Below are positions 1 through 64,000 of a stretch of 64,000 nt of DNA, piece after piece. The stretch is taken from NCBI GenBank assembly GCA_965198225.1, contig CBDAOY010000004.1, forward strand, positions 224,001-288,000. The letters are read 5' to 3'. The stretch's first letter is position 1; each line of letters begins with the position of its first letter. The notes beneath the pieces are model-generated. The model did no database searches. It saw only the letters and a list, made by a program, of their open reading frames with translations, and had not been told where the DNA came from. The position numbers and the translations under genes are program-made. The DNA comes from Terriglobia bacterium. Lineage in GTDB: Bacteria; Acidobacteriota; Terriglobia; 20CM-2-55-15.

Positions 1-454
1 GCATGGTGTCCACGCTCCAGACCGGCTCGCCTGTTTCCAGCTCGACGGCGTGCAACTGTCCCTGCGCTCCGAAGGTGTAGACCACGCCGTCGACGACCAC
101 CGGCACGGAGCGCGGCCCTTCATCCCATCCGAAGTCGTCCCGGTACGTCGTCGGATACCCGTATTGCCACAGGCTCTTTCCCGTTTTTCGGTCGAACGCC
201 TCGACAACCTCGCGATCCGAAACGCGGTGAAACAGGATGATACGTCCGTCGACGACCACGGGCCCGCTCAACCCTTGACCGACCTGCTGCCGCCAGACGA
301 CCGGAGGGCCGCCCTCGCCCCAGGTTTCCGACAGCTCGGGGCCGCGGTAGACGCCGTTCCGATCGGGACCGAGGAACTGCGGCCAGTCCGCGGCCACGGT
401 CTCGAGTCCGACGATCAGCGCGATGAGCGTCGATGCAAGTGTCAGGGTTCGCAT
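1..454 (-). CDS. PQQ-binding-like beta-propeller protein, 5' part (runs off window)
   Basis: Manual translation from ATG 454: MRTLTLASTLIALIVGLETVAADWPQFLGPDRNG...WQYGYPTTYRDDFGWDEGPRSVPVVVDGVVYTFGAQGQLHAVELETG; signal peptide plus DWPQFxGP motif; absent from ORF track because open at the edge. Confidence 0.85.
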   Translation of the reverse strand, partial: MRTLTLASTLIALIVGLETVAADWPQFLGPDRNGVYRGPELSETWGEGGPPVVWRQQVGQGLSGPVVVDGRIILFHRVSDREVVEAFDRKTGKSLWQYGYPTTYRDDFGWDEGPRSVPVVVDGVVYTFGAQGQLHAVELETGEPVWSVDTM

Positions 455-706
455 TATGAAGTTCGGAACAGTCTACTAGAGAGTTCCGCCACGAGAACGG
501 ATTTTCTGTTTGTGCGTGGGTCCGCGAGGATTTGTTGCAGAAGCTTTGCCTCATACGATCATGGTTGCATCGCATGAACCGTCTCAAGGGCGGACTGGCG
601 ACTGTCGGTATGTGCTTGAACATGAGTTGGCGTCTTGATACGGTCGCACTCTCGGCTTGAGTTGACGATCCAGGCTGCCGGCTCGCTTCGCCGATTTGGT
701 TAACGG

Positions 707-3700
707 ATGAGCCTCCACCCGGCAAGACGCGACGAGCCTTTTCGGGCAATCTGCCTGAGACTCCCCGCTTGCCTGTTCCTTCTTTTGTTCCTTTCCGCTG
801 ATGCCTCATCGCAAAGCACCAACACCGGCTACCAGGGGCTCTCCTACACCGAGCGCGGCACGCTCAATGTGCCCGTGCCCGGCGGCGTCCAGGTCAACAC
901 CCATAACGGCAATCTCGTCGTGGGGCGCACCCTTTTCTTGATTCCAGGGATCGGGCTGCCGGTTCAATTTCGACTCACCTACAATTCGGATCATCGCCTG
1001 ATCAGCTCGCCGTTCGGATTCGGCTGGAACCTCTCCTACAACATCCGGTACACGCGGGACACGAGTGGCAATGTAGTGATCGTGTGGGGCGACGGGAGGC
1101 AGGATGGGTTTACCTCCAGCGGGGGGACGTTTACCTCTCCTGCCGGAGTGTACGTGACCTTGACGGAGCCAGTGTCCGGGCAACTGGTTTTGACGACAAA
1201 GCACAGCATCAACTTCAACTTTGCCGACAGCAACCATCAGAAGGTCACCTCGATCAGCGACCCGAACGGGAACAACCTGGCCTTCACCTACGGTGCGGGA
1301 CGGCTCACGACCCTCACCGACGCCGGGGGTAGGAGTTACACCCTGAGTTATGCATTTGACGGGAGGTTGATCCAGCTCTTTGACAACTCTGCGATACGAA
1401 CCTACAGCTTCACGTATGACGCCGCTGGCCGGCTCACGGGCATAACGGACCCCCTCGGGAACCTGGAAGCGTTCAGCTACGATCCGGAGAACCTGCTTAC
1501 AGGGGTAACGGACAGGCGTGGAAACTCGGCGACGATCAGCTATATCACACCAGCGGCGAGCCCCAATACCCGGCTGCCTCAGACTATAGCGAAGGCGGGA
1601 AGCACAACGGGCTTTGCTTACGACGGTTCAATCCTGACCACCACGCTCACCGATCCCAATGGTAACGACTGGACGTACGCCTATGACCCCGGCCGCCTGG
1701 TCCGCGTTGCCGACCCCGCAGGAAATTCCACCGACTTCACCTGGGACGGCAACAACAATCCCTTGACTCAGACGGATCGGAACGGGAACACGTCGACCTT
1801 TGCCTACGATGCGCTGGGGAACGTCCTTACCCGGATGGATGCTCTGGGTAACACGAGCACGTTGACATACGAACCCAGCTTCAACCGGCTGCTGACTTTT
1901 ACCGATCGCACCGGTCACACCTGGAACCATGCATACGATGCCGGCGGCAACGGGACCGGAAGCACCGATCCTCTGGGAAACTCCATTGCCCGGACCTATG
2001 ATGCCGCGGGGCAGATGACGGCGCGGACGGATCGAAGAGGTAACACCACCACTTTCGGTTACGACGCGAACGGAAACCTCAGCCGCGTGACCGACCCTCT
2101 CAATAATCTGACGCAGTTCACCTATGACGCGGGCAGCCGCCTCACGCAGACGACGAATGCCGTGGGCGACGTGACGTCATTCGTCTACGACTCTCTGGAC
2201 CGGCTGACCACAATCACGGACGCCCTAGGGAACAATGATTCTCGGACCTACGATGCCAACGGAAATTTGACCACCTACACCGACTTCCGGAGCAACAGCT
2301 GGACGCGGATCTATGGTGCCTTGAACCGTGAGACCGGCCGGGCCAACCCCACGGGAGGCAACTGGGCGTACGCCTATGACCCGGCGGGCAACCGGATCAC
2401 GCATACCGACGCCAAGGGTCAGGTGACGACCAACACGTTTGATTCCCTCAACCGCCTCGCGGGGCAGGCGTTCGACGATGCCACTGCCGCGACGTACACC
2501 TACGATCCCGTCGGCAACTTGCTCAACGCCGCGGATGCAGGCAGCGACTACGACTACACCTACGACGCCCTGAACCGCACGGCGCAGTTTACCGACAACG
2601 GCTTCACCAAGTCGGTCCTCTACGCCTACGACGCCGTGGGAAGACTCGTTTCCAAGACAGGTCCTGAAGGCGACGTCGCGACCTCCGTCTACGATGCGGC
2701 TGGCCGCCCCGTTACGTTCACCGATCCCACAGGCATCTCCACGATGACTTACGATGCGGAGGGGAACCGCTTGACGGACGCAAGACCCAACGGGGTCACG
2801 ACCACCTCGACCTACGATGCCAACGACCGGCAACTCTCCACGTCCCATGCCAACCTCGGCGGAGCGCTCCAGAGTTTTGCCTACACTCGCGACGGTGCTG
2901 GAAGGGTGACCCAGACGACCCGGGAGACCGGCGAAGTGATCGGCTATACGTACGACGATGCAAGCCGAGTGACTCTGGAGACAGGCGGGCAGGGGGCCCA
3001 GGCCTACAGCCGCACCCAGGAGTTCGACGCCAACGGCAACCGCACGCGCCTGGTCCACACGACGTCCTTCGGCACTTCCGATCAATTTTTCGCTTACGAC
3101 GCCGCCAATCGCGACAGCAACCCTCAGTTTCAGCACGACGCCAACGGCAGCCGGACCGGCGTCTTCGGAAATATCTTTATCTATGACGCCCGCAACCGGC
3201 TCGCTCGCCCGGCAGACCGTAGCACCTACACCTACGACGTCTTCAACCGTTTGATCGCTATCAACAGTCCCTTCAGCGGAACGAAGCGGATCATGTACGG
3301 GAGCAACACAGTGAGCTTGATAGACGCCAACGGCGAGGTGAGGAGGTATGTAGAAGAGGTTCCGTGGGAACGGGAGAGAGCGGTGTTGTTTGCCAGAGGA
3401 GAGGAGTTAGACGAAGCACGTGCGACGGCTCAAGTTATTGACGTGATACTCCCTCTCTTTGGAGCATTCGTTTTGTCCGCACTTGAGGACCATGCTGGTA
3501 GTGTGGCTGAGTTCGAGGCAGACAGGCACTTGCTCAAGAGTTGTCTAACCGAGACCGGTAACACTCAGATCCACACCGGCGACAACCGGGGAGCGGACCT
3601 GCGCTACTCCGCCGGCACCGATGGCATCGGCGCTCGGACCGACGCCGGCACGGTGCACGCCGATGGCGGCACCCGCGGCATCGACCTCCAGTTCGGCAAC

Positions 3701-3916
3701 ATCTCGGAATTTGTGAGTCTCGAGCCCGGCCAGGCGGAGGATTCCGGTAATAGTTTCGTCATCGAGATCGACGGAGCAGTCCTGGATTTCAGCAAGTACG
3801 TGCTGAACCCTGGCGTGACAGAGGGTAATAGCGGAGATTGGCCAGCTTGGGTTCAAGAAGAAACCGGTGGCCATGAAGGTGGACGTATTATTCCGGTGAG
3901 AGGGGATCCGAACTAA
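707..3916 (+). CDS. Secreted YD/RHS-repeat protein with DUF6531-like N-terminal domain
   Basis: Hydrophobic signal (LPACLFLLLFLSADASS), VNTHNGNL...LTYNS...FGFGW segment, dozens of YDxxGRL/DPxGN repeats. Confidence 0.9.
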   Translation: MSLHPARRDEPFRAICLRLPACLFLLLFLSADASSQSTNTGYQGLSYTERGTLNVPVPGGVQVNTHNGNLVVGRTLFLIPGIGLPVQFRLTYNSDHRLISSPFGFGWNLSYNIRYTRDTSGNVVIVWGDGRQDGFTSSGGTFTSPAGVYVTLTEPVSGQLVLTTKHSINFNFADSNHQKVTSISDPNGNNLAFTYGAGRLTTLTDAGGRSYTLSYAFDGRLIQLFDNSAIRTYSFTYDAAGRLTGITDPLGNLEAFSYDPENLLTGVTDRRGNSATISYITPAASPNTRLPQTIAKAGSTTGFAYDGSILTTTLTDPNGNDWTYAYDPGRLVRVADPAGNSTDFTWDGNNNPLTQTDRNGNTSTFAYDALGNVLTRMDALGNTSTLTYEPSFNRLLTFTDRTGHTWNHAYDAGGNGTGSTDPLGNSIARTYDAAGQMTARTDRRGNTTTFGYDANGNLSRVTDPLNNLTQFTYDAGSRLTQTTNAVGDVTSFVYDSLDRLTTITDALGNNDSRTYDANGNLTTYTDFRSNSWTRIYGALNRETGRANPTGGNWAYAYDPAGNRITHTDAKGQVTTNTFDSLNRLAGQAFDDATAATYTYDPVGNLLNAADAGSDYDYTYDALNRTAQFTDNGFTKSVLYAYDAVGRLVSKTGPEGDVATSVYDAAGRPVTFTDPTGISTMTYDAEGNRLTDARPNGVTTTSTYDANDRQLSTSHANLGGALQSFAYTRDGAGRVTQTTRETGEVIGYTYDDASRVTLETGGQGAQAYSRTQEFDANGNRTRLVHTTSFGTSDQFFAYDAANRDSNPQFQHDANGSRTGVFGNIFIYDARNRLARPADRSTYTYDVFNRLIAINSPFSGTKRIMYGSNTVSLIDANGEVRRYVEEVPWERERAVLFARGEELDEARATAQVIDVILPLFGAFVLSALEDHAGSVAEFEADRHLLKSCLTETGNTQIHTGDNRGADLRYSAGTDGIGARTDAGTVHADGGTRGIDLQFGNISEFVSLEPGQAEDSGNSFVIEIDGAVLDFSKYVLNPGVTEGNSGDWPAWVQEETGGHEGGRIIPVRGDPN

Positions 3917-3944
3917 CCATAGCCAGAAAAAAAGTGCTAACTAA

Positions 3945-6900
3945 GTGCTAACCAATAGTCGCCGGCAAGAGAGAGTCCTGTTCTCATTGCTCCTTGTTTT
4001 CCTTACTACTCCCGCTTTTGCGGGTCAGGGGAGCAATCTGGGCAGTTTCGCCACCAATTTTTCTCCGGCGGTGGTCACCGGGCAGGTGACCAGCGGGGGA
4101 GCTCCGGTGGCCGGTGTGAGTGTCTCCACCATCGCCGGTCATTCGACTACGACGGATGGCGCTGGCGACTATACCCTGCATTTGGACGCCCCCGGGATCT
4201 ACAGCGTAACGGCCCAGACTGCCGCGGAGGTGGCGACGGGGACGGTGGATGTGGCGTTAGGTGCGACGACGACGTTGAACGCCCCCGGGATCTACAGCGT
4301 AACGGCCCAGACTGCCGCGGAGGTGGCGACGGGGACCTGCGACGACGACGTTGAACCTGTCGCTTTCGCCCGACCCCGACGGCGATGGGGTGGGCGACAA
4401 CGCGGACAATTGTCCCTCCGTCGCCAACCCCGATCAGGCCGACGCGGACGGTGACGGTATCGGTGATGCTTGCGATCCCTTCCCCGATGATCCAACTAAC
4501 GGCACGCTCAGCGACGCCTTCCTCGATGCCGTCTTTGCGAACGCTAACGTACCCAATCGCGTGTGTCGGGGAGATGGCACTGGTGGCTTCGCATGCAGTG
4601 ATATCAGCCCGGACACGAACGCCAGCCTCGACGTGACGCTGGGCGACCTGAACGGCGATGCCACCCTCGACGCCGTGTTTGCGAATGCTAACGTACCCAA
4701 TCGCGTCTGTCTGGACGATGGCAGCGGCTTTGCCTGCAGTGATGTCAGCCCGGACACGAATTTCAGCCAAAGCGTGGCACTCGGCGACCTTGACGGGGGC
4801 ACCATCCTCGATGCCGTCTTTGCGAATGTCGGCCTGCGCAATCGCGTCTGTCTGGGCGACGGCAGCGGCGGCTTCGCCTGCAGCGATGTCAGCCTGGACA
4901 CGAACAGGAGCGAAGGCTTGGTACTGGGCGACGTGGACGGCGACGCGAACCTCGATGCCGTCTTCGCGAACAATAACGAAGCTAATCGCGTCTGTCTGGG
5001 CGATGGCAGCGGCGGCTTTACCTGCAGCGATGTCAGCCCGGACACGAACAGGAGCCACCGCGTGGCGTTGGGCGATGTGGACGGCGATGCGAACCTCGAT
5101 GCGGTCTTTGCAAATGACAACCCACCCAATCGGGCGTGTTTGGGCGATGGCAGCGGCGGCTTCACCTGCAGTGACGTCAGCCCGGACCCGAACGGCAGCT
5201 TCGGCGTGGCGCTGGGCGACGTGGACGGGGACGCGAACCTCGATGCTGTCTTTGCGAATAGAACCTCCAACTTACCTAATCGGGTGTGTCTGGGCGATGG
5301 CAGCGGCGGCTTCACCTGCAGCGATGTCAGTGCGGACACGAACACCAGCTTCGGCGTGGGACTGAGCGACGTGGACGGCGATGGCAAGCTCGACGCTGTC
5401 TTCGCAAATACGGAGCAACGCGATCGCGTGTGCCTGGGAGATGGCGTGGGCGGCTTTACCTGCGGCGATGTCAGTGCGGAGACGAACGCCAGTTGGGCGG
5501 TCGCGCTGGGCACGCTGGGTCCCCCTCCCGATGGTGATGACGACGGCGCGGTGGATGCCGTGGACAACTGTCCGGCCATCGCCAATCCGGACCAGGCCGA
5601 CGGCGACGGCGACGGTTTGGGCGATGTCTGTGACCCCTTCCCAAGCGATCCGGCCAACGACGTGGATGGTGATGGGTTAGGCGCCTTTGTGGACAACTGC
5701 CCGGCTATCGCCAACCCCGATCAAGCGGACGCGGACGGCGACGGTTTGGGCGATGTCTGCGATCCCTTCCCCGGCGATCCGGCTAACGACGCGGACGGTG
5801 ATGGGGCAGGCGGTGACGTCGACAACTGCCCGGCCATTGCCAACCCGGACCAGGCTGATGTGGACACCGACGGTGTGGGTGACGTTTGCGATGCGTTCCC
5901 AAACGATCCCGCTAACGGTGCGGGCGGCGACGGCTTCCTCGATATTGTCTTTGGGAACGACAGCCAACCCAATCTCGCGTGCTTCGGCAATGGCGGCGGC
6001 GCATTTGCGTGCAGTGACGTCAGCTCGGAGACAAAAACCAGCTTCGGTGTCGCGCTCGCCGACCTGAACGGCGATGCCATCCTCGACGCTGCCTTCGCGA
6101 ATATCAACCGACCGAATCGCGTGTGTCTGGGCGATGTCACCGGTGGGTTTGCCTGTAGCGATGTCAGCTCGGACGCTAATGACAGCCGCGGCGTGGCGCT
6201 GGGCGACGTGGACGGCGACACTTTCATCGATGCTGTCTTTACGAATATCAACCAGCCGAATCGCGTGTGTCTGGGCGACGGCACCGGCGGTTTTGTCTCG
6301 TGCAGCGATGTCAGTTCGGACGCGAACACCAGCACGGGCGTGGCGCTGGGGGACGTGGATGGCGATGCCGTCCTCGATGCCGTCTTTGCGAACAGCGTCC
6401 AGCCCAATCGCGTGTGCTTGACCGATGGCGTCGGCGGCTTTGCGTGCAGCGATATAAGCCCGGGTGCGAAGGGTAGCCGCGGTGTAGCGCTGGGTGACGT
6501 GAACGGCGATGCCGTCCTCGATGCTGTCTTTGCGAATTTCAACCAGCCCGATCAGGTGTGTCTGGGCAATGGCAGCGGCGGCTTTACGTGCAGCGATGTC
6601 AGTTCGGGTGTGGATGCCAGCACAGGTGTGGCGCTGGGCGACGTGAACGGCGATGCCATCCTCGACGCTGTCTTTGCGAATTTCCACCAACCAAATCAGG
6701 CGTGTCTCGGCGACGGCAGTGGTGGCTTTGCGTCGTGCAGTGATGTCAGCCCGGTTGCGAAGGGTAGCCGCAGCGTGGCGCTGGGGGACGTGGACGGCGA
6801 TGCCAACATGGATGCTGTATTTGCGAATTTCAGCCGACCCAATGATGTGTGTCTGAGCACCAATCGTGTGTGTTTGGGCGATGGCGCTGGCGGCTTTGTG

Positions 6901-9217
6901 TCGTGCAGTGAAGTCGTACCGGACACGAGCCCCAGCGGATCCGAGTTCCCCAGCGTAGACGTGGCGCTGGGTACGCTGGGCGCTGCTCCCAGTGATGCTG
7001 ATGACGACGGCGTGGACGGTGCCGTTGACAACTGCCCGTTTGATGCCAACCCGAACCAGGTCGACGCCGACGGCGACGGCGTTGGCGACGTTTGCGATAA
7101 CGCTCCCAACACTCCCAACCCGGGCCAGGCGGATGGTGACGCGGACGGCATCTTTGCGACGTGATGGCGCGGGCGGCTTTGCAGCTCGGACACGAACAAC
7201 TGCCCGGTGGGCAACGGCGGCGATGCTTGCGAACCCGGATCAGGCGGATGCGGACGGCGACGGGGCGGGCAACGTCTGCGATGGCTTCCCCAACGATCCG
7301 ACCGACGATGCGGACAGTGATGCCACCCTGGATGCGGTCTTCGCGAATGTCGGTCAACCCAGCCGGGTGTGTGAGAGCGCCGGCGCCGGTGGCTTTACCT
7401 GTAGCGATGTCAGCCTGGATGTGAATGACAGTGTCGATGTGGCGCTGGGGGACGTGAACGGCGACACCTTCCTCGATGCAGTCATCGCGAACGACAGCCA
7501 GCCCAATCGTGTGTGTCTGGGTGATAGCAGCGGGGGCTTCAGCTCGTGCAGCGATGTCAGCCCGGACGGGAACTTCAGCTTCGGTGTGGCGCTGGGGGAC
7601 GTGAACCGCGACGGCGCGGTCGATGCGGTCATTGCGAATGCGACGCAACCCGATCGTGTGTGTCTGGGCGACGGTGCCGGCGGCTTCGTGTGTGGTGATG
7701 TCAGCTCGGATACGAACAACAGCAACGGTGTGGCGTTGGGGGACGTGAACGGCGACACCTTCCTGGACGCCGTCTTGGCGAGCTTTCCCAATCGTGTGTG
7801 TTTGGGCGATGGCGCCGGCGGCTTCGCGTGCGGTGATGCCAGCTCGGATACGAACAGCAGCAACGGTGTAGCGCTGGGCGACGTGGACGGCGATACCATT
7901 CTCGATGCTGTCTTTGCCAATCAAAACCAGCCCAATCGAGTGTGTCTGGGGGATGGCGCGGGCGGCTTTGCGTGCAGTGATGTGAGCTCGGACACGAACG
8001 TCAGCCTCGGCGTGGGGCTGGGCGATGTGAACAACGACACCATCTTTGATGCTGTCTTCGTGAATGACCGCCAACCCAATCGCGTGTGTCTGGGCAACGG
8101 CGCCGGCGGGTTTACCTGCAGTGATGTCAGCCCGGATGCGAGCGCCGGCCGCAGCGTGGCGCTGGGCAGGTTGGGTGCCAACGTGGACAACTGTCCGGCC
8201 ATCGCCAACCCGGATCAGGCGGATGCGGACGGCGACGGCGTGGGCGATGTCTGCGACAACGATGTCGTCCTCGGCACTGGCGGCGGGACAGTTACGGATC
8301 CGGCTGGCTCGGGTGCTACCTTTAGCGTGGGCGCTGGTGTCCTGCCAGGGAACACCCAAGTGTTCATCGACGTGATTCCTGATCCTGGCGTCTCGACGCC
8401 ACCAGGGTTCATCGGACCGGCAACGCTGTTTGTGAACTTTACCCTGGTCCCGAACCCCAGTTCCTTGCCTCCTCCGGGAGCGACCATCACACTGCCCCTT
8501 GCCTTTCCGCTTCCCGACGGGACTCCCGTGCCGCTGTTCGAATTCGACCCGCCGACGGGCACGTTGATCGATACAGGGATCGTCGGATCAGTGGATCCGA
8601 GCACTAGCACCGCCACCTTCAGCGGCGTCACTGATTTCTCCGTGTTCGTCGGCCTTGCGGGGTTTGTGCCTTTCTCCGCCTTCGATCCCGAAGTTGAAAT
8701 CGATGACGATGAACTTGAAGTGAAAGGCAGTTTCACTCTCGGGACTGGGAGTGACGGCATCGATCCGATCAACGAAGTTGTCACCATTGAAGTGGGGGCC
8801 TTCAGCGCGACGATCCCGGCGGGCTCATTTGAATCGGACGGTTCCGGACCCTTTGGAGCGGCCGAGTTCGAAGGTGTCATCGACGGCGTGAGAATGAAGT
8901 TCGAGATTCGAAAGGGCGGGGGCGACAGCTTCGGGTTCGAGGTCGAGGGGAAAGATACGGATCTGGGCGGGACCGTCAATCCCGTAGAAATCATACTCAT
9001 CATCGGCGATGACAGGGGAAGTGGAAGCGTCAGCGCCGAGATCGACCTCAAGTCTGAGAAATCCGACAAGTCCGACAAGTCCGACAAATCGGACAAGTCT
9101 GCCAAGTCGGACAAGTCTGCTAAGTCTGGCAAGTCCGGCAAGTCGACCAAATCTGGCAAATCGGGCAAGTCTGGCAAGTCTGGCAAGTCGGGAAAATCCG
9201 GCAAGTCTGGCCAATAG
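3945..9217 (+). CDS. Giant secreted repeat protein (carboxypeptidase-regulatory-like Ig domain, TSP3 Ca-binding repeats, FG-GAP/VCBS-like propellers, C-terminal domain with (KSx)n tail); split into ORFs 3945-4454, 4351-7164, 6992-9217
   Basis: Signal peptide only in first ORF; DNCPxxANPDQADxDGDGxGDxCD and ALGDVDGDxxLDAVFAN repeats in second and third; removing duplicated 4281-4356 fuses ORF1 to ORF2 in frame; scrambled junction near 7150-7230. Confidence 0.75.
4186..4356 (+). repeat. Imperfect tandem duplication causing frameshift
   Basis: 4186-4243 repeated at 4279-4336 and 4262-4280 repeated at 4338-4356; net 76 bp extra. Confidence 0.9.
9050..9214 (+). repeat. 9-bp coding repeat, 18 x Lys-Ser-x
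   Basis: KSE KSD KSD KSD KSD KSA KSD KSA KSG KSG KST (KSG)x7 Q-stop with mixed synonymous codons. Confidence 0.95.
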
Positions 9218-9323
9218 AAATCTGTCTCGAATTGTCGTTGATTGATCGCGAGTTGATCGCGCTCCAGGAGCCGGGGCGGGACAGTAATGGACAATCCGAA
9301 GAACTGACGGAAAGAGCCGAGCC

Positions 9324-9612
9324 TTAACCTTTAGGTTTTTCCACTTCTTGAGCCCCGTGCCAAACGGCAACAATCCAAGCCGTGTTCTTCTCGACGCGAT
9401 AGAAGAAACGGTATGGGCTGATCACTACTTCGCGGTGGGGCAGCTCGGGAGATTCTGGCAGCACCCGGCCGGAATCGGTATTTCTCGAGTCGTCTCAAGA
9501 TCCGTTCGGCTCGGTCGCGAAACTTCCTCGCGGCTCCGGGCTTGTCCTTTTGGATGTAGGCCAGTCCTTCGAGAAACTGACGCCGTGCCGAGGGCGTAAA
9601 GCGGATTCTCAC
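9324..9612 (-). pseudogene. RelE/ParE-family toxin, frameshifted near 9477
   Basis: N-half MRIRFTPSARRQFLEGLAYIQKDKPGAARKF...LEKY; C-half in another frame DSGRVLPESPELPHREVVISPYRFFYRVEKNTAWIVAVWHGAQ to TAA 9324; downstream of antitoxin. Confidence 0.8.
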
Positions 9613-9614
9613 AG

Positions 9615-9890
9615 CTACCCATTCTTGAGCAATCTATCCGCGTCCCGCAGAACACTGTCAAGGGAATGCCCCTTACCTTCCCCCACCTCCTTCTCGCCCT
9701 GAGCCAGTAGACGAAGCAGTTCATTCTCTCTCTGGGAACGCTCGTAGGCCTCGACACTGAGCAGGACGGCCGTTGCTCGTCCTCGCTGCGTGATTACGCA
9801 GGGCTCATCAGAGTTTTGGATCTCGTCTAACAGAGACGCGGCATCCTGCCGGAGATCAGTGATCGGTACGATCTTGGGAACCCTAGCCAT
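9615..9890 (-). CDS. Phd/YefM-family antitoxin
   Basis: IVPITDLRQDAASLLDEI...PCVITQRGRATAVLLSVEAYE; GGAGG RBS. Confidence 0.92.
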   Translation of the reverse strand: MARVPKIVPITDLRQDAASLLDEIQNSDEPCVITQRGRATAVLLSVEAYERSQRENELLRLLAQGEKEVGEGKGHSLDSVLRDADRLLKNG

Positions 9891-9891
9891 G

Positions 9892-9919
9892 GTACCTCCA
9901 AACGTACCTCTAATAGTAC
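9892..9919 (-). promoter_or_regulatory. Putative autorepression operator of the TA operon
   Basis: GTAC palindromes at 9892, 9904, 9916 (12-bp period) overlapping RBS and a TACTAT -10-like box. Confidence 0.6.
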
Positions 9920-9966
9920 GCTCGACAGGTCTTCAGGGCCAAGGCCAGTTAGATTTTGAAGGTCGC

Positions 9967-10038
9967 GTGTAGGTGCGCTCTCTATGAGCGCACATCTCTC
10001 GAACCAGAACGCTGTGCGGTCACAGACCGCACCTACAC
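9967..10038. repeat. REPIN-like doublet of GTAG-type REPs
   Basis: GTGTAG-GTGCGCTC(TC)TATGAGCGCAC, 20-bp spacer, inverted REP ending CCTACAC. Confidence 0.85.
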
Positions 10039-10047
10039 CCGGGGGGT

Positions 10048-11451
10048 CTAGTCCCGCAACGTGGGTCGCAGCCGGTGGAAGTCTGTGTCCCTCTGGAACG
10101 CCATTGCGATGTCCAGGGCAGACTGTTCGTCCCAGGCCCTTGCGGTGATGTGCAGCCCCAGCGGCATTTCTTCGACGTCGAAGCCGCAGGGTATGGATAT
10201 GCCTGGCAACCCCGTCAGGTTTGCCATCCGTGTCATGGCAGCGCCACGGCGCGGCGGTTCGGACCGCGTGGGCGGAGGTGTCGGCGGCCCATCGATCAGG
10301 CCGGCGCCCCGACCGCGACTCGGTGCGATGATGGCACTGTATGGCGCCAGCAGTTCGTTTGTCGCGTTGACCATCATCTGCCGGATGCGCTGCGCGGTGA
10401 CGTAGTCCGAAGCGGGAAGCATGCTGCCTGCGAGGAAGTCCGCCCGCCGGGCTCGGTCGAACTGACCCTCGATCCGCTTGTCGTTGAAGAGGTGCTTGTA
10501 GAAAGCGCCCGCCTCGGGGTTCCGGGTGACGTTGTAGACCTCGCTGTAGGGAAAGTCCGGCAGCTCGACGTCTTCAAAAGCGACACCTGACTGTTCGAGA
10601 ACGTCCAGAGCCCGATCGAACACCGCGCGGTTCTCTTCCGGAACCAGGTCGAACTCGTGGCGGACCAGGCCCACCTTTCTGCCCGTCATCGGGCCCGGGT
10701 CGCGCCGGAAGCGGAAGACGGCTTCGGAGCTTCTCGGGTCGCGGGGGTCGTGTCCGGCGATCGCGTCGAGCACAAGGCCACAGTCTTCGGCGGAGCGCGC
10801 CATCGGCCCGAGCTTGTCGAGGCTCCAGGCCAGCGCCATACAACCGTACCGGCTGACCCGTCCGTAGGTCGGCCGCACACCGGCGACGCCGCACGACGAC
10901 GAGGGTCCCATGATGGACCCGCCGGTCTCGGAACCGATAGAGAAGCCCACCAGCGCGGCGGCGGTCGCCGCCCCCGAACCGCTGGACGAGCCCGACGTCG
11001 TTCGATCCAGTTTCCACGGGTTGTGCGGATGGTCGACGAGGTTCGAGCGGAGGGAACCCCCGGCAAACTCTGCCATCGTGAGTTTGGCCATCAGGACGCC
11101 GCCCGCGCCGAGGAGTTTTTCCACCACGGCGGCATCACGAGTCGGAACGCGATCGGCGAAGATACTGGATGCCCAGGTTGTCCGGATTCCTTTGGTGTCG
11201 AGAAGGTCCTTGAGCCCGAAGGGAATGCCGTGGAGCGGTCCCCGAACACGCCCCTGTTGGATCTCTTCTTCTGCAGCCCGCGCGTCCGCAAGCGCCCGGT
11301 CGGGCAGCAAGGTGATGATCGAGGCCAGTTTGGAGTCCAGCTCCTGGGCCCGCTCCAGGTAGGCCTCGGTGACTTCGACGGGTGACAGGGCCCCCGAGGC
11401 GATCTGGCCGGAAAGCTCGCTGACTGTTTGGTAGCACAGTTCTTCACTCAT
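10048..11451 (-). CDS. Amidase-signature family amidase
   Basis: GPLHGIPFGLKD, SGSSSGS, GSETGGSI motifs (Lys-Ser-Ser triad); ATG 11451 with GAGG RBS. Confidence 0.93.
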   Translation of the reverse strand: MSEELCYQTVSELSGQIASGALSPVEVTEAYLERAQELDSKLASIITLLPDRALADARAAEEEIQQGRVRGPLHGIPFGLKDLLDTKGIRTTWASSIFADRVPTRDAAVVEKLLGAGGVLMAKLTMAEFAGGSLRSNLVDHPHNPWKLDRTTSGSSSGSGAATAAALVGFSIGSETGGSIMGPSSSCGVAGVRPTYGRVSRYGCMALAWSLDKLGPMARSAEDCGLVLDAIAGHDPRDPRSSEAVFRFRRDPGPMTGRKVGLVRHEFDLVPEENRAVFDRALDVLEQSGVAFEDVELPDFPYSEVYNVTRNPEAGAFYKHLFNDKRIEGQFDRARRADFLAGSMLPASDYVTAQRIRQMMVNATNELLAPYSAIIAPSRGRGAGLIDGPPTPPPTRSEPPRRGAAMTRMANLTGLPGISIPCGFDVEEMPLGLHITARAWDEQSALDIAMAFQRDTDFHRLRPTLRD

Positions 11452-11455
11452 GCCG

Positions 11456-11740
11456 TCACCTCTCAAACCCGAGAAGGGGTTCGATGTCATCCGGAATTGG
11501 GAAATTGCGCACGACCTGGTGGTCGCGCAGCTTTCGGGTCAGCCCCGCCCGCAAATCCTCCAGGTGTTCCGGGTCTTCGTAGATGCCGCGTACGCCCTGC
11601 ACGTCGAGCAGGGTTAGAACAAGTTCGGTCGACACCTCCCCGTCCTGTTCCATCTCAGTGAGCGCCCTCGCCCAGAGACTTCCCGGCAGAAGCGCCGTCG
11701 CACCGAGCATCGTCGCAAACTCTCGTCTTGTTGGCTCCAT
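11456..11740 (-). CDS. Small protein with twin-arginine-like signal, probable amidase partner
   Basis: MEPTRREFATMLGATALL; ends IEPLLGFER; 4 bp from amidase start. Confidence 0.7.
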   Translation of the reverse strand: MEPTRREFATMLGATALLPGSLWARALTEMEQDGEVSTELVLTLLDVQGVRGIYEDPEHLEDLRAGLTRKLRDHQVVRNFPIPDDIEPLLGFER

Positions 11741-11941
11741 GGATCACCCCTTTTTGGATTTTGTCTGGAACGTTGGAACGTATCATCGAGCGTGAAGACT
11801 TGTCTAACGAAAGAAGGGGCATGAGCGACCGTACACCCCGGGTATTTCGGATTGGCAATGGACTTTCGAGCGGTCGTTGGTCGCAAGTGATCCGGGTGAT
11901 AGTAGAGTGTTCCTGGTCAAACTCTTCGCTTGGAGGCTGGT

Positions 11942-12478
11942 ATGACAAGAAAGCGTGAGTCTCGTCCTGGCGGACCGCGTCGCGAGAAGCTGAGCTCTTC
12001 CCCCACGATTCAACCGGTGCTCACGGACAGTGCCCTTCAGCGAGTTCGTATAAGGGGCGCCCGAGTCCGTTCTTCCACAACCGTTGAAATCCCGTGGGAT
12101 TCCTTGCGGCAAGGCGCCGTGGAAACTCTCCTCCACGACGACCGCGATGCCGTTCGACCGAACAAAATCCACTCGGAAGTGCGCAAGATGCGAAACCGGG
12201 AGATGGCTCGGTTGCGGCGCGAGCGACGCCAGGGAAACAAGACGGTTCTCGAAAAGCGGGAACGCCTGATCGTTTCCTTTCACGACGAGCTGGTGATGCC
12301 GCGGTTCGCCGCGATGTTCAGGGAACCCATGTCCAGGAGAGAACGCGCCACCGCCCGCCGCGCTGCCGAGAGGCTTTCAGACGAGATCGAGCAGGCCCGC
12401 AAGCCCGTTTACGATCGACTCGCGGGGGAGTTGCGTCGAGACTACCGTGCAAAAGTCGTCGAGAGTCCAGACCGGTGA
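11942..12478 (+). CDS. Hypothetical basic helical protein
   Basis: GGAGG RBS, ORF fills gap, host-like codons; no family recognised. Confidence 0.55.
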   Translation: MTRKRESRPGGPRREKLSSSPTIQPVLTDSALQRVRIRGARVRSSTTVEIPWDSLRQGAVETLLHDDRDAVRPNKIHSEVRKMRNREMARLRRERRQGNKTVLEKRERLIVSFHDELVMPRFAAMFREPMSRRERATARRAAERLSDEIEQARKPVYDRLAGELRRDYRAKVVESPDR

Positions 12479-12758
12479 CTGGATCCTCCGTGTCGTGTCC
12501 GCGCCCACCGCCCCCGAGCCGCAAACCGTATTTGTGGCTGCGTTCCTCAGGTAGGGGAGGCTCTCGATCAGGCAAGACCCAGACTCGAAGAAGAGCAGCA
12601 CGATGGTCGCTATGGAGGGGTTTAACCGCATCGCCGGGAGCCGGCTCACGCCTCCCCCCAGATGATGGACTTCGTCTTCCTGGTGGAAGAGAATACTCTG
12701 AAACGTGACACTTGAGCCCGAGGCGCTGCTGGAACCGTCTCGTGCAAGGAGGTCTGTC

Positions 12759-13457
12759 ATGATCAGGCATCTGCTCTCATTCATGATGCTGGCCGTGGCC
12801 GCCGTGTGGCCCGCCGCGGCCACCGCCCAGGATCTGGCGGGGACCTGGACGGGCAGCATGCGCCAGCCCGACTCCGAGTTGGCGGTCACCATGGTCTTCG
12901 AGGTGAACTACGACGGCAGCTGGATTGGCAGAATCGACGTTCCCGTATGGGGTGCCCGCCTGTCCCGCTTGCGTGGGATCGGGATCCGGGGACAGCGGGT
13001 TTCTTTCCAAGTGGAGACCGATTCTGTCACCGGATCGTTCGACGGGTCGATCTCCCCGGACGGCGACACCCTTTCCGGGAATCTCGCGGGTGACACCGGA
13101 AACTATTCTGTGGAGCTTACCCGGATCGATGCCGGGTCCGGAGACGCGGCGTCTCTTGAGGGCGCCTGGGAAGGGCTACTCGATGCCGGCGGGTTCACGA
13201 CGAACGCGGTTCTGGTCGTTTCCAGGAGTGGGGCGGGGGCGGTCACAGCCACCATGAGGATGGGGGATCCCGATTCTGTGGCCCGTCCCATCGACGCCAT
13301 GGTATTCCACGGAGATCTGGTGCGCTTCACCATCCAGGACCTGCGGGTTTTCTTCATTGGGCTGTTGGAAGAAGACGGCAACCTTATATCCGGCACATGG
13401 CGACAGGGGGACGCCCAGCTTCGCCTCGCGCTCGAGAAAAGGGACAATAACGAATGA
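12759..13457 (+). CDS. Secreted hypothetical protein with two tandem beta domains
   Basis: AGGAGG RBS, signal peptide, duplicated LxGxWxG...FxGx(I/L)xxDGxxxSG unit. Confidence 0.8.
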   Translation: MIRHLLSFMMLAVAAVWPAAATAQDLAGTWTGSMRQPDSELAVTMVFEVNYDGSWIGRIDVPVWGARLSRLRGIGIRGQRVSFQVETDSVTGSFDGSISPDGDTLSGNLAGDTGNYSVELTRIDAGSGDAASLEGAWEGLLDAGGFTTNAVLVVSRSGAGAVTATMRMGDPDSVARPIDAMVFHGDLVRFTIQDLRVFFIGLLEEDGNLISGTWRQGDAQLRLALEKRDNNE

Positions 13458-13502
13458 ACACCGGCCTGTTTCGAATATCGGATCGACAAGGAGATTAGTG
13501 CA

Positions 13503-14492
13503 ATGAAAACCCGACTCTTTCTCATCGTCATGCTGGCCGTGGTCGCGATGGCGCTCGTTTTGTCTCCGGTCACAGATGCCCAGCGCACTGCCCGTCTCAA
13601 CCGTCTTGTCGACGCGCTCTCTCGGGGCAAGGTGGCAATCGGGACTTCTTCGGGCGGGGGCAGCGATCTCGGCGGTTTCCGCGAGGCGGGAAAGGCCCGG
13701 GGTGCGGTGCGGAACGTCGACTTCCTGTTCATGAGCCAGGCAAACCCCGCGACGTTCAGCATCCCGAACCTTAAGTCTTACATGGAGGGTCTGGTCGAGG
13801 GCGGAGCGACGAGTAATCCGAGTACCCACCCCATGCTGCTCCGGGTGCCGACGGTGCACGAGGACACCGAGGCCGCCAAGCAGCGGATCCAGCAGGCGCT
13901 GGATGCGGGCGTTTACAACTTCATGTTCCCGCACGTCGAGAGCGCTGAGGAAGCCCTGTTTGCGGTCCGTGCCATGCGATACCCGGCTCAGGACGTGGTC
14001 GACGGAACGCGGCCCAACACCGCCGGGGAGGCGCCATCGGTTTGGGGCGTCCCCGAACCGCGGTATCGGGAGAAGGCGGACCTCTGGCCGCTCGATCCGA
14101 ACGGCGAACTGGCCAGCATCATCCTGCTCGAAAGCGTGGACGCGGTCGAGAAGTACGGGCGTGCCATCACCGCAGTCGCCGGGGCAACGATCGTGATTCC
14201 CGCCCCGGGAGATCTTCGGAGCGCCTACACGGCCCAGATGTTCCCGAATGTGCCACGCGGACGTGGGCGCGGTGGGCGTGGTGGACGCGGCAGCGGGCTC
14301 AGCGAAGCCCAACAGGAGACTCTCCAGGCCAAACTGGAGGAAGTGTTCGCGATGCAGCTGGCGGTTTGCGTGGAGCTCGATGTCGTCTGCGGGATCACCG
14401 CGGGGGAGCAGGACATCGAGCGACGCGTGCGGCAGGGTTTCCGTTTCATCATCGCCAACAGCCCCGAGGCAGTCCGCCGGTGCGGTCTATGA
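13503..14492 (+). CDS. HpcH/HpaI aldolase-citrate lyase family protein with signal peptide
   Basis: IQQALDAGVYNFMFPHVES, ADLWPLDPNGEL, LLES, PGDL motifs. Confidence 0.85.
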   Translation: MKTRLFLIVMLAVVAMALVLSPVTDAQRTARLNRLVDALSRGKVAIGTSSGGGSDLGGFREAGKARGAVRNVDFLFMSQANPATFSIPNLKSYMEGLVEGGATSNPSTHPMLLRVPTVHEDTEAAKQRIQQALDAGVYNFMFPHVESAEEALFAVRAMRYPAQDVVDGTRPNTAGEAPSVWGVPEPRYREKADLWPLDPNGELASIILLESVDAVEKYGRAITAVAGATIVIPAPGDLRSAYTAQMFPNVPRGRGRGGRGGRGSGLSEAQQETLQAKLEEVFAMQLAVCVELDVVCGITAGEQDIERRVRQGFRFIIANSPEAVRRCGL

Positions 14493-14650
14493 CCGCACAG
14501 AGGGCTCCGATTCGTGGGCCGCGATAAACGCGTCGGGCATGCCGCGGCCGGCAACGACTAGACGTATCTCCTGAGCAGGTGTAGGTGCGGTCTATGACCG
14601 CACATTCCGCGCGAGCCGAAACGATGTGCGCTCATAGAGCGCACCTACAC
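14480..14650. repeat. Single REP core (14480-14498) and REPIN doublet (14579-14650)
   Basis: GTGCGGTCTATGACCGCAC overlapping the aldolase stop; full doublet GTGTAG...CTACAC. Confidence 0.9.
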
Positions 14651-14666
14651 CCAGAGACTGTGAAGC

Positions 14667-16268
14667 CTATCTCCCCCGTGGCTTATTGACGCATAGTGCG
14701 GCTCGGCAGTTGTCCGAAAACTCAGAGCCCAGATGCATGAGAAGGTCGATGACCTCGGAGAACACCAGCGTCTTCTCCAGTGGACCGTTCGCGATGTCGG
14801 CGACCGTCTCGCCCGATCCCGGTTCAACCTTGCCCCCGTTCAGAGAGTATGCCGTGGCGAACACATCGGCGCGGGTCGCCGCGTCGGCACCTGACGCCAC
14901 CAGGTACAAGATGACGTCCCTGTCGCCAACCAGCGCAGCGGCGTGCAGCGGCGTGAAGCCGTCCTTGTCCGTGGAGTTCACATCGAGCCCTGCTTCCTCC
15001 ACCAGGAACCGAACCGCGTCCAGCCGCCCTTCCGGCTTGACGTGACGCCCCTGGGACGGCTGGTCACCCCAACCGGCAGCGAGCAGCAGCGCGTTGACGC
15101 CCATCGCTCCCGTGACCGAGGGATTGGCTCCGCGAGTAAGGAGAAACTTCATCGCATCGACATCGTTTGCTTCCGCGGCCCGCAGGAACGCGGTGTTACC
15201 CTGATATGTGGGACCGCCGCCCGGTCCGACGATCCTCATCCACATGCGTCCCTGCATCTGGGCGTCGACGTCGGCTCCGTGCTCCACGAGCATTTCCATC
15301 AGTTCCAGATAGTCCACCTCTTCATTGTCGAGCTTTGGCGACGGATACCAACCCCGGGGCGCCCATCTGGTATCCACGGTCGCAAACAGGGCGGTGGTGC
15401 CTTCCGTGCTCGCCGGGTTCGGATCGGCTCCCTGTTCGAGCAGATACTTCGCGATGTCGTACCGACCGTTGACGATGGCGAGCGTCATCGTGCTCATCCG
15501 ATCCGAAGCAGTCAGGGCGTTGACGTCGGCGCCGGATTTGACCAGTGTCTTGGAGGCACCCATGTGACCCTCTCTCGCGGCGAACTGCAGCGCGGTCATG
15601 CCACCCATAGCCAGAGGTTTCGGCGGCCCCTTTCTCGCCACACGGGCGGTGGGTCCGTCCAACACCGCCTTGCCGCGAGTCATCACCTTGGACACAGCGT
15701 CGAGATCGGCTTCATGCCCGGCGAGGACCCGGATGACGTCAGAGCGGCCCCTGGCCGCGGCGAACATCAACGCCGTCTGCTCCTGGTGGACATCCTTCGC
15801 GTTGACATCTGCGCCCGCCGTCACGAGGACCTCGACGGCGTCGGGGCTGCCCGAGCCGGCGGCCAGCATCAGAGCTGTCGTTCCGATCGTCGAGGCCGAT
15901 GTCGCGTCCGCTCCGGCGCCCAGCAGCGCCTCGATGACGTCGGCGTTTCCATTCTTCGCCGCCATGAACAACGGCGTCATCTCACCGAGACGCGTTCGCG
16001 TGCCGACGTCGGCGCCTGCGCCCAGCAGCAACTCCGTCATCGCCAAGTCATTCAGCGACGCGGCCCAGTGGAGGGCTGTCGTCCCGTCGCCCTGAGCTTC
16101 GTTGACGTCAGCGCCCTCCGCGATCAGTGCTCGAACGGTCTCGATATCGCCATCCATCGCGGCAAGGGAAAGTGGCGCGACCGCGGCCGCTCCCGAAGCC
16201 GCCGTCGTCACGAACAATAAAACGACCAACATCAGTCCAAATCGACCCTGCATTTTTCTTATCCTCAC
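14667..16268 (-). CDS. Secreted ankyrin-repeat protein
   Basis: GADVN...GxTALHWAA/TPLxxAA repeats; last gene of DUF1592-DUF1552 operon. Confidence 0.92.
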   Translation of the reverse strand: MRIRKMQGRFGLMLVVLLFVTTAASGAAAVAPLSLAAMDGDIETVRALIAEGADVNEAQGDGTTALHWAASLNDLAMTELLLGAGADVGTRTRLGEMTPLFMAAKNGNADVIEALLGAGADATSASTIGTTALMLAAGSGSPDAVEVLVTAGADVNAKDVHQEQTALMFAAARGRSDVIRVLAGHEADLDAVSKVMTRGKAVLDGPTARVARKGPPKPLAMGGMTALQFAAREGHMGASKTLVKSGADVNALTASDRMSTMTLAIVNGRYDIAKYLLEQGADPNPASTEGTTALFATVDTRWAPRGWYPSPKLDNEEVDYLELMEMLVEHGADVDAQMQGRMWMRIVGPGGGPTYQGNTAFLRAAEANDVDAMKFLLTRGANPSVTGAMGVNALLLAAGWGDQPSQGRHVKPEGRLDAVRFLVEEAGLDVNSTDKDGFTPLHAAALVGDRDVILYLVASGADAATRADVFATAYSLNGGKVEPGSGETVADIANGPLEKTLVFSEVIDLLMHLGSEFSDNCRAALCVNKPRGR

Positions 16269-16285
16269 TGTAATTCGCCAATCCT

Positions 16286-17656
16286 TTAGATCGAAATCAT
16301 CCCTGTGCTGTCGCCGATCTCCGTCATATCGACGCCGAGCTTGTGCATGATCGCCAGCAGCACGTTCGCCTGCGGTGTTCTTGACTCCGCTTTGACGTGC
16401 AGGTTGCCCCGGACGGTCCCGCTCGCGTGGCCCACCAGAAGTGCCGGCACCATCTTGTGGGCGTGCACGTGAGAGTCCCCCATGGCGCTGCCGTAGAACA
16501 CGAGTGAATGATCCAGCAGGTTGCCGTCGCCATCGGGGGTGTTCTTCAGCTTGTCGAGGAAATAGGCCACCAGGCTGACGTGGTACCGGTTGATCCCGGC
16601 GAACTTTTCGATGCCCTCATCCGTTTCGCCGTGATGCGAAGCGGAATGGAAGGGTGCGTCAACTTCACATTCCGGGAACACGCGGTCGGAGACGTCCCGC
16701 CCCAGCTTCAGCGCGGAGACTCGAGTCACGTCTGCGGCGAAGGCGGCGACCTTCAGGTCCATCATGAGTTTCACCCACTCATCCCACGAATCCGGCACGC
16801 CGACGGGGGCCTCGGGAGTTTCCCGGACCGCCCCGCTCGAGTTGCGCGCCTCGATCGTCTGTATCCGGCGCTCGATCTCGCGCACGCTTTCGAGATAGTC
16901 GTCGAGTCGGGTGTTGTCCCGTGCGTCCAGATCCTGCTTCAACCGCGTGACGTCATGGGTGATGCTGTCCAGGATGCTCCGGTTCATCTCCCGGCGCTTC
17001 GTGCGTTCTTCTTCCGTTCCGCCGAGTCCGAAGATTTCCTCGAACGCCGCGCGCGGGTTGTAGACCATCGGGAGCGGCGTCGTCGGCGAAGACCAGCTGA
17101 TGGTGTCCATGTAGACGCAGCTGTATTTGTAGGCGCAGGAGCCGGAGGCGTCCATTACTTCCGTGCACAACTGAATCGACGGCAGGGGCGTGTCCTGGCC
17201 GTGCTTCTGGGCATAGATCTGGTCGATCGACGTGCCGCAATGAACGTCCGCCCCGACGGTCTGTTTCGGATGAGCCGCCGTCAGGAACACCGCCGCGTTC
17301 CGGAAGTGGTCCGCGCCGACTTCCTCGGGAACCATCGAATCGGCGCCCCCGCAGTCCGTATTGGAAACGATGGTCGTGTAGTCGCGGAATGGTTCCACGG
17401 GTTCGATGATCCTTCCGAACTCGAAATCAGCGCCTTCGGTGAGCGGTCTCCAGAGGCCGGTCTCGTTGCCGTGCGGAGTGCTCCCGGCGCAGCCGTGCAC
17501 GACCTCGATCGCGGCAAAGCGGCTCTTCGGATTTGCTGCGGTGTTGCGGAGCGGCGTCTGTGCCGGCACCATCGCCTCGAGGAACGGCAGGGCGACCATC
17601 GACCCCAGCCCCCGCAGAACCGTGCGCCGCGAGATCTTTTTTCTTGTGATGAACAT
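16286..17656 (-). CDS. DUF1552 family protein with Tat-like signal
   Basis: ISRRTVLRGLG...ALPFLEAMVPA, SIDQI, YLESVREIERRI, GNLLDHS motifs. Confidence 0.92.
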   Translation of the reverse strand: MFITRKKISRRTVLRGLGSMVALPFLEAMVPAQTPLRNTAANPKSRFAAIEVVHGCAGSTPHGNETGLWRPLTEGADFEFGRIIEPVEPFRDYTTIVSNTDCGGADSMVPEEVGADHFRNAAVFLTAAHPKQTVGADVHCGTSIDQIYAQKHGQDTPLPSIQLCTEVMDASGSCAYKYSCVYMDTISWSSPTTPLPMVYNPRAAFEEIFGLGGTEEERTKRREMNRSILDSITHDVTRLKQDLDARDNTRLDDYLESVREIERRIQTIEARNSSGAVRETPEAPVGVPDSWDEWVKLMMDLKVAAFAADVTRVSALKLGRDVSDRVFPECEVDAPFHSASHHGETDEGIEKFAGINRYHVSLVAYFLDKLKNTPDGDGNLLDHSLVFYGSAMGDSHVHAHKMVPALLVGHASGTVRGNLHVKAESRTPQANVLLAIMHKLGVDMTEIGDSTGMISI

Positions 17657-17685
17657 TGCTGTTGGCACTCCTCTTAATTATTAGA

Positions 17686-20103
17686 TCAATTCGCCTCGTC
17701 GACCGTTGAACTGACTCTGCGCATCTGGAACGGATCGCTGTTGACGATACCCGTGACAAACGCAGAAAACCGATTGTCGTCCTGGGCGGCTTGCCGCGCG
17801 ATCGTTCGGACCATCGGCATATCCCTGTAATCCAGGACGCGGCCGACGGCGTAGGTCAGAAGATTCTCGGTAAAGCTTCCCAGGAAGGCTTCGGACCGAT
17901 TCAAGATCGCCTCCCTGACGCTGGCCGGGCCGGCAAACTCGAACCCGTCATACATCTCGCCCGACGGATCGATGGCGATGCCGCCGTCCCGTTCTCTCCA
18001 AACGCCGACCGCATCGAAGTTCTCCAGCGCCATTCCGATCGGGTCCACGATCTTGTGGCACGACGCACACGCCGGGTTGGACCGGTGCTGTTCCATGCGC
18101 TGGCGGACCGTCAGGATCCTGGCGTTATCGACCTGTTCCTCGAGTGGCGGCACCACGGGTGGCGGCTGGGGCGGCGACAGCCCAACCAGAACTTCCAGGA
18201 CGTACTTACCGCGGGTCACTGGCGAGGTTCGGTTTGCGAATGAAGTCAACGTCAGGATTCCGGCTTTGCCCAACAGGCCGAACCTCGAAGGGTCGGTCAG
18301 TGTCACTCGTTTGAAACCCGACCCGATCACGTCCGAAACGCCATAGTGCCGCGCCAGAATTTCATCCAGAAAAGTGTCATCCGCCGTCAGGAGATCCAGG
18401 ACGCTTCGGTTCTCCCGCGCGATCGTGTCGAACAGGAGTTCGATCTCGCGCTGCATCGAGCGGGCCAACTGCTTCGTGAAGTCCGGAAACAGCAGGGATT
18501 CCGGGGCACGATCCTCCAACCCCGTCAGACGCAGCCACTGGCTGGCAAAGTTCGTGGCGAGGGTTTCAGATCGAGGATCGGCCAGCATCCGCTTCACTTG
18601 TTGATCGAGGATCCCCGGATCCCGTAACCCTCCTCGATTAGCGATGTCTATCAGCTCTTCGTCCGGGATGCTGCTCCACAGGAAGTACGCCAGCCGAGAC
18701 GCCAACTCCAGATCCGAGATGCGGTACGACTGCCCCGGCTGCGCGTCGGACGGCTTTCTCTCGAAACGGAAGATGAATTCCGGTTTCGCCAGTATTGCTT
18801 GAACCGATACGCGCACACCTTCGTCGAATCCGCCGTCCTCTTCGCCTCGCCCGTAGAAATCCATCAGGCTTTCAAGATCTTCGTCGTTCACCGGTCTGCG
18901 GAAAGCCTTGCCGGCCAGCGTCGAAATGATCTCCATGGCGCAGCCCTCATTCTCGGCGGCCGTCGCTGGACGGCATGTAAACACCCTGTCCCGAATCGTG
19001 TTGTCCGAGACGCCGGTCGGATCGAAAGGTCCCGTCACACCGAGCGCCTGCAAGTGAGGCAAATCCGTCATCTCGGGTATGGTCGAGATCGTTCTGTCCA
19101 TGATCGTGTTCTCGACGAGCCGGTAATGATCCTGGACCGGCCCGTCGAACTTCGAGATGAACGCCGCTGACAGCCGCCGCTGACCCGCGTTGACGTGGAT
19201 CCGGTCCGTCGAGTAGTCCGCGGCGCTTTCCTTGATCTCCCTGTCGATCGTCAGGACCGCGACCGGCTCTCCGTCCACGGAGATTTCCAGCTGCTGGCCG
19301 TCGAGTTCCTGCGGCAGCGACGCCCCGATCACCAGCTCCGTGTAGTAGAAGAAGGGCGTAGCCGTGAAGATGTATTCCCCGTCGGCCGGGAACGTGTGCA
19401 GCACCGAGATCCCGCCGCGCGTGCCGACGGGCGTACCGGGAACGTGGCGCATCTGGTTTTCCAGCTTCGACACCTTGTAGGTCGTCATCCCGGCGTCCGC
19501 GTCCGGGTCGCCGAATGCGTCGCGGCTGATCTTGTCCGCCGCCCGGACATAGGCCGCCATGAGCGTCGGCGTGATCGTCAGAGCCTCCGACATGTTGTCG
19601 AAACCACCGCCGGCCACACCGGACGACGTGCGGGCATCGGGCGGCAGCAGATCGCCGACGTCCACCTGGATGCCCAGTAGATCGCGAACCGCGTTCTGGT
19701 ATTCCGTCCGGTTCATCCGGTGCAGTTCCGGCGATTTCACATACGGAGCGACCGCCGCGGCATCGTCGACGCGCGTTTCCAGGCCCGCTGCAAAGGCATT
19801 CGTTGTTTGGATGTCAGGCCGCAACGCACCTGCCGGCGGCATCATTCCCGTCCGCACTTTCCGGATAATCCGTTCGGCAAGGGGCCCGTTCTGCTCGGGA
19901 TGCGCCAGGTCGATCGCGCTCCAGGTAAACCCGCCGGATTCCACACCATCGTCGTGACAAATGGAGCAATACTGCTCGGCGAGCGCCTGCTGGGCTTCCA
20001 CCGACATTACTTCAGTGATTTCCTGGCCGAGGAGGGCCTGGCCTGGGAGGAACATCAACATCGCCGCTACCAGCGAGCCCTTGGAGACGCACATAGCCTT
20101 CAT
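17686..20103 (-). CDS. DUF1592/DUF1588/DUF1585/DUF1587/DUF1595 (PSD) protein with two CxxCH heme motifs
   Basis: CSICH, RMNRTEYQNAVRDLL, ELASRLAYFLWSSIPD, TSPVTRG, CASCH. Confidence 0.93.
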   Translation of the reverse strand: MKAMCVSKGSLVAAMLMFLPGQALLGQEITEVMSVEAQQALAEQYCSICHDDGVESGGFTWSAIDLAHPEQNGPLAERIIRKVRTGMMPPAGALRPDIQTTNAFAAGLETRVDDAAAVAPYVKSPELHRMNRTEYQNAVRDLLGIQVDVGDLLPPDARTSSGVAGGGFDNMSEALTITPTLMAAYVRAADKISRDAFGDPDADAGMTTYKVSKLENQMRHVPGTPVGTRGGISVLHTFPADGEYIFTATPFFYYTELVIGASLPQELDGQQLEISVDGEPVAVLTIDREIKESAADYSTDRIHVNAGQRRLSAAFISKFDGPVQDHYRLVENTIMDRTISTIPEMTDLPHLQALGVTGPFDPTGVSDNTIRDRVFTCRPATAAENEGCAMEIISTLAGKAFRRPVNDEDLESLMDFYGRGEEDGGFDEGVRVSVQAILAKPEFIFRFERKPSDAQPGQSYRISDLELASRLAYFLWSSIPDEELIDIANRGGLRDPGILDQQVKRMLADPRSETLATNFASQWLRLTGLEDRAPESLLFPDFTKQLARSMQREIELLFDTIARENRSVLDLLTADDTFLDEILARHYGVSDVIGSGFKRVTLTDPSRFGLLGKAGILTLTSFANRTSPVTRGKYVLEVLVGLSPPQPPPVVPPLEEQVDNARILTVRQRMEQHRSNPACASCHKIVDPIGMALENFDAVGVWRERDGGIAIDPSGEMYDGFEFAGPASVREAILNRSEAFLGSFTENLLTYAVGRVLDYRDMPMVRTIARQAAQDDNRFSAFVTGIVNSDPFQMRRVSSTVDEAN

Positions 20104-20300
20104 AAAATAGCTAACCTCATGTACCGTTTTATATCGTGTCTAACTATTTACCATCCTTGTCCATGGCGACGAACCCCTTTTTTTATATCTGCAGAAGTTG
20201 CCCGCAACCATTGATGGCCAAAACATCTGCAGGGAACCCCTCCGGTACGGGATAAGTCCGCTCGAATCAGTAGGCGCCGCGTTCGAAGCTCTGGCATCGC

Positions 20301-20369
20301 GTGTAGGTGCGCTCTATGAGCGCACGTGTGTCGGTTCGAAGAATGTGCGGTCATAGACCGCCCCTACAC
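20301..20369. repeat. REPIN-like doublet
   Basis: GTGTAGGTGCGCTCTATGAGCGCAC...GTGCGGTCATAGACCGCCCCTACAC. Confidence 0.9.
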
Positions 20370-20414
20370 CTCCTTTGGACACCGTAAATAGCCCGCCGTC
20401 ATCCAGTTAAAAGG

Positions 20415-22460
20415 TCACGGTAGCGTGAGCGCCACGATCGAGCTCGGATAATTCGCCCCACCAATCTGCACCACAACGTACTGTTTGCCCTCGTGCAGGT
20501 AGGTCATCATGCCGTACTGGGCGCGGGTCGGAAGATCGACTGTTCCCAGCAACTCGCCCGTCCGCTTGTTCCTGGCATTGAGCACCGGCTGGTTCCCGGC
20601 GACCTCGGCTGTGAGGAGCAAGCTGCCCGTGACCATCAGGATGGCCTGCCCACCTCCGCCGGTGTTGGGGAGGTCCACCCCCGCCAGGGCGGGATGGTTC
20701 TTGATCTCATCCGGCGTTTCCCCGATGGGGACCCAGAAGAGACGCTCGCCCGTGTTCATGTCGTAGGCGGAGGTCCGGTTGTAGGGGGGCTTGGTGATCG
20801 GAAGACCCTGGGGACCCGAAAAGCGCACGTTGGGGCCGGCCACCCAGTCCGCGATCGTTTTGCCGGTCGTGAAGGGGTCGTCCGGGTTGTCCGCTTCGGC
20901 GCCGGGCCGAACCATGCCGCCGCTGCACCGTCGCCGGTGCGACACGTACATGATCCCCGCGGTCGGGTCCATCGCCGCTGGATGCGTGATGTTCAACCCG
21001 CCGGCGCAGGTGATGTTCGGCTTACCGTCATAGCCCACATGGACCCGCGGCATGTAGGGACCGCCCATCTCGAACTCATCCATGATCTCCATGGCCTCAC
21101 GCTTCAGCTCGGGCGTGAAGTCGATCACACTGTCCTCGGAGATCCCGAGTGGCTCGAAAGGCACCGGTTTCGTCGGGAAGGGTTGGGTCGGTGACGTCCA
21201 ACTGCCCGGGACCACCGATTCCGGCACCGGGCGCTCCTCGATCGGCCACACCGGCTCTCCCGTTTCCCGGTTGAACGTAAAAATCATCCCTTGTTTCGTG
21301 GTCTGAACCACCGCCGGGATCTGCTCCCCGTCTACGGTAAGGTCCACCAGCATCGGCACGTTGGGAAGATCGTAGTTCCATTGGTCGTTGTGAACCGTCT
21401 GGAAATGCCACTCCCGCTCTCCGGTATGGACGTTCAGCGCGATGATGCTCGTGCCGAACAGGTTGGCCCCAGGGCGGAATCCGCCGAAAAAGTCGATGGT
21501 CGGCGGGTTGGTCGGGATGTAGACGATGCCGCGCTCGTCGTCGCCGGAAAGGGGGGCCCACGAGGAGACGTCTCCCGTGTACTCCCAGGCATCGTTCAAC
21601 CACGTCTCGTGGCCGACCTCGCCGGGCCGGGGTATGACGTGGAACTTCCACATGTGCTCGCCGGTCCGGGCGTCATAGGCCAGGATGTCGTTGGGGATCA
21701 TCTCGGTGCGTGTCTGGTAGTAGCCCTGCTCGGCCGAGCTCCCCACGACCACAACCCCATCGACCACGATCGGCGGCGAGGAGCTGGTGAGGTACCCCAG
21801 CTCGACGGGAATCCCGAAGTCCACGTCATAGGGGCGGCCGTAGTTCTCGTAGGGCCCCCAACCCGGCAGAAGGTCGGCCAGCAGGTCCACCACACCGGTT
21901 TCGGGAAAACCTTCCAGCGGAACGGGTTTGCCCCAGTTCTCCACATGCTCACCTGTTTTCGCGTCGATGGCATGGAGGAAGAACGCGGGAGTGATGATGT
22001 AAATCACACCACGCCCGTTCAGTTCGCCGTAGCCGACTCCCTTCCCGTAGCCCGCACGCATCGACCGTTCCCACCGTGTCGTGTGAGGCTCGCGGTAGGT
22101 CCAGAGTGTTTCTCCCGTAGCGGGGTCCATCGCCACGACCGTACGGCGCTTTCCGGCTACCGTATAAAGGATGCCGTCGATGTAGCTGGGGGTCGAGCGG
22201 GACGTGATCTCCGGGATCGGGCCGAAATTGTCGCCCCGCCAGAGCCATGCAACCTCGAGGTCCTCGAAGTTCTCGCCGTTGATCTGGTCGACGGGCGAGA
22301 AGCGGGTGCCCCAGGCGTCCGCACTCTGGTAACGCCATTCCCCGTAGGGATTGCCTCGTTCCTGGGCCAGCGCCACAGTCGGTATGGCTAAGAGGACGAC
22401 CAGCGCCAGGATGACGCCGAGGCTGGGCCGTCGTCGAAGGCGCGTCGGGTTTGCTTTCAT
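20415..22460 (-). CDS. PQQ-dependent dehydrogenase (glucose/quinate family)
   Basis: RFSPVDQIN...LEVAW, WHFQTVHNDQWNYD, WPIEERPVP, SPTQPFPTKP, MTYLHEGKQY; ATG 22460 with GGAGG RBS. Confidence 0.9.
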   Translation of the reverse strand: MKANPTRLRRRPSLGVILALVVLLAIPTVALAQERGNPYGEWRYQSADAWGTRFSPVDQINGENFEDLEVAWLWRGDNFGPIPEITSRSTPSYIDGILYTVAGKRRTVVAMDPATGETLWTYREPHTTRWERSMRAGYGKGVGYGELNGRGVIYIITPAFFLHAIDAKTGEHVENWGKPVPLEGFPETGVVDLLADLLPGWGPYENYGRPYDVDFGIPVELGYLTSSSPPIVVDGVVVVGSSAEQGYYQTRTEMIPNDILAYDARTGEHMWKFHVIPRPGEVGHETWLNDAWEYTGDVSSWAPLSGDDERGIVYIPTNPPTIDFFGGFRPGANLFGTSIIALNVHTGEREWHFQTVHNDQWNYDLPNVPMLVDLTVDGEQIPAVVQTTKQGMIFTFNRETGEPVWPIEERPVPESVVPGSWTSPTQPFPTKPVPFEPLGISEDSVIDFTPELKREAMEIMDEFEMGGPYMPRVHVGYDGKPNITCAGGLNITHPAAMDPTAGIMYVSHRRRCSGGMVRPGAEADNPDDPFTTGKTIADWVAGPNVRFSGPQGLPITKPPYNRTSAYDMNTGERLFWVPIGETPDEIKNHPALAGVDLPNTGGGGQAILMVTGSLLLTAEVAGNQPVLNARNKRTGELLGTVDLPTRAQYGMMTYLHEGKQYVVVQIGGANYPSSIVALTLP

Positions 22461-22623
22461 TTTGTTCCTCCCGGAGTTGGAAACATTCGTGCCGGATTCC
22501 ATCGTTTTGGTTGTATCTCCGGCGAACAAAAAAGATGGGCAAAGTCTATAAGAACTAAGCGGTTGGACGCAAACAAACTCTCGACCGCCGACAACGGTCC
22601 GTGTCGGGAGGCGAGAGGCGGTT

Positions 22624-22788
22624 GTTTCAGGAACTGAAGCATGCACACGATTGGTGCTTCATAAATCCGTTCACAGGCCACTAGCGACCTGTAACAGTGC
22701 TATCGGTACCAGCGTTCGGTTTCAGGAACTGAAGCATGCACACGATTGGTGCTTCATAAATCCGTGCCGATCTGTTACAGGCCACTAG
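22624..22788. mobile_element. CTAG-bounded MITE-like element with partial tandem copy
   Basis: CTAGCGACCTGTAACAG (22681) ... CTGTTACAGGCCACTAG (22788); 47-bp direct repeat 22624-22670/22719-22765. Confidence 0.65.
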
Positions 22789-23984
22789 TCCGCCAACCAT
22801 TTCCAGACTGGTTGGACTTTGATCGAGAGTTTTCCCCGCCTGAGGCGGTCGGTTTGTCCGAGCGTGAGGATCAGGCCGCGCCGCTTGCCCGGCAGGCGGC
22901 ACGCCTGGGCCACGCCTTCTGCTTCGCGCTCGAGGTTCGATGGAGTTAGCTCCAGGCAGACCTGGATGGCTTCGGAAGGGGTCACGAAGTCGCACTCCCA
23001 TCGATCCGTTTCGCCGGCGTAATACAGAGAGTGTCCGCGGCGGCGAAGAGCCAGGTAGACGAGGTTTTCCAGCCGCGCACCCTTGTCCGGACTGTGCTGG
23101 GGCGAGGTGGCCAGTCGCATCCCGTTGTCGATGGCGTAGTATTTCGAAGGCGTGATGATGCGCTGCTTGAAAGACGGGCTGAATTTGGCCAGGGCGTAGA
23201 AAGCATAGGCATCCTGGAGGTACTCGAGGTACCGCAACGTCTGCGATACGGAGGGAATGGCCAGGACTTTGGTCAGTCGCTGCGCGGAAAACGGCTGTCC
23301 GGTGTTGGCCAGGAGGAATAGAGCGAGATTCATCACGTGCCGTGTCTCCCGCAAGCGATGGCGCGTGGCGATGTCCCGGTGGATGATGTCGCCGAGCAGT
23401 TGCTGGAGGACCTGCGGATGCCGTTCGTGAAGAAAGGAAGGAAACCCACCGTCGTCAAGGTATGAGACGAGCGAGTCCCGGCTCGCCTTTCGGCGGGTGA
23501 ACTTCAAGTATTCCGTATAGCTGAACGGCAGAACTTCGAAGGAACGGTGCCGCCCGGTCAACTTGGAACCCAATTCCCGTCCCAGAAGCGAAGCGTTGGA
23601 ACCGGTCACACAAACAGGACGCCCACGGTCCAGGAGCGCCCGGACGAGGCGCTGCCATTCGGGAACCTCTTGAACCTCGTCAAGAAAGACGGCTTGCTTC
23701 CCCGGAGCAAGCTCGCCCACCAGCTCGATGAACGTGGGGAAATCTTCCGGCGAGAGGCCGAAGAGCCGTGTGTCTTCGAAGTTGCAGTAGAAGGCACGCT
23801 TGCGGCGGGCCATCAATTGGGATTGAAGCGTGCTCTTGCCGCCCCGGCGGACGCCGGTGAGGACCAGGGCCCGAAAGGATCGGCCAGGAATGGCGGAGAG
23901 CAGTTCCCGCTCGACTTCCGGTTTAAGCGGCGGAAGCGGCTTTTGATCCTTGAGAACGGCGACCAGTGTACTTCGTAATATCAC
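22785..23984 (-). CDS. AAA_14/DUF4143 ATP-binding protein
   Basis: GVRRGGKST, FLDEVQ, TGSN, LTGR, GGFP, KYYAID, LENLV motifs. Confidence 0.92.
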   Translation of the reverse strand: MILRSTLVAVLKDQKPLPPLKPEVERELLSAIPGRSFRALVLTGVRRGGKSTLQSQLMARRKRAFYCNFEDTRLFGLSPEDFPTFIELVGELAPGKQAVFLDEVQEVPEWQRLVRALLDRGRPVCVTGSNASLLGRELGSKLTGRHRSFEVLPFSYTEYLKFTRRKASRDSLVSYLDDGGFPSFLHERHPQVLQQLLGDIIHRDIATRHRLRETRHVMNLALFLLANTGQPFSAQRLTKVLAIPSVSQTLRYLEYLQDAYAFYALAKFSPSFKQRIITPSKYYAIDNGMRLATSPQHSPDKGARLENLVYLALRRRGHSLYYAGETDRWECDFVTPSEAIQVCLELTPSNLEREAEGVAQACRLPGKRRGLILTLGQTDRLRRGKLSIKVQPVWKWLAD

Positions 23985-24149
23985 AATAGTGTAATATCAT
24001 AAAATACACCTGGGGCGGGAGCTTTTTGCCGGGCTTTGCCTCTACCGAAATGCCTCCAACAAGCTGTCGCGCTCTACCGGATCCCCCCCCTTGAAGACCA
24101 TCCAGATCCGCACAGGAAATACGGGATCTCGATCTACTCCGCAGCTCGC

Positions 24150-24527
24150 GCCCCCCCCATAGTAGAGATACCTCTTCAGTTCTCGAGGGGGATGTTCGCT
24201 TCGGAATAGAACTCCCCCGACACATCGAGGCCTTCTGTGACGCCGACGTGACCGTGAAGATTGAAGAGTCCCGGCATCGCAAAGCGTCCCTCGCCCTCGA
24301 TGATCGTCGCGGAAGCTGGCACAACAACGTCGGAGCTGGGACCGAGGGCCTGTATCCTTCCATCGGCCAGGATGAGAGTCGCGTCAGCCAGCAGTTCACG
24401 TCCAGTACCGTCGATGACGTTGACTCCAAGGAGGGCAACGACCGGCTCGGGAAGCTGGGAAAGACCGGCCGTCATCAGTGCCAGCAGCCAGATCGAAACT
24501 GCTGACATTCTGTGTTTTCTTCCATGC
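24150..24527 (-). pseudogene. Truncated amidohydrolase N-terminal fragment
   Basis: VIDGTG...DGRIQALG...MPGLFNLHGHVG, frameshift into LKRYLYYG then loss of similarity at a G-run. Confidence 0.7.
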
Positions 24528-24742
24528 ATCTTGTCCATCCCCGAGTGTTTTGACAGGTGGCACCAAGCGGACCGATCCGCCAACGGTTTCCTTAGATGAG
24601 GTCGAGGATACGGAAGGAAAAGCTTCGAGGCAACGTTTGAACGTCACGCGCCACCCGCGGCCGAACTGCTAGACTTACGCCGCCGGATCGATCAGGATAT
24701 CGATCATACGGGTACCCATCCTTAACTGCGCCAGGAGGACAA

Positions 24743-25918
24743 ATGGACCAGAACCCATTCGGTCTGAACAGATCGACCCGAACCTTGCTTCTCGCCGCAT
24801 CCTGCGCCGCGGCGCTGGCTTTATCCGTGCCGGCGCACACGGCCGGCCAGGATACCGGCGCTTTCCGGCCCGATCACGTCATCGGGTCCCGGCCCGAGAC
24901 GGTGTCCTGGGGATGGTACCCGATCGACAAAGAGCCCGTGGCGAGGATCCAGTCCGGGCAGACCGTTCGCATCGACACGCTCACCCACGCGGGAGCCACG
25001 CAGAATCAGGAACCCGTGGAGTACCTCTCGGGGATGGGCGTCGGTCGAGAGGACATACTCCAGGACATGCTGGATTTCTGGGCCTCGAGGGAGGGCCGTC
25101 CGCGGGAGGGTCGCAGCGGACACGTTATCACGGGCCCGGTCTACATCGAGGACGCCGAACCGGGCGACATGCTCGAGATCCAGATCCTCGACATCGAAAC
25201 CCGCGTGCCCTGGGGGATCAACAACACGAGCTCACGGGGCGGTGTCTTCTCGACCAGCTACCCCGGATTTGACGAGGACGACGCGGCGTTGGACATACCG
25301 CCGGGTACGCGGCACCTGATTCGTACCGGCCGGATGGGGGGCCGCGAGGTTGCTTTCTTCGCGCCCGACATCGAAGTGCCGCTGGCGCCCTTCATGGGCA
25401 TCCTCGCGGTCGCGCCGGACCCCGTCGTCGGTCAGCCCGGCGTGACCCTGCCGGGCGTACAGGGGTCGCGGCCGCCGGGGGCCTTCGGCGGCAACCTGGA
25501 CGTCAAGGACCTGAAGGCCGGGACGACCCTCTACCTTCCGGTATTCCAGCCCGGCGCCCTCTTCTACACCGGCGACCCGCATAGTGTCCAGGGCGACGGC
25601 GAGGTGAGTGGCACTGCGATCGAGCAGTCACTGAGCGGGACATTCCGGTTCGTGGTGCACAAGGGGAAATCGATCTCAGGCCCTCGCGCTGAAGACGACA
25701 CGCATTACATGATCATGGGGATCGATCTCGATCTCGACCGGGCGATGCGGCACGCGACGTGGGAAGTCGTGGACTTTCTCGTCGAGGAGAAGGGGCTCAC
25801 CCCAGCCAAGGCGCTTTCGCTGGCGAGTATCGCGGTCGACTTTCGCGTGGGCGAAGTCGTCGACCTTACGCAGGTGGTCGTGGGCTATATCCCGAAGGAC
25901 ATATTCCTCGAGCAGTGA
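24743..25918 (+). CDS. Acetamidase/formamidase family protein with signal peptide
   Basis: GHVITGPVYIEDAEPGD, FGGNLD, GDPHSVQGDGEVSGTAIE. Confidence 0.92.
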   Translation: MDQNPFGLNRSTRTLLLAASCAAALALSVPAHTAGQDTGAFRPDHVIGSRPETVSWGWYPIDKEPVARIQSGQTVRIDTLTHAGATQNQEPVEYLSGMGVGREDILQDMLDFWASREGRPREGRSGHVITGPVYIEDAEPGDMLEIQILDIETRVPWGINNTSSRGGVFSTSYPGFDEDDAALDIPPGTRHLIRTGRMGGREVAFFAPDIEVPLAPFMGILAVAPDPVVGQPGVTLPGVQGSRPPGAFGGNLDVKDLKAGTTLYLPVFQPGALFYTGDPHSVQGDGEVSGTAIEQSLSGTFRFVVHKGKSISGPRAEDDTHYMIMGIDLDLDRAMRHATWEVVDFLVEEKGLTPAKALSLASIAVDFRVGEVVDLTQVVVGYIPKDIFLEQ

Positions 25919-25942
25919 GGCCACGCGCTGTTCGAACGACGA

Positions 25943-26410
25943 CTATCGGCCTGAGTCCAGCAGTGTGGGAGGAAACCGGAGTCGATATCTGGAACCGTCT
26001 GCCGGATTCTCGAAGAGGAAGACGCCGCCGATGGACGGCGCGTCGCTCTGTCCTCCCAGGAATGTAACCGATTCGGAGGAGACCGGACTCTCCACGACCT
26101 GTCCGGCGATCCGGGAGTTGTGCGTCCCCCGCACGAAGCGTGCCGGGGGACCGAGAACGAATTCCAGCGACAGCGTCATCCGGTCTTCGCCGTGCGTGAA
26201 AACGCCGTTTGCGCGAACGTCGGCGCCGTCCCTCTGTCCCGACATCGATTCAACGACCACCGGCCCGACTTCGACCCATTCGGAACCCTCGTACCTTTCC
26301 AGGCCGGGGCTGGTCGGCGCACAGCCGGATGCAAGCAGCGCCCATCCGAGTGCGCATCGGAAAACCAAAATGAATCGGGGGGTGCTCCATATTGTCATCA
26401 GGCCTTTCAT
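25943..26410 (-). CDS. Hypothetical lipoprotein
   Basis: LLASGC lipobox-like; fills gap. Confidence 0.6.
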   Translation of the reverse strand: MKGLMTIWSTPRFILVFRCALGWALLASGCAPTSPGLERYEGSEWVEVGPVVVESMSGQRDGADVRANGVFTHGEDRMTLSLEFVLGPPARFVRGTHNSRIAGQVVESPVSSESVTFLGGQSDAPSIGGVFLFENPADGSRYRLRFPPTLLDSGR

Positions 26411-26463
26411 TGCGCTGTTGTCAGCTCGGACAGAATCGCTTGCTCTTGGAGTCTATCTGAGAA

Positions 26464-27624
26464 ATGCCCGCTTTCGTGAGCTGTGACCTTCTCGTAATCG
26501 GCGCCGGACCGTACGGGGTCGCGACTGCCGCTTACGCGAAGAGCCGCGGACTGGATGTGATTGTTTGCGGCAAGTTCATGGAATTCTGGAAACGCAGTAT
26601 GCCGGACGGGTTGATCTTGCGCTCCGACGAAAAGTGGCATCTGGACGTCGAACAGATTCACACGTTCAGAAGGTTTTTAGAAGAAGCCGGTTACACGAAG
26701 GAGCAGATTACGCCCATCCCGGTTTCCGTGTTCCTGGAATATGCCGACTGGTTCAGGGATCGTAAGAAACTCGCGGTTCGCGACTGCTACGTAACCGAAT
26801 TGAGCGGGTCGGAAGGCGCATTCCAGGCAAAGACAGATGCCGGCCACGCAATCGGCGCTGACAGAGTCGTCGTTGCTCCCGGCTACCGTTGCTTTCGAAA
26901 GCTCCCAGACGATGTCGTAGAGCTTCTTCCAGAAGGTTCTTTCAAACACACGTCGGATCACAAGAATTTTGAAGAGCTGAGAGGCAAACGCTGCCTGATC
27001 ATCGGTGGTCGACAGAGTGCCTACGAGTCGGCGGCGCTGATTGCCGAACTTCCTGCCGAGAAAGTGTTCATCAGTCACCGGCACAAGATGCCGAAGTTCA
27101 TCCCCAGCGATTGGTCGGTGCTGGAGGAGATGGCCGAGAATACATCGAATGATCCTTCCTGGTGGCGAACGCTGGATCAGCACGCACGGGCTGAGATGGT
27201 CGGCCGTGCGATCGAAGCGGGTCGGCTCCGCTTGGAGCCCTGGTTGTGGCCGAGGCTCCAAAGATGGAAGGTTGAAGTCTTCGAAGAAACGACGCTCGAA
27301 AACGCAAGTCGGTCCTCCGACGGAATCCAGGTTCGCCTCAGCAACGGCAAGGAATTCGAGGTTGATGAGGTGGTTCTCGGGACGGGTTACGAGGTCGATG
27401 TTTCAAAGCTGGGGTTCCTTTCCCCTGAGCTGAAGGACGGGCTGAGGACTGAGAACGGCGTACCGTGTCTTGATGAAGGCATGCAGGCCGCGGGCGTGGA
27501 GGGTCTCTATCTTGTGGGGATGATTTCGGCGAAAGAATTCAGTCTGGTATTCGGTTTTACGAGAGGATGTCCCGTGGCGGCGCGAATCGTCGTCGATAGC
27601 GTTTGCGAATCGCTTGAAGTCTGA
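26464..27624 (+). CDS. FAD/NAD(P)-dependent oxidoreductase
   Basis: VIGAGPYG, WKRSMPDGLILRS, IIGGRQSAYE, GTGY. Confidence 0.88.
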   Translation: MPAFVSCDLLVIGAGPYGVATAAYAKSRGLDVIVCGKFMEFWKRSMPDGLILRSDEKWHLDVEQIHTFRRFLEEAGYTKEQITPIPVSVFLEYADWFRDRKKLAVRDCYVTELSGSEGAFQAKTDAGHAIGADRVVVAPGYRCFRKLPDDVVELLPEGSFKHTSDHKNFEELRGKRCLIIGGRQSAYESAALIAELPAEKVFISHRHKMPKFIPSDWSVLEEMAENTSNDPSWWRTLDQHARAEMVGRAIEAGRLRLEPWLWPRLQRWKVEVFEETTLENASRSSDGIQVRLSNGKEFEVDEVVLGTGYEVDVSKLGFLSPELKDGLRTENGVPCLDEGMQAAGVEGLYLVGMISAKEFSLVFGFTRGCPVAARIVVDSVCESLEV

Positions 27625-27651
27625 GTGGGATTCCGCACAACGCTCCGGGAA

Positions 27652-27854
27652 GTGTAGGTGCGGTCTATGACCGCACATTCTTCGAACCGAAACGATGTGC
27701 GCTCATACAAGCTGTGAGCGAATCACGGGAGCGAAAACTCGGGTGGTGGCGGGCTTTTCACGAAGAAACCGCGATCCCCAAGTGCAGGTGCGCCCTATGA
27801 GCGCACAAATGCTCGCGGAACCACGAGTTGTGCGGTCATAGACCGCACCTACAC
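27652..27854. repeat. Two REPIN-like elements (27652-27707 truncated; 27782-27854)
   Basis: Same REP consensus and conserved spacer ATTCTTCGAACCGAAACGAT. Confidence 0.85.
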
Positions 27855-28128
27855 CAGTGGCCTGTAACAGTGCTATCGGCACCATCGCCGATGGGTCTTG
27901 CGGGCGAGGTCGAGGAGGGAGACGGAAAGCGATGCTCATTCATCGGTGACGGCTTCCGACAAAGAGATCGCCCGCAACCCCCATCGGCCCGAAGGGTTCG
28001 GCGGAACGGCGCCGTCTTCGGTGTCGTAACACCCTCGCAATGAAACAGCATTGGCTCGGGCGTCACTCCTAGAATCCGACGCCGTTCCGCCGAACGCTGG
28101 TACCGATAGCACTGTTACAGGTCACTAG
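27854..28128. mobile_element. MITE-like element with ~30-bp terminal inverted repeats
   Basis: CCAGTGGCCTGTAACAGTGCTATCGGCACCA ... TGGTACCGATAGCACTGTTACAGGTCACTAG; right end nearly identical to 22681-22719 inverted. Confidence 0.72.
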
Positions 28129-28135
28129 GCCTCGG

Positions 28136-29401
28136 TCACCAGCTCACGCGAAGACCCGTCGTGGCAGCAACACCCGAGTAAGCCCCACCGTCGTCCGCGC
28201 GATCGTTCATGTCCCCGAACTGCACCCCGCCCTGGAGCTTCAGCTTGTGTCCGTAGAAGTAGTAGTTGATGCCCACGTACAGCTCGTTATAGCGATCGCC
28301 CCGCCCGCCGGTAAGCTTGTTCTCGTATCGTGCCAGCCGGACTCCGTTGGGGTTCTCACTGCGGAGGTAGGTGTGGCGGCCGACGACCTGAAGCTTGGCC
28401 GTGAGGTCGAAGAACGGCAAGATCATCGCGCCCCACAGGTCGCTCTGGCTCCCGTAGCCCGATGCCGCCGACACATCGGCTCGCACACCCCAACTGCCGT
28501 CTTCCAACTTGATGTTCACGGAAGTCACGTGCCGGTGCGGACGTGTAAACGTGTTGTCGGGATCCGGGTTCTGGTACACGTAGTTACCCGCCAGGAGTGC
28601 TTCGTCGACCTCCAGAGCCGCGCCGAAATCGTAACCCAGAACCGCAAGCGTGAACGCGCTTCCCGAGAACCTGCCAAACTCACGGTTTGCTGAACCCGCC
28701 GAATAGACGCCGGCGCGATAGGTCCAGTTCGACACCTCCCCGGAAACGCTGACGCCTGGCATGTACTCATTCGGAAACCACATGTTGTTAGCCAGGTTGC
28801 TGCGGTCGATCGTCAGAAGCTCCTTGGACGAGGTTGAACCCTCCGCGGTGAAGGGCACACTCTGCTTGCCCACCCTCAGCGCCAACGGTGCGCTCCTGCT
28901 CCATTCCAGATAGAAATCAGTAAGCCGCCTGTAAAAGGGATCGGTTTCCTGAGGGTTGAGCTCCGCCTCGGCGTGCAGGGTCAACTGGTGGAACAGCTCT
29001 GATTTCAAACCGATCCGCATGCGGCGGACGTTCCATTCATCGTGCGTGGCGTCCTCGTCATTGACCACCGCGTATTCGTATTGAAAGCGGCCGCTGAACA
29101 GCACACTCTGCACCACAGGGTGCTGTTCGTCGTCGTGCCACTCGGCGAACTTCCAGATGCGGTCGTAGGTGGATGCTTGTCCCTGCGCCGCGCCGGCGTC
29201 GAACGGCGTCAGCTCCGGCTGATCCCGAACCGACTCTTCCAGGTTCGCGATCCGCTTCTCCTGTCGGGCGAGCCGCTCTTCCGATGCCGTACCAGAAAAT
29301 GCAGGGTCTCCTGCGTTCTTCGCGTCGTCCGCGCGTCCCACGACGGAGAAGGAGATTGTCAGGACCGACACCACAACCATGCGCAAAGGTTGGATTCTCA
29401 C
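28136..29401 (-). CDS. OprO/OprP-like porin
   Basis: Signal peptide, coiled N-segment, VRRMRIG, GKQSVPF, GINYYFYGHKLKLQ, terminal Trp. Confidence 0.85.
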   Translation of the reverse strand: MRIQPLRMVVVSVLTISFSVVGRADDAKNAGDPAFSGTASEERLARQEKRIANLEESVRDQPELTPFDAGAAQGQASTYDRIWKFAEWHDDEQHPVVQSVLFSGRFQYEYAVVNDEDATHDEWNVRRMRIGLKSELFHQLTLHAEAELNPQETDPFYRRLTDFYLEWSRSAPLALRVGKQSVPFTAEGSTSSKELLTIDRSNLANNMWFPNEYMPGVSVSGEVSNWTYRAGVYSAGSANREFGRFSGSAFTLAVLGYDFGAALEVDEALLAGNYVYQNPDPDNTFTRPHRHVTSVNIKLEDGSWGVRADVSAASGYGSQSDLWGAMILPFFDLTAKLQVVGRHTYLRSENPNGVRLARYENKLTGGRGDRYNELYVGINYYFYGHKLKLQGGVQFGDMNDRADDGGAYSGVAATTGLRVSW

Positions 29402-29664
29402 TTTTCCTCCGGTTGTTCGGTTGAGTGCTCTCGACGAGCCGGGCCCCGGCCCAAACGCGTGACACTAAGTTTGTGCCACAGATCCAGAGACTCGCGTGAA
29501 CTTTCAGCGAAGCGAAGGTGCATTTTACGCAAACGTAGCGTTTAGGTCATCGACCTTAAACATCTTCATGGTTACGGGAAGAGCCAGGAAAGACTATTTC
29601 CGGAACGCGACGAAGTCGCCTCCGCTCGGGTTGACCGGCTGACCGCTGTCAGCTGATCGCCGAT

Positions 29665-30432
29665 TCAAACCCCGAGGATGTTGTAACCGCCGTCCACGTA
29701 GAGGACTTCGCCCGTCACACCGCGCGAGAGCGAGCTGGCGAGAAAAAGGGCCGTGTCGCCGACTTCGGATGTTTCGACCGGTTTGCGCAGGGGAGCTTTC
29801 TCGGCGTGCAGCCGGACCATCCCCGAGATGCCGGACACGGCCGAGGATGCCAGCGTCTTGATGGGGCCGGCCGATATGGCGTTGACCCGGATACCCTCCG
29901 GGCCGAAGTCGTTGGCCAGGTATCGGACCGACGCCTCCAGGGCCGCCTTGGCCACTCCCATGACGTTGTAGCCGGAGACAACCCGTTCGCTACCCAGGTA
30001 TGTCAGAGTGATGATGCTGCCATCCCGGTCTTTCATAAGCGGCGCCGCGCGCCGGGCGACCGCCACCAGGGAATAGGCGCTGACGTCGAGGGCGATCCGG
30101 AACCCTTCACGTGAGGTGTCGGCGTAGGAGCCGGTGAGTTCCTCGCGCGGAGCATACGCCAGGGCATGAACGACGAAATCGAGTCCTCCGACCTGCTCCC
30201 GGATGTCGGACATCAGACCCTCGATCTGTTCGTCGCTCCCGACATCACACTCGAGGAGAATCGGATCGGTCAGCTCCGGGGCGAGCTTCCGGACGTTTTC
30301 GCCCAACCGCTCACTCTGGTAGCTCAGGATGAGACGGGCTCCGGCGCCCTGGAGGGATTGGGCGATGCCCCACGCGATGCTGCGCTTGTTGGCCACGCCC
30401 ATGACCAGACCGGTCTTGCCTTCCAGCAGCAT
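29665..30432 (-). CDS. fabI: Enoyl-ACP reductase
   Basis: GVANKRSIAWGIA, YNVMGVAKAALE, RVNAISAGPIKTLA. Confidence 0.97.
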   Translation of the reverse strand: MLLEGKTGLVMGVANKRSIAWGIAQSLQGAGARLILSYQSERLGENVRKLAPELTDPILLECDVGSDEQIEGLMSDIREQVGGLDFVVHALAYAPREELTGSYADTSREGFRIALDVSAYSLVAVARRAAPLMKDRDGSIITLTYLGSERVVSGYNVMGVAKAALEASVRYLANDFGPEGIRVNAISAGPIKTLASSAVSGISGMVRLHAEKAPLRKPVETSEVGDTALFLASSLSRGVTGEVLYVDGGYNILGV

Positions 30433-30444
30433 TCGAGCCTTCGA

Positions 30445-32010
30445 TCAGCGGGGACCGGCGGCCAGGACCGACTCGGTCACGCCGTCGGAAAAGTCTTCGA
30501 AGTTGCGCTTGAAGCGTCCAGCCAGCTCGTGGGCCTTCGAGTCGTAGGCCTCCTTGTCGTCCCAGGTATCGCGCGGGTTGAGCACCTCTTCGGGAACCCC
30601 GGGGCATGCCGTGGGAACCTGCAGGTTGAAGATCGGGTCCGTGTAGGTTTCGACATCGGCCAGCGTACCGTCCAGAATGGCCCTGATCATTGCCCTGGTG
30701 TGCGCGATCTTCATTCGCGTGCCGACACCGTAGGGGCCGCCCGTCCATCCCGTGTTCACGAGCCAGCAGTCCGCCCCGTGGCCTTCCAACTGTTGCTTCA
30801 GAAGGCCAGCATAGACGGTGGGGTGGAGCACCATGAACGGCGCACCGAAACAGGTGCTGAACGTGGCCTGGGGTTCCTTTCCCAATCCCGCTTCGGTTCC
30901 GGCCACCTTTGCGGTATAGCCGGATATGAAGTGGTACATCGCCTGGTCCGGCGTCAGGCGGGAGACCGGCGGCAGCACACCGAACGCGTCGGCAGTCAGC
31001 ATCACGACACTCTTGGGATGGTCCCCGAGACCGCTGGGCTCGACGTTCCGGATGTAGGAGATCGGGTAGGCTGCACGCGTGTTTTCGGTGATGGAGTCGT
31101 CGTCCAGGTCTACCCGCCGCGACTCTTCATCCACCGGGACATTCTCGATGATCGTGCCGAAGCGCCGTGTGGCTGCGTAGATGTCGGGCTCGGCCTCGGC
31201 CGAGAGCCGGATAACCTTGGCATAACACCCCCCTTCGAAGTTGAACACGCCGTTCGGGCCCCATCCGTGCTCGTCGTCTCCGATGAGGCGCCGCTCCGGA
31301 TCGGCTGAGAGGGTCGTTTTCCCCGTCCCCGACAACCCGAAGAAAATCGCTGATGAACCGTCTTCGCCGATGTTGGCCGAGGAGTGCATCGGGAAGATGC
31401 CCTTCTGGGGCAGCAGGTAGTTCATGATCGTGAACACCGACTTCTTGATCTCGCCCGCGTAGGCCGTCCCCCCGATCAGCACCATCTTGCTGGCGAAATT
31501 CAGCAGAACGAAGGCGTGGGAGTTCGTCCCATCGACCTCCGGAATGGCGTGGAAGTTCGGAAGGCTGACGACAGTGAACTCTGCGGGCTCGCCGGAGTTC
31601 CTGCGGATGAACATGTTGCGCGCGAACAGGCTGTGCCACGCTGTTTCGGTGATCACCTGGATCGGAAGCCGGTGGTCCGGATCGGCGCCCGCGTAGCATT
31701 CCTGGACGTAAATGTCGCGTCCCTGCAGGTAGGCTTCCAGACGCCGCAGAAGGGCGTCGAAGCGCTCGACCTCGATCGGTCGGTTCACCGATCCCCACCA
31801 CACCTTGTCGGCACAGGAAGGTTCCATCACGATGAACTTGTCTTTCGGGGATCTTCCCGTACGGGCGCCCGTGTGCGCGACTATCGGCCCGAGGTGGGCG
31901 ATAGTCGCCTCGCCGCGACGGATGATGTGTTCGTAAAGCGCTGCTGTCGACAGGTTGCGGAACGTGTTTCGAACTCGTTCTGAAATGATTGAATCGGTCA
32001 TCTGTTGCAA
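30445..32010 (-). CDS. pckA: Phosphoenolpyruvate carboxykinase (ATP)
   Basis: TGRSPKDK, FFGLSGTGKTTLS, LIGDDEHGW, FNFEGGCYAK, TENTRAAYP. Confidence 0.97.
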   Translation of the reverse strand: MQQMTDSIISERVRNTFRNLSTAALYEHIIRRGEATIAHLGPIVAHTGARTGRSPKDKFIVMEPSCADKVWWGSVNRPIEVERFDALLRRLEAYLQGRDIYVQECYAGADPDHRLPIQVITETAWHSLFARNMFIRRNSGEPAEFTVVSLPNFHAIPEVDGTNSHAFVLLNFASKMVLIGGTAYAGEIKKSVFTIMNYLLPQKGIFPMHSSANIGEDGSSAIFFGLSGTGKTTLSADPERRLIGDDEHGWGPNGVFNFEGGCYAKVIRLSAEAEPDIYAATRRFGTIIENVPVDEESRRVDLDDDSITENTRAAYPISYIRNVEPSGLGDHPKSVVMLTADAFGVLPPVSRLTPDQAMYHFISGYTAKVAGTEAGLGKEPQATFSTCFGAPFMVLHPTVYAGLLKQQLEGHGADCWLVNTGWTGGPYGVGTRMKIAHTRAMIRAILDGTLADVETYTDPIFNLQVPTACPGVPEEVLNPRDTWDDKEAYDSKAHELAGRFKRNFEDFSDGVTESVLAAGPR

Positions 32011-32187
32011 TATCCCCGGTCAGTCAATGGATGTGTGAAGGTATCTTCGCGAACGTCGAGCTGAGTCGTGGAAAACTGCTGTCGTCTGACATTCGGTTGC
32101 GACCAAACTGTCTAAAGTAAAACAACCTTTGTAACATAAGTGTCCAGCCCATTTCAGCACCGGATTGAGAACCAGCTGCGGGAAATC

Positions 32188-32321
32188 AAGTGACGAGTGG
32201 CAAGTGACGAGTCGGAAAGCTACCGTGCGATTATTTCCTAAGGCACCACGGGGACTGATCACACGACTGACCTTTGTTAATAGATGCTCCCGCCTCTTGC
32301 TCGTCACTTGTCACTCGTCAC
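32188..32321. repeat. Heptamer-type (GTGACRA) inverted repeat pair; identical 25-mer at 59736-59760
   Basis: AAGTGACGAGTGGCAAGTGACGAGT and CTCGTCACTTGTCACTCGTCAC. Confidence 0.8.
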
Positions 32322-32474
32322 CTCTTCTTCTCACTTTTCCATTCCCTCCTCGTCGAAGCGGGTAGTAGCTACAAGAAAAACCAGACCCGGGTCTGATCTT
32401 CTGACGAATCATCGCAGAAACTCTCGCCCCTGGGCGTTCCGTTCCGTGTGCGGAGGCCCGGGATGGAGGTGCTT

Positions 32475-33074
32475 ATGAGGGTCCGTATTCTTGGGGTCTG
32501 TCTCGTGATCGTACTCACCGTCGTCGCCTGCGGCAAGAACGTGGACACCGTAAATCCGGCGCTCGAACCGACTTCAGTTCTCTATCCATTCGAACCGATA
32601 CCGGTCGCCTCGTACGAAGGTATGGGGTTGGCCAAACACAAGGAACTACGGATCGCCCAGGAAATGGCGCGCAGCCAGGCGATGTCCGACCTCGGATCGA
32701 ACATCTTCGACACCGTGACATCGCGCGTCAACGAGGTCATCAGCAGTCGTGAACGCTCATCCGTGTTCACGGCGGTTCGAAACCTCACGACCAGCGTGCC
32801 GCTGGCCGGCAAGAAGTTCGTCGAGTACCGGATCGGCCAGAACACAGGAACCGTGTACTGCCGGATCTACATGGCCAAGAGCGAGGTCGACGGGTACCTG
32901 ATGGACCGGCTCGTCAAGCTGAGCCAGCATCTCATCGACAACCCGATCAAGGAGCAGCTGACGAAGCAACTCTCCGGGCAGGGAGCAGTGAGCGCCGGCA
33001 TCCAGACGCTCACGCTGTTCCATGAACAGCAGTTGACCCGGGCCCGGGCGGAGAACGCGAAGAACAGGAATTGA
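32475..33074 (+). CDS. Lipoprotein, LPP20-like
   Basis: GGAGG RBS, VVAC lipobox, AQEMARSQAMSDL motif. Confidence 0.7.
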   Translation: MRVRILGVCLVIVLTVVACGKNVDTVNPALEPTSVLYPFEPIPVASYEGMGLAKHKELRIAQEMARSQAMSDLGSNIFDTVTSRVNEVISSRERSSVFTAVRNLTTSVPLAGKKFVEYRIGQNTGTVYCRIYMAKSEVDGYLMDRLVKLSQHLIDNPIKEQLTKQLSGQGAVSAGIQTLTLFHEQQLTRARAENAKNRN

Positions 33075-33098
33075 CCCGTCCCCGGGAAGGAGGCCGGC

Positions 33099-34415
33099 AT
33101 GAAATCGAGGTTTCTCCTGATGGCCAGCACCCTGTTGGTGGTTTCGTGTGCCGGAATTCGCCCCGTCCAACTCCAGCCGCCCACCGCGGTCCCTCCGGGC
33201 CTGCGGTGGGGTTACGGCGTGGAGAAGATTCGTGGCAAACCGGACCTCGCCCGCCGAAAGGCGTATTTGAGTGCCGTCGACGACCTCATCACTCGTAGTG
33301 GCCCTCTGATCGTGTCGAAGGTGGTTCACGACCGAACGTCAGTCGTCGACGACCAATCGGCGCGCCGGAATATGGAATCGACGTTCCGGCTGCGGGCTTC
33401 GAGCATCATCGAGCCCAGTTATCAGGACGGCGGAACCGAGGACGGCTTCTCCTGGGCGTTGGTCGCCACCACCGAAGCCGACATCGAACGGGGATGGCAG
33501 GATTTCCTTTCGTGGCGTCAGACGCGGATCGATGAAGCGGTCGAGCTATTCGAAGCGGCGGCCGGACCGACACGCCTGGGCTTCCTCGAGGCCTCTCTAC
33601 GGATCCTGGATGAGGTCGGCGCGCAGGATGACGCCGGGCTGATCTACTATCGTGTCAAGACCGCCCTGGATTCCGAACTTGCGCGGATCGCCGAGTTGGA
33701 ATCGCTCCGAAGACAGGTGCGGGAGTTGCTCGCGTCCGGCCAACTCGTGGGCGCTGATAAGACCCTGGATCGCGGCCTCCACTCCGGGCTGCCATCGGCC
33801 GACTACGAATCCCTGAAGTACCAGATCGCCAACCAGCGTGTCCGCGCCCTGTCGATCGCCCAGGCGGGAGACGCCCTATACGGCGAGGGGAAGTACAAGG
33901 AAGCCCTCGACCGTTACGGGGAGGCTCGACGCCTGGATATCGATCACCCGGGGATCGCCGGCAAGATCGCCAAGGCCGAAGCGTCCCACCGAACAGCCCG
34001 GTCCGAATCCCAACGCCGTTGGCTCGGCATCATCGGCTTCACGGCAACGCGTGCTATCGGAGAGTACTTCGAGCACAAGCAAAATGACGAATCAGAGGAG
34101 ACCGATGACGAAGAGGAGAAGGACTCGGAGCAACTGAAGAAGCCCGAGCAGGACGAGCGCGACGACGGAATTCCGGTGTGGATGAAGCGCACAGGAGTCC
34201 GCGTAGATGATGAGAGCTCCGAGCGGGCGGACGACGCCTCGGATGAGGAATCGAGGGACGACTCTGAATCCCAGGACGAAGACTCGGGAGACGACAACCC
34301 GGACAACGTCGGCACAGACGAGGAGGATACGACCGAAGAGGACAGGCCACCTACGGTCGAACCCGTTCTCCGGCGGATTCCCGCCAAGAGGGTCAAGAAA
34401 CCCGGGCCACATTGA
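33099..34415 (+). CDS. Lipoprotein with LPP20-like, TPR and acidic low-complexity regions
   Basis: VVSC lipobox, ARRKAYLSA, GDALYGEGKYKEALDRY TPR, D/E-rich tail. Confidence 0.75.
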   Translation: MKSRFLLMASTLLVVSCAGIRPVQLQPPTAVPPGLRWGYGVEKIRGKPDLARRKAYLSAVDDLITRSGPLIVSKVVHDRTSVVDDQSARRNMESTFRLRASSIIEPSYQDGGTEDGFSWALVATTEADIERGWQDFLSWRQTRIDEAVELFEAAAGPTRLGFLEASLRILDEVGAQDDAGLIYYRVKTALDSELARIAELESLRRQVRELLASGQLVGADKTLDRGLHSGLPSADYESLKYQIANQRVRALSIAQAGDALYGEGKYKEALDRYGEARRLDIDHPGIAGKIAKAEASHRTARSESQRRWLGIIGFTATRAIGEYFEHKQNDESEETDDEEEKDSEQLKKPEQDERDDGIPVWMKRTGVRVDDESSERADDASDEESRDDSESQDEDSGDDNPDNVGTDEEDTTEEDRPPTVEPVLRRIPAKRVKKPGPH

Positions 34416-34535
34416 TCCACAATCCAGAACTGGATCGCGACCACCGACGGCCACCGAGTGGCCCTCATCCGACGACATCGGTGAGCCGGTCCCCAGCCGA
34501 ATAGAGCTTCCGCGGCGGGTGGTATACTCAGCCGC

Positions 34536-35105
34536 ATGAATGACGACCGTCATCGACTACTGGCGGTGCTTCGCGAGCAATCCCTTAAAATCGGCGACTT
34601 TACACTGACATCCGGCAAGAAGGCTTCCTACTACCTCGACTGCCGGACGACGACTCTGCACCCGCTCGGGGCACTGCTGACGGCCCGACTGATGCTCGAG
34701 ATTGTCCGGAAGCAAGGAATCGCAGCTGACGCGATCGGCGGTTTGACACTCGGTGCAGATCCGATCGTGGCCGCCGTGGCAGTAGTGAGCGAAATCGAGA
34801 AGGCGCCTCTTCCGGCGTTCATCGTGCGCAAGGAGAGCAAGGGTCACGGTGCAAGGCGGTTGATCGAAGGATGGCAAGGGGAGTCCGGGTCCCGCGTGAT
34901 TATTGTAGACGACGTGTGTACGACCGGCGGGTCCATCATCGAGGCGTGCGAAAAGGTCGAAGCCGCCGGCTACGAGGTCGCGGCCACGCTGTGCGTCGTC
35001 GACCGCGACGAAGGCGGCGCGGAGGCGATCCGGGCCAGCTACGAATTCCATCCGATATTCACCGCAAGGGATCTACTGGGTAACGGAGCCGGAGGGGGCG
35101 AATGA
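34536..35105 (+). CDS. pyrE: Orotate phosphoribosyltransferase
   Basis: GDFTLTSG...YYLD, VRKESKGHG, IVDDVCTTGGS. Confidence 0.96.
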   Translation: MNDDRHRLLAVLREQSLKIGDFTLTSGKKASYYLDCRTTTLHPLGALLTARLMLEIVRKQGIAADAIGGLTLGADPIVAAVAVVSEIEKAPLPAFIVRKESKGHGARRLIEGWQGESGSRVIIVDDVCTTGGSIIEACEKVEAAGYEVAATLCVVDRDEGGAEAIRASYEFHPIFTARDLLGNGAGGGE

Positions 35106-35760
35106 CTTCCCGACGTATGACACTACTGCTTGCGGGGATCGTCGCCTTCGCCGCTCTGGTGATCTCGGCCTCCGTTCGTACTTCGGAAGGGTTCTTCCGG
35201 GCGAATCCAGGGTTGCGGGAGAGAGTTGAAGAGATTCCCTACTTTATCGGAGACGGTGCGAATGTCCCGGGTTTCGAAACTGCGGACCGAGGGCTGGCCC
35301 GTGCGGCCTTTGCCGCCTGGTCGCGCGAGAGCGAGGGTCGCCTGCGATTCATCGAAGCGGAATCCGAAGACGAAGCGCAGATCCGGCTGGTTTGGATCGC
35401 TGCCGATCAGGGACTGTTTGGGGAGATGCGTCGGTTTCAAGCGGGGGACAAGGTCGGAGCGTACGTGCACGTCATGCCGGATGTCACACAGTTGGGCCCC
35501 GAGCTGGCACGGCGTTCGAGGGAGGACCGCCTCCTGCGCGACACGATCGTCTACCTGACCTGTGTCCACGAACTGGGGCACGCGGTCGGATTGGACCACA
35601 CCCGCAACTTCGCCGACATCATGTACTCGTTCGGATTCGCGGAAATCTCGTGGAGTACTTCCTTCGCTACCGCCGGCTTTTGAACAGCCCCGACGACATC
35701 CGCAAGCATTCCGGACTGTCTCCCAGCGACGTCCAGGTGCTCCGGAACCTCTATCAGTAA
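35102..35760 (+). CDS. Matrixin-family metalloprotease, apparent frameshift near 35640
   Basis: HELGHAVGLDH...IMY; C-terminus GNLVEYF...LSPSDVQVLRNLY continues in another frame to 35760. Confidence 0.8.
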
Positions 35761-35800
35761 CCGCGTTCCCCGCACTCACAGGCTGCTGGCCCCAAGAATC

Positions 35801-35925
35801 CTAACCACGGAGGCACGGAGGCGCCGAGCAGGACGTATTCTCTGGTGATCCGCTGACCTCGTGTATTGAAAAGGCGGCTGGTTCTGGCCGCAGAGGTCTC
35901 CGTGCCTCTGTGCCTCCGTGGTTAG
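35801..35925. repeat. Inverted-repeat element between convergent genes
   Basis: CTAACCACGGAGGCAC ... GTGCCTCCGTGGTTAG, 16-bp perfect arms. Confidence 0.75.
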
Positions 35926-35944
35926 TCTTTTCTTCGGCAGCCGG

Positions 35945-36685
35945 CTAGTTCCGCTTCTTGAGTTTCTCGACCAAGTCAGCCTGAGACCGAACTCCGAGTT
36001 TGATGAAGATCGACTTGAGGTGGTTCCGGACAGTATTCGGCGCCAGCTTCAGGGTGTTGGCGATCGTGCGGACCCGGTCCCCCGTGACGATGGCTCGGAG
36101 AACCTCCGTTTCCCTCCTGGTCAGCGACTTGAAGCCTGCCAGTTCACTGGGATTGAGTCGATCGACCTGAAAGCTCCGGTCCATGCCGATCAAGGCGAGT
36201 TCGGATGCGATACGGTGCAGGGCGCTTTCCATCCGCGCGACCCGCGTACGCATCTGATCCGTCTCATCTGCCCGGGCTCCGTTTCCCGACGAAACGGGCG
36301 GTTTCCGTTCGGTGATGTCTTCGATGATTCCTTCGGTATAGCGCAGTTTGTCCTGCGCATCGAAGGTCGCCCGCCCTCGAATCGACACCAGGATGGTCGT
36401 CCCGTCCTGCCGCCGCAAGGCACTTTCGAAAACCGGCAGCGGACCGTCTCGCTCCACCGCCGCGATCCTGTCCAGCCTCTCCTGAGGATTCACGTAAAGG
36501 TCGGCTCCGATGTCCTGGACACGAGACATCAAATCATCCGGATCCTGATACCCGAGCATCTCGGCTAGCGCCTGATTGACGGCCAGGAGGCGGCCGTCCG
36601 GTGTCGACCGATAGAAACCGACCACCGCGTTCTCGAAGAAGTCCCGGTAGATATCCTCTGTTGCTGTCACCTCTCCTCCAATCAT
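35945..36685 (-). CDS. PAS-LuxR transcriptional regulator
   Basis: YRDFFENAVVGFY...VNQALAEMLGY PAS; LTRRETEVL...TVRNHLKSIFIKLGV HTH. Confidence 0.93.
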   Translation of the reverse strand: MIGGEVTATEDIYRDFFENAVVGFYRSTPDGRLLAVNQALAEMLGYQDPDDLMSRVQDIGADLYVNPQERLDRIAAVERDGPLPVFESALRRQDGTTILVSIRGRATFDAQDKLRYTEGIIEDITERKPPVSSGNGARADETDQMRTRVARMESALHRIASELALIGMDRSFQVDRLNPSELAGFKSLTRRETEVLRAIVTGDRVRTIANTLKLAPNTVRNHLKSIFIKLGVRSQADLVEKLKKRN

Positions 36686-36826
36686 GAGCAGAATTACACC
36701 ATGATTGAAACTGGCCGGTCATCGGAGCCTGGTCCCATTCGGACTGGCAAACTTCGGCCTTTCCAATGGCAGAATTTAGCCAGTCCGGACAACGAAATGG
36801 GCTGAGTCTATGAGATCGATAGGCTT

Positions 36827-37756
36827 TCAGAGGATTTTCTCGAGATCGAGATTGCCTCCCGAAATAATTGCGACCATTGACCCAGTCCCGGCGATCTTGC
36901 CCGCGCGGAACGCTGCCACCGTTACGGCAGCGGCACCCTCGGCCAGGACCTTTTCCTGGAAGAGCAGGACACGGATCGCCTCGCGGATTTCGTCTTCGGT
37001 GACCGTCACCACATCGTCGAGATAGTTTTGGATGAGGTCGAAGGTCATCGAGCCGGCCTCGACGTTGCCTTGAATGCCGTCGGCCAGCGTCGGCTGATCC
37101 GGAATCGTGACCAGCTTTCCTTTCTTGAGAGAATGGTAGATCGCCGCCGACGCGTCGGCCTGTACCCCGACGATCCGGACCGAAGGGCGCAGTTGCTTCA
37201 TCGCCGCCCCGACACCGGCGGCGAGGCCGCCGCCTCCGATCGGGACGATGATGTGGGTGAGGTCAGGCTGTTGCTCGATCAACTCCAGAGCCAGAGTCCC
37301 CTGGCCAAGGATGACGTCGCGGTCGTTGTAGGGTGAGACGAAAACCCAACGGTTCTCCTCTTCCGCCAGGCTCAGGGTGTACGCTTCTGCTTCATCATAG
37401 GTGGAACCTTCGATGACGAGATCGATCCCGTAGGAGCGGATGGCGTCGACCTTCGCTTTTGGGGCAGCCTCGGGGACGACGACCGTGCATGACTGACCGA
37501 GGACCGATGCGGCGCGTGCCACGGCCTGGCCGTGGTTGCCGGCCGACACCGTCAGAACCGCCCGTTGATCCCCGGCCCGCCGAAGCTCCAGCATCCGGCT
37601 GAAAGCGCCGCGAACCTTGAACGAGTGCGTGTACTGAAGATTCTCGAGCTTCAGGTGCAGACCCGGCCACTCGGTCTCCACCACCGGCGTCCTGCGGATG
37701 TAAGCTTGTATCCGGGCCCGCGTCCTGCGGAAATCACTGAGTCTCATCTCCGTCAT
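36827..37756 (-). CDS. Threonine/serine dehydratase (PLP)
   Basis: LKLENLQ...SFKVRGA, SAGNHGQA, PIGGGGL, SGGN. Confidence 0.93.
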   Translation of the reverse strand: MTEMRLSDFRRTRARIQAYIRRTPVVETEWPGLHLKLENLQYTHSFKVRGAFSRMLELRRAGDQRAVLTVSAGNHGQAVARAASVLGQSCTVVVPEAAPKAKVDAIRSYGIDLVIEGSTYDEAEAYTLSLAEEENRWVFVSPYNDRDVILGQGTLALELIEQQPDLTHIIVPIGGGGLAAGVGAAMKQLRPSVRIVGVQADASAAIYHSLKKGKLVTIPDQPTLADGIQGNVEAGSMTFDLIQNYLDDVVTVTEDEIREAIRVLLFQEKVLAEGAAAVTVAAFRAGKIAGTGSMVAIISGGNLDLEKIL

Positions 37757-37886
37757 GGCCACTGAGTCTACCGCATCAAACACCTGCCGACGTTTCTGCC
37801 TAACCGACCCCCGGGGACAGGGCCATGCCCCTGTCCCCCTCACACGGTTCATATCGCGACACGTAAACGAGGTCGGTCTCCGGATT

Positions 37887-38046
37887 GCAAATTGCGGTAT
37901 TTAAAGAATCCACATTGCAGGTTGCCCATTTGGAAATTGCTTCATCTCAGATTTTTTTCAACCCCGAAGCTCCGAACGATAACGAAATCGAGCAATCTCG
38001 AATTTCCAACTTCCGATGCGGATTTGTCCATTAACCAATTTGCGAT
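37887..38046. repeat. AT-rich dispersed repeat, two ~45-bp modules also at 54042-54159
   Basis: GCAAATTGCGGTATTTAAAGAATCCACATTGCAGGTTGC and TCCAACTTCCGATGCGGATTTGTCCATTAAC. Confidence 0.8.
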
Positions 38047-38117
38047 AGCTCGGGTGTCCGTTAGGTGGGAGTGTTGGGGAACGACGGTCCTCAGGCCATT
38101 GTGCTAGAGTGCCCCGC

Positions 38118-39371
38118 ATGTCGCTGGCTGCCCTTTCGATCCTCGCGTTCGCAATCTGTATCGTCCTGAGCTGCGTGACGGCGATCAACGTGGGGATGGT
38201 TTCGATCGCCTTCGCGTTCATCGTCGGCGTCTTCTTCGGTGGCATGAGCGTGCGCGAGGTCGCGGCCGGCTTTCCTTCGAATCTGTTTCTGATCCTGGTC
38301 GGCGTGACGCTGCTCTTCAGCATGGCCGCCGTCAACGGGACGCTGGAGAAGCTGGCGCGTCGAAGCGTACATCTCGCGCGTGGGCGTGTGGGTGTCATCC
38401 CGGTGGTGTTCTTCGGGCTCTCCGCGTTCCTGGCCGCGATCGGGGCAGGAAACATCGCCGCCACCGCGCTGCTGGCCCCGATGGCCATGGCCGTCGCACA
38501 GCGGGTAGGGGTGAGCGCCTTCCTGATGACGATTGTCGTCGCCACGGGCGCCAACGCCGGCGGGCTGTCGCCGATCGCCCCGACCGGGGTCGTCGCGAAC
38601 GCGCTGCTGGCGCGTATGGACATCGTCGGCCAGGAGTTCAGCACGTTTGCGAACAACTTCACAGCCCAGGCGTTCGTCGGGCTTTCCGGATACCTCGTGT
38701 TCGGCGGCTATCGACTCCTGCGCTCAGGAGCGTCTGTGGGTGCAGGCGCGTCCGAATCCGCAGAGGACGATAGTCTGACCCTCCATCAGAAACTCACCGT
38801 TGCGGCCATAGCCGTACTCGTGGTGTCGGTCGTGTTCTTTGGCACCAACGTTGGAATGGGTGCCTTCATCGCCGCGGCGTTCCTGACACTCCTCCGGTCC
38901 GCGGACGAAGGCGCCGCGATCAAGGCCATGCCCTGGCACGCGATCATGATGGTCAGCGGGGTCACCGTCTTGATCGCCATCCTGCAGCAGACGGGAGGGA
39001 TGGACCTGTTCACGGCGGCGATCGCCCGCTTCTCGAATGCCACGACAGTGACCGGGACGATCGCGTTCATCACGGGCCTGATTTCGGCCTACAGTAGCTC
39101 GTCCGGCGTGGTCCTGCCCGCGTTCCTGCCCACGATCCCGACGCTGATCGAACAACTCGGCGGCGGGGATCCCATCGCCATCGCCGCATCGATCAACGTC
39201 GGGGCGCACATGGTCGACGTCTCTCCGCTTTCGACCCTCGGCGCCATCTGCATCGCCAGCGCTCCGGCGACGGAGAACCGCACGAGGCTGTTCAACAAAC
39301 TGCTGGCGTGGGGTTTGTCGATGAGTGTAGTTGGCGCACTCGTCTGTTATGTCTTCTTTGGACTTCTATGA
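38118..39371 (+). CDS. SLC13/citrate-dicarboxylate-type permease
   Basis: Many TM helices; GGLSPIAPTG and VDVSPLSTLGA hairpins. Confidence 0.88.
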   Translation: MSLAALSILAFAICIVLSCVTAINVGMVSIAFAFIVGVFFGGMSVREVAAGFPSNLFLILVGVTLLFSMAAVNGTLEKLARRSVHLARGRVGVIPVVFFGLSAFLAAIGAGNIAATALLAPMAMAVAQRVGVSAFLMTIVVATGANAGGLSPIAPTGVVANALLARMDIVGQEFSTFANNFTAQAFVGLSGYLVFGGYRLLRSGASVGAGASESAEDDSLTLHQKLTVAAIAVLVVSVVFFGTNVGMGAFIAAAFLTLLRSADEGAAIKAMPWHAIMMVSGVTVLIAILQQTGGMDLFTAAIARFSNATTVTGTIAFITGLISAYSSSSGVVLPAFLPTIPTLIEQLGGGDPIAIAASINVGAHMVDVSPLSTLGAICIASAPATENRTRLFNKLLAWGLSMSVVGALVCYVFFGLL

Positions 39372-39429
39372 GGAGGAAAGAACCACCGGGTACGACAGGT
39401 TATAGGGACAGCCAACATAACTGCTCGAA

Positions 39430-39933
39430 ATGAGGAGGCCGACCGTGACGCGGATCAAACTGGCACATATCGTATGGGGGGGGCTGCTCGCAGGTGTGGT
39501 CATCAACACCTCTGAGTTCGTCGTGAACTTCTTCGTTCTTGGCGACGAGTGGATCAACAGCCCCGCGGAATCCACCGAAGTCGAGGATTCTTCGGAATCA
39601 GATAGTCAAACTGTGATGACAGGTGGACAGATCGCGGCGCTGAACCTCTGGGGCTTCCTCGTCGGTCTTACCGCCCTATGGCTCTATGCCTCCATCAGGC
39701 CGCGTTATGGTCCAGGACCGAAGACCGCGATGTTCGCCGGAACTGCGGTGTGGGCACTGGCTTCTCTCTTGCCCGCGGTGAGACCCACCATCGGGGAGGG
39801 CTTTTCGACCGATGCTATCGTCATCAGCGTTGTCATGGGTCTGGCCGCGATCAATCTCGGCACGATGCTCGGAGCCTGGCAGTATCGGGAGGACGAAGCC
39901 GGAGTCACGGACGGTGGCGCCTCCGAGAGCTGA
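39430..39933 (+). CDS. Hypothetical membrane protein
   Basis: GGLLAGVVIN, WLYASIRPRYGPGPKTA, four hydrophobic segments. Confidence 0.8.
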   Translation: MRRPTVTRIKLAHIVWGGLLAGVVINTSEFVVNFFVLGDEWINSPAESTEVEDSSESDSQTVMTGGQIAALNLWGFLVGLTALWLYASIRPRYGPGPKTAMFAGTAVWALASLLPAVRPTIGEGFSTDAIVISVVMGLAAINLGTMLGAWQYREDEAGVTDGGASES

Positions 39934-39942
39934 GGGTTCACG

Positions 39943-40542
39943 ATGGATCGACTCCAATTCCGCATTGCGGGCCTGACCCGCCGTCGGGCGAGGCGCTTCC
40001 AACAGCTCACGCGGCCGGCTGCGATCCAGCCTGTCCCCCTGGCGACAATCGGACTGGGGGCCAAGGGCCTCATTCTTGCGCCGTTGATCGTCGTGGCTGC
40101 TTCGGGGCTGTTTGAACCGACCCCCGTCCTTGTCGCACCCGGCATGCCGATTCGGGCGCGGGAAGTCATTGTGCTGCGCGACACAAGCGGTTCCATGGAC
40201 GACTTCGTTCCACAAACACAAACGGCGTTGAACAGGCTTCGCGCGACCGGGCGGTGGGATGGGACTTGGGTTGAGATCTTCGGTTCTGCAGACGGGATTC
40301 TGGAAAAGATCACTAGCGAATTGGCCGATCAGCCCGGCGCTGATGCCGTCTGGATCGTATCCGACTTCCACGACGGGACTGACCTAGTCAACGGTGAGGA
40401 CACCAGACGCTACGACCAACTGCTCCGCCTGCTTCTCGACAGAAGGGTCCGGCTCTACCTCAGTACGGTGAGCCGCGAACCTCCCCCCGATCAGATTCAG
40501 GCGGCCCTGCGATCACACGGAAGCTGGCGCAAGTTCGAGTAG
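39943..40542 (+). CDS. Hypothetical protein with vWA-like domain
   Basis: VLRDTSGSM (DxSxS) and WIVSD motifs. Confidence 0.6.
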   Translation: MDRLQFRIAGLTRRRARRFQQLTRPAAIQPVPLATIGLGAKGLILAPLIVVAASGLFEPTPVLVAPGMPIRAREVIVLRDTSGSMDDFVPQTQTALNRLRATGRWDGTWVEIFGSADGILEKITSELADQPGADAVWIVSDFHDGTDLVNGEDTRRYDQLLRLLLDRRVRLYLSTVSREPPPDQIQAALRSHGSWRKFE

Positions 40543-40586
40543 CCCTCGCCGTGAACTGACATCGTGACTCTAAGGAGGTGTAACCC

Positions 40587-41050
40587 ATGGACTTCGACCC
40601 CATACGCGCCATTGCCATGATCCTGATCGGGTCGTTCGCGATCGACCGCGTCGTTACCGGGCTTTTCTTCCTGCTCTCCTACGATCCCGACCTGCGCAAG
40701 TCGTTGGATCCGTCGTCGGTCACGGATCCCCGGGAGCAGGCCGAGGCGATGAGGAACTACAAGTTGCTCTACGCCATTCTCGGAGGGTATCTGGGCACCG
40801 TCGTCATTGCCGGCTACATGAACATCCGGCTCTTTGCCTCGACGGTGGTACCCGGTAGCGAGTTCATCGGAGACTATCCCCTGCTCGACATCTTCCTGAC
40901 CGGCCTGGTTCTGCTCGGCGGAGCCGATCGCCTGGCGGAGGCCCTGAAGATGCTCGGTGGTTCGGGGGTTCCCGCTAGCAGGATACTCCGCTCGAGATCA
41001 GCGGAAAGCTGGTCGTGGAGCAGTCGACGACGCGAAGCGACAACGCCTAG
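40587..41050 (+). CDS. Hypothetical membrane protein, probable frameshift near 40977
   Basis: AAGGAGG RBS, three TM segments; alternative frame QDTPLEISGKLVVEQ ends TAG 41050, avoiding overlap with the opposite gene. Confidence 0.65.
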
Positions 41051-41063
41051 TCGAGACAGTTTT

Positions 41064-41650
41064 CTATTCTCCCGACTTGCCCGACTTGCCGGATTTGTCC
41101 GATTTGCCGGATTTCGCTGACTTGCCCGACTTGTCTGATTTGCCGGACTTGCCCGATTTTTCCGACTTATCCGATTTGGCCGACTTGTCGGACTTCTCCG
41201 ACCGGCCGTCGATCGCGGCAGTGACGCTTTCGGTTCCCCGGTCATCGCCGACGATCAGCGTGATTTCTGCTGGATTGACCGCAAAAAATCACCCGCATTC
41301 AGCCCGCCGGTAAAGCCTCCTTGAGTATTGGATATTTTCTGCTCCGAAGCGACCGTTCCGTTGGCGTTCATGAAGAGGATCCAGACTGCGCCGCTTTGTG
41401 GACCAAGGTCATCGTCGTTGTTTGCTCCCACCGCCAGATCCGTGACACCGTCGCCATTCAGGTCGCCGAGGTTCGCCACCGAGGCACCAAAAGCGTCGAA
41501 GTCGTCCAGCGTTCCAACGAAGTTTCCCGCTAAATCCGATATCTTTTGTTGCGAACTTACCGTCGTTGCGGCCTCCGCCCACCTGGTGGTTCCTGCCACA
41601 AGCATTCCTGTCACCAACACCGCTGCTGCCACAGTTTCTGCGCGCTTCAT
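41064..41650 (-). pseudogene. Internally deleted secreted FG-GAP (integrin-like) protein with (KSx)n tail
   Basis: Signal plus FGASVANLGDLNGDGVTDLAVGA...GAVWILF joined out of frame near 41283 to AVNPAEITLIVGDDRGTESVTAAIDGRSE(KSx)14E-stop. Confidence 0.82.
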
Positions 41651-41805
41651 GACACCCTCCCGGACCTTTTTGGTGCCCTACTCTACATCCGTGCCTTCGC
41701 AACCGGACAAAAAAAGCTCTTCGGGGATTGTCATTGTGGCGCGATCTTCTCCCTCAGCCCCATGTGGCCTGATTCCTTAATTAGATTAACGGCGAGAAAC
41801 CGCTT

Positions 41806-43212
41806 CTAGCCGGGTTCTGCCGCGGCCGCGAGCCGGTCCAGAACGTGATCCTGGATCCATTTCGGATCCCACCATTCGATGGGGTTGACGGGGACGCCGT
41901 GGAGGAACAGGCCGAAGTGCAGGTGGTCTCCGCCGGCAAGGCCGGTGGCTCCGCTGCGGCCGAGGATCTCCTCTTTCCCGACCATCTGTCCGACCTCGAC
42001 ATCGATCGAGCTCATGTGGGCATACAGGGAAACCAGGCCGGCGCCATGGTCGATGGCAACCGAGTTGCCGTAGATGCCGAAGTAATCGGCGAGGATCACC
42101 CTGCCCGCATTGGCGGCTTCGATGGGGTAGCGTTGGACGACCGACAGGTCGAAGCCGACGTGATCCTGCCGATCGACCTCTTCACCCTGGTACATGTAGG
42201 TCCGCCGGTCGGCGAAGGAGGATTCCACCTGTGAGTTGCTCAGCTGCAGGAACGCACCCTCCCAGAGAAGGCGCTCCTCCGATTGCTTTGAGATTTCCGC
42301 CAGTGTTTCGTGATTTTCCCGCCGAAGCCGGCTGTTGATCTCCACGTAGGTATCGATGAGCTCTCCCTGGTCCCGAACCCCGGGGGTACGGCTGACGATT
42401 TCCGGGACGACTTTCTGGAGAAAGGTGTCGGACAACACGATCTGCCGCCGTCTGAATTCGCGGGGCGTCACGCGGTGACCGATCCCGGCCGTAGACTGGT
42501 TCCCGGCCGCGTCGCGGGCGACGAGTTGAACCGGGGTGTCGGCCGGGAGATCGTATGCGAAGGCGAAAAGCGCGAAGCGCAGTTCCGGATCGGCAGGATC
42601 AACCGGGAGACCCGGGAAGAAGTGTGGGCCGACCTGAATGCCGGAGGCCTCCGCGTCGTCCGACACCCGGTAGAGGGCGCACTCGGACCCGCCCTGGTTG
42701 ATGTAGTGCAGCCCGGATAGTGCTTCGAGCCGGGGCGGGTAGATGTCGAACACGAATTCGCGGGTCATCTCGGTTTGGTTCCCGCTGCCGAAGCCGCGTA
42801 GCGCGTAATCGGCCGCGCTGACGCTCAGGCGGGCCGGTCCATCCTGAACCTGGTACTTCTCGGTGATCAGCATCCCGATGTCGTAGGTCCTGGACTTCTC
42901 CGTTCCGGTTCTCCACAGCGCCAACGCTCCCGGCCCGTCGAACGATTCTTCGACGAGGACGACTTCGCCGTCGTCCTGCGCCAGGACGACGCGCACCTTT
43001 TTCAGGCCACTTGCGGGGTCTTCCACTGTCAGTGCGAGGGCGGGGGTCCGGCCAAGGGCTTCGAATTCCCGGTCGAACAGGACCCGGGGCTCCCGGCTCT
43101 CCAGGCGCGGGTAACCCAGCGCGACTACGACCACGAGGGCCAGGGTTGCGGCGACACCCAGTCGGACAATCAGGGTCTTGCTTGAGAGGGCCGGCTTCGT
43201 GTGTCTGATCAT
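41806..43212 (-). CDS. M23 family metallopeptidase
   Basis: HVGFD, YAH, HLHF motifs; N-terminal TM. Confidence 0.93.
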   Translation of the reverse strand: MIRHTKPALSSKTLIVRLGVAATLALVVVVALGYPRLESREPRVLFDREFEALGRTPALALTVEDPASGLKKVRVVLAQDDGEVVLVEESFDGPGALALWRTGTEKSRTYDIGMLITEKYQVQDGPARLSVSAADYALRGFGSGNQTEMTREFVFDIYPPRLEALSGLHYINQGGSECALYRVSDDAEASGIQVGPHFFPGLPVDPADPELRFALFAFAYDLPADTPVQLVARDAAGNQSTAGIGHRVTPREFRRRQIVLSDTFLQKVVPEIVSRTPGVRDQGELIDTYVEINSRLRRENHETLAEISKQSEERLLWEGAFLQLSNSQVESSFADRRTYMYQGEEVDRQDHVGFDLSVVQRYPIEAANAGRVILADYFGIYGNSVAIDHGAGLVSLYAHMSSIDVEVGQMVGKEEILGRSGATGLAGGDHLHFGLFLHGVPVNPIEWWDPKWIQDHVLDRLAAAAEPG

Positions 43213-43292
43213 GCGACATTCCTACCAGAGCGGGGGATCGATTCTGGTCCCTTTAGGGTATGATCCTCTGACACTTACATGGGAGGGATGAC

Positions 43293-44534
43293 ATGCGGTG
43301 GAATGTGTTCATCGTCGCAGCGGTACTTGGCTTGATCGTGGGTTGGGGCCCCCCGGCAGCGGCCGGACAGGCGCCGGGAGCCCAGGCCGCCGAGCAGGAA
43401 GACCCGGTGGCGGAGCTTGTCGGGCGATTGAGCCTCGAAAGTTACAAGGAAACGCTCCGGGGACTGGCTCAGTTTGGCGACCGCCGGCAGGGCACGGATC
43501 GGAACCGGGCCGCGGTCGACTGGATCGAGCAACAGCTCGAAAGCTTCGGTTGCTCGACTGACAGGATCCACTACGAGTACAACCCGACACCCCGTAGGGG
43601 CGGAGGCGGAGGTCGTGGACGTCGTCCCACGCGGGATCCCGTGATCGCCAGCGGGGAGATCCGCAACGGTCCGGGCGGGTCCCGGTACTACGGCATCACG
43701 CGGCGGACGGGCGTGAACAACGACGCTGACGCCCAGCCGGACGAAAGGCTCCGTGAGCTCAACCGGCAGCCGACGACCCCCGGCGCGCGCGAAGAAGTCT
43801 ACTGCACGAAGGTCGGTTCGACCCGCCCGGACGAGATGTACATCATCGGCGCGCACATGGATGGACACGGCTGGGGCGAGGCCCTGAACGACAACGGGTC
43901 GGGGACCGCACTGGTGATCGAGCTCGCACGCGTCCTGAACATGCCCGACGTCGAGACCGAACGGACGATTCGGTTCGCTCTGTGGAACAACGAGGAAACC
44001 GGTCTGAACGGTTCCCGAGCCTATGTGGAACAGCGTGCGGAACTCCAGGGCATCGAAAACCCGCCTGGGTCGGGACGGTTTCCAGAACCAAACTGGATCG
44101 GAATGATCCAGCACGACATGATGATGTGGGACCATGGCATGCCTCGTGTGGACGGCACGTGGAACCCGGAGCAGCGACCCGAAGCCGACGTCAACATCGA
44201 ATTCCAATCCAATTCAAAGTTCTCCGATCGGGCGATGAGGCTCGCGTTCTTCTTCCGCGCCGCCAACGAGCAGTACGCCACGGATTATCCGGCGGCGGTC
44301 GGGCCTCACATGACCAACACCGACTCGACGCCATTCATGAACCTGGTCCCATCGATCAGCCTTCGTGAAAACGAGCGCGGGATGCACACCGGGGCTGGAT
44401 GGAACCCGACCTGGCATCAGCCGATCGATGTGTTCCCCACGTTCAGCGACAAAGACTTTCGGCTCGGGCTGAATGCCGCGCAGACGACGCTGAGCGCCGT
44501 CAGCCAACTGGCAGGTGCGACGCCGAAGCAATAG
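43293..44534 (+). CDS. M28 family peptidase, secreted
   Basis: IIGAHMD, NDNGSGTA, NEETGLNGS, WHQPID. Confidence 0.9.
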   Translation: MRWNVFIVAAVLGLIVGWGPPAAAGQAPGAQAAEQEDPVAELVGRLSLESYKETLRGLAQFGDRRQGTDRNRAAVDWIEQQLESFGCSTDRIHYEYNPTPRRGGGGGRGRRPTRDPVIASGEIRNGPGGSRYYGITRRTGVNNDADAQPDERLRELNRQPTTPGAREEVYCTKVGSTRPDEMYIIGAHMDGHGWGEALNDNGSGTALVIELARVLNMPDVETERTIRFALWNNEETGLNGSRAYVEQRAELQGIENPPGSGRFPEPNWIGMIQHDMMMWDHGMPRVDGTWNPEQRPEADVNIEFQSNSKFSDRAMRLAFFFRAANEQYATDYPAAVGPHMTNTDSTPFMNLVPSISLRENERGMHTGAGWNPTWHQPIDVFPTFSDKDFRLGLNAAQTTLSAVSQLAGATPKQ

Positions 44535-44727
44535 GCGACGACACGCCTTCCGGCGCCAAATCAGGGTGGCAGTAACCTCGCGCGTTCGCGAGACGTAGTC
44601 AATAGGGGAGCCACAGAGACGTTTTTACAAACCTTAACCGGACGACGCTTGAAATCGGGATCACGAGCATGCTTCTCTCAGAAGGTGCTCCTTCTTTGTC
44701 GTGTCTTGTGTTCGAGCGCGCCTGTGG

Positions 44728-45477
44728 ATGAGTAACGTCACCACAACCGAGACCCGCAGCAGCGGTTTTGAAATCAAGTTCGTTCTCGACGCGCCGGTCG
44801 CCGAGGGTATTGTCGATTGGGCGCGCGCCAACCTGAAGCCCGATCCCCACGCTTCGGGCCCCTGGGGTGACGAGTACCTCACCACAAACCTCTACTTCGA
44901 CACCGACGCTTTCGACACCTTCCATCGCCGCGGTTCCTACGGCCGTGCCAAGTATCGCACCCGCCGCTACGGCGACGACGAGAGCCTTTTCCTGGAGCGC
45001 AAGTTGAGGAAGGCCGAGCGCGTGAACAAGCGGAGAACGAAGGTTCGCGTCGACGAGATGAGCCGGCTCAACGGAAGCGAGAGGGTGTCGGGGTGGGCTG
45101 GCAAGTGGTTCCACCGTCGCTTGCGGCTGCGGAGTCTTCAGCCCGTGTGTCAGGTTGCCTACCGGCGGATGGCGCGTGTCGCCACCGGGGTGCACGGACC
45201 GATCCGTCTCACGGCCGACCGCGACATCCGCGTCTGGCCGACCAGGGAGCTGACCTTCGTCAACGGCACCGGGAGGCCGATCGAAGAGTCGAAGGTCCTG
45301 GTCGAGTTCAAGTTCGCCGTCGCCATGCCTGCACTGTTCGAGGAACTCGTCGAAGATTTCAAACTGGAACCGGTGCAGGTGTCGAAGTACCGCGTGGGCG
45401 TCGGTGCGCTCTACGGGCTCGAAGACTCCGCCGACGCCGAGCTGGTGCGCGACGTCGGAGGTTCTGGCGATGCCTGA
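44728..45477 (+). CDS. VTC domain (polyphosphate polymerase-like) protein
   Basis: EIKF, LYFDT, KYRTRRY, LERK, YRRMA, IRLTAD, VEFKF, SKY. Confidence 0.92.
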   Translation: MSNVTTTETRSSGFEIKFVLDAPVAEGIVDWARANLKPDPHASGPWGDEYLTTNLYFDTDAFDTFHRRGSYGRAKYRTRRYGDDESLFLERKLRKAERVNKRRTKVRVDEMSRLNGSERVSGWAGKWFHRRLRLRSLQPVCQVAYRRMARVATGVHGPIRLTADRDIRVWPTRELTFVNGTGRPIEESKVLVEFKFAVAMPALFEELVEDFKLEPVQVSKYRVGVGALYGLEDSADAELVRDVGGSGDA

Positions 45478-46168
45478 GTTCCTGCGGGCACAGTTTGAGG
45501 GAGGGTTTGCGTTGTCGCCCCTTACTGTCGCCGTTCGGCTCGTCGCGGCGATGGTCCTGGGCGGTGTCGTTGTGTTCGTCTACAGACGCACCCGGGCGGC
45601 CGAAGATGTCGTTCCGTCGTTTACGACGACGTTGCTGCTTCTTGCGATTCTTATCGCGATGGTGACGCAGGTGATCGGCGACAACGTGGCCCGTGCGTTC
45701 AGTCTCGTCGGCGCCCTGTCCATCGTCCGGTTTCGTACGGTTGTTCGAGACACGCAGGATACCGCTTACGTCATTTTCGCCGTCGTCGTCGGTATGGCCG
45801 CGGGCGCCGGCGATCCGTGGGTGGCCGGGATCGGAATCTTCATCGTATCGTTTGCCGCCTACCTGGCGCGCAGCTCGCAGGGAGCTCCTGTGATACAGGC
45901 GATCGAGGGCGGGGAGACATGCACACTCAAGCTGAAGGTTGGGCTCGGACACGATGTGAACCGAGGGGTCGTTCCCGTCATCGACGAGCATCTCTCCGGG
46001 CGACGCCTCAAATCGATGGGAACGTCGGCGGAAGGCTCGGCCATCGATGTCGCTTACGAGGTGGACCTTCCGGCGGACGATTCCGCCGAGGCGTTGATCA
46101 AAGCACTGAACCAGCTGGACGGCGTACAGAACGTGCAAATACAGCGTCGCAAACCAAAGGGGAATTGA
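45470..46168 (+). CDS. DUF4956 family membrane protein
   Basis: VIGDNVARAFSLVGALSIVRFRT...GMAAGAG; overlaps VTC stop. Confidence 0.92.
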   Translation: MPEFLRAQFEGGFALSPLTVAVRLVAAMVLGGVVVFVYRRTRAAEDVVPSFTTTLLLLAILIAMVTQVIGDNVARAFSLVGALSIVRFRTVVRDTQDTAYVIFAVVVGMAAGAGDPWVAGIGIFIVSFAAYLARSSQGAPVIQAIEGGETCTLKLKVGLGHDVNRGVVPVIDEHLSGRRLKSMGTSAEGSAIDVAYEVDLPADDSAEALIKALNQLDGVQNVQIQRRKPKGN

Positions 46169-46181
46169 GGAGGGCAAGACT

Positions 46182-47702
46182 ATGAAAGCACTCGCCGGCT
46201 TCATCGCGGCATCGACCGCCTGTTTCGCCGTGATTGCGATCACCCACGGATCTACCGCCGAGCTAACGCAGCGGGCCGGTCGAGGCCGAGGAGGCGGCGA
46301 TCCCACTGCCGGTCTGGTCGAGTTGGAGATCGTCGACCGGTTCGACACGGATGGCGATGGCATGCTGAATACCGAAGAACGCGTTCCAGCCCGTGAGTTC
46401 ATGGCGAGTCAACCCGCCCGGCGCGGCCCCCGGGGGGATCGCCCGCCGGCGCCCGAACCCGGCGCCATGCTGTCACCGGAAGATGTGACGATCTATGACA
46501 ACGAGCCGCTCTACGACATGTCGGTGCTGCGCACCCTGTTCTTCGAATTCGAGAGCGAGGAGTGGGAGGATGAACTCGGCGTGTTCCGGTTCTCGGACGT
46601 CGAGATACCCGCCACCCTGAGGGTCGACGGCGGGGTCTACAACGATGTCGGCGTCTCGTTCCGGGGCGCGTCGTCGTACTTCACGGTGTGGCCGGGACTC
46701 AAGCGTTCACTGAACGTGTCGCTCGATCTGGTGCTTGGTGATCAGCGGCTCGCCGGCCACCGCACGCTGAACCTGCTCAACTCGCACGCAGACCCGACGT
46801 TTCTGCGTTCCGTGCTCTGCTTCGAAGTATCGCGCGACTACCTGCCGGCTCCGAGGGCCAACTTCGTACGGGTGGTCATCAACGGCGAAAGCTGGGGCGT
46901 GTACGTGAACTCCGAACAGTTCAACAGCGATTTCGTGCGCGATTCCTTCCAGACCAGAGGCGGCGCCCGCTGGAAAGTGAAGGGCAATCCTCGTGGCGGA
47001 CGTGGCCTCGAATACTTCGGCCCCGACGTCGCCGCTTACAAGCGTGTGTACGATATCAAGACGAAGGACGATCCGGATTCCTGGACCGACCTCATCGAGC
47101 TGACTCGTGTGTTGAACGAGACGCCGCCGGAGGGGCTTGAAGCCGCCCTCGATCCTATACTCGACATTGACGGGGTCCTGAAGTTTCTCGCCCTGGACGT
47201 CGTGCTCCTCAACGGCGATGGATACTGGACCCGGGCGAGCGATTACAACATCTATCAGGATCCGGACGGGCGGTTCCACCTGGTTCCTCACGACGCCAAC
47301 GAGACATTCCGTGTCCCCGGGGTCGGGGGGCGTGGTGGGGCAGGCGGCCGGGGCCCCCGCGGAGGGTTTCGCGGCCGCGGTGGGAGAGGGGGTCGCGTCG
47401 GCCCACGGGCGACCATCGATCTCGATCCTCTCGTCGGCCTCGACGACGCGGGCAAGCCGCTACGCTCGAAACTGTTGGCTGTACCGGCCCTGCGGGAACG
47501 GTATTTGGGTTACGTGCGTGACATCGCGACGAAGTGGCTCGACTGGGAGAAGCTGGAACCGATCATCGAGCGCTACCGCGCAATCATCGCTGCCGACGTG
47601 GAGGCCGACACCCGCAAGCTTTATAGCCTCGAAGATTTCCAGCGGGGTGCTGAAGCCTTCAAGAGCTTCGCCGAACAGCGGCGGGCCTTCCTTCTCAAGT
47701 AG
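46182..47702 (+). CDS. CotH kinase family protein, secreted, with EF-hand
   Basis: VGVSFRGASS, KRSLNV, LNLLN, INGESWGVY..SEQ, NGDGY...DYNIY, PHDANETF; DTDGDGMLNTEE. Confidence 0.92.
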   Translation: MKALAGFIAASTACFAVIAITHGSTAELTQRAGRGRGGGDPTAGLVELEIVDRFDTDGDGMLNTEERVPAREFMASQPARRGPRGDRPPAPEPGAMLSPEDVTIYDNEPLYDMSVLRTLFFEFESEEWEDELGVFRFSDVEIPATLRVDGGVYNDVGVSFRGASSYFTVWPGLKRSLNVSLDLVLGDQRLAGHRTLNLLNSHADPTFLRSVLCFEVSRDYLPAPRANFVRVVINGESWGVYVNSEQFNSDFVRDSFQTRGGARWKVKGNPRGGRGLEYFGPDVAAYKRVYDIKTKDDPDSWTDLIELTRVLNETPPEGLEAALDPILDIDGVLKFLALDVVLLNGDGYWTRASDYNIYQDPDGRFHLVPHDANETFRVPGVGGRGGAGGRGPRGGFRGRGGRGGRVGPRATIDLDPLVGLDDAGKPLRSKLLAVPALRERYLGYVRDIATKWLDWEKLEPIIERYRAIIAADVEADTRKLYSLEDFQRGAEAFKSFAEQRRAFLLK

Positions 47703-47719
47703 CCAAAAACGAATGAGAC

Positions 47720-47750
47720 AAAATGGGGACAGACTCATCTGTCCCCATTT
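47720..47750. terminator. Hairpin after CotH operon
   Basis: AAAATGGGGACAGA-CTCA-TCTGTCCCCATTTT between convergent genes. Confidence 0.55.
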
Positions 47751-47827
47751 TTCTCAGTCGCGTAAAAGTCGGGGAACTGACCTCGACTATTGCCCCCTCC
47801 GGGTCTCCCCGCCTCCGTGGTAAATCC

Positions 47828-49150
47828 TTACTGTCCAGTGCGCAGCGCCGCCCGGTCGACCGCGTCCCCTCTCAGGTACACGCTGTCAATCCTGCGCGTG
47901 TTCCTGATGTCGTCCAGAGGATTGGCGTCGAGGACGATGAAATTGGCGCTCTTGCCTCCGGCCACCGTACCCTGATCTGCCAGCATGAGGATTTCCGCGG
48001 AGGTGCTCGTCGCGGCCACGAGGACTTCGGCCGGCGTCATTCCCGCCGTCACCATGTCGGCCATTTCTTCATGAACGTTCCATCCGGCGCCCCGGCCGTC
48101 GGTACCCACGCCGATCCGGACACCTGCGTCCTTCATTCGCACCAAGTTGCGCGCTTGAATCTGGAAGGATTCACTTGGCCCATCCGAGGCTTGGTCAGCC
48201 AGCTGCTCGCGCATGCCTTCGATCTCTTCGGGCGAAAGGGTCTCACTCAGAAAGCCCAAATCGGCTTCCGTCCGTGTTCCGCTGCCCGGGAGGTTGGGTA
48301 TCAGGAAGAAGTCGGGCCGCTCGGCGAGGAGTTCCATGAACTCGTCGTCAACGTCCATGTCGCGGACCCCGTGAGCGAAACCGTCCAGGCCGGCGCGGAC
48401 CAAACCCTTGGCGTCGGCCAGGCTGAAGATGTGCGCCGTCACCCGGAGGCCCTGGTTATGGGCTTCATCGATGATCGCCCCGTAGAGTGCCGGGGTCAGC
48501 TTCTCGACAGTCCCTCTTCTGTCGTCGACCCAGATCTTGACGATATCCACGTTTTGCCCGGCCAGTTCCTGAATCGCGGTGCGGCACTCATCTTCGTTCG
48601 TTACGCCGTAGGCGACGGGTTTCATGTACGCGGAGCCCGGTCCAGCCATCGGCATAGCGATCCCCGCACCGGCGGTGCGGAACAGAGCGGCACCCGGTAT
48701 CGTCTCCTGGCGTAACTGGAACGGCGCCTCGCCCTGATCGCCGCCCATGCTCAGACCGGCAGCGATCCCGTGGTAGGCCATCCGATTCAGCTGGTCGATC
48801 AGGTTTTCCCTGGAATAATTGTCCGCCTCGCTGGTCCTCGCCATCACATCGGTGTATCCCGCGTGGTAATGGAGATCGATGATGGCCGGCATGACGGTCT
48901 TGCCGGTCAGGTCGACGCGTGTCCCGCCGGCCGGCAGCTCCAGCTCTCCGGCGCTTCCGACCGCGGTAAAGCGACCGTTCTCGACGATGAAGGCGGAGTT
49001 CTCGATCGGGCCGCTGTCGTCTCCGATGATGAGTCGCGCTCCTTCGAACAGGACCGCGTCCGACGTCTCCACCGGCGGAGCTTCCTGAGGGCCGCAACCC
49101 GCCACCCAGAGCAGACAACAAAGCGCCACCGCTATTGTTTGCAATCGCAT
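47828..49150 (-). CDS. Amidohydrolase family lipoprotein
   Basis: VAGC lipobox, MPAIIDLHYH, TAH, FAH, GTD, VLDANPLDDI. Confidence 0.9.
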   Translation of the reverse strand: MRLQTIAVALCCLLWVAGCGPQEAPPVETSDAVLFEGARLIIGDDSGPIENSAFIVENGRFTAVGSAGELELPAGGTRVDLTGKTVMPAIIDLHYHAGYTDVMARTSEADNYSRENLIDQLNRMAYHGIAAGLSMGGDQGEAPFQLRQETIPGAALFRTAGAGIAMPMAGPGSAYMKPVAYGVTNEDECRTAIQELAGQNVDIVKIWVDDRRGTVEKLTPALYGAIIDEAHNQGLRVTAHIFSLADAKGLVRAGLDGFAHGVRDMDVDDEFMELLAERPDFFLIPNLPGSGTRTEADLGFLSETLSPEEIEGMREQLADQASDGPSESFQIQARNLVRMKDAGVRIGVGTDGRGAGWNVHEEMADMVTAGMTPAEVLVAATSTSAEILMLADQGTVAGGKSANFIVLDANPLDDIRNTRRIDSVYLRGDAVDRAALRTGQ

Positions 49151-49459
49151 GAACCCTCCTCACAATCGTGATAATTCCCGTCACCCGATTGTCATGGAAT
49201 GCGCCATTCTACCCCAACCCTTCCGGAGTGGCCCGCACTGTTCGGCAGGTCAGTTTCGTTCCTTTGTCTTGAAACTTTGATTGACCCCGCGCTTCAGCCT
49301 GACAGATGATCGACGAAATCCGGTCTCCGCTGCAGCAGGAATGGCCGGAGAGACATCAGCGCCGTTCGCAATCATGGCGGCGACCGCATCGCGGGAGGAG
49401 CAAATGAAACTCAGAACGACGGTAGGTGTCCTTCCGGAACGGGGAAACTCTGCGAGCGG

Positions 49460-49527
49460 GTATAGCGCTCTCTATGAGCACACATCGTTGCGCCCGGAGA
49501 ATGTGCGGTCGTAGACCGCACCTACAC
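49460..49527. repeat. Degenerate REPIN-like doublet
   Basis: CGCTCTCTATGAGCACAC ... GTGCGGTCGTAGACCGCACCTACAC. Confidence 0.75.
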
Positions 49528-49690
49528 CTCGTTCGGCCCACGCGGTTCTCAAACCGTCCGCCACCGTTTTCCTGACGGTGTAACTTTGGTTGCTTCCAAC
49601 CTCTTCCTTTCGTATTATTCGCCCAGTTTCCCAACGCGTACCCTCGGTCCCGGTAGAGGGTATGGAATGGCCAACAGCGCAGGAGGAAAT

Positions 49691-50683
49691 ATGTCCCGGA
49701 TGATCATTTGCTTCGCCTCCATTCTCCTCGTGGCGACGAACACCGTTGCGGCTTCGGCCCAGGGTTCGTTGCTCACGGTCCGCGGCAGAATCTCCTACGA
49801 GCCTCAACCGCCGGACCGAGAATTCCTGATCGAATTGCAGACGAGCGATCGGCGGGTGATCGACACAACCCGCCTGCGTGCGGACAACGAGTTTCAATTC
49901 CAGGGCCTCATAAGCGGCGAGTACTACATCCACATCGACGTCGAAGGGTACCAGGAAGTCCAGCAGTCCTTCGAAATCCGGGGCGGACCAACCTACGTTA
50001 ATGTTTCGCTGCGAGAAAATGTCACGACGATGGCCGCAGCACGGAGCGGTTTTGCCGGCGGCAACCCTAATGTAGTCGATATCGCGGCACTGGCGGCGAA
50101 ACATCCCGAAGAAGCGGTCGAGGAATATGAGAAGTCGCTGGAGGATTCCCGGAAGGGAGACTCGAAGCGCGCGATCGAGAGGCTCGAGAAAGCTCTTCGT
50201 CTCGCCCCGGACTTTTACCAGGCACGGAACAACCTCGGGATTCAGTACCAGCAGTCGAATCGTTATGAGGACGCCGAAAGGGAATTCAGGCAAGCCCACT
50301 CCCTGAACCGGAACGAGGCGCAACCGCTGATCAACATCGGAAACCTCTGGCTGGTGCAGGAGGATTTCCAGCCGGCGTCGATCGTCCTGCGCGAGGCGGT
50401 CCGACTCGATCCCACCTCGGCGGCGGCTTTCTACTACCTGGGGTCGGCGCTGTACAAGACGGCAGCCTTCGAGGAAGCCGAGGGCGCACTGTCCCGTTCG
50501 ATCGACCTCGATCCGGCTTCCTCGCAGGCGAGGTTGATGCTCGTCAACGTTTACATGCAGCAGGAGAGGTACAACGACGCGCTGGCACAGCTGGACACGT
50601 ACCTCGAGCGCAATCCCGACGACGACGACCGGAAGGCGGTGGAGGAAATGCGAGCCACGGTGGCGAAGCTGGCGAACCAGTAA
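49691..50683 (+). CDS. Secreted TPR protein with carboxypeptidase-regulatory-like domain
   Basis: AGGAGG RBS, signal, FQFQGLISGEY, multiple TPRs. Confidence 0.88.
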   Translation: MSRMIICFASILLVATNTVAASAQGSLLTVRGRISYEPQPPDREFLIELQTSDRRVIDTTRLRADNEFQFQGLISGEYYIHIDVEGYQEVQQSFEIRGGPTYVNVSLRENVTTMAAARSGFAGGNPNVVDIAALAAKHPEEAVEEYEKSLEDSRKGDSKRAIERLEKALRLAPDFYQARNNLGIQYQQSNRYEDAEREFRQAHSLNRNEAQPLINIGNLWLVQEDFQPASIVLREAVRLDPTSAAAFYYLGSALYKTAAFEEAEGALSRSIDLDPASSQARLMLVNVYMQQERYNDALAQLDTYLERNPDDDDRKAVEEMRATVAKLANQ

Positions 50684-50705
50684 GCGCCGAGCTTGGCCGA
50701 TACCC

Positions 50706-52418
50706 TCAGCCGTGCGCCTTGGCCGATCTTTCCACGTCGGACTGGCCTTTCAGGAAACCGAAATCACACCCTTCCTCGGCGCCGAGGACATGCTCGACGA
50801 ACATCTGCCCGTAGCCCCGTGCGTAGCGGGGCGGTCGCGGCTTCCAACGGGCAAGTCGGGCCTGGATTTCCCGGTCTTCGACGAGCAGTTCCAGCTTGCG
50901 GCCCGCGGTGTCCAGACGGATCCGGTCACCGTCACGGACCGCGGCCAGCGGTCCTCCCACCCCCGATTCAGGCGAGACATGCAGGACGACGGTGCCGTAG
51001 GATGTCCCGCTCATCCGGGCGTCGCTTATGCGAACCAGGTCGTTAACGCCCCTCTCGAGCAGCTTCGTCGGCAGCGGCAGGTTTCCCCATTCGGGCATTC
51101 CGGGCGCACCCTTTGGCCCTCCGTTTTTCATCACCATCACCGAGCTTTCGTCGATGTCGAGGTCGGGGTTGTCGACCCGGGCGTGCATGTCTTCGAAGTC
51201 CTCGAAGACGACGGCGACACCCTCGTGCTGGAGCAGATCCGCGGTTGCTGCCGCCTGTTTTAGGATGGCGCCTTTGGGGCAGAGGTTGCCGCGTAACACG
51301 ACCAGGCCCTGGGCGTCGCCCAGCGGCTGCGGTCGTGATGCGATGACGTCGCTGTTGATGGTCTTTGCATCGCTGATGTTCTCTCCGATACTTCTGCCGG
51401 AAACCGTGAGCGCATCCTGGTGGAGCAGGTCCCCCATCTCGCGCATGAGCGCCGGCAGTCCGCCAGCGTAAAAGAAGTCCTCCATCATGTAACGCCCCGC
51501 GGGCCGGAGGTTGACCATCCAGGGCGTCGTTTTCGAGAGCTCGTCGAACAGGGACAGGGGCAGGTCGACGCCGACGCGGCCGGCGATCGCGACGAGGTGG
51601 ATGACCGCGTTGGTCGAACCGCTCAGAGCGTGCAGGACGCGGATGGCATTCTCGAAAGCAATGCGTGTGAGGACATCGGAGGGCTTGATGTCATCGTCGA
51701 CGAGCTGAACTATCCGGCGACCGACAGCTTCCGCCATCTGGTTGCGACGGGAATCTGCGGCTGGGATTGCCGCGGCTCCAGGGAGGGTCATACCCAGCGC
51801 TTCAGTCATGCATGCCATCGTGGACGCCGTTCCCATCACCTGGCAGTGGCCCGAGCTTCGTCCCAGGCAACTTTCCACCTCAGCGACCTGTTCGTCGCTG
51901 AAGCGTCCGACCTTCATCTCGTCGTGGATGCGCCAGCAGTCCGATATCCCGACCTCCTTGCCGTTCCAGTGGCCGTTGAGCATCGGGCCGCCAGTCAGCA
52001 TCAACGCCGGGACGTTCGCGCTGGCGGCACCCATCAGGGCGGCCGGGACCGTCTTATCGCAGCCGCCGAGCATCACGACGCCGTCGATCGGGTAACCGCG
52101 GATGCTTTCTTCCACGTCCATCGCCATCAGGTTGCGATAGAGCATCGCCGTAGGTTTCATCAGCATCTCGCCCAGCGAGATCGTAGGGAACTCCATCGGA
52201 AAACCGCCGGCCTGCCACACTCCGCGCTTGACCGCTTCGGCCACGATCCGCAGGTGGGCGTTACAATTGTTGAGTTCGCTCCAACTGTTGGCGATGCCGA
52301 TGACCGGCCGACCCTGAAAGACCTCTTTGCTGAACCCTTCGCTCCGGATCCATGCTCGATGCATCAGCGCGTCGACGTCATTGCCCGAAAACCAGGTTTC
52401 GCTCCGGTAGCGTGCCAT
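50706..52418 (-). CDS. IlvD/Edd family dehydratase (sugar-acid type)
   Basis: ELNNCNAH, GGCDKT, CQVMGTASTM, GSTNA, ISDARMSGT. Confidence 0.94.
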   Translation of the reverse strand: MARYRSETWFSGNDVDALMHRAWIRSEGFSKEVFQGRPVIGIANSWSELNNCNAHLRIVAEAVKRGVWQAGGFPMEFPTISLGEMLMKPTAMLYRNLMAMDVEESIRGYPIDGVVMLGGCDKTVPAALMGAASANVPALMLTGGPMLNGHWNGKEVGISDCWRIHDEMKVGRFSDEQVAEVESCLGRSSGHCQVMGTASTMACMTEALGMTLPGAAAIPAADSRRNQMAEAVGRRIVQLVDDDIKPSDVLTRIAFENAIRVLHALSGSTNAVIHLVAIAGRVGVDLPLSLFDELSKTTPWMVNLRPAGRYMMEDFFYAGGLPALMREMGDLLHQDALTVSGRSIGENISDAKTINSDVIASRPQPLGDAQGLVVLRGNLCPKGAILKQAAATADLLQHEGVAVVFEDFEDMHARVDNPDLDIDESSVMVMKNGGPKGAPGMPEWGNLPLPTKLLERGVNDLVRISDARMSGTSYGTVVLHVSPESGVGGPLAAVRDGDRIRLDTAGRKLELLVEDREIQARLARWKPRPPRYARGYGQMFVEHVLGAEEGCDFGFLKGQSDVERSAKAHG

Positions 52419-52459
52419 TATCGACCTCCTTGATGAGTGGGCGTCATAATCGAAGACGG

Positions 52460-53272
52460 CTACCAGTATCGTTCGACGTGGATCTGCCCCGGCTCTTTCT
52501 TCGTGTGCTCCCTATAGCCCTCGGTTTCGAGTATCTCCACCATGTTCTCGATCATATCGGGGTTGCCGCATACAAAAATGTGCGTGTTGTCGGGGGTCGG
52601 TCCGAAGTTGCCGTTCCCCTCCAACGGCCGGCTCTTCCAGAGATCCTGGATGTAACCGGTCGCGCCGCCCCACGGGGCGGATTCCTCCCGGGGCCGGCTG
52701 ATCACAGACCGGTAGGCGAAGTTCGGGCACATCCGGTTCAGCGTCATCAGCTCGCTTCGGTAACCGAGATCCCAGGAATGGCGGGCGCCATGCAGCACCG
52801 CGAAGTGGCGTACGTCTCCGCATGTCAGCCTTGTTCGTAACATGCTTATGTAGGGAGCCAGCCCCGTCCCGGTGGAGATCAGAATGATGTGCCGGTCGGC
52901 GGGCACCTCCTCGAGCGTGAACATACCCGTAATCTTGGGCGCCAGCCACAGGCGCTCTCCAGGCGTCAGGGCGAACAGGCGCGGCGTCAAGGCTCCCGAC
53001 GGGACGAGGACGATGTAGAGCTCGAGGTACTCCTTTGAAACCGATGACGACGCGACCGAATACGCCCGCTTGATCAGTTTCTGATGATCGGGCGCCGCTT
53101 CTTCCGGATCACACACGTCGCAACGCTTTGCCAGCCCCGGCAGACCCAAAACGGCGAACTGCCCCGGCACGAAGTCCGGCAACTCCCATCCGTCCGGTAC
53201 GATCCGCAGAATCCGGAGCCCGGGTGAGACTTCGATGCTCTGGACAAGAATGGCGTTGGATTGATTCCCCAT
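52460..53272 (-). CDS. Ferredoxin-NADP reductase
   Basis: RAYSVAS, GALTPRL, TGTGLAPY, CGNPDM, terminal ERYW. Confidence 0.92.
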   Translation of the reverse strand: MGNQSNAILVQSIEVSPGLRILRIVPDGWELPDFVPGQFAVLGLPGLAKRCDVCDPEEAAPDHQKLIKRAYSVASSSVSKEYLELYIVLVPSGALTPRLFALTPGERLWLAPKITGMFTLEEVPADRHIILISTGTGLAPYISMLRTRLTCGDVRHFAVLHGARHSWDLGYRSELMTLNRMCPNFAYRSVISRPREESAPWGGATGYIQDLWKSRPLEGNGNFGPTPDNTHIFVCGNPDMIENMVEILETEGYREHTKKEPGQIHVERYW

Positions 53273-53344
53273 CTGCTTTGCAGCTCCTTCAGGAATTTGA
53301 AGAGCGGTAGGGCGGATTGTATCAGTTAGGGAGCGTGACGATGC

Positions 53345-53881
53345 TCAGGGCAGGATGGGGCGTTGGCGCTTGATCGTTACCGCCCGGAGGTCTTCGCCTT
53401 CGGGAACACCCGAGACGGTCACGCGGTCGCCCTTCTGGAGCTTGTCAGAACTTATCGGCTTTCCGTCCTGCGTGATGACGGTTTCCGACGTGATACGGAT
53501 CGTGGAGGTGATGTAGCGCGGAGCGCTTCCCGGTCGTGGCGCCTCGGGGATGGGCAGCCGGGGCGGATCAAAGGGGCCACGGACTTCGCGGCCTCCTCCG
53601 CTGCCACTGCCGACCCCAACTCCGACGTGAACCTCTCCGTTCCATCTGCCGCCTCCGCCTGCGCGTCTCGTGCGCGTGATCTCGTAGACCCGGCTCTTCA
53701 ACTCGAACGAGCGTGTCGCTTCGTCGACCTCGGTGATCTCACCGACGGTAACGACCTGCGCTTCGCTCACTCGACGCTGTTCCTCGGATTGGCTCGTCTG
53801 GGATCTCGCACCGCCCGGCACCGGCAGCAAGGCAACAGTCACCGCTGCCATTGCAGCCCAGGATAAGAGTCGGGGAATCAT
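53345..53881 (-). CDS. Secreted hypothetical protein, DUF5666/OB-fold-like
   Basis: Signal; GEITEVD...ITSETVI...LQKGDRVTVSG...AVTI. Confidence 0.7.
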   Translation of the reverse strand: MIPRLLSWAAMAAVTVALLPVPGGARSQTSQSEEQRRVSEAQVVTVGEITEVDEATRSFELKSRVYEITRTRRAGGGGRWNGEVHVGVGVGSGSGGGREVRGPFDPPRLPIPEAPRPGSAPRYITSTIRITSETVITQDGKPISSDKLQKGDRVTVSGVPEGEDLRAVTIKRQRPILP

Positions 53882-53987
53882 TACCTATGACAATATCAAG
53901 GGACAGGTTGGTTCACAACTCTCGTGCTGCCGTTTTCACGACCTCTTGCCATCCTTGTCCAAACCACCTTTCGAGCTGCCAGATCTC

Positions 53988-54159
53988 CTAGTGGCCTGTA
54001 ACAGCACTCTCTTCGAACCAATGAGAAATGCACTAATTTCCAATCTCCAACTTTCGGTGCGGATTTGTGCATTAACAAATCTGCGATTAGACGGAACTCT
54101 CTTTCTGTGCGATCGCAAATTGCGATATTTGAAAGAATCCACATTGCAGGTTGCTCATT
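53988..54159. repeat. MITE terminal repeat followed by AT-rich repeat modules
   Basis: CTAGTGGCCTGTAACAG at 53988; modules matching 38001-38046 and 37887-37930. Confidence 0.7.
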
Positions 54160-54197
54160 GCAGATTTGAGGTTTGAAATCCGTCGCGGTTTGGACCC

Positions 54198-55218
54198 CTA
54201 CTTGATTCCGATCACCATGGAATCGGGTCCTACCAGGTGTTCGACACGCGACTGTCTGAACCCACAATCGGCCATCCAGCCCCGGCAATCCGCACCGGTG
54301 TAGTCGAATCCTCCCGGAGTTTCGATCAGCATATTAAGGCTCATCAACAACCCGAAAGCGTTGCGCTCGCGTTCGTCGTCGATGACCGCGTCGAACGCGA
54401 TCAGCGCTCCGCCGTCCGGCAGCGCGTCATAGGCCTTGCGGAGCAGCATACGTTTTTCGTCGAGGTCCCAGTCGTGCAGGATGTGTCCCATGACCACCAC
54501 GTCCGCTTTCGGTAACGAATCGTTGAAGAAGTCTCCCCCTCGAAACCGCAGCCGCTCCTGGAGCCCGAACGATGCCACGTATTCCTCGAAGATCGGCTGC
54601 ACCGCCGGTAGATCGAATCCATGACCGGAGAGGTGCTCGTGCGCGAGGGCGATCTGTACCGGCAGCCCCCCCTGGGCGGGCCCGATGTCGACGAACGTCT
54701 TGTAATCGTCCCAGGGAAATTTCGTGGCGATGGCCTGGGCCGCGCCCAGGCTGAGACCGGTCATGGCCTCGAGGAAGCCTCGGAGCCGTTCCGGAGTGCC
54801 GTAGATCGCATCGAAGGGATTTCCGCCGGCTTTGCTCTCATTCTGCGGCTTGCCGGTCTGCAGCGCTTCGGTCAGACTTCCCCAGAACGGATACAATCGG
54901 GCGTTGGCCATTTCGAGAATCCCGCCGATGTAGGACGGCTTTGCCGGATCCAGGAACAGGTCCGATGCAGGGGTATTGGCGTAGTTCCCGCCGTCCCGCT
55001 GGAGCATTCCCAGAGCCACCAGTGCGTCCAGAAAATCCCGGCGGCTTCGAGAGTGTAACTCCAACTCGTCGGCCAGAGCCTCACCGGCTATCGGACCCGA
55101 CGCCAGCCGGGAAAACACCCCCAATTCAATCGCGCTCAGCGAGGGTCTTCGAGCCCCAGAACCCCAGACCCAGTTGCATGATTCCATCCGGCGTGACACT
55201 CGGTTCTGCTTGCGACAT
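54198..55218 (-). CDS. SAM-dependent O-methyltransferase (ASMT-like), apparent frameshift near 55141
   Basis: True N-terminus [26 protein letters not shown] in another frame; [20 protein letters not shown]. Confidence 0.88.
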
Positions 55219-55868
55219 GGCTAAAGTTTCTCCAATTTCATTCGACCTTGTTCATGTACAGTCCATGACCGCACGTTTCGACAGGATTTGTGCGCTCATA
55301 AACCGCCCCTCACCTTGTTGCTTGCTTCGATAAGCTGGCTCTTGAACCCGGTTTCCGCTTGATCGAGGGTGTTTCGCACCGCCTCCCAGTTTGCGCCGTC
55401 ATTGAATTCCGCGACATAACGGCACCCGGTGCTCGTAGAAACTACCTTGTGCAAGCCGTCATAGACGTGAGAGGTCGCGAGGCACTTGACCAATGCACTA
55501 ACCAGGCACCATTTGGCTGCTTCGGGATCCGTCGCACGGCAGATCCGGCCGTCCTCTGTCATAGCAGGAGGGCCTGCAATCCAGTTCTCTCCGCTCTCTC
55601 CGAGCCCTCAGTTTGCGGATCGTGTTCAAACTAGATTCTAACTCTAGCTGATAAGGTGCAGAGATCATTGCGCAAACGTTTCCTCACAGTGAAACTGTCC
55701 CGTCTACCGCGCGGCAGGATCCTCGCGGGTTCGAAAGGTGGCTCAAACCAACCTCCGCGAACCTGCTGAATTTAAGAAAGAAAGGGGTTGGAGTCAATAA
55801 GATGTGGCCGTTGGATCGAGACGATGACCGATGCGATCTGTTCGAGAAGGTCGGGACGCTTCACCGCG

Positions 55869-56336
55869 CTACGCGGTGCCGTCGCCAGCCGTCGCTTCCA
55901 TGAAATAGCGATGCTGGTCGTCGCCGGTCCGGACAAACCCGAGCCGTTCATAGAGCTTTGCTGCCCGGTTCGCCTTGAGGACGTTCAACCGCACCGGGAT
56001 CGCACGACGCTTCGCGAGGTCGAGGACCTCCCGGATCACGATCGTTCCGATCCCCTGGTTCCGGAGCTCGGGGGCCAAAGCGATGTTGTCCAGCAGGAGG
56101 AAAGTTTCGTGGTCGTGCAGGCTCAGACTGCCGATGTCCCGTCCTTCGTGCCTGATGATGCGCTGGTTTTCCGGGTTGAAGTGTTGCCTGAAATTCTCGA
56201 GTTGCCACGCCTCGTCCCAGGCTCGGGCATCGCGAACGTACGGCTTCAACGTGTCCCGGTGCAACCTGTACAGGAGATCGAAGTCCTCCTCGTTCGCATC
56301 CCGGAGGTCGAGATCGTCGATCGTCACCGGCGACAT
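55869..56336 (-). CDS. GNAT N-acetyltransferase
   Basis: LAPELRNQGIGT, NRAAKLYERLGF. Confidence 0.9.
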   Translation of the reverse strand: MSPVTIDDLDLRDANEEDFDLLYRLHRDTLKPYVRDARAWDEAWQLENFRQHFNPENQRIIRHEGRDIGSLSLHDHETFLLLDNIALAPELRNQGIGTIVIREVLDLAKRRAIPVRLNVLKANRAAKLYERLGFVRTGDDQHRYFMEATAGDGTA

Positions 56337-56448
56337 GTTAATGACACGAAGCGACCAGGTCAAACGCGAGGCGGGGCGATGGATGTTGACCCTCTGCATG
56401 GAGGGGTCAATAATCGCAGGCCATTGGCTGCTTGGAAAGTGTTCTGCG

Positions 56449-57384
56449 ATGGCAACCGCGTTCATATACGACGCTCAATTCCTCGATCACGAGACAGGGT
56501 TTCATCCCGAGACCCCGCGGCGTCTGGAAGTCATCCGACGCGCTCTCGAGGGTGACCGCGCGCTGTGGCGTCAGCTGGAGCATGTCGAGCCCCGTCCCGC
56601 TGCGGACGAAGACATAACGCGGTGCCACTCATCCGAACTGATCGACCTCATCCGCGCCGCATGCGAGCGTGGCGACAGCATGCTCGACATGGATACGATC
56701 ATCAGCCGCGATTCATTCGATGTCGCCCGCCTCGCAGCCGGAGCCGGAGTGACGGCCGTCGACCATGTTGTCGCCGGAGAGGTCGACACGGCGTTCGCCG
56801 CCGTTCGCCCGCCGGGACACCATGCCCGCCCGGACCGGGCAATGGGCTTTTGCCTGTTCAACAACGCGGCGATCGCCGCACGCTATGCTCAGGCGGTCCA
56901 CGACGTGGAACGGGTCCTGATCATCGACTGGGATGTCCACCACGGCAACGGGACCCAGGAGATTTTCTACAGCGACCCGAACGTTTTCTATTTTTCGACC
57001 CACCAGTATCCCTACTACCCCGGAACCGGAGCGCGAAGCGAAACCGGCGAGGGCGCTGGGGCCAACACCGCGCTGAACGTCCCGCTGCGGGCGCGCACGT
57101 CGGCCGCCACCCACCGGTCCGCGTTCAGCGATGCGCTTGGGGACATCGAAGCCCGGTTTCCGCCAGACTTGATCATCATTTCCGCGGGCTTCGACTCTCG
57201 CCGGGAAGACCCGCTCGGGGGCTTATTGCTCGACGATCCCGACTTCGTGGAGATGACGAAAGAGGCGATGGGCGTGGCGAGCCGGCACGGCGAAGGTCGC
57301 GTCGTATCTTTACTGGAAGGCGGCTACAATCTGGACAACCTGGGCCGGACGGTGCACGACCACATCGCGGCCCTGGCCGGGTAG
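56449..57384 (+). CDS. Histone deacetylase family protein
   Basis: HPETPRR, RPPGHHA, GFCLFNN, DWDVHHGNGTQ, SAGFD, LEGGY. Confidence 0.96.
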   Translation: MATAFIYDAQFLDHETGFHPETPRRLEVIRRALEGDRALWRQLEHVEPRPAADEDITRCHSSELIDLIRAACERGDSMLDMDTIISRDSFDVARLAAGAGVTAVDHVVAGEVDTAFAAVRPPGHHARPDRAMGFCLFNNAAIAARYAQAVHDVERVLIIDWDVHHGNGTQEIFYSDPNVFYFSTHQYPYYPGTGARSETGEGAGANTALNVPLRARTSAATHRSAFSDALGDIEARFPPDLIIISAGFDSRREDPLGGLLLDDPDFVEMTKEAMGVASRHGEGRVVSLLEGGYNLDNLGRTVHDHIAALAG

Positions 57385-57608
57385 GTGTAGGTGCGCTCTA
57401 TGAGCGTGACCATCTCATTTAGCGTCGGGCCCACCGTCCCGCACAGCTGTTTGGTTTGGCGAGGGCGTCTGCGGCCTATCTAAACCGGCTATTTCGGGAG
57501 CGCCAACGCCGGACGGTCCCCCCACGCCACTGTAGGTGCGGTCTATGACCGCACACTCTTCGAGTCGGAACGATGTGCGGTCATAGACGTCATAGACCGC
57601 ACCTACAC
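57385..57608. repeat. Composite REP element (REP, long insert, REPIN doublet)
   Basis: REP immediately after TAG; insert shared with 62230-62412; doublet 57531-57608 with 9-bp internal duplication. Confidence 0.85.
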
Positions 57609-57618
57609 CCATCTACTA

Positions 57619-58776
57619 CTATCCAATCATCACGGTTCTCGGGAACTGGGCGTGGTTCTCCAGTCCGGTCATCTTCTCGTCCAGGCTTTCGCGCTGGACA
57701 TTCCCGTTTTCGTCCGTCACCCGCGAAACCAGCGTGTGTTCGCCTGGTGTGGCGCCGTCCCACATGTAAGAGAACAGCTTCCAGGAGTACTTTGTGTTGG
57801 ACGACTCCATGGTGGCCGGCCGCCAGGCCCCATCATCGACCTTGACCTCGACCGACCGGAGCGGGGTCCCGTCGTTCAGGACGAAGCCGAGAACCTTGTG
57901 CCGGTCTCCTTCCCGCGTAACGCGGGCGATGACCGACTTCAACTGCAGCTTGCTGATGGCGGTTTCCTTGTACTTCACCTCCCCGTCGATCATTTCCGCC
58001 CTCAGAGTGCGATAATGGCGCGCCTGGAACTTGCCCAGGTACCGCTTCTCCTGGACATGGATGTGGGCCAGCCACTTGACGTTGGAGACGCCATACCACC
58101 CTGGCATGATCACGCGCAAAGGGAATCCCTGGTGTCGCGTCAGCGGCTCGCCGTTCAGAGCGTAGGCCAGGAGTGGCTCTCCGGTCATCGCGGTTTCGAT
58201 CGATATGCTGCGTCCGAATTCCTGCTCGACGTTGTAAGTCCGACCGCGGAACTCGACTTCCTCTTCGCCCTTATCGGCGCCGAAGAAGACCACCTCCCGG
58301 CCCGCGGGCTTCGCGCCGACTTCGTTGAGCAGCGTGCGCACCGGAACGCCCGTCCAACGCCCGTTCCCGACCAGGCCATGGATCCGGCGCGGGCTGTTGC
58401 CGGAGCACTCGAAACCGGCCGCCAGGTCCTCGCCGGCCATCCGACGCAGGTCGCCGATGGAGAGCTCCATCGGGCTATCGACCAGGCCGGTCACTTTCAG
58501 TCGAAAACTGGCGCCGTCGATTTCCGGTTGGCCATAGTGCTGCACGGCGAAGAATTGATCCCGGGGAGTAAACGGACCGTCGATCTTGCGGATGTCCAGG
58601 AAACGGACCTGCTCGCTCGGGTTCGTGTTGAAGTTCTCGGGAATGTCGGTAAACGGCACGAGCATCTCGCCCTGGGCCAGGGCGGGCAGAGCCCATTCCG
58701 GAACGCCCATTGCCGCCAGCCCCGCCGCCGCCAGACTTCCCCTGAGGATTTCTCGACGCGTGATTTCCTTCGCCAT
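57619..58776 (-). CDS. Sulfite oxidase-family molybdopterin oxidoreductase with Tat signal
   Basis: TRREILRG, FECSGN, WTGV, HQGFPLR..PGWYG...VKW. Confidence 0.92.
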   Translation of the reverse strand: MAKEITRREILRGSLAAAGLAAMGVPEWALPALAQGEMLVPFTDIPENFNTNPSEQVRFLDIRKIDGPFTPRDQFFAVQHYGQPEIDGASFRLKVTGLVDSPMELSIGDLRRMAGEDLAAGFECSGNSPRRIHGLVGNGRWTGVPVRTLLNEVGAKPAGREVVFFGADKGEEEVEFRGRTYNVEQEFGRSISIETAMTGEPLLAYALNGEPLTRHQGFPLRVIMPGWYGVSNVKWLAHIHVQEKRYLGKFQARHYRTLRAEMIDGEVKYKETAISKLQLKSVIARVTREGDRHKVLGFVLNDGTPLRSVEVKVDDGAWRPATMESSNTKYSWKLFSYMWDGATPGEHTLVSRVTDENGNVQRESLDEKMTGLENHAQFPRTVMIG

Positions 58777-58929
58777 GTCGGCCTCCTTTTTTTGAGACCC
58801 GATTTTTACCACGAGCTCCATCAATCGGGCTACCCTTTTAAGTTCAGCTATCGCCGGAACTTTGCTTCCCCACGGGCCGTTTCTACATAGTGCGGATCAG
58901 AGAAGCCGGTCCGAAAGGAGGACGAGAAC

Positions 58930-59733
58930 ATGGCAACGATGCACGAGGTGGACTTCAAGATCTTTGGTGACGACATGCAGTTCGTCGAGGTGGAATTGGA
59001 TCCTGGAGAGGCTACCGTCGCCGAGGCCGGCGGCATGATGTACATGGATGAACAGATAGAGATGGAGACTATTTTTGGCGATGGCTCCCAGCAGAACAGC
59101 GGCGTGATGGGAGCCTTGATGGGTGCCGGCAAACGGCTCCTGACAGGGGAATCGCTGTTCATGACCGTTTTCATCAACCAGGGCCAGGGAAGGCGGCGCG
59201 TGGCCTTCGGGGCTCCTTATCCCGGCAAGATCATTCCGGTCCATCTGAGCGAGATCGGTGGCCAGTTCATCGCCCAGAAGGACTCGTTCCTGGCCGCGGC
59301 GAAAGGGGTTTCGATCGGAATCGCGTTCCAGCGACGGCTCGGAGCCGGTCTGTTCGGCGGAGAAGGCTTCATCATGCAGCGCCTGGAGGGCGACGGCTGG
59401 GCCTTCATCCACGCGGGCGGAACCCTCTATGAGCGGCAGCTCGCGGCCGGAGAGAAACTGCGCGTCGACACCGGATGCATCGTTGGCTTCCAAGGTGGGA
59501 TCGACTACGACATCCAGTTCGTCGGCAAGATCAAGTCGGCGCTGTTCGGCGGCGAAGGCCTGTTTTTTGCCACGCTGACCGGTCCGGGTAAGGTGTGGCT
59601 CCAGTCGTTACCCTTGAGCCGCCTGGCGAACCGAATTGTGGCGGCGGTGCCGGCTATGGGCGGGAGGTCCAAGGGTGAAGGCTCTCTGCTGGGCGGGATC
59701 GGCCGTGTCCTGGATGGGGATAAACCGTTCTAA
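58930..59733 (+). CDS. TIGR00266/AIM24 family protein
   Basis: AEAGGMMYM, GESLFM, FGGEGFIMQRL, GPGKVWLQSLP. Confidence 0.94.
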   Translation: MATMHEVDFKIFGDDMQFVEVELDPGEATVAEAGGMMYMDEQIEMETIFGDGSQQNSGVMGALMGAGKRLLTGESLFMTVFINQGQGRRRVAFGAPYPGKIIPVHLSEIGGQFIAQKDSFLAAAKGVSIGIAFQRRLGAGLFGGEGFIMQRLEGDGWAFIHAGGTLYERQLAAGEKLRVDTGCIVGFQGGIDYDIQFVGKIKSALFGGEGLFFATLTGPGKVWLQSLPLSRLANRIVAAVPAMGGRSKGEGSLLGGIGRVLDGDKPF

Positions 59734-59773
59734 AGAAGTGACGAGTGGCAAGTGACGAGTGGGAGGGAAGTGA

Positions 59774-60139
59774 GTGCCTGAATTGATTGAGAAGCCGAGT
59801 GTGATCGAGTCGGCGGGAAACAAACCGAAGCGGATCGAGGAGTTTGCCGGGCGGGTGAATTCCCGCCACGAGGGAGTGAGCGTCGCGCGGATGGTTTCAC
59901 CCGAAGGGTGGCGGGAACCGGGGCAGAGGCCCGATTTCGAAGAGATCACGCTCGTACTGAAAGGGAGACTGCGCGTCGAGCACGAAGACGGCGTTCTAGA
60001 CGTGGGCGCAGGTCAGGCCGTCGTGGCGCGACGCGGAGAATGGATCCGTTACAGCAGCCCCGACCCGGGTGGAGCCGAATACGTGGCCGTCTGTCTTCCG
60101 GCCTTCTCGCCGGACACCGTTCACCGCGACGACGAGTGA
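59774..60139 (+). CDS. Cupin domain protein
   Basis: GNKPKRIEEF, WREPGQRPDFEE, YVAVCLPAFSP. Confidence 0.88.
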   Translation: MPELIEKPSVIESAGNKPKRIEEFAGRVNSRHEGVSVARMVSPEGWREPGQRPDFEEITLVLKGRLRVEHEDGVLDVGAGQAVVARRGEWIRYSSPDPGGAEYVAVCLPAFSPDTVHRDDE

Positions 60140-60150
60140 GGTGAAGGTCC

Positions 60151-60220
60151 GTGTAGGTGCGGTCTATGACCGCACATCCTGCCGTCCGAAACAATGTGCG
60201 GTCATAGACCGCACCTACAC
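60151..60220. repeat. Perfect REPIN-like doublet
   Basis: GTGTAGGTGCGGTCTATGACCGCAC, 20 bp, GTGCGGTCATAGACCGCACCTACAC. Confidence 0.92.
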
Positions 60221-60256
60221 TTCCATTTCGGGAAGACAAGCCTGGAACCGCTTCCG

Positions 60257-62098
60257 CTACTCCCCTTCGTGTTTGAAGAACAATGCCGCAAGAGGCGGCA
60301 GGGTCAATTCCAGTGCGTAAGGTCGGCCGTGGCTCGGCTCCTCCAGGGTTTCCAGACCGCCCAGGTTCCCGCGACCTGATCCTCCGTAGAGGCTGGCGTC
60401 GCTGTTGAGCAGCTCCTTCCAGAACCCCCTCGCGGGCACCCCGATCCGGTACACTTGCCGCGGCATCGGGTTGAAGTTACAGATGACCAGTGCCGTGTCG
60501 TTCGAGTTCGCCGCTGTGCGGATGAAGCTCACTACGTTCTGGCTGACATCATTCCCGTCGATCCACTCAAAGCCTTCGGCCACACAGTCGCCGTGGTGCA
60601 GCGTTGGTTCGGTTCGGTAGGTACGGTTCAAGTCCCGAACCCAGTCCGACAGCATCCGGTGCCGCGGCGAGGCCAGAACTTCCCAGTCGAGTCCCTCGTC
60701 GTGCGCCCAAGAACCCTGGTGGCCGAACTCCGCGCCCATGAACAGGAGCTTCTTGCCCGGCTGCGCGTACATCCAGGCCAGGATCAGCCGGAGGCCTGCG
60801 AGCCGCTGCCATTCATCACCGGGCATTCGCGCGATCAGCGATTTCTGATCCCCGGAAAAGTCGTCGTGGGAAAAGGGAAGGACGAAGTTTTCATCATGGG
60901 CGTACAGCGAACGGAACGTGAGTGCGTCGTGGTGGTCGCTGCGTGCCGAAAAGTCCTGCGACACGTACCGCAGGATGTCGCGCGCCCAGCCGATATCCCA
61001 CTTCAGCTCGAACTCGAGCCCACCGACGTCTCCGGAATGAGTCACCCTCTCCCGAGCGCCGCTCTCTTCCGCGACCCTCAACACATCGGGGTAAGACTGA
61101 CGGATCTCCCGGTTCAGGCGGTGCAGGAAGTGAACCGCTTCAGGATCTTCGAGCATTTCGGTGACGGCGTCCACGCGCAGCCCGTCCGCGTGGTACCGGT
61201 CTAGCCAGAACATGGCGTTGCTGATCAGGAAACTCCGGACCTGGGGGCGGGAGTAGTCAAAGACATAGCTTTTCCAGTCGGGTTGTATCTTCCTTTTCGG
61301 GTCCGAGTGCTCGTAGAGGGCCGTTCCGTCGAAGTTGCCCAGGCCGAACTCATCGGTTGCGAAGTGGTACGGGACCCAGTCCAGGATGACGCCGATCCCG
61401 TTCTGGTGGAGGCAGTCGATCAGGTGCATGAGGTCCTGCGGTGTGCCGTACCGGCTCGTCGGAGCGAAATAGCCGCTCACCATATAGCCCCAGGAGCCGT
61501 AGAAAGGGTGCTCGGTGACCGGTAGGAACTCGACGTGTGTAAACCCAAGCTCCCTCAGGTAGGCAGGCAGGTCCACCGCCAACTGTCTGTATGTCGGGAG
61601 CCGATTACCATGCCGCCGCCATGAACCCAAATGCATCTCGTAGATGGTGATCGGGGAACTCAAGCTGTTTCGCCGTCCGCGGCCGTCCATCCAACCGGCA
61701 TCCGACCACTCGTAGTCCAACGACCAGACCCTGGAGGCGGTCGCGGGCGGCTGCTCGGCCTGGAAGGCATAGGGATCAGCCTTGTCCACGCTCGACCCGT
61801 CTGCCCGCGTGACGCGGTATTTGTAAAGGGCGCCGGTTTCCACAGATTCAACCCGGCACTCCCAGATACCCGCACTCGTCCGCTCGAGCGGCGTCGCCGT
61901 GGGATCCCAGTTGTTGAATTCGCCCACAAGGGTGACCGCGCGCGCGTTCGGAGCCCAGAGGGCGAAGCGCGTTCCCTCGAAGTCGGTCGAGGACACCGCG
62001 CACGCCCCGAGTTTCTCGTACAGTCGGAAGTGGGTTCCCTCTTCGAACAGATGTCGATCGTAGTCGGTGAGGATCGAGTTCGAATCGATTCGTGGCAT
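60257..62098 (-). CDS. glgB: 1,4-alpha-glucan branching enzyme (divergent)
   Basis: FALWAPNA, IYEMHLGSW, SWGY, GLRVDAV, AEES, SHD, PGKKLLFMG. Confidence 0.9.
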   Translation of the reverse strand: MPRIDSNSILTDYDRHLFEEGTHFRLYEKLGACAVSSTDFEGTRFALWAPNARAVTLVGEFNNWDPTATPLERTSAGIWECRVESVETGALYKYRVTRADGSSVDKADPYAFQAEQPPATASRVWSLDYEWSDAGWMDGRGRRNSLSSPITIYEMHLGSWRRHGNRLPTYRQLAVDLPAYLRELGFTHVEFLPVTEHPFYGSWGYMVSGYFAPTSRYGTPQDLMHLIDCLHQNGIGVILDWVPYHFATDEFGLGNFDGTALYEHSDPKRKIQPDWKSYVFDYSRPQVRSFLISNAMFWLDRYHADGLRVDAVTEMLEDPEAVHFLHRLNREIRQSYPDVLRVAEESGARERVTHSGDVGGLEFELKWDIGWARDILRYVSQDFSARSDHHDALTFRSLYAHDENFVLPFSHDDFSGDQKSLIARMPGDEWQRLAGLRLILAWMYAQPGKKLLFMGAEFGHQGSWAHDEGLDWEVLASPRHRMLSDWVRDLNRTYRTEPTLHHGDCVAEGFEWIDGNDVSQNVVSFIRTAANSNDTALVICNFNPMPRQVYRIGVPARGFWKELLNSDASLYGGSGRGNLGGLETLEEPSHGRPYALELTLPPLAALFFKHEGE

Positions 62099-62229
62099 GT
62101 TGGGGCAGTCGAGGTGGAACCCGGCTTGCCTACTTACTTTACTACGGACAGGTCCTAGCCCGGATTTCTCGCAAGAAATCCGGGCGACCGCGTTTTCACG
62201 TAAGAGAACCTGCTTCGACTCAATGGCTC

Positions 62230-62412
62230 GTGTAGGTGCGCTCTATGAGCGGAACCATCTATTAGCGTCGGGCCCACCGTCCCCCTCACGACGAAAGACT
62301 GAATGTTCACGGACCGAATTGCAGTGCGTGGGTTCGCCGAGAAAGACAGTTGGTCCGGTCCCCCACGCCATCCTTGACCCTAACAGTGTGCGGTCATAGA
62401 CCGCACCTACAC
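62230..62412. repeat. Long-form REP-bounded element
   Basis: REP ends flanking ~130 bp with blocks shared with 57385-57530. Confidence 0.8.
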
Positions 62413-62588
62413 TCCGGTTGGACGCGGGCTTGTCCAGAATCAGGAGAGAAACTCGGGTTAGCTGGGTTGTAGAATGGAGATCCATGAAGCTGAAGACGAC
62501 CTCGGACAGGAAATGGACGGCGTTCGCTGGCCCCGGAGGAATGCACCTTCCTGGTCACGTCTGACGCGGGAATCGAAGTCACCGAGGA

Positions 62589-63344
62589 ATGACGTCTATG
62601 CTGACGCACCGACCTTACAGTCTCATCGCTCTCTGGTTTACGCTGCTCGCTGCGTGCGCGCCGGAACCGGCCGTGCTACCGGAATTCGCCGAACCCGAGC
62701 TTGTCGACGCGGAAGCGATCTTCCGTGAGATGGAATCGACTCTGGTTTCCGCGGACACGGTGCATTTCCAGTGTTCCATCACTTCCGAAGGAGTGGTGTC
62801 GAGCGATCTCGCCGGCAGCCTGTGGCTCGCGTCCGGGAACCGGACGCGCATCGACGTTGCGGGGACGTTTGCCGCCGAAGCGGTCGAGCTGACCTTGCTC
62901 TCGGACGGGACGCGGTTGGCCGGCGGTTCCGGGGCAGCAACCTTCGACATCGAGACTCCCGTCGGATTGCGTGAGGCGATTCTCATCGGCGCGACGCGGA
63001 TGGGCCTGTTGCACAACCTGGCCATGCTGACCGGAGGCGCACCGCCTGATCGGGCGGACGGATCGGTGCGGGAATGGGTTCAGGCGTCGGGTTTCACGAC
63101 CGGAGAGGTTGAGGTGATCGACGGAGCGGCGGCGCGGCCGATCCGGTTTGAACTTACCGTCGCCGGGCAGCCCTCCGGGGTGGCCGAGTTGTGGGTCGAC
63201 ACGGACTCGGGTCTCCCGGTGAGGCGCAACCAGACGGTGCATTTCGATGGGGGCGACATGCGGGTCGTCGAGATATATTCCCTGGTCGAGCTGGACGGAA
63301 ATCCATCGCCGGACGCGTTCATCAGAGCGGTCCGGGACGAATAA
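62589..63344 (+). CDS. Hypothetical lipoprotein, LolA-like
   Basis: LAAC lipobox; LWVDTDSGLPVRR and terminal DAF motif. Confidence 0.7.
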   Translation: MTSMLTHRPYSLIALWFTLLAACAPEPAVLPEFAEPELVDAEAIFREMESTLVSADTVHFQCSITSEGVVSSDLAGSLWLASGNRTRIDVAGTFAAEAVELTLLSDGTRLAGGSGAATFDIETPVGLREAILIGATRMGLLHNLAMLTGGAPPDRADGSVREWVQASGFTTGEVEVIDGAAARPIRFELTVAGQPSGVAELWVDTDSGLPVRRNQTVHFDGGDMRVVEIYSLVELDGNPSPDAFIRAVRDE

Positions 63345-63436
63345 TCCCGCTTCGTCGGCCCTGCTTCGGACTTCTTCGCGCATTGACGTTTTCCACCCGA
63401 TCCCGGAAGATGGGACCGCGTTTCCGGAGGCCAGAA

Positions 63437-64000
63437 ATGAGAAAGAGAATTCTACGTTTGGGCGTCGTCCCGGCCGTTTTGCTCGGGCTGATCGCGCCGC
63501 CGTCAGTCCTGTCGCAGAGTGGAAGCCGGTCCGAACTCCTGGCCCGAATCGACGATAGCGTCGAGGCCACGATGGAGCGAGATCACGTCATCGGGATGTC
63601 GATTGGCGTCAAGAAGAACGGTGAGGTCATCGTCGCAAAGGGTTACGGTTATGCGGATCTGGAGAACGATGTCCGCGCGACTGAGCACACGGTCTACCGG
63701 ATTGGCTCGATCACCAAACAGTTCACCGCGGCTTCCATCATGAAACTGGTCGAGGCCGGCATGTTGAGTCTGGATGACGAACTGACGGCATTCTTGCCGG
63801 ATTATTCGACCGCCGGCCACAACATAACGATCGACCGGCTCCTGAACCATACCTCGGGCATCAAGGGCTACACGGAAATGGAGGCCTTCGGCGAGGTAAT
63901 GCGGGAGGACCTCTCGCAGGAGGAACTCATCGCGTTGTTTTCCGCGGAACCCTTCGAGTTTGCTCCCGGCGAGAAGTACCAGTACAACAACTCCGCCTAC
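63437..64000 (+). CDS. Serine hydrolase (beta-lactamase family), 5' part
   Basis: Manual translation MRKRILRLG...YRIGSITKQF (SxxK)...LLNHTSG...YQYNNSAY; open at window end. Confidence 0.92.
   Translation, partial: MRKRILRLGVVPAVLLGLIAPPSVLSQSGSRSELLARIDDSVEATMERDHVIGMSIGVKKNGEVIVAKGYGYADLENDVRATEHTVYRIGSITKQFTAASIMKLVEAGMLSLDDELTAFLPDYSTAGHNITIDRLLNHTSGIKGYTEMEAFGEVMREDLSQEELIALFSAEPFEFAPGEKYQYNNSAY

Follow-up and report, generated by a model that had tools for sequence, protein, structure and literature searches.

What does a long, regular run of a Lys-Ser-x tripeptide do at the C-terminal end of an open frame in a probable acidobacterium? Two such tracts lie in the window, that is, in the whole 64,000-nucleotide stretch of DNA analysed. 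Copy 1 (9050-9211, plus strand) comprises 18 units, after which come Gln and a stop codon (9212-9217), and the ORF that carries it (6992-9217, plus strand) ends as ...VNPVEIILIIGDDRGSGSVSAEIDL(KSx)18Q-stop. Copy 2 (41070-41195, minus strand) comprises 14 units, and the minus-strand frame 41288-41067 translates as FFAVNPAEITLIVGDDRGTESVTAAIDGRSE(KSx)14E-stop. The first-pass annotation took both to be a C-terminal sorting, anchoring or modification tag on two different secreted proteins that share a terminal module.

The tracts themselves are real. TRF finds a 9-bp period behind each, with 18.1 copies at 77% matches in copy 1 and 13.9 copies at 73% matches in copy 2, and the pattern (KS.){3,}, applied to open frames of at least 80 amino acids, matches seven times in the genome and never in the reversed genome. 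The 9-bp repeats are diverged, with changes concentrated at synonymous sites. Across 82 units from nine tracts, Lys is encoded by AAG 62 times and by AAA 20 times, and Ser by TCC (37), TCG (24), TCT (13), TCA (4), AGC (2) and AGT (2); since the units were picked with a KS regular expression, the selection itself accounts for part of the conservation of Lys and Ser among them. The mixture of AAG with AAA, and of TCN with AGY codons, supports the earlier suggestion that the tails are under selection at the protein level. Position x is occupied by G (34), D (21), E (11), K (5), A (4), N (4), S (2) and T (1), and none of the 82 units contains a hydrophobic residue. A shift of x from Asp/Glu towards Gly along the tail, also proposed earlier, is present in copy 1 and weak in copy 2, and is absent from the copy on contig C7 and from P0001, a 908-residue relative.

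Relatives differ in tract length (18, 14, ~9 and ~7 units), and by our own count the net charge of the tracts spans about 0 to +11, a spread that does not suit a simple polycation anchor for every tract. The copy 1 tail is disordered in an AlphaFold2 (AF2) model, with pLDDT around 60 and no secondary structure. Profile searches of Pfam and NCBIfam give the tails no name, and five literal tail strings were absent from the literature searched. The distal part of copy 1 can also be read as (G-K-S)n, resembling the Gly-X-Y of collagen. This reading is rejected: Gly stands at x in only 9 of the 18 units, and the weak match to Pfam Collagen (PF01391; E 0.0021) scores 18.2 bits against a cut-off of 27.2.

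Neither window copy sits in an intact gene. The copy 1 ORF contains FG-GAP_3 repeats, a TSP3 unit, an unnamed middle domain, a C-terminal domain and the tail, and from position 7253 it is 69% identical to residues 370-908 of P0001. The ORF itself encodes no signal peptide. The nearest one belongs to the ORF at 3945-4454 (plus strand), which encodes a signal-peptide-like N-terminus and a CarboxypepD_reg domain and lies in a different frame. A second upstream piece (4351-7164, plus strand; TSP_3 and FG-GAP_3) occupies another frame, also distinct from that of 6992-9217, and is overlapped out of frame by the first ~87 codons of the copy 1 ORF. The frame breaks fall near 4300-4360 and at 7130-7262. 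These pieces, spanning 3945-7164, and the copy 1 ORF are probably parts of one broken gene; judged from the frames, copy 1 is severed from its signal peptide and the gene is damaged.

Copy 2 is more heavily reduced. Its open frame (41067-41288, minus strand) has 74 codons, covering the last 24 residues of the C-terminal domain and the tail; it lacks a start codon, opens immediately after a stop codon and is 72% identical to residues 856-908 of P0001. Upstream on the same strand, a 131-codon ORF (41255-41650) encodes a signal-peptide-like N-terminus and an FG-GAP repeat, is 93% identical to residues 1-123 of P0001, and ends at a stop nine codons past a deletion junction in a frame other than that of the tail. 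Compared with P0001, about 730 codons are gone. Relative to the upstream ORF the tail reads in the -1 frame, and the junction is out of frame at a run of six T (41283-41288). Contigs from three studies agree across it with no differences and no gaps, and copy 2 does not vary in length among these contig sets, which thus give no sign of ongoing slippage. On this layout, copy 2 is a deletion remnant and the C-terminus of no protein.

The picture of two different secreted proteins is thus replaced by a 74-codon remnant and an ORF without a signal peptide. Nor do the two copies share a module of ~130 residues, as had been proposed: their common part is the last 24 residues of the domain plus the tail, at 71% identity. 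Their N-terminal parts, described as different in type, belong to paralogues of one architecture, that of P0001.

The domain ahead of the copy 1 tail (8663-9049, plus strand; ~129 residues) is a finding in its own right. AF2 predicts a beta-sandwich of nine strands with pLDDT above 90 over residues 1-128. The domain matches 1888 representative clusters at E<=1e-3 and has no Pfam or NCBIfam match. Its best structural match has a VIA Z score of 7.3, a value in the commonly met range that points to a generic Ig-like fold; Foldseek returns nothing at E<=1e-3, and a profile search of PDB sequences nothing below E 0.088. It stands at the extreme C-terminus of highly diverse exported repeat and propeller proteins. 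Among the top 150 of the 1888 clusters, 115 end within five residues of the domain and carry no tail; the tails that do occur include 12 acidic, 3 His/Asp and 3 KSx, leaving 147 of 150 homologues without a KSx tail.

Like the C-terminal domain of the type IX secretion system (T9SS; Por_Secre_tail), this domain is all-beta and stands at the extreme C-terminus of exported proteins. Unlike it, the domain matches no Pfam or NCBIfam family, and the Por_Secre_tail model hits neither the window protein nor any of 32 aligned domain members. In one protein, P0092, the domain is followed by a separate and true Por_Secre_tail, which suggests a passenger rather than that sorting signal. Its interpretation as a T9SS sorting domain is accordingly not favoured.

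Carriers beyond the window place the tract in other positions. A third carrier, intact, lies outside the window. In genome G020, one tract directly follows the signal peptide of a GDPD enzyme, while a second is the C-terminal tail behind an unrelated Big_1-like (Ig-like) domain. G002 has a tract as an internal linker, and G000 has one just after a signal peptide plus a short C-terminal tail on contig C9. An S8 peptidase loop that measures 10-11 residues in three distant orthologues is KS-rich and extended to 27, 25 and 48 residues in G000, G002 and G020, respectively. The insertion is kept at the same place in two genera, and in G012 the loop is degenerate. All five intact carriers in G000 have signal-peptide-like N-termini by inspection. 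With both window copies in disrupted genes, any function in this genome rests on the carriers on contigs C7, C8, C5 and C9.

The distribution is narrow. KSx tracts occur in 3 of 34 family genomes and in 3 of 401 genomes of a phylum sample, with about seven loci per carrying genome. No recurring partner gene stands beside the carriers on contigs C7 and C8, the two window copies or two G020 carriers. K-S/T-D/E low-complexity stretches are also seen in unrelated proteins of other phyla, one of them a small zinc-ribbon protein with no signal peptide by inspection; a single-protein scan of species genomes yielded nothing beyond such tail-like matches. Two sponge-metagenome RNA runs contain about 0.1 of the sampled sequence words, an overlap that is not taken as evidence of habitat or expression.

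The reading that we favour, at a probability of roughly 55%, is that the KSx tract is a disordered, movable and lineage-restricted Lys/Ser appendage on exported proteins, and not a sorting signal. The tract would be a very hydrophilic, intrinsically disordered, low-complexity module arising from diverged 9-bp repeats and confined to a handful of related genomes within one family, probably of the Acidobacteriota. Exported proteins would accept it at any tolerant free end or surface loop, whether just after the signal peptide, within a peptidase loop or behind a terminal domain. The ~129-residue domain is usually terminal, and in related subfamilies poly-Asp/Glu or His/Asp tails take the place of KSx. 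Repeat slippage would alter tract length, and selection would hold Lys and Ser at a fixed phase and exclude hydrophobic residues. The appendage, flexible and charged, could serve as a spacer or as a brush that aids solubility, or it could make electrostatic contact with polymers of the envelope or matrix. The strictly kept K-S phase is a point against a plain appendage, as it would also fit recognition by an enzyme.

Known repeat systems offer partial parallels. The Ser-Asp repeat (R) regions of staphylococcal Clf/Sdr proteins form an internal stalk ahead of an LPXTG anchor, are glycosylated and vary in length between strains. KSx tracts resemble them as short-period, slippage-prone, disordered repeats in exported proteins with Ser as a possible modification site; they differ in being free tails, N-terminal caps or loop insertions, in having Lys in every unit and in lacking an anchor. 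Diatom silaffins are eukaryotic, heavily modified, silica-precipitating peptides. KSx tracts are likewise Lys/Ser-rich and charged, with KxxK spacing, but there is no homology and nothing ties them to mineral formation.

Bacillus CotH phosphorylates Ser/Lys-rich repeats, and a further parallel is with the SKR regions of CotB and CotG in Bacillus subtilis. KSx tracts are, like these, disordered tandem repeats rich in Ser and Lys, and both the genome and the window contain a CotH-family gene. It encodes a putative kinase with a signal-peptide-like N-terminus (46182-47702, plus strand; PF08757, E 2.8e-43) and forms a set with VTC (44701-45477, plus strand) and DUF4956 (45404-46168, plus strand). 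This set is a candidate modifier of the tracts, and the link is only inferred. By analogy with the CotH-CotB/CotG system of Bacillus spores, an exported CotH might phosphorylate the Ser of each K-S-x unit to yield a dense phosphoserine/lysine polyampholyte. We regard this as unlikely, even with the K-S phase strictly maintained and CotH present in all three KSx-bearing genomes (n=3, with little power for co-occurrence). Of the 31 family genomes that lack KSx tracts, 15 encode CotH as well, so the co-occurrence is not specific. The one copy close to the kinase gene (~5 kb) is the broken copy 2; the other carriers are 37 kb away or on other contigs. No clustering like that of cotB, cotG and cotH is seen with intact carriers. 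The unit is a strict tripeptide with Gly, Asp or Glu at x and almost no Arg, compared with 5-7 residues in the CotG SKR repeats, and the carriers, in a probable acidobacterium, are exported through Sec and do not belong to a spore coat. According to one report, other bacteria have this CotH gene set alongside Pel polysaccharide loci, where its role is given as unknown (10.1101/768473).

In a broader form of the idea, which is quite improbable, an exported CotH-family kinase would read the K-S-x tracts as its substrate code, and these short repeat modules, at the ends or in loops of exported enzymes and adhesins, would undergo extracytoplasmic polyphosphorylation that tunes charge, matrix binding or metal/mineral binding. 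If true, it would reveal a bacterial secreted-phosphoprotein system parallel to animal Fam20C substrates and to spore CotB/CotG, with the acidic and His/Asp tails of sister domains as genetically hard-wired equivalents.

The tracts may instead be neutral by-products of repeat slippage, with no function of their own, within surface-protein genes that evolve fast and are partly in decay. Both copies in the window belong to broken genes, 147 of the top 150 homologues of the ~129-residue domain manage without a tract, the S8 loop of G012 is degenerate, and the K-S/T-D/E stretches of other phyla extend to a zinc-ribbon protein that lacks a signal peptide. These observations would all suit drift, but the repeats are diverged to 73-77% matches mainly through synonymous changes and encode Ser with both TCN and AGY codons. 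The absence of matches in the reversed genome, the exported appearance of every intact carrier and the maintenance of the S8-loop insertion in two genera also count against neutrality, which we consider doubtful.

The proposal of a dedicated C-terminal sorting or anchoring signal, read by a processing machine, fares far worse. The tract is terminal on several exported proteins and, in a quick tree, follows the conserved terminal domain in two clades; tracts also occur at mature N-termini, in an enzyme loop, as an internal linker or behind an unrelated domain, and no fixed C-terminal position emerges. The first-pass annotation was right that, by inspection, neither window tail ends in an LPXTG/PEP motif or a hydrophobic stretch. 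Tails finish ...KSGQ, ...KSGE or ...KGGED, and with no hydrophobic residue none has an LPXTG/PEP-CTERM-type signature. Tract length and sequence vary, carriers are few per genome, no neighbour gene recurs, and homologous domains usually lack the tail, which that annotation had itself named as evidence against its proposal. A tract that is position-independent, disordered and lineage-restricted is not a sorting tag, and we consider this explanation very improbable; a genuine sorting tag would have meant a new system of secretion or anchoring, which the present evidence disfavours. Type I secretion was also considered and rejected, since intact carriers have signal-peptide-like N-termini by inspection and no RTX family match is found.

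A programmed ribosomal frameshift of -1 at U UUU UUG (41282-41288, minus strand) that would express copy 2 as a secreted FG-GAP protein of ~195 residues with a KSx tail is highly unlikely: the heptamer is a perfect X XXY YYZ in the zero frame with the -1 frame open through the tail, is identical in the contigs of all three studies and precedes RNA with a predicted fold of -56.8 kcal/mol (z -3.3), but it sits exactly on the deletion junction, which makes chance the simpler explanation, the main hairpin begins ~25 nt downstream, the first hairpin takes in the heptamer itself, and U UUU UUG is not known as an efficient slippery site in bacteria.

Two features of this locus have wider meaning. The terminal beta-sandwich domain is widespread, is nameless in Pfam and NCBIfam, and merits a family model. 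The KSx tract, as a movable appendage, would be a strictly phased Lys-Ser tripeptide repeat used as a part that can be attached to different exported proteins of a small lineage, and it may help to explain how low-complexity tails originate and are retained.

The KSx tracts of the window are (Lys-Ser-x)n repeats at 9050-9211 on the plus strand (copy 1) and 41070-41195 on the minus strand (copy 2), and both are present as the first-pass annotation described them. ORF 6992-9217 (+) ends in ...VNPVEIILIIGDDRGSGSVSAEIDL followed by 18 unbroken Lys-Ser-x units, a glutamine and a stop codon, and the minus-strand frame 41288-41067 reads FFAVNPAEITLIVGDDRGTESVTAAIDGRSE, 14 units, a glutamate and a stop codon. 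Tandem Repeats Finder detects a 9-bp period in both tracts (18.1 and 13.9 copies); since matches reach only 77% and 73%, the repeats are diverged rather than fresh. Nine tracts, drawn from three genomes, together supply 82 units; in these, lysine is encoded by AAG 62 times and AAA 20 times, serine by TCC 37, TCG 24, TCT 13, TCA 4, AGC 2 and AGT 2 times, and x is G 34, D 21, E 11, K 5, A 4, N 4, S 2 and T 1 times, with Lys and Ser conserved partly by construction, as the units were picked by a KS regular expression. Three features do not depend on that choice: 18 units follow one another unbroken, third codon positions vary heavily, and TCN and AGY serine codons are mixed within one tract. All of them argue for protein-level selection, as had been proposed from the synonymous variation. 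A six-frame scan of open frames no shorter than 80 amino acids for runs of at least three units gave seven matches in the genome and none in the reversed genome.

The two carriers in the window had been described as different secreted proteins. Both are instead paralogues of one architecture, since both match P0001, a 908-aa protein from another assembly, and neither reads as secreted: the copy 1 ORF lacks a signal peptide, and the copy 2 frame is a remnant without a start codon. From 7253 onward, the copy 1 protein shares 69% identity with residues 370-908 of P0001. P0151, of 1068 aa and likewise from another assembly, is also an intact relative and ends in a 7-unit tail. The first ~87 codons of ORF 6992-9217 are an out-of-frame overlap with ORF 4351-7164 (+; TSP_3, FG-GAP_3), which lies upstream in yet another frame, and ORF 3945-4454 (+), also upstream and in a different frame, has a signal-peptide-like N-terminus and a CarboxypepD_reg domain. 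The frame break near 4300-4360 does not fall on a homopolymer, and the frame changes more than once within 7130-7262. Judged from these frames, copy 1 is cut off from its own start, with its putative signal peptide lying in another frame. Within 4200-4360, a 19-aa segment (APGIYSVTAQTAAEVATG) is present twice, 12 aa apart, and an indel in the second copy puts ORF 3945-4454 and ORF 4351-7164 in different frames. The ~135-aa stretch before the terminal domain (8258-8660; VVLGTGGGTVTDPAGSGATFSVGAGVLPGNTQVFIDV...) has no family match and is kept in P0001 and P0151. ORF 707-3916 (1069 aa), by eye RHS/YD-repeat-like with a signal-peptide-like N-terminus, adjoins the broken FG-GAP/TSP3 gene upstream. 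Directly downstream of copy 1, 9331-9890 (-) probably holds a toxin-antitoxin pair, comprising a Phd/YefM-type antitoxin gene (9615-9890) and then a 93-codon ORF without a family match.

The copy 2 tail frame spans 74 codons and opens straight after a stop codon. In another frame, ORF 41650-41255 (131 codons) combines a signal-peptide-like N-terminus with an FG-GAP repeat and ends nine codons beyond a T6 run at 41283-41288. This ORF matches the start of P0001 (residues 1-123; 93% identity, 114/123) and the tail frame its end (residues 856-908; 72%); therefore, copy 2 is a deletion remnant that has lost ~730 codons and whose ends meet out of frame. Programmed frameshifting that joins the ORF to the tail is a long shot: the zero-frame sequence of the junction is indeed U UUU UUG, with the tail in the -1 frame, but this heptamer coincides exactly with the deletion scar, and the placing of the predicted hairpins differs from that in known cases. 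An assembly slip was rejected as the cause of the junction, because Logan contigs from three studies (X1, X3 and X5), one set of which may be the assembly's own source, cover 40500-42000 (X5 to 41932) with no differing letters and no gaps. This 1.5-kb identity, found under three different organism labels, suggests a very uniform population. On the opposite strand, ORF 40587-41120 (+), with 177 codons, hydrophobic segments and no Pfam match, overlaps the copy 2 tail by ~55 bases.

The proposed shared C-terminal module stands in part. A full ~129-aa domain precedes the tail in copy 1 (8663-9049) and in a carrier on contig C7 of the same genome, and copy 2 keeps only 24 aa of it. Searching the genome with the domain (tblastn) recovers these two full copies (C7, L001:5586-5981, minus strand; 41% identity, E 6e-22) and the copy 2 fragment, with remaining matches at E >=0.2. 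The C7 carrier (1533 aa) has a signal-peptide-like N-terminus, DUF7948 and SBBP repeats, followed by the domain and the tail DDDD(KSx)5-ESG-(KSx)6-KGGED; its propeller-type matches fall below Pfam cut-offs. Pfam and NCBIfam cover neither the domain nor the KSx tail, and scanning 32 aligned members added nothing on the domain. AlphaFold2, run on a 32-row alignment, predicts nine beta strands over residues 1-128 (pLDDT above 90) and no secondary structure in the tail (pLDDT ~60). Foldseek returned nothing at E<=1e-3, the best VIA match (Z 7.3) lies inside the range that the tool calls common, and a profile search of PDB sequences gave nothing below E 0.088; for the predicted fold, structure searches yield just generic Ig-like sandwiches. 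Exhaustive phmmer against 1.84 billion representatives finds 1888 homologues at E<=1e-3 and 946 at E<=1e-10, with FG-GAP, SBBP, Kelch, Laminin_G_3, lactonase-type propellers and DUF7948 among their varied N-terminal partners. A crude hydrophobicity test detects a signal-like stretch in 61 of 110 representatives with a Met start and 45 aa or more ahead of the domain, many of the others being possible fragments.

The KSx tail is not a standing companion of this domain. Among all of the best 150 of the 1888 phmmer matches, 115 end within 5 aa of the domain and only three carry a KSx tail (P0001, P0090 and P0102); 12 have an Asp/Glu-rich tail, three a His/Asp-rich tail, 13 another short extension and four further domains. 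The homologue P0092 carries a separate T9SS Por_Secre_tail domain after the ~129-aa domain, which speaks against the latter being a signal of the Por_Secre_tail kind. In a quick maximum-likelihood tree of 153 rows with an unresolved backbone, the six KSx-tailed domains fall into two clades, both with 100% SH-aLRT support (copy 1, P0001 and P0151; C7, P0090 and P0102), which are not sisters as drawn and both sit among acid-tailed subfamilies. Tails of poly-Asp/Glu or His/Asp type are borne by sister subfamilies of the domain. The KSx-tailed domains may have a single origin.

The six-unit DNA pattern occurs in three of the 34 family genomes (the window's own, G002 and G020; reversed control 0) and in three of 401 genomes of an evenly drawn phylum sample, the window's included, the other two having different repeats (KS[R/G] and KSC). 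The window's genome (6.41 Mb, nine contigs, 60% G+C) also has 30 ADOP-family permease paralogues over the curated cut-off, against 0 in 14 control genomes, and many further fragments of that family. On its contig C9, a tract directly follows the signal peptide in one carrier and a 3-unit C-terminal tail ends another; a carrier on C5 has a Lys-rich C-terminus, and by inspection all of these have signal-peptide-like N-termini. In G020, a GDPD-family enzyme has a tract directly behind its signal peptide, and a 12-unit C-terminal tail follows a weak Big_1-like domain; in G002 a tract forms an internal linker of a large protein. An S8 peptidase on contig C8 (L002:3350-6061, plus), whose orthologues occur in G002, G012 and G020, carries a tract in one surface loop, as a hypervariable K/S-rich insertion that follows the catalytic His region. 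The loop is KS-rich in the window's genome (27 aa), G002 (25 aa) and G020 (48 aa), degenerate in G012 (19 aa) and ordinary (10-11 aa) in the distant orthologues of G005, G047 and G049. In G002, the S8 peptidase gene lies ~3.6 kb from another KSx-bearing gene. Other bacteria have K-S/T-D/E low-complexity stretches in unrelated proteins, one carrier being a small zinc-ribbon protein with no signal peptide by inspection.

The best-supported reading is that the KSx tract is a disordered, hydrophilic, charged module of this small lineage's exported proteins. It would be tolerated and kept at their free ends and loops, where it may act as a spacer or a solubilising brush or make electrostatic contact with polymers of the envelope or matrix. 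A link to the CotH-family kinase encoded at 46182-47702 (+; PF08757, E 2.8e-43) is unlikely. This kinase starts with a signal-peptide-like N-terminus and contains an EF-hand-like DTDGDG motif as well as a Gly/Arg-rich insert, and it stands behind VTC (polyphosphate polymerase domain) and DUF4956 genes (44701-47702, +); M23 (minus) and M28 (plus) peptidase genes lie between this set and copy 2, within 41806-44534. In Gram-positives, the same set of genes is found alongside Pel loci, its role there being unknown (10.1101/768473). CotH is present in all three KSx genomes, but the link stays hypothetical because CotH also occurs in 15 of the 31 others (18 of 34 in all) and, of the KSx loci, only the broken copy 2 lies near this CotH gene. 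A plain polycation anchor does not fit all tracts, as their net charge, by our count, spans ~0 to ~+11. The observation behind the first-pass annotation is thus partly confirmed, and its sorting or anchoring tag is not supported: tracts also follow signal peptides, fill the S8 loop or serve as a linker, and a tag read by a sorting machine was rejected because the features expected of one, namely a constant position, a cognate enzyme and numerous clients, were not seen. The genes examined beside KSx carriers include no recurring partner.

Five literal tail strings did not occur in the literature searched, and among the papers listed by a keyword search for lysine-serine tails on bacterial secreted proteins, none was relevant as judged by title and abstract opening. 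The tracts resemble known low-complexity repeat regions of exported proteins, here placed on an unnamed, widespread terminal domain. With 1888 representative clusters, a position at the end of very diverse exported proteins and no Pfam or NCBIfam model, this domain may warrant an entry as a new family.
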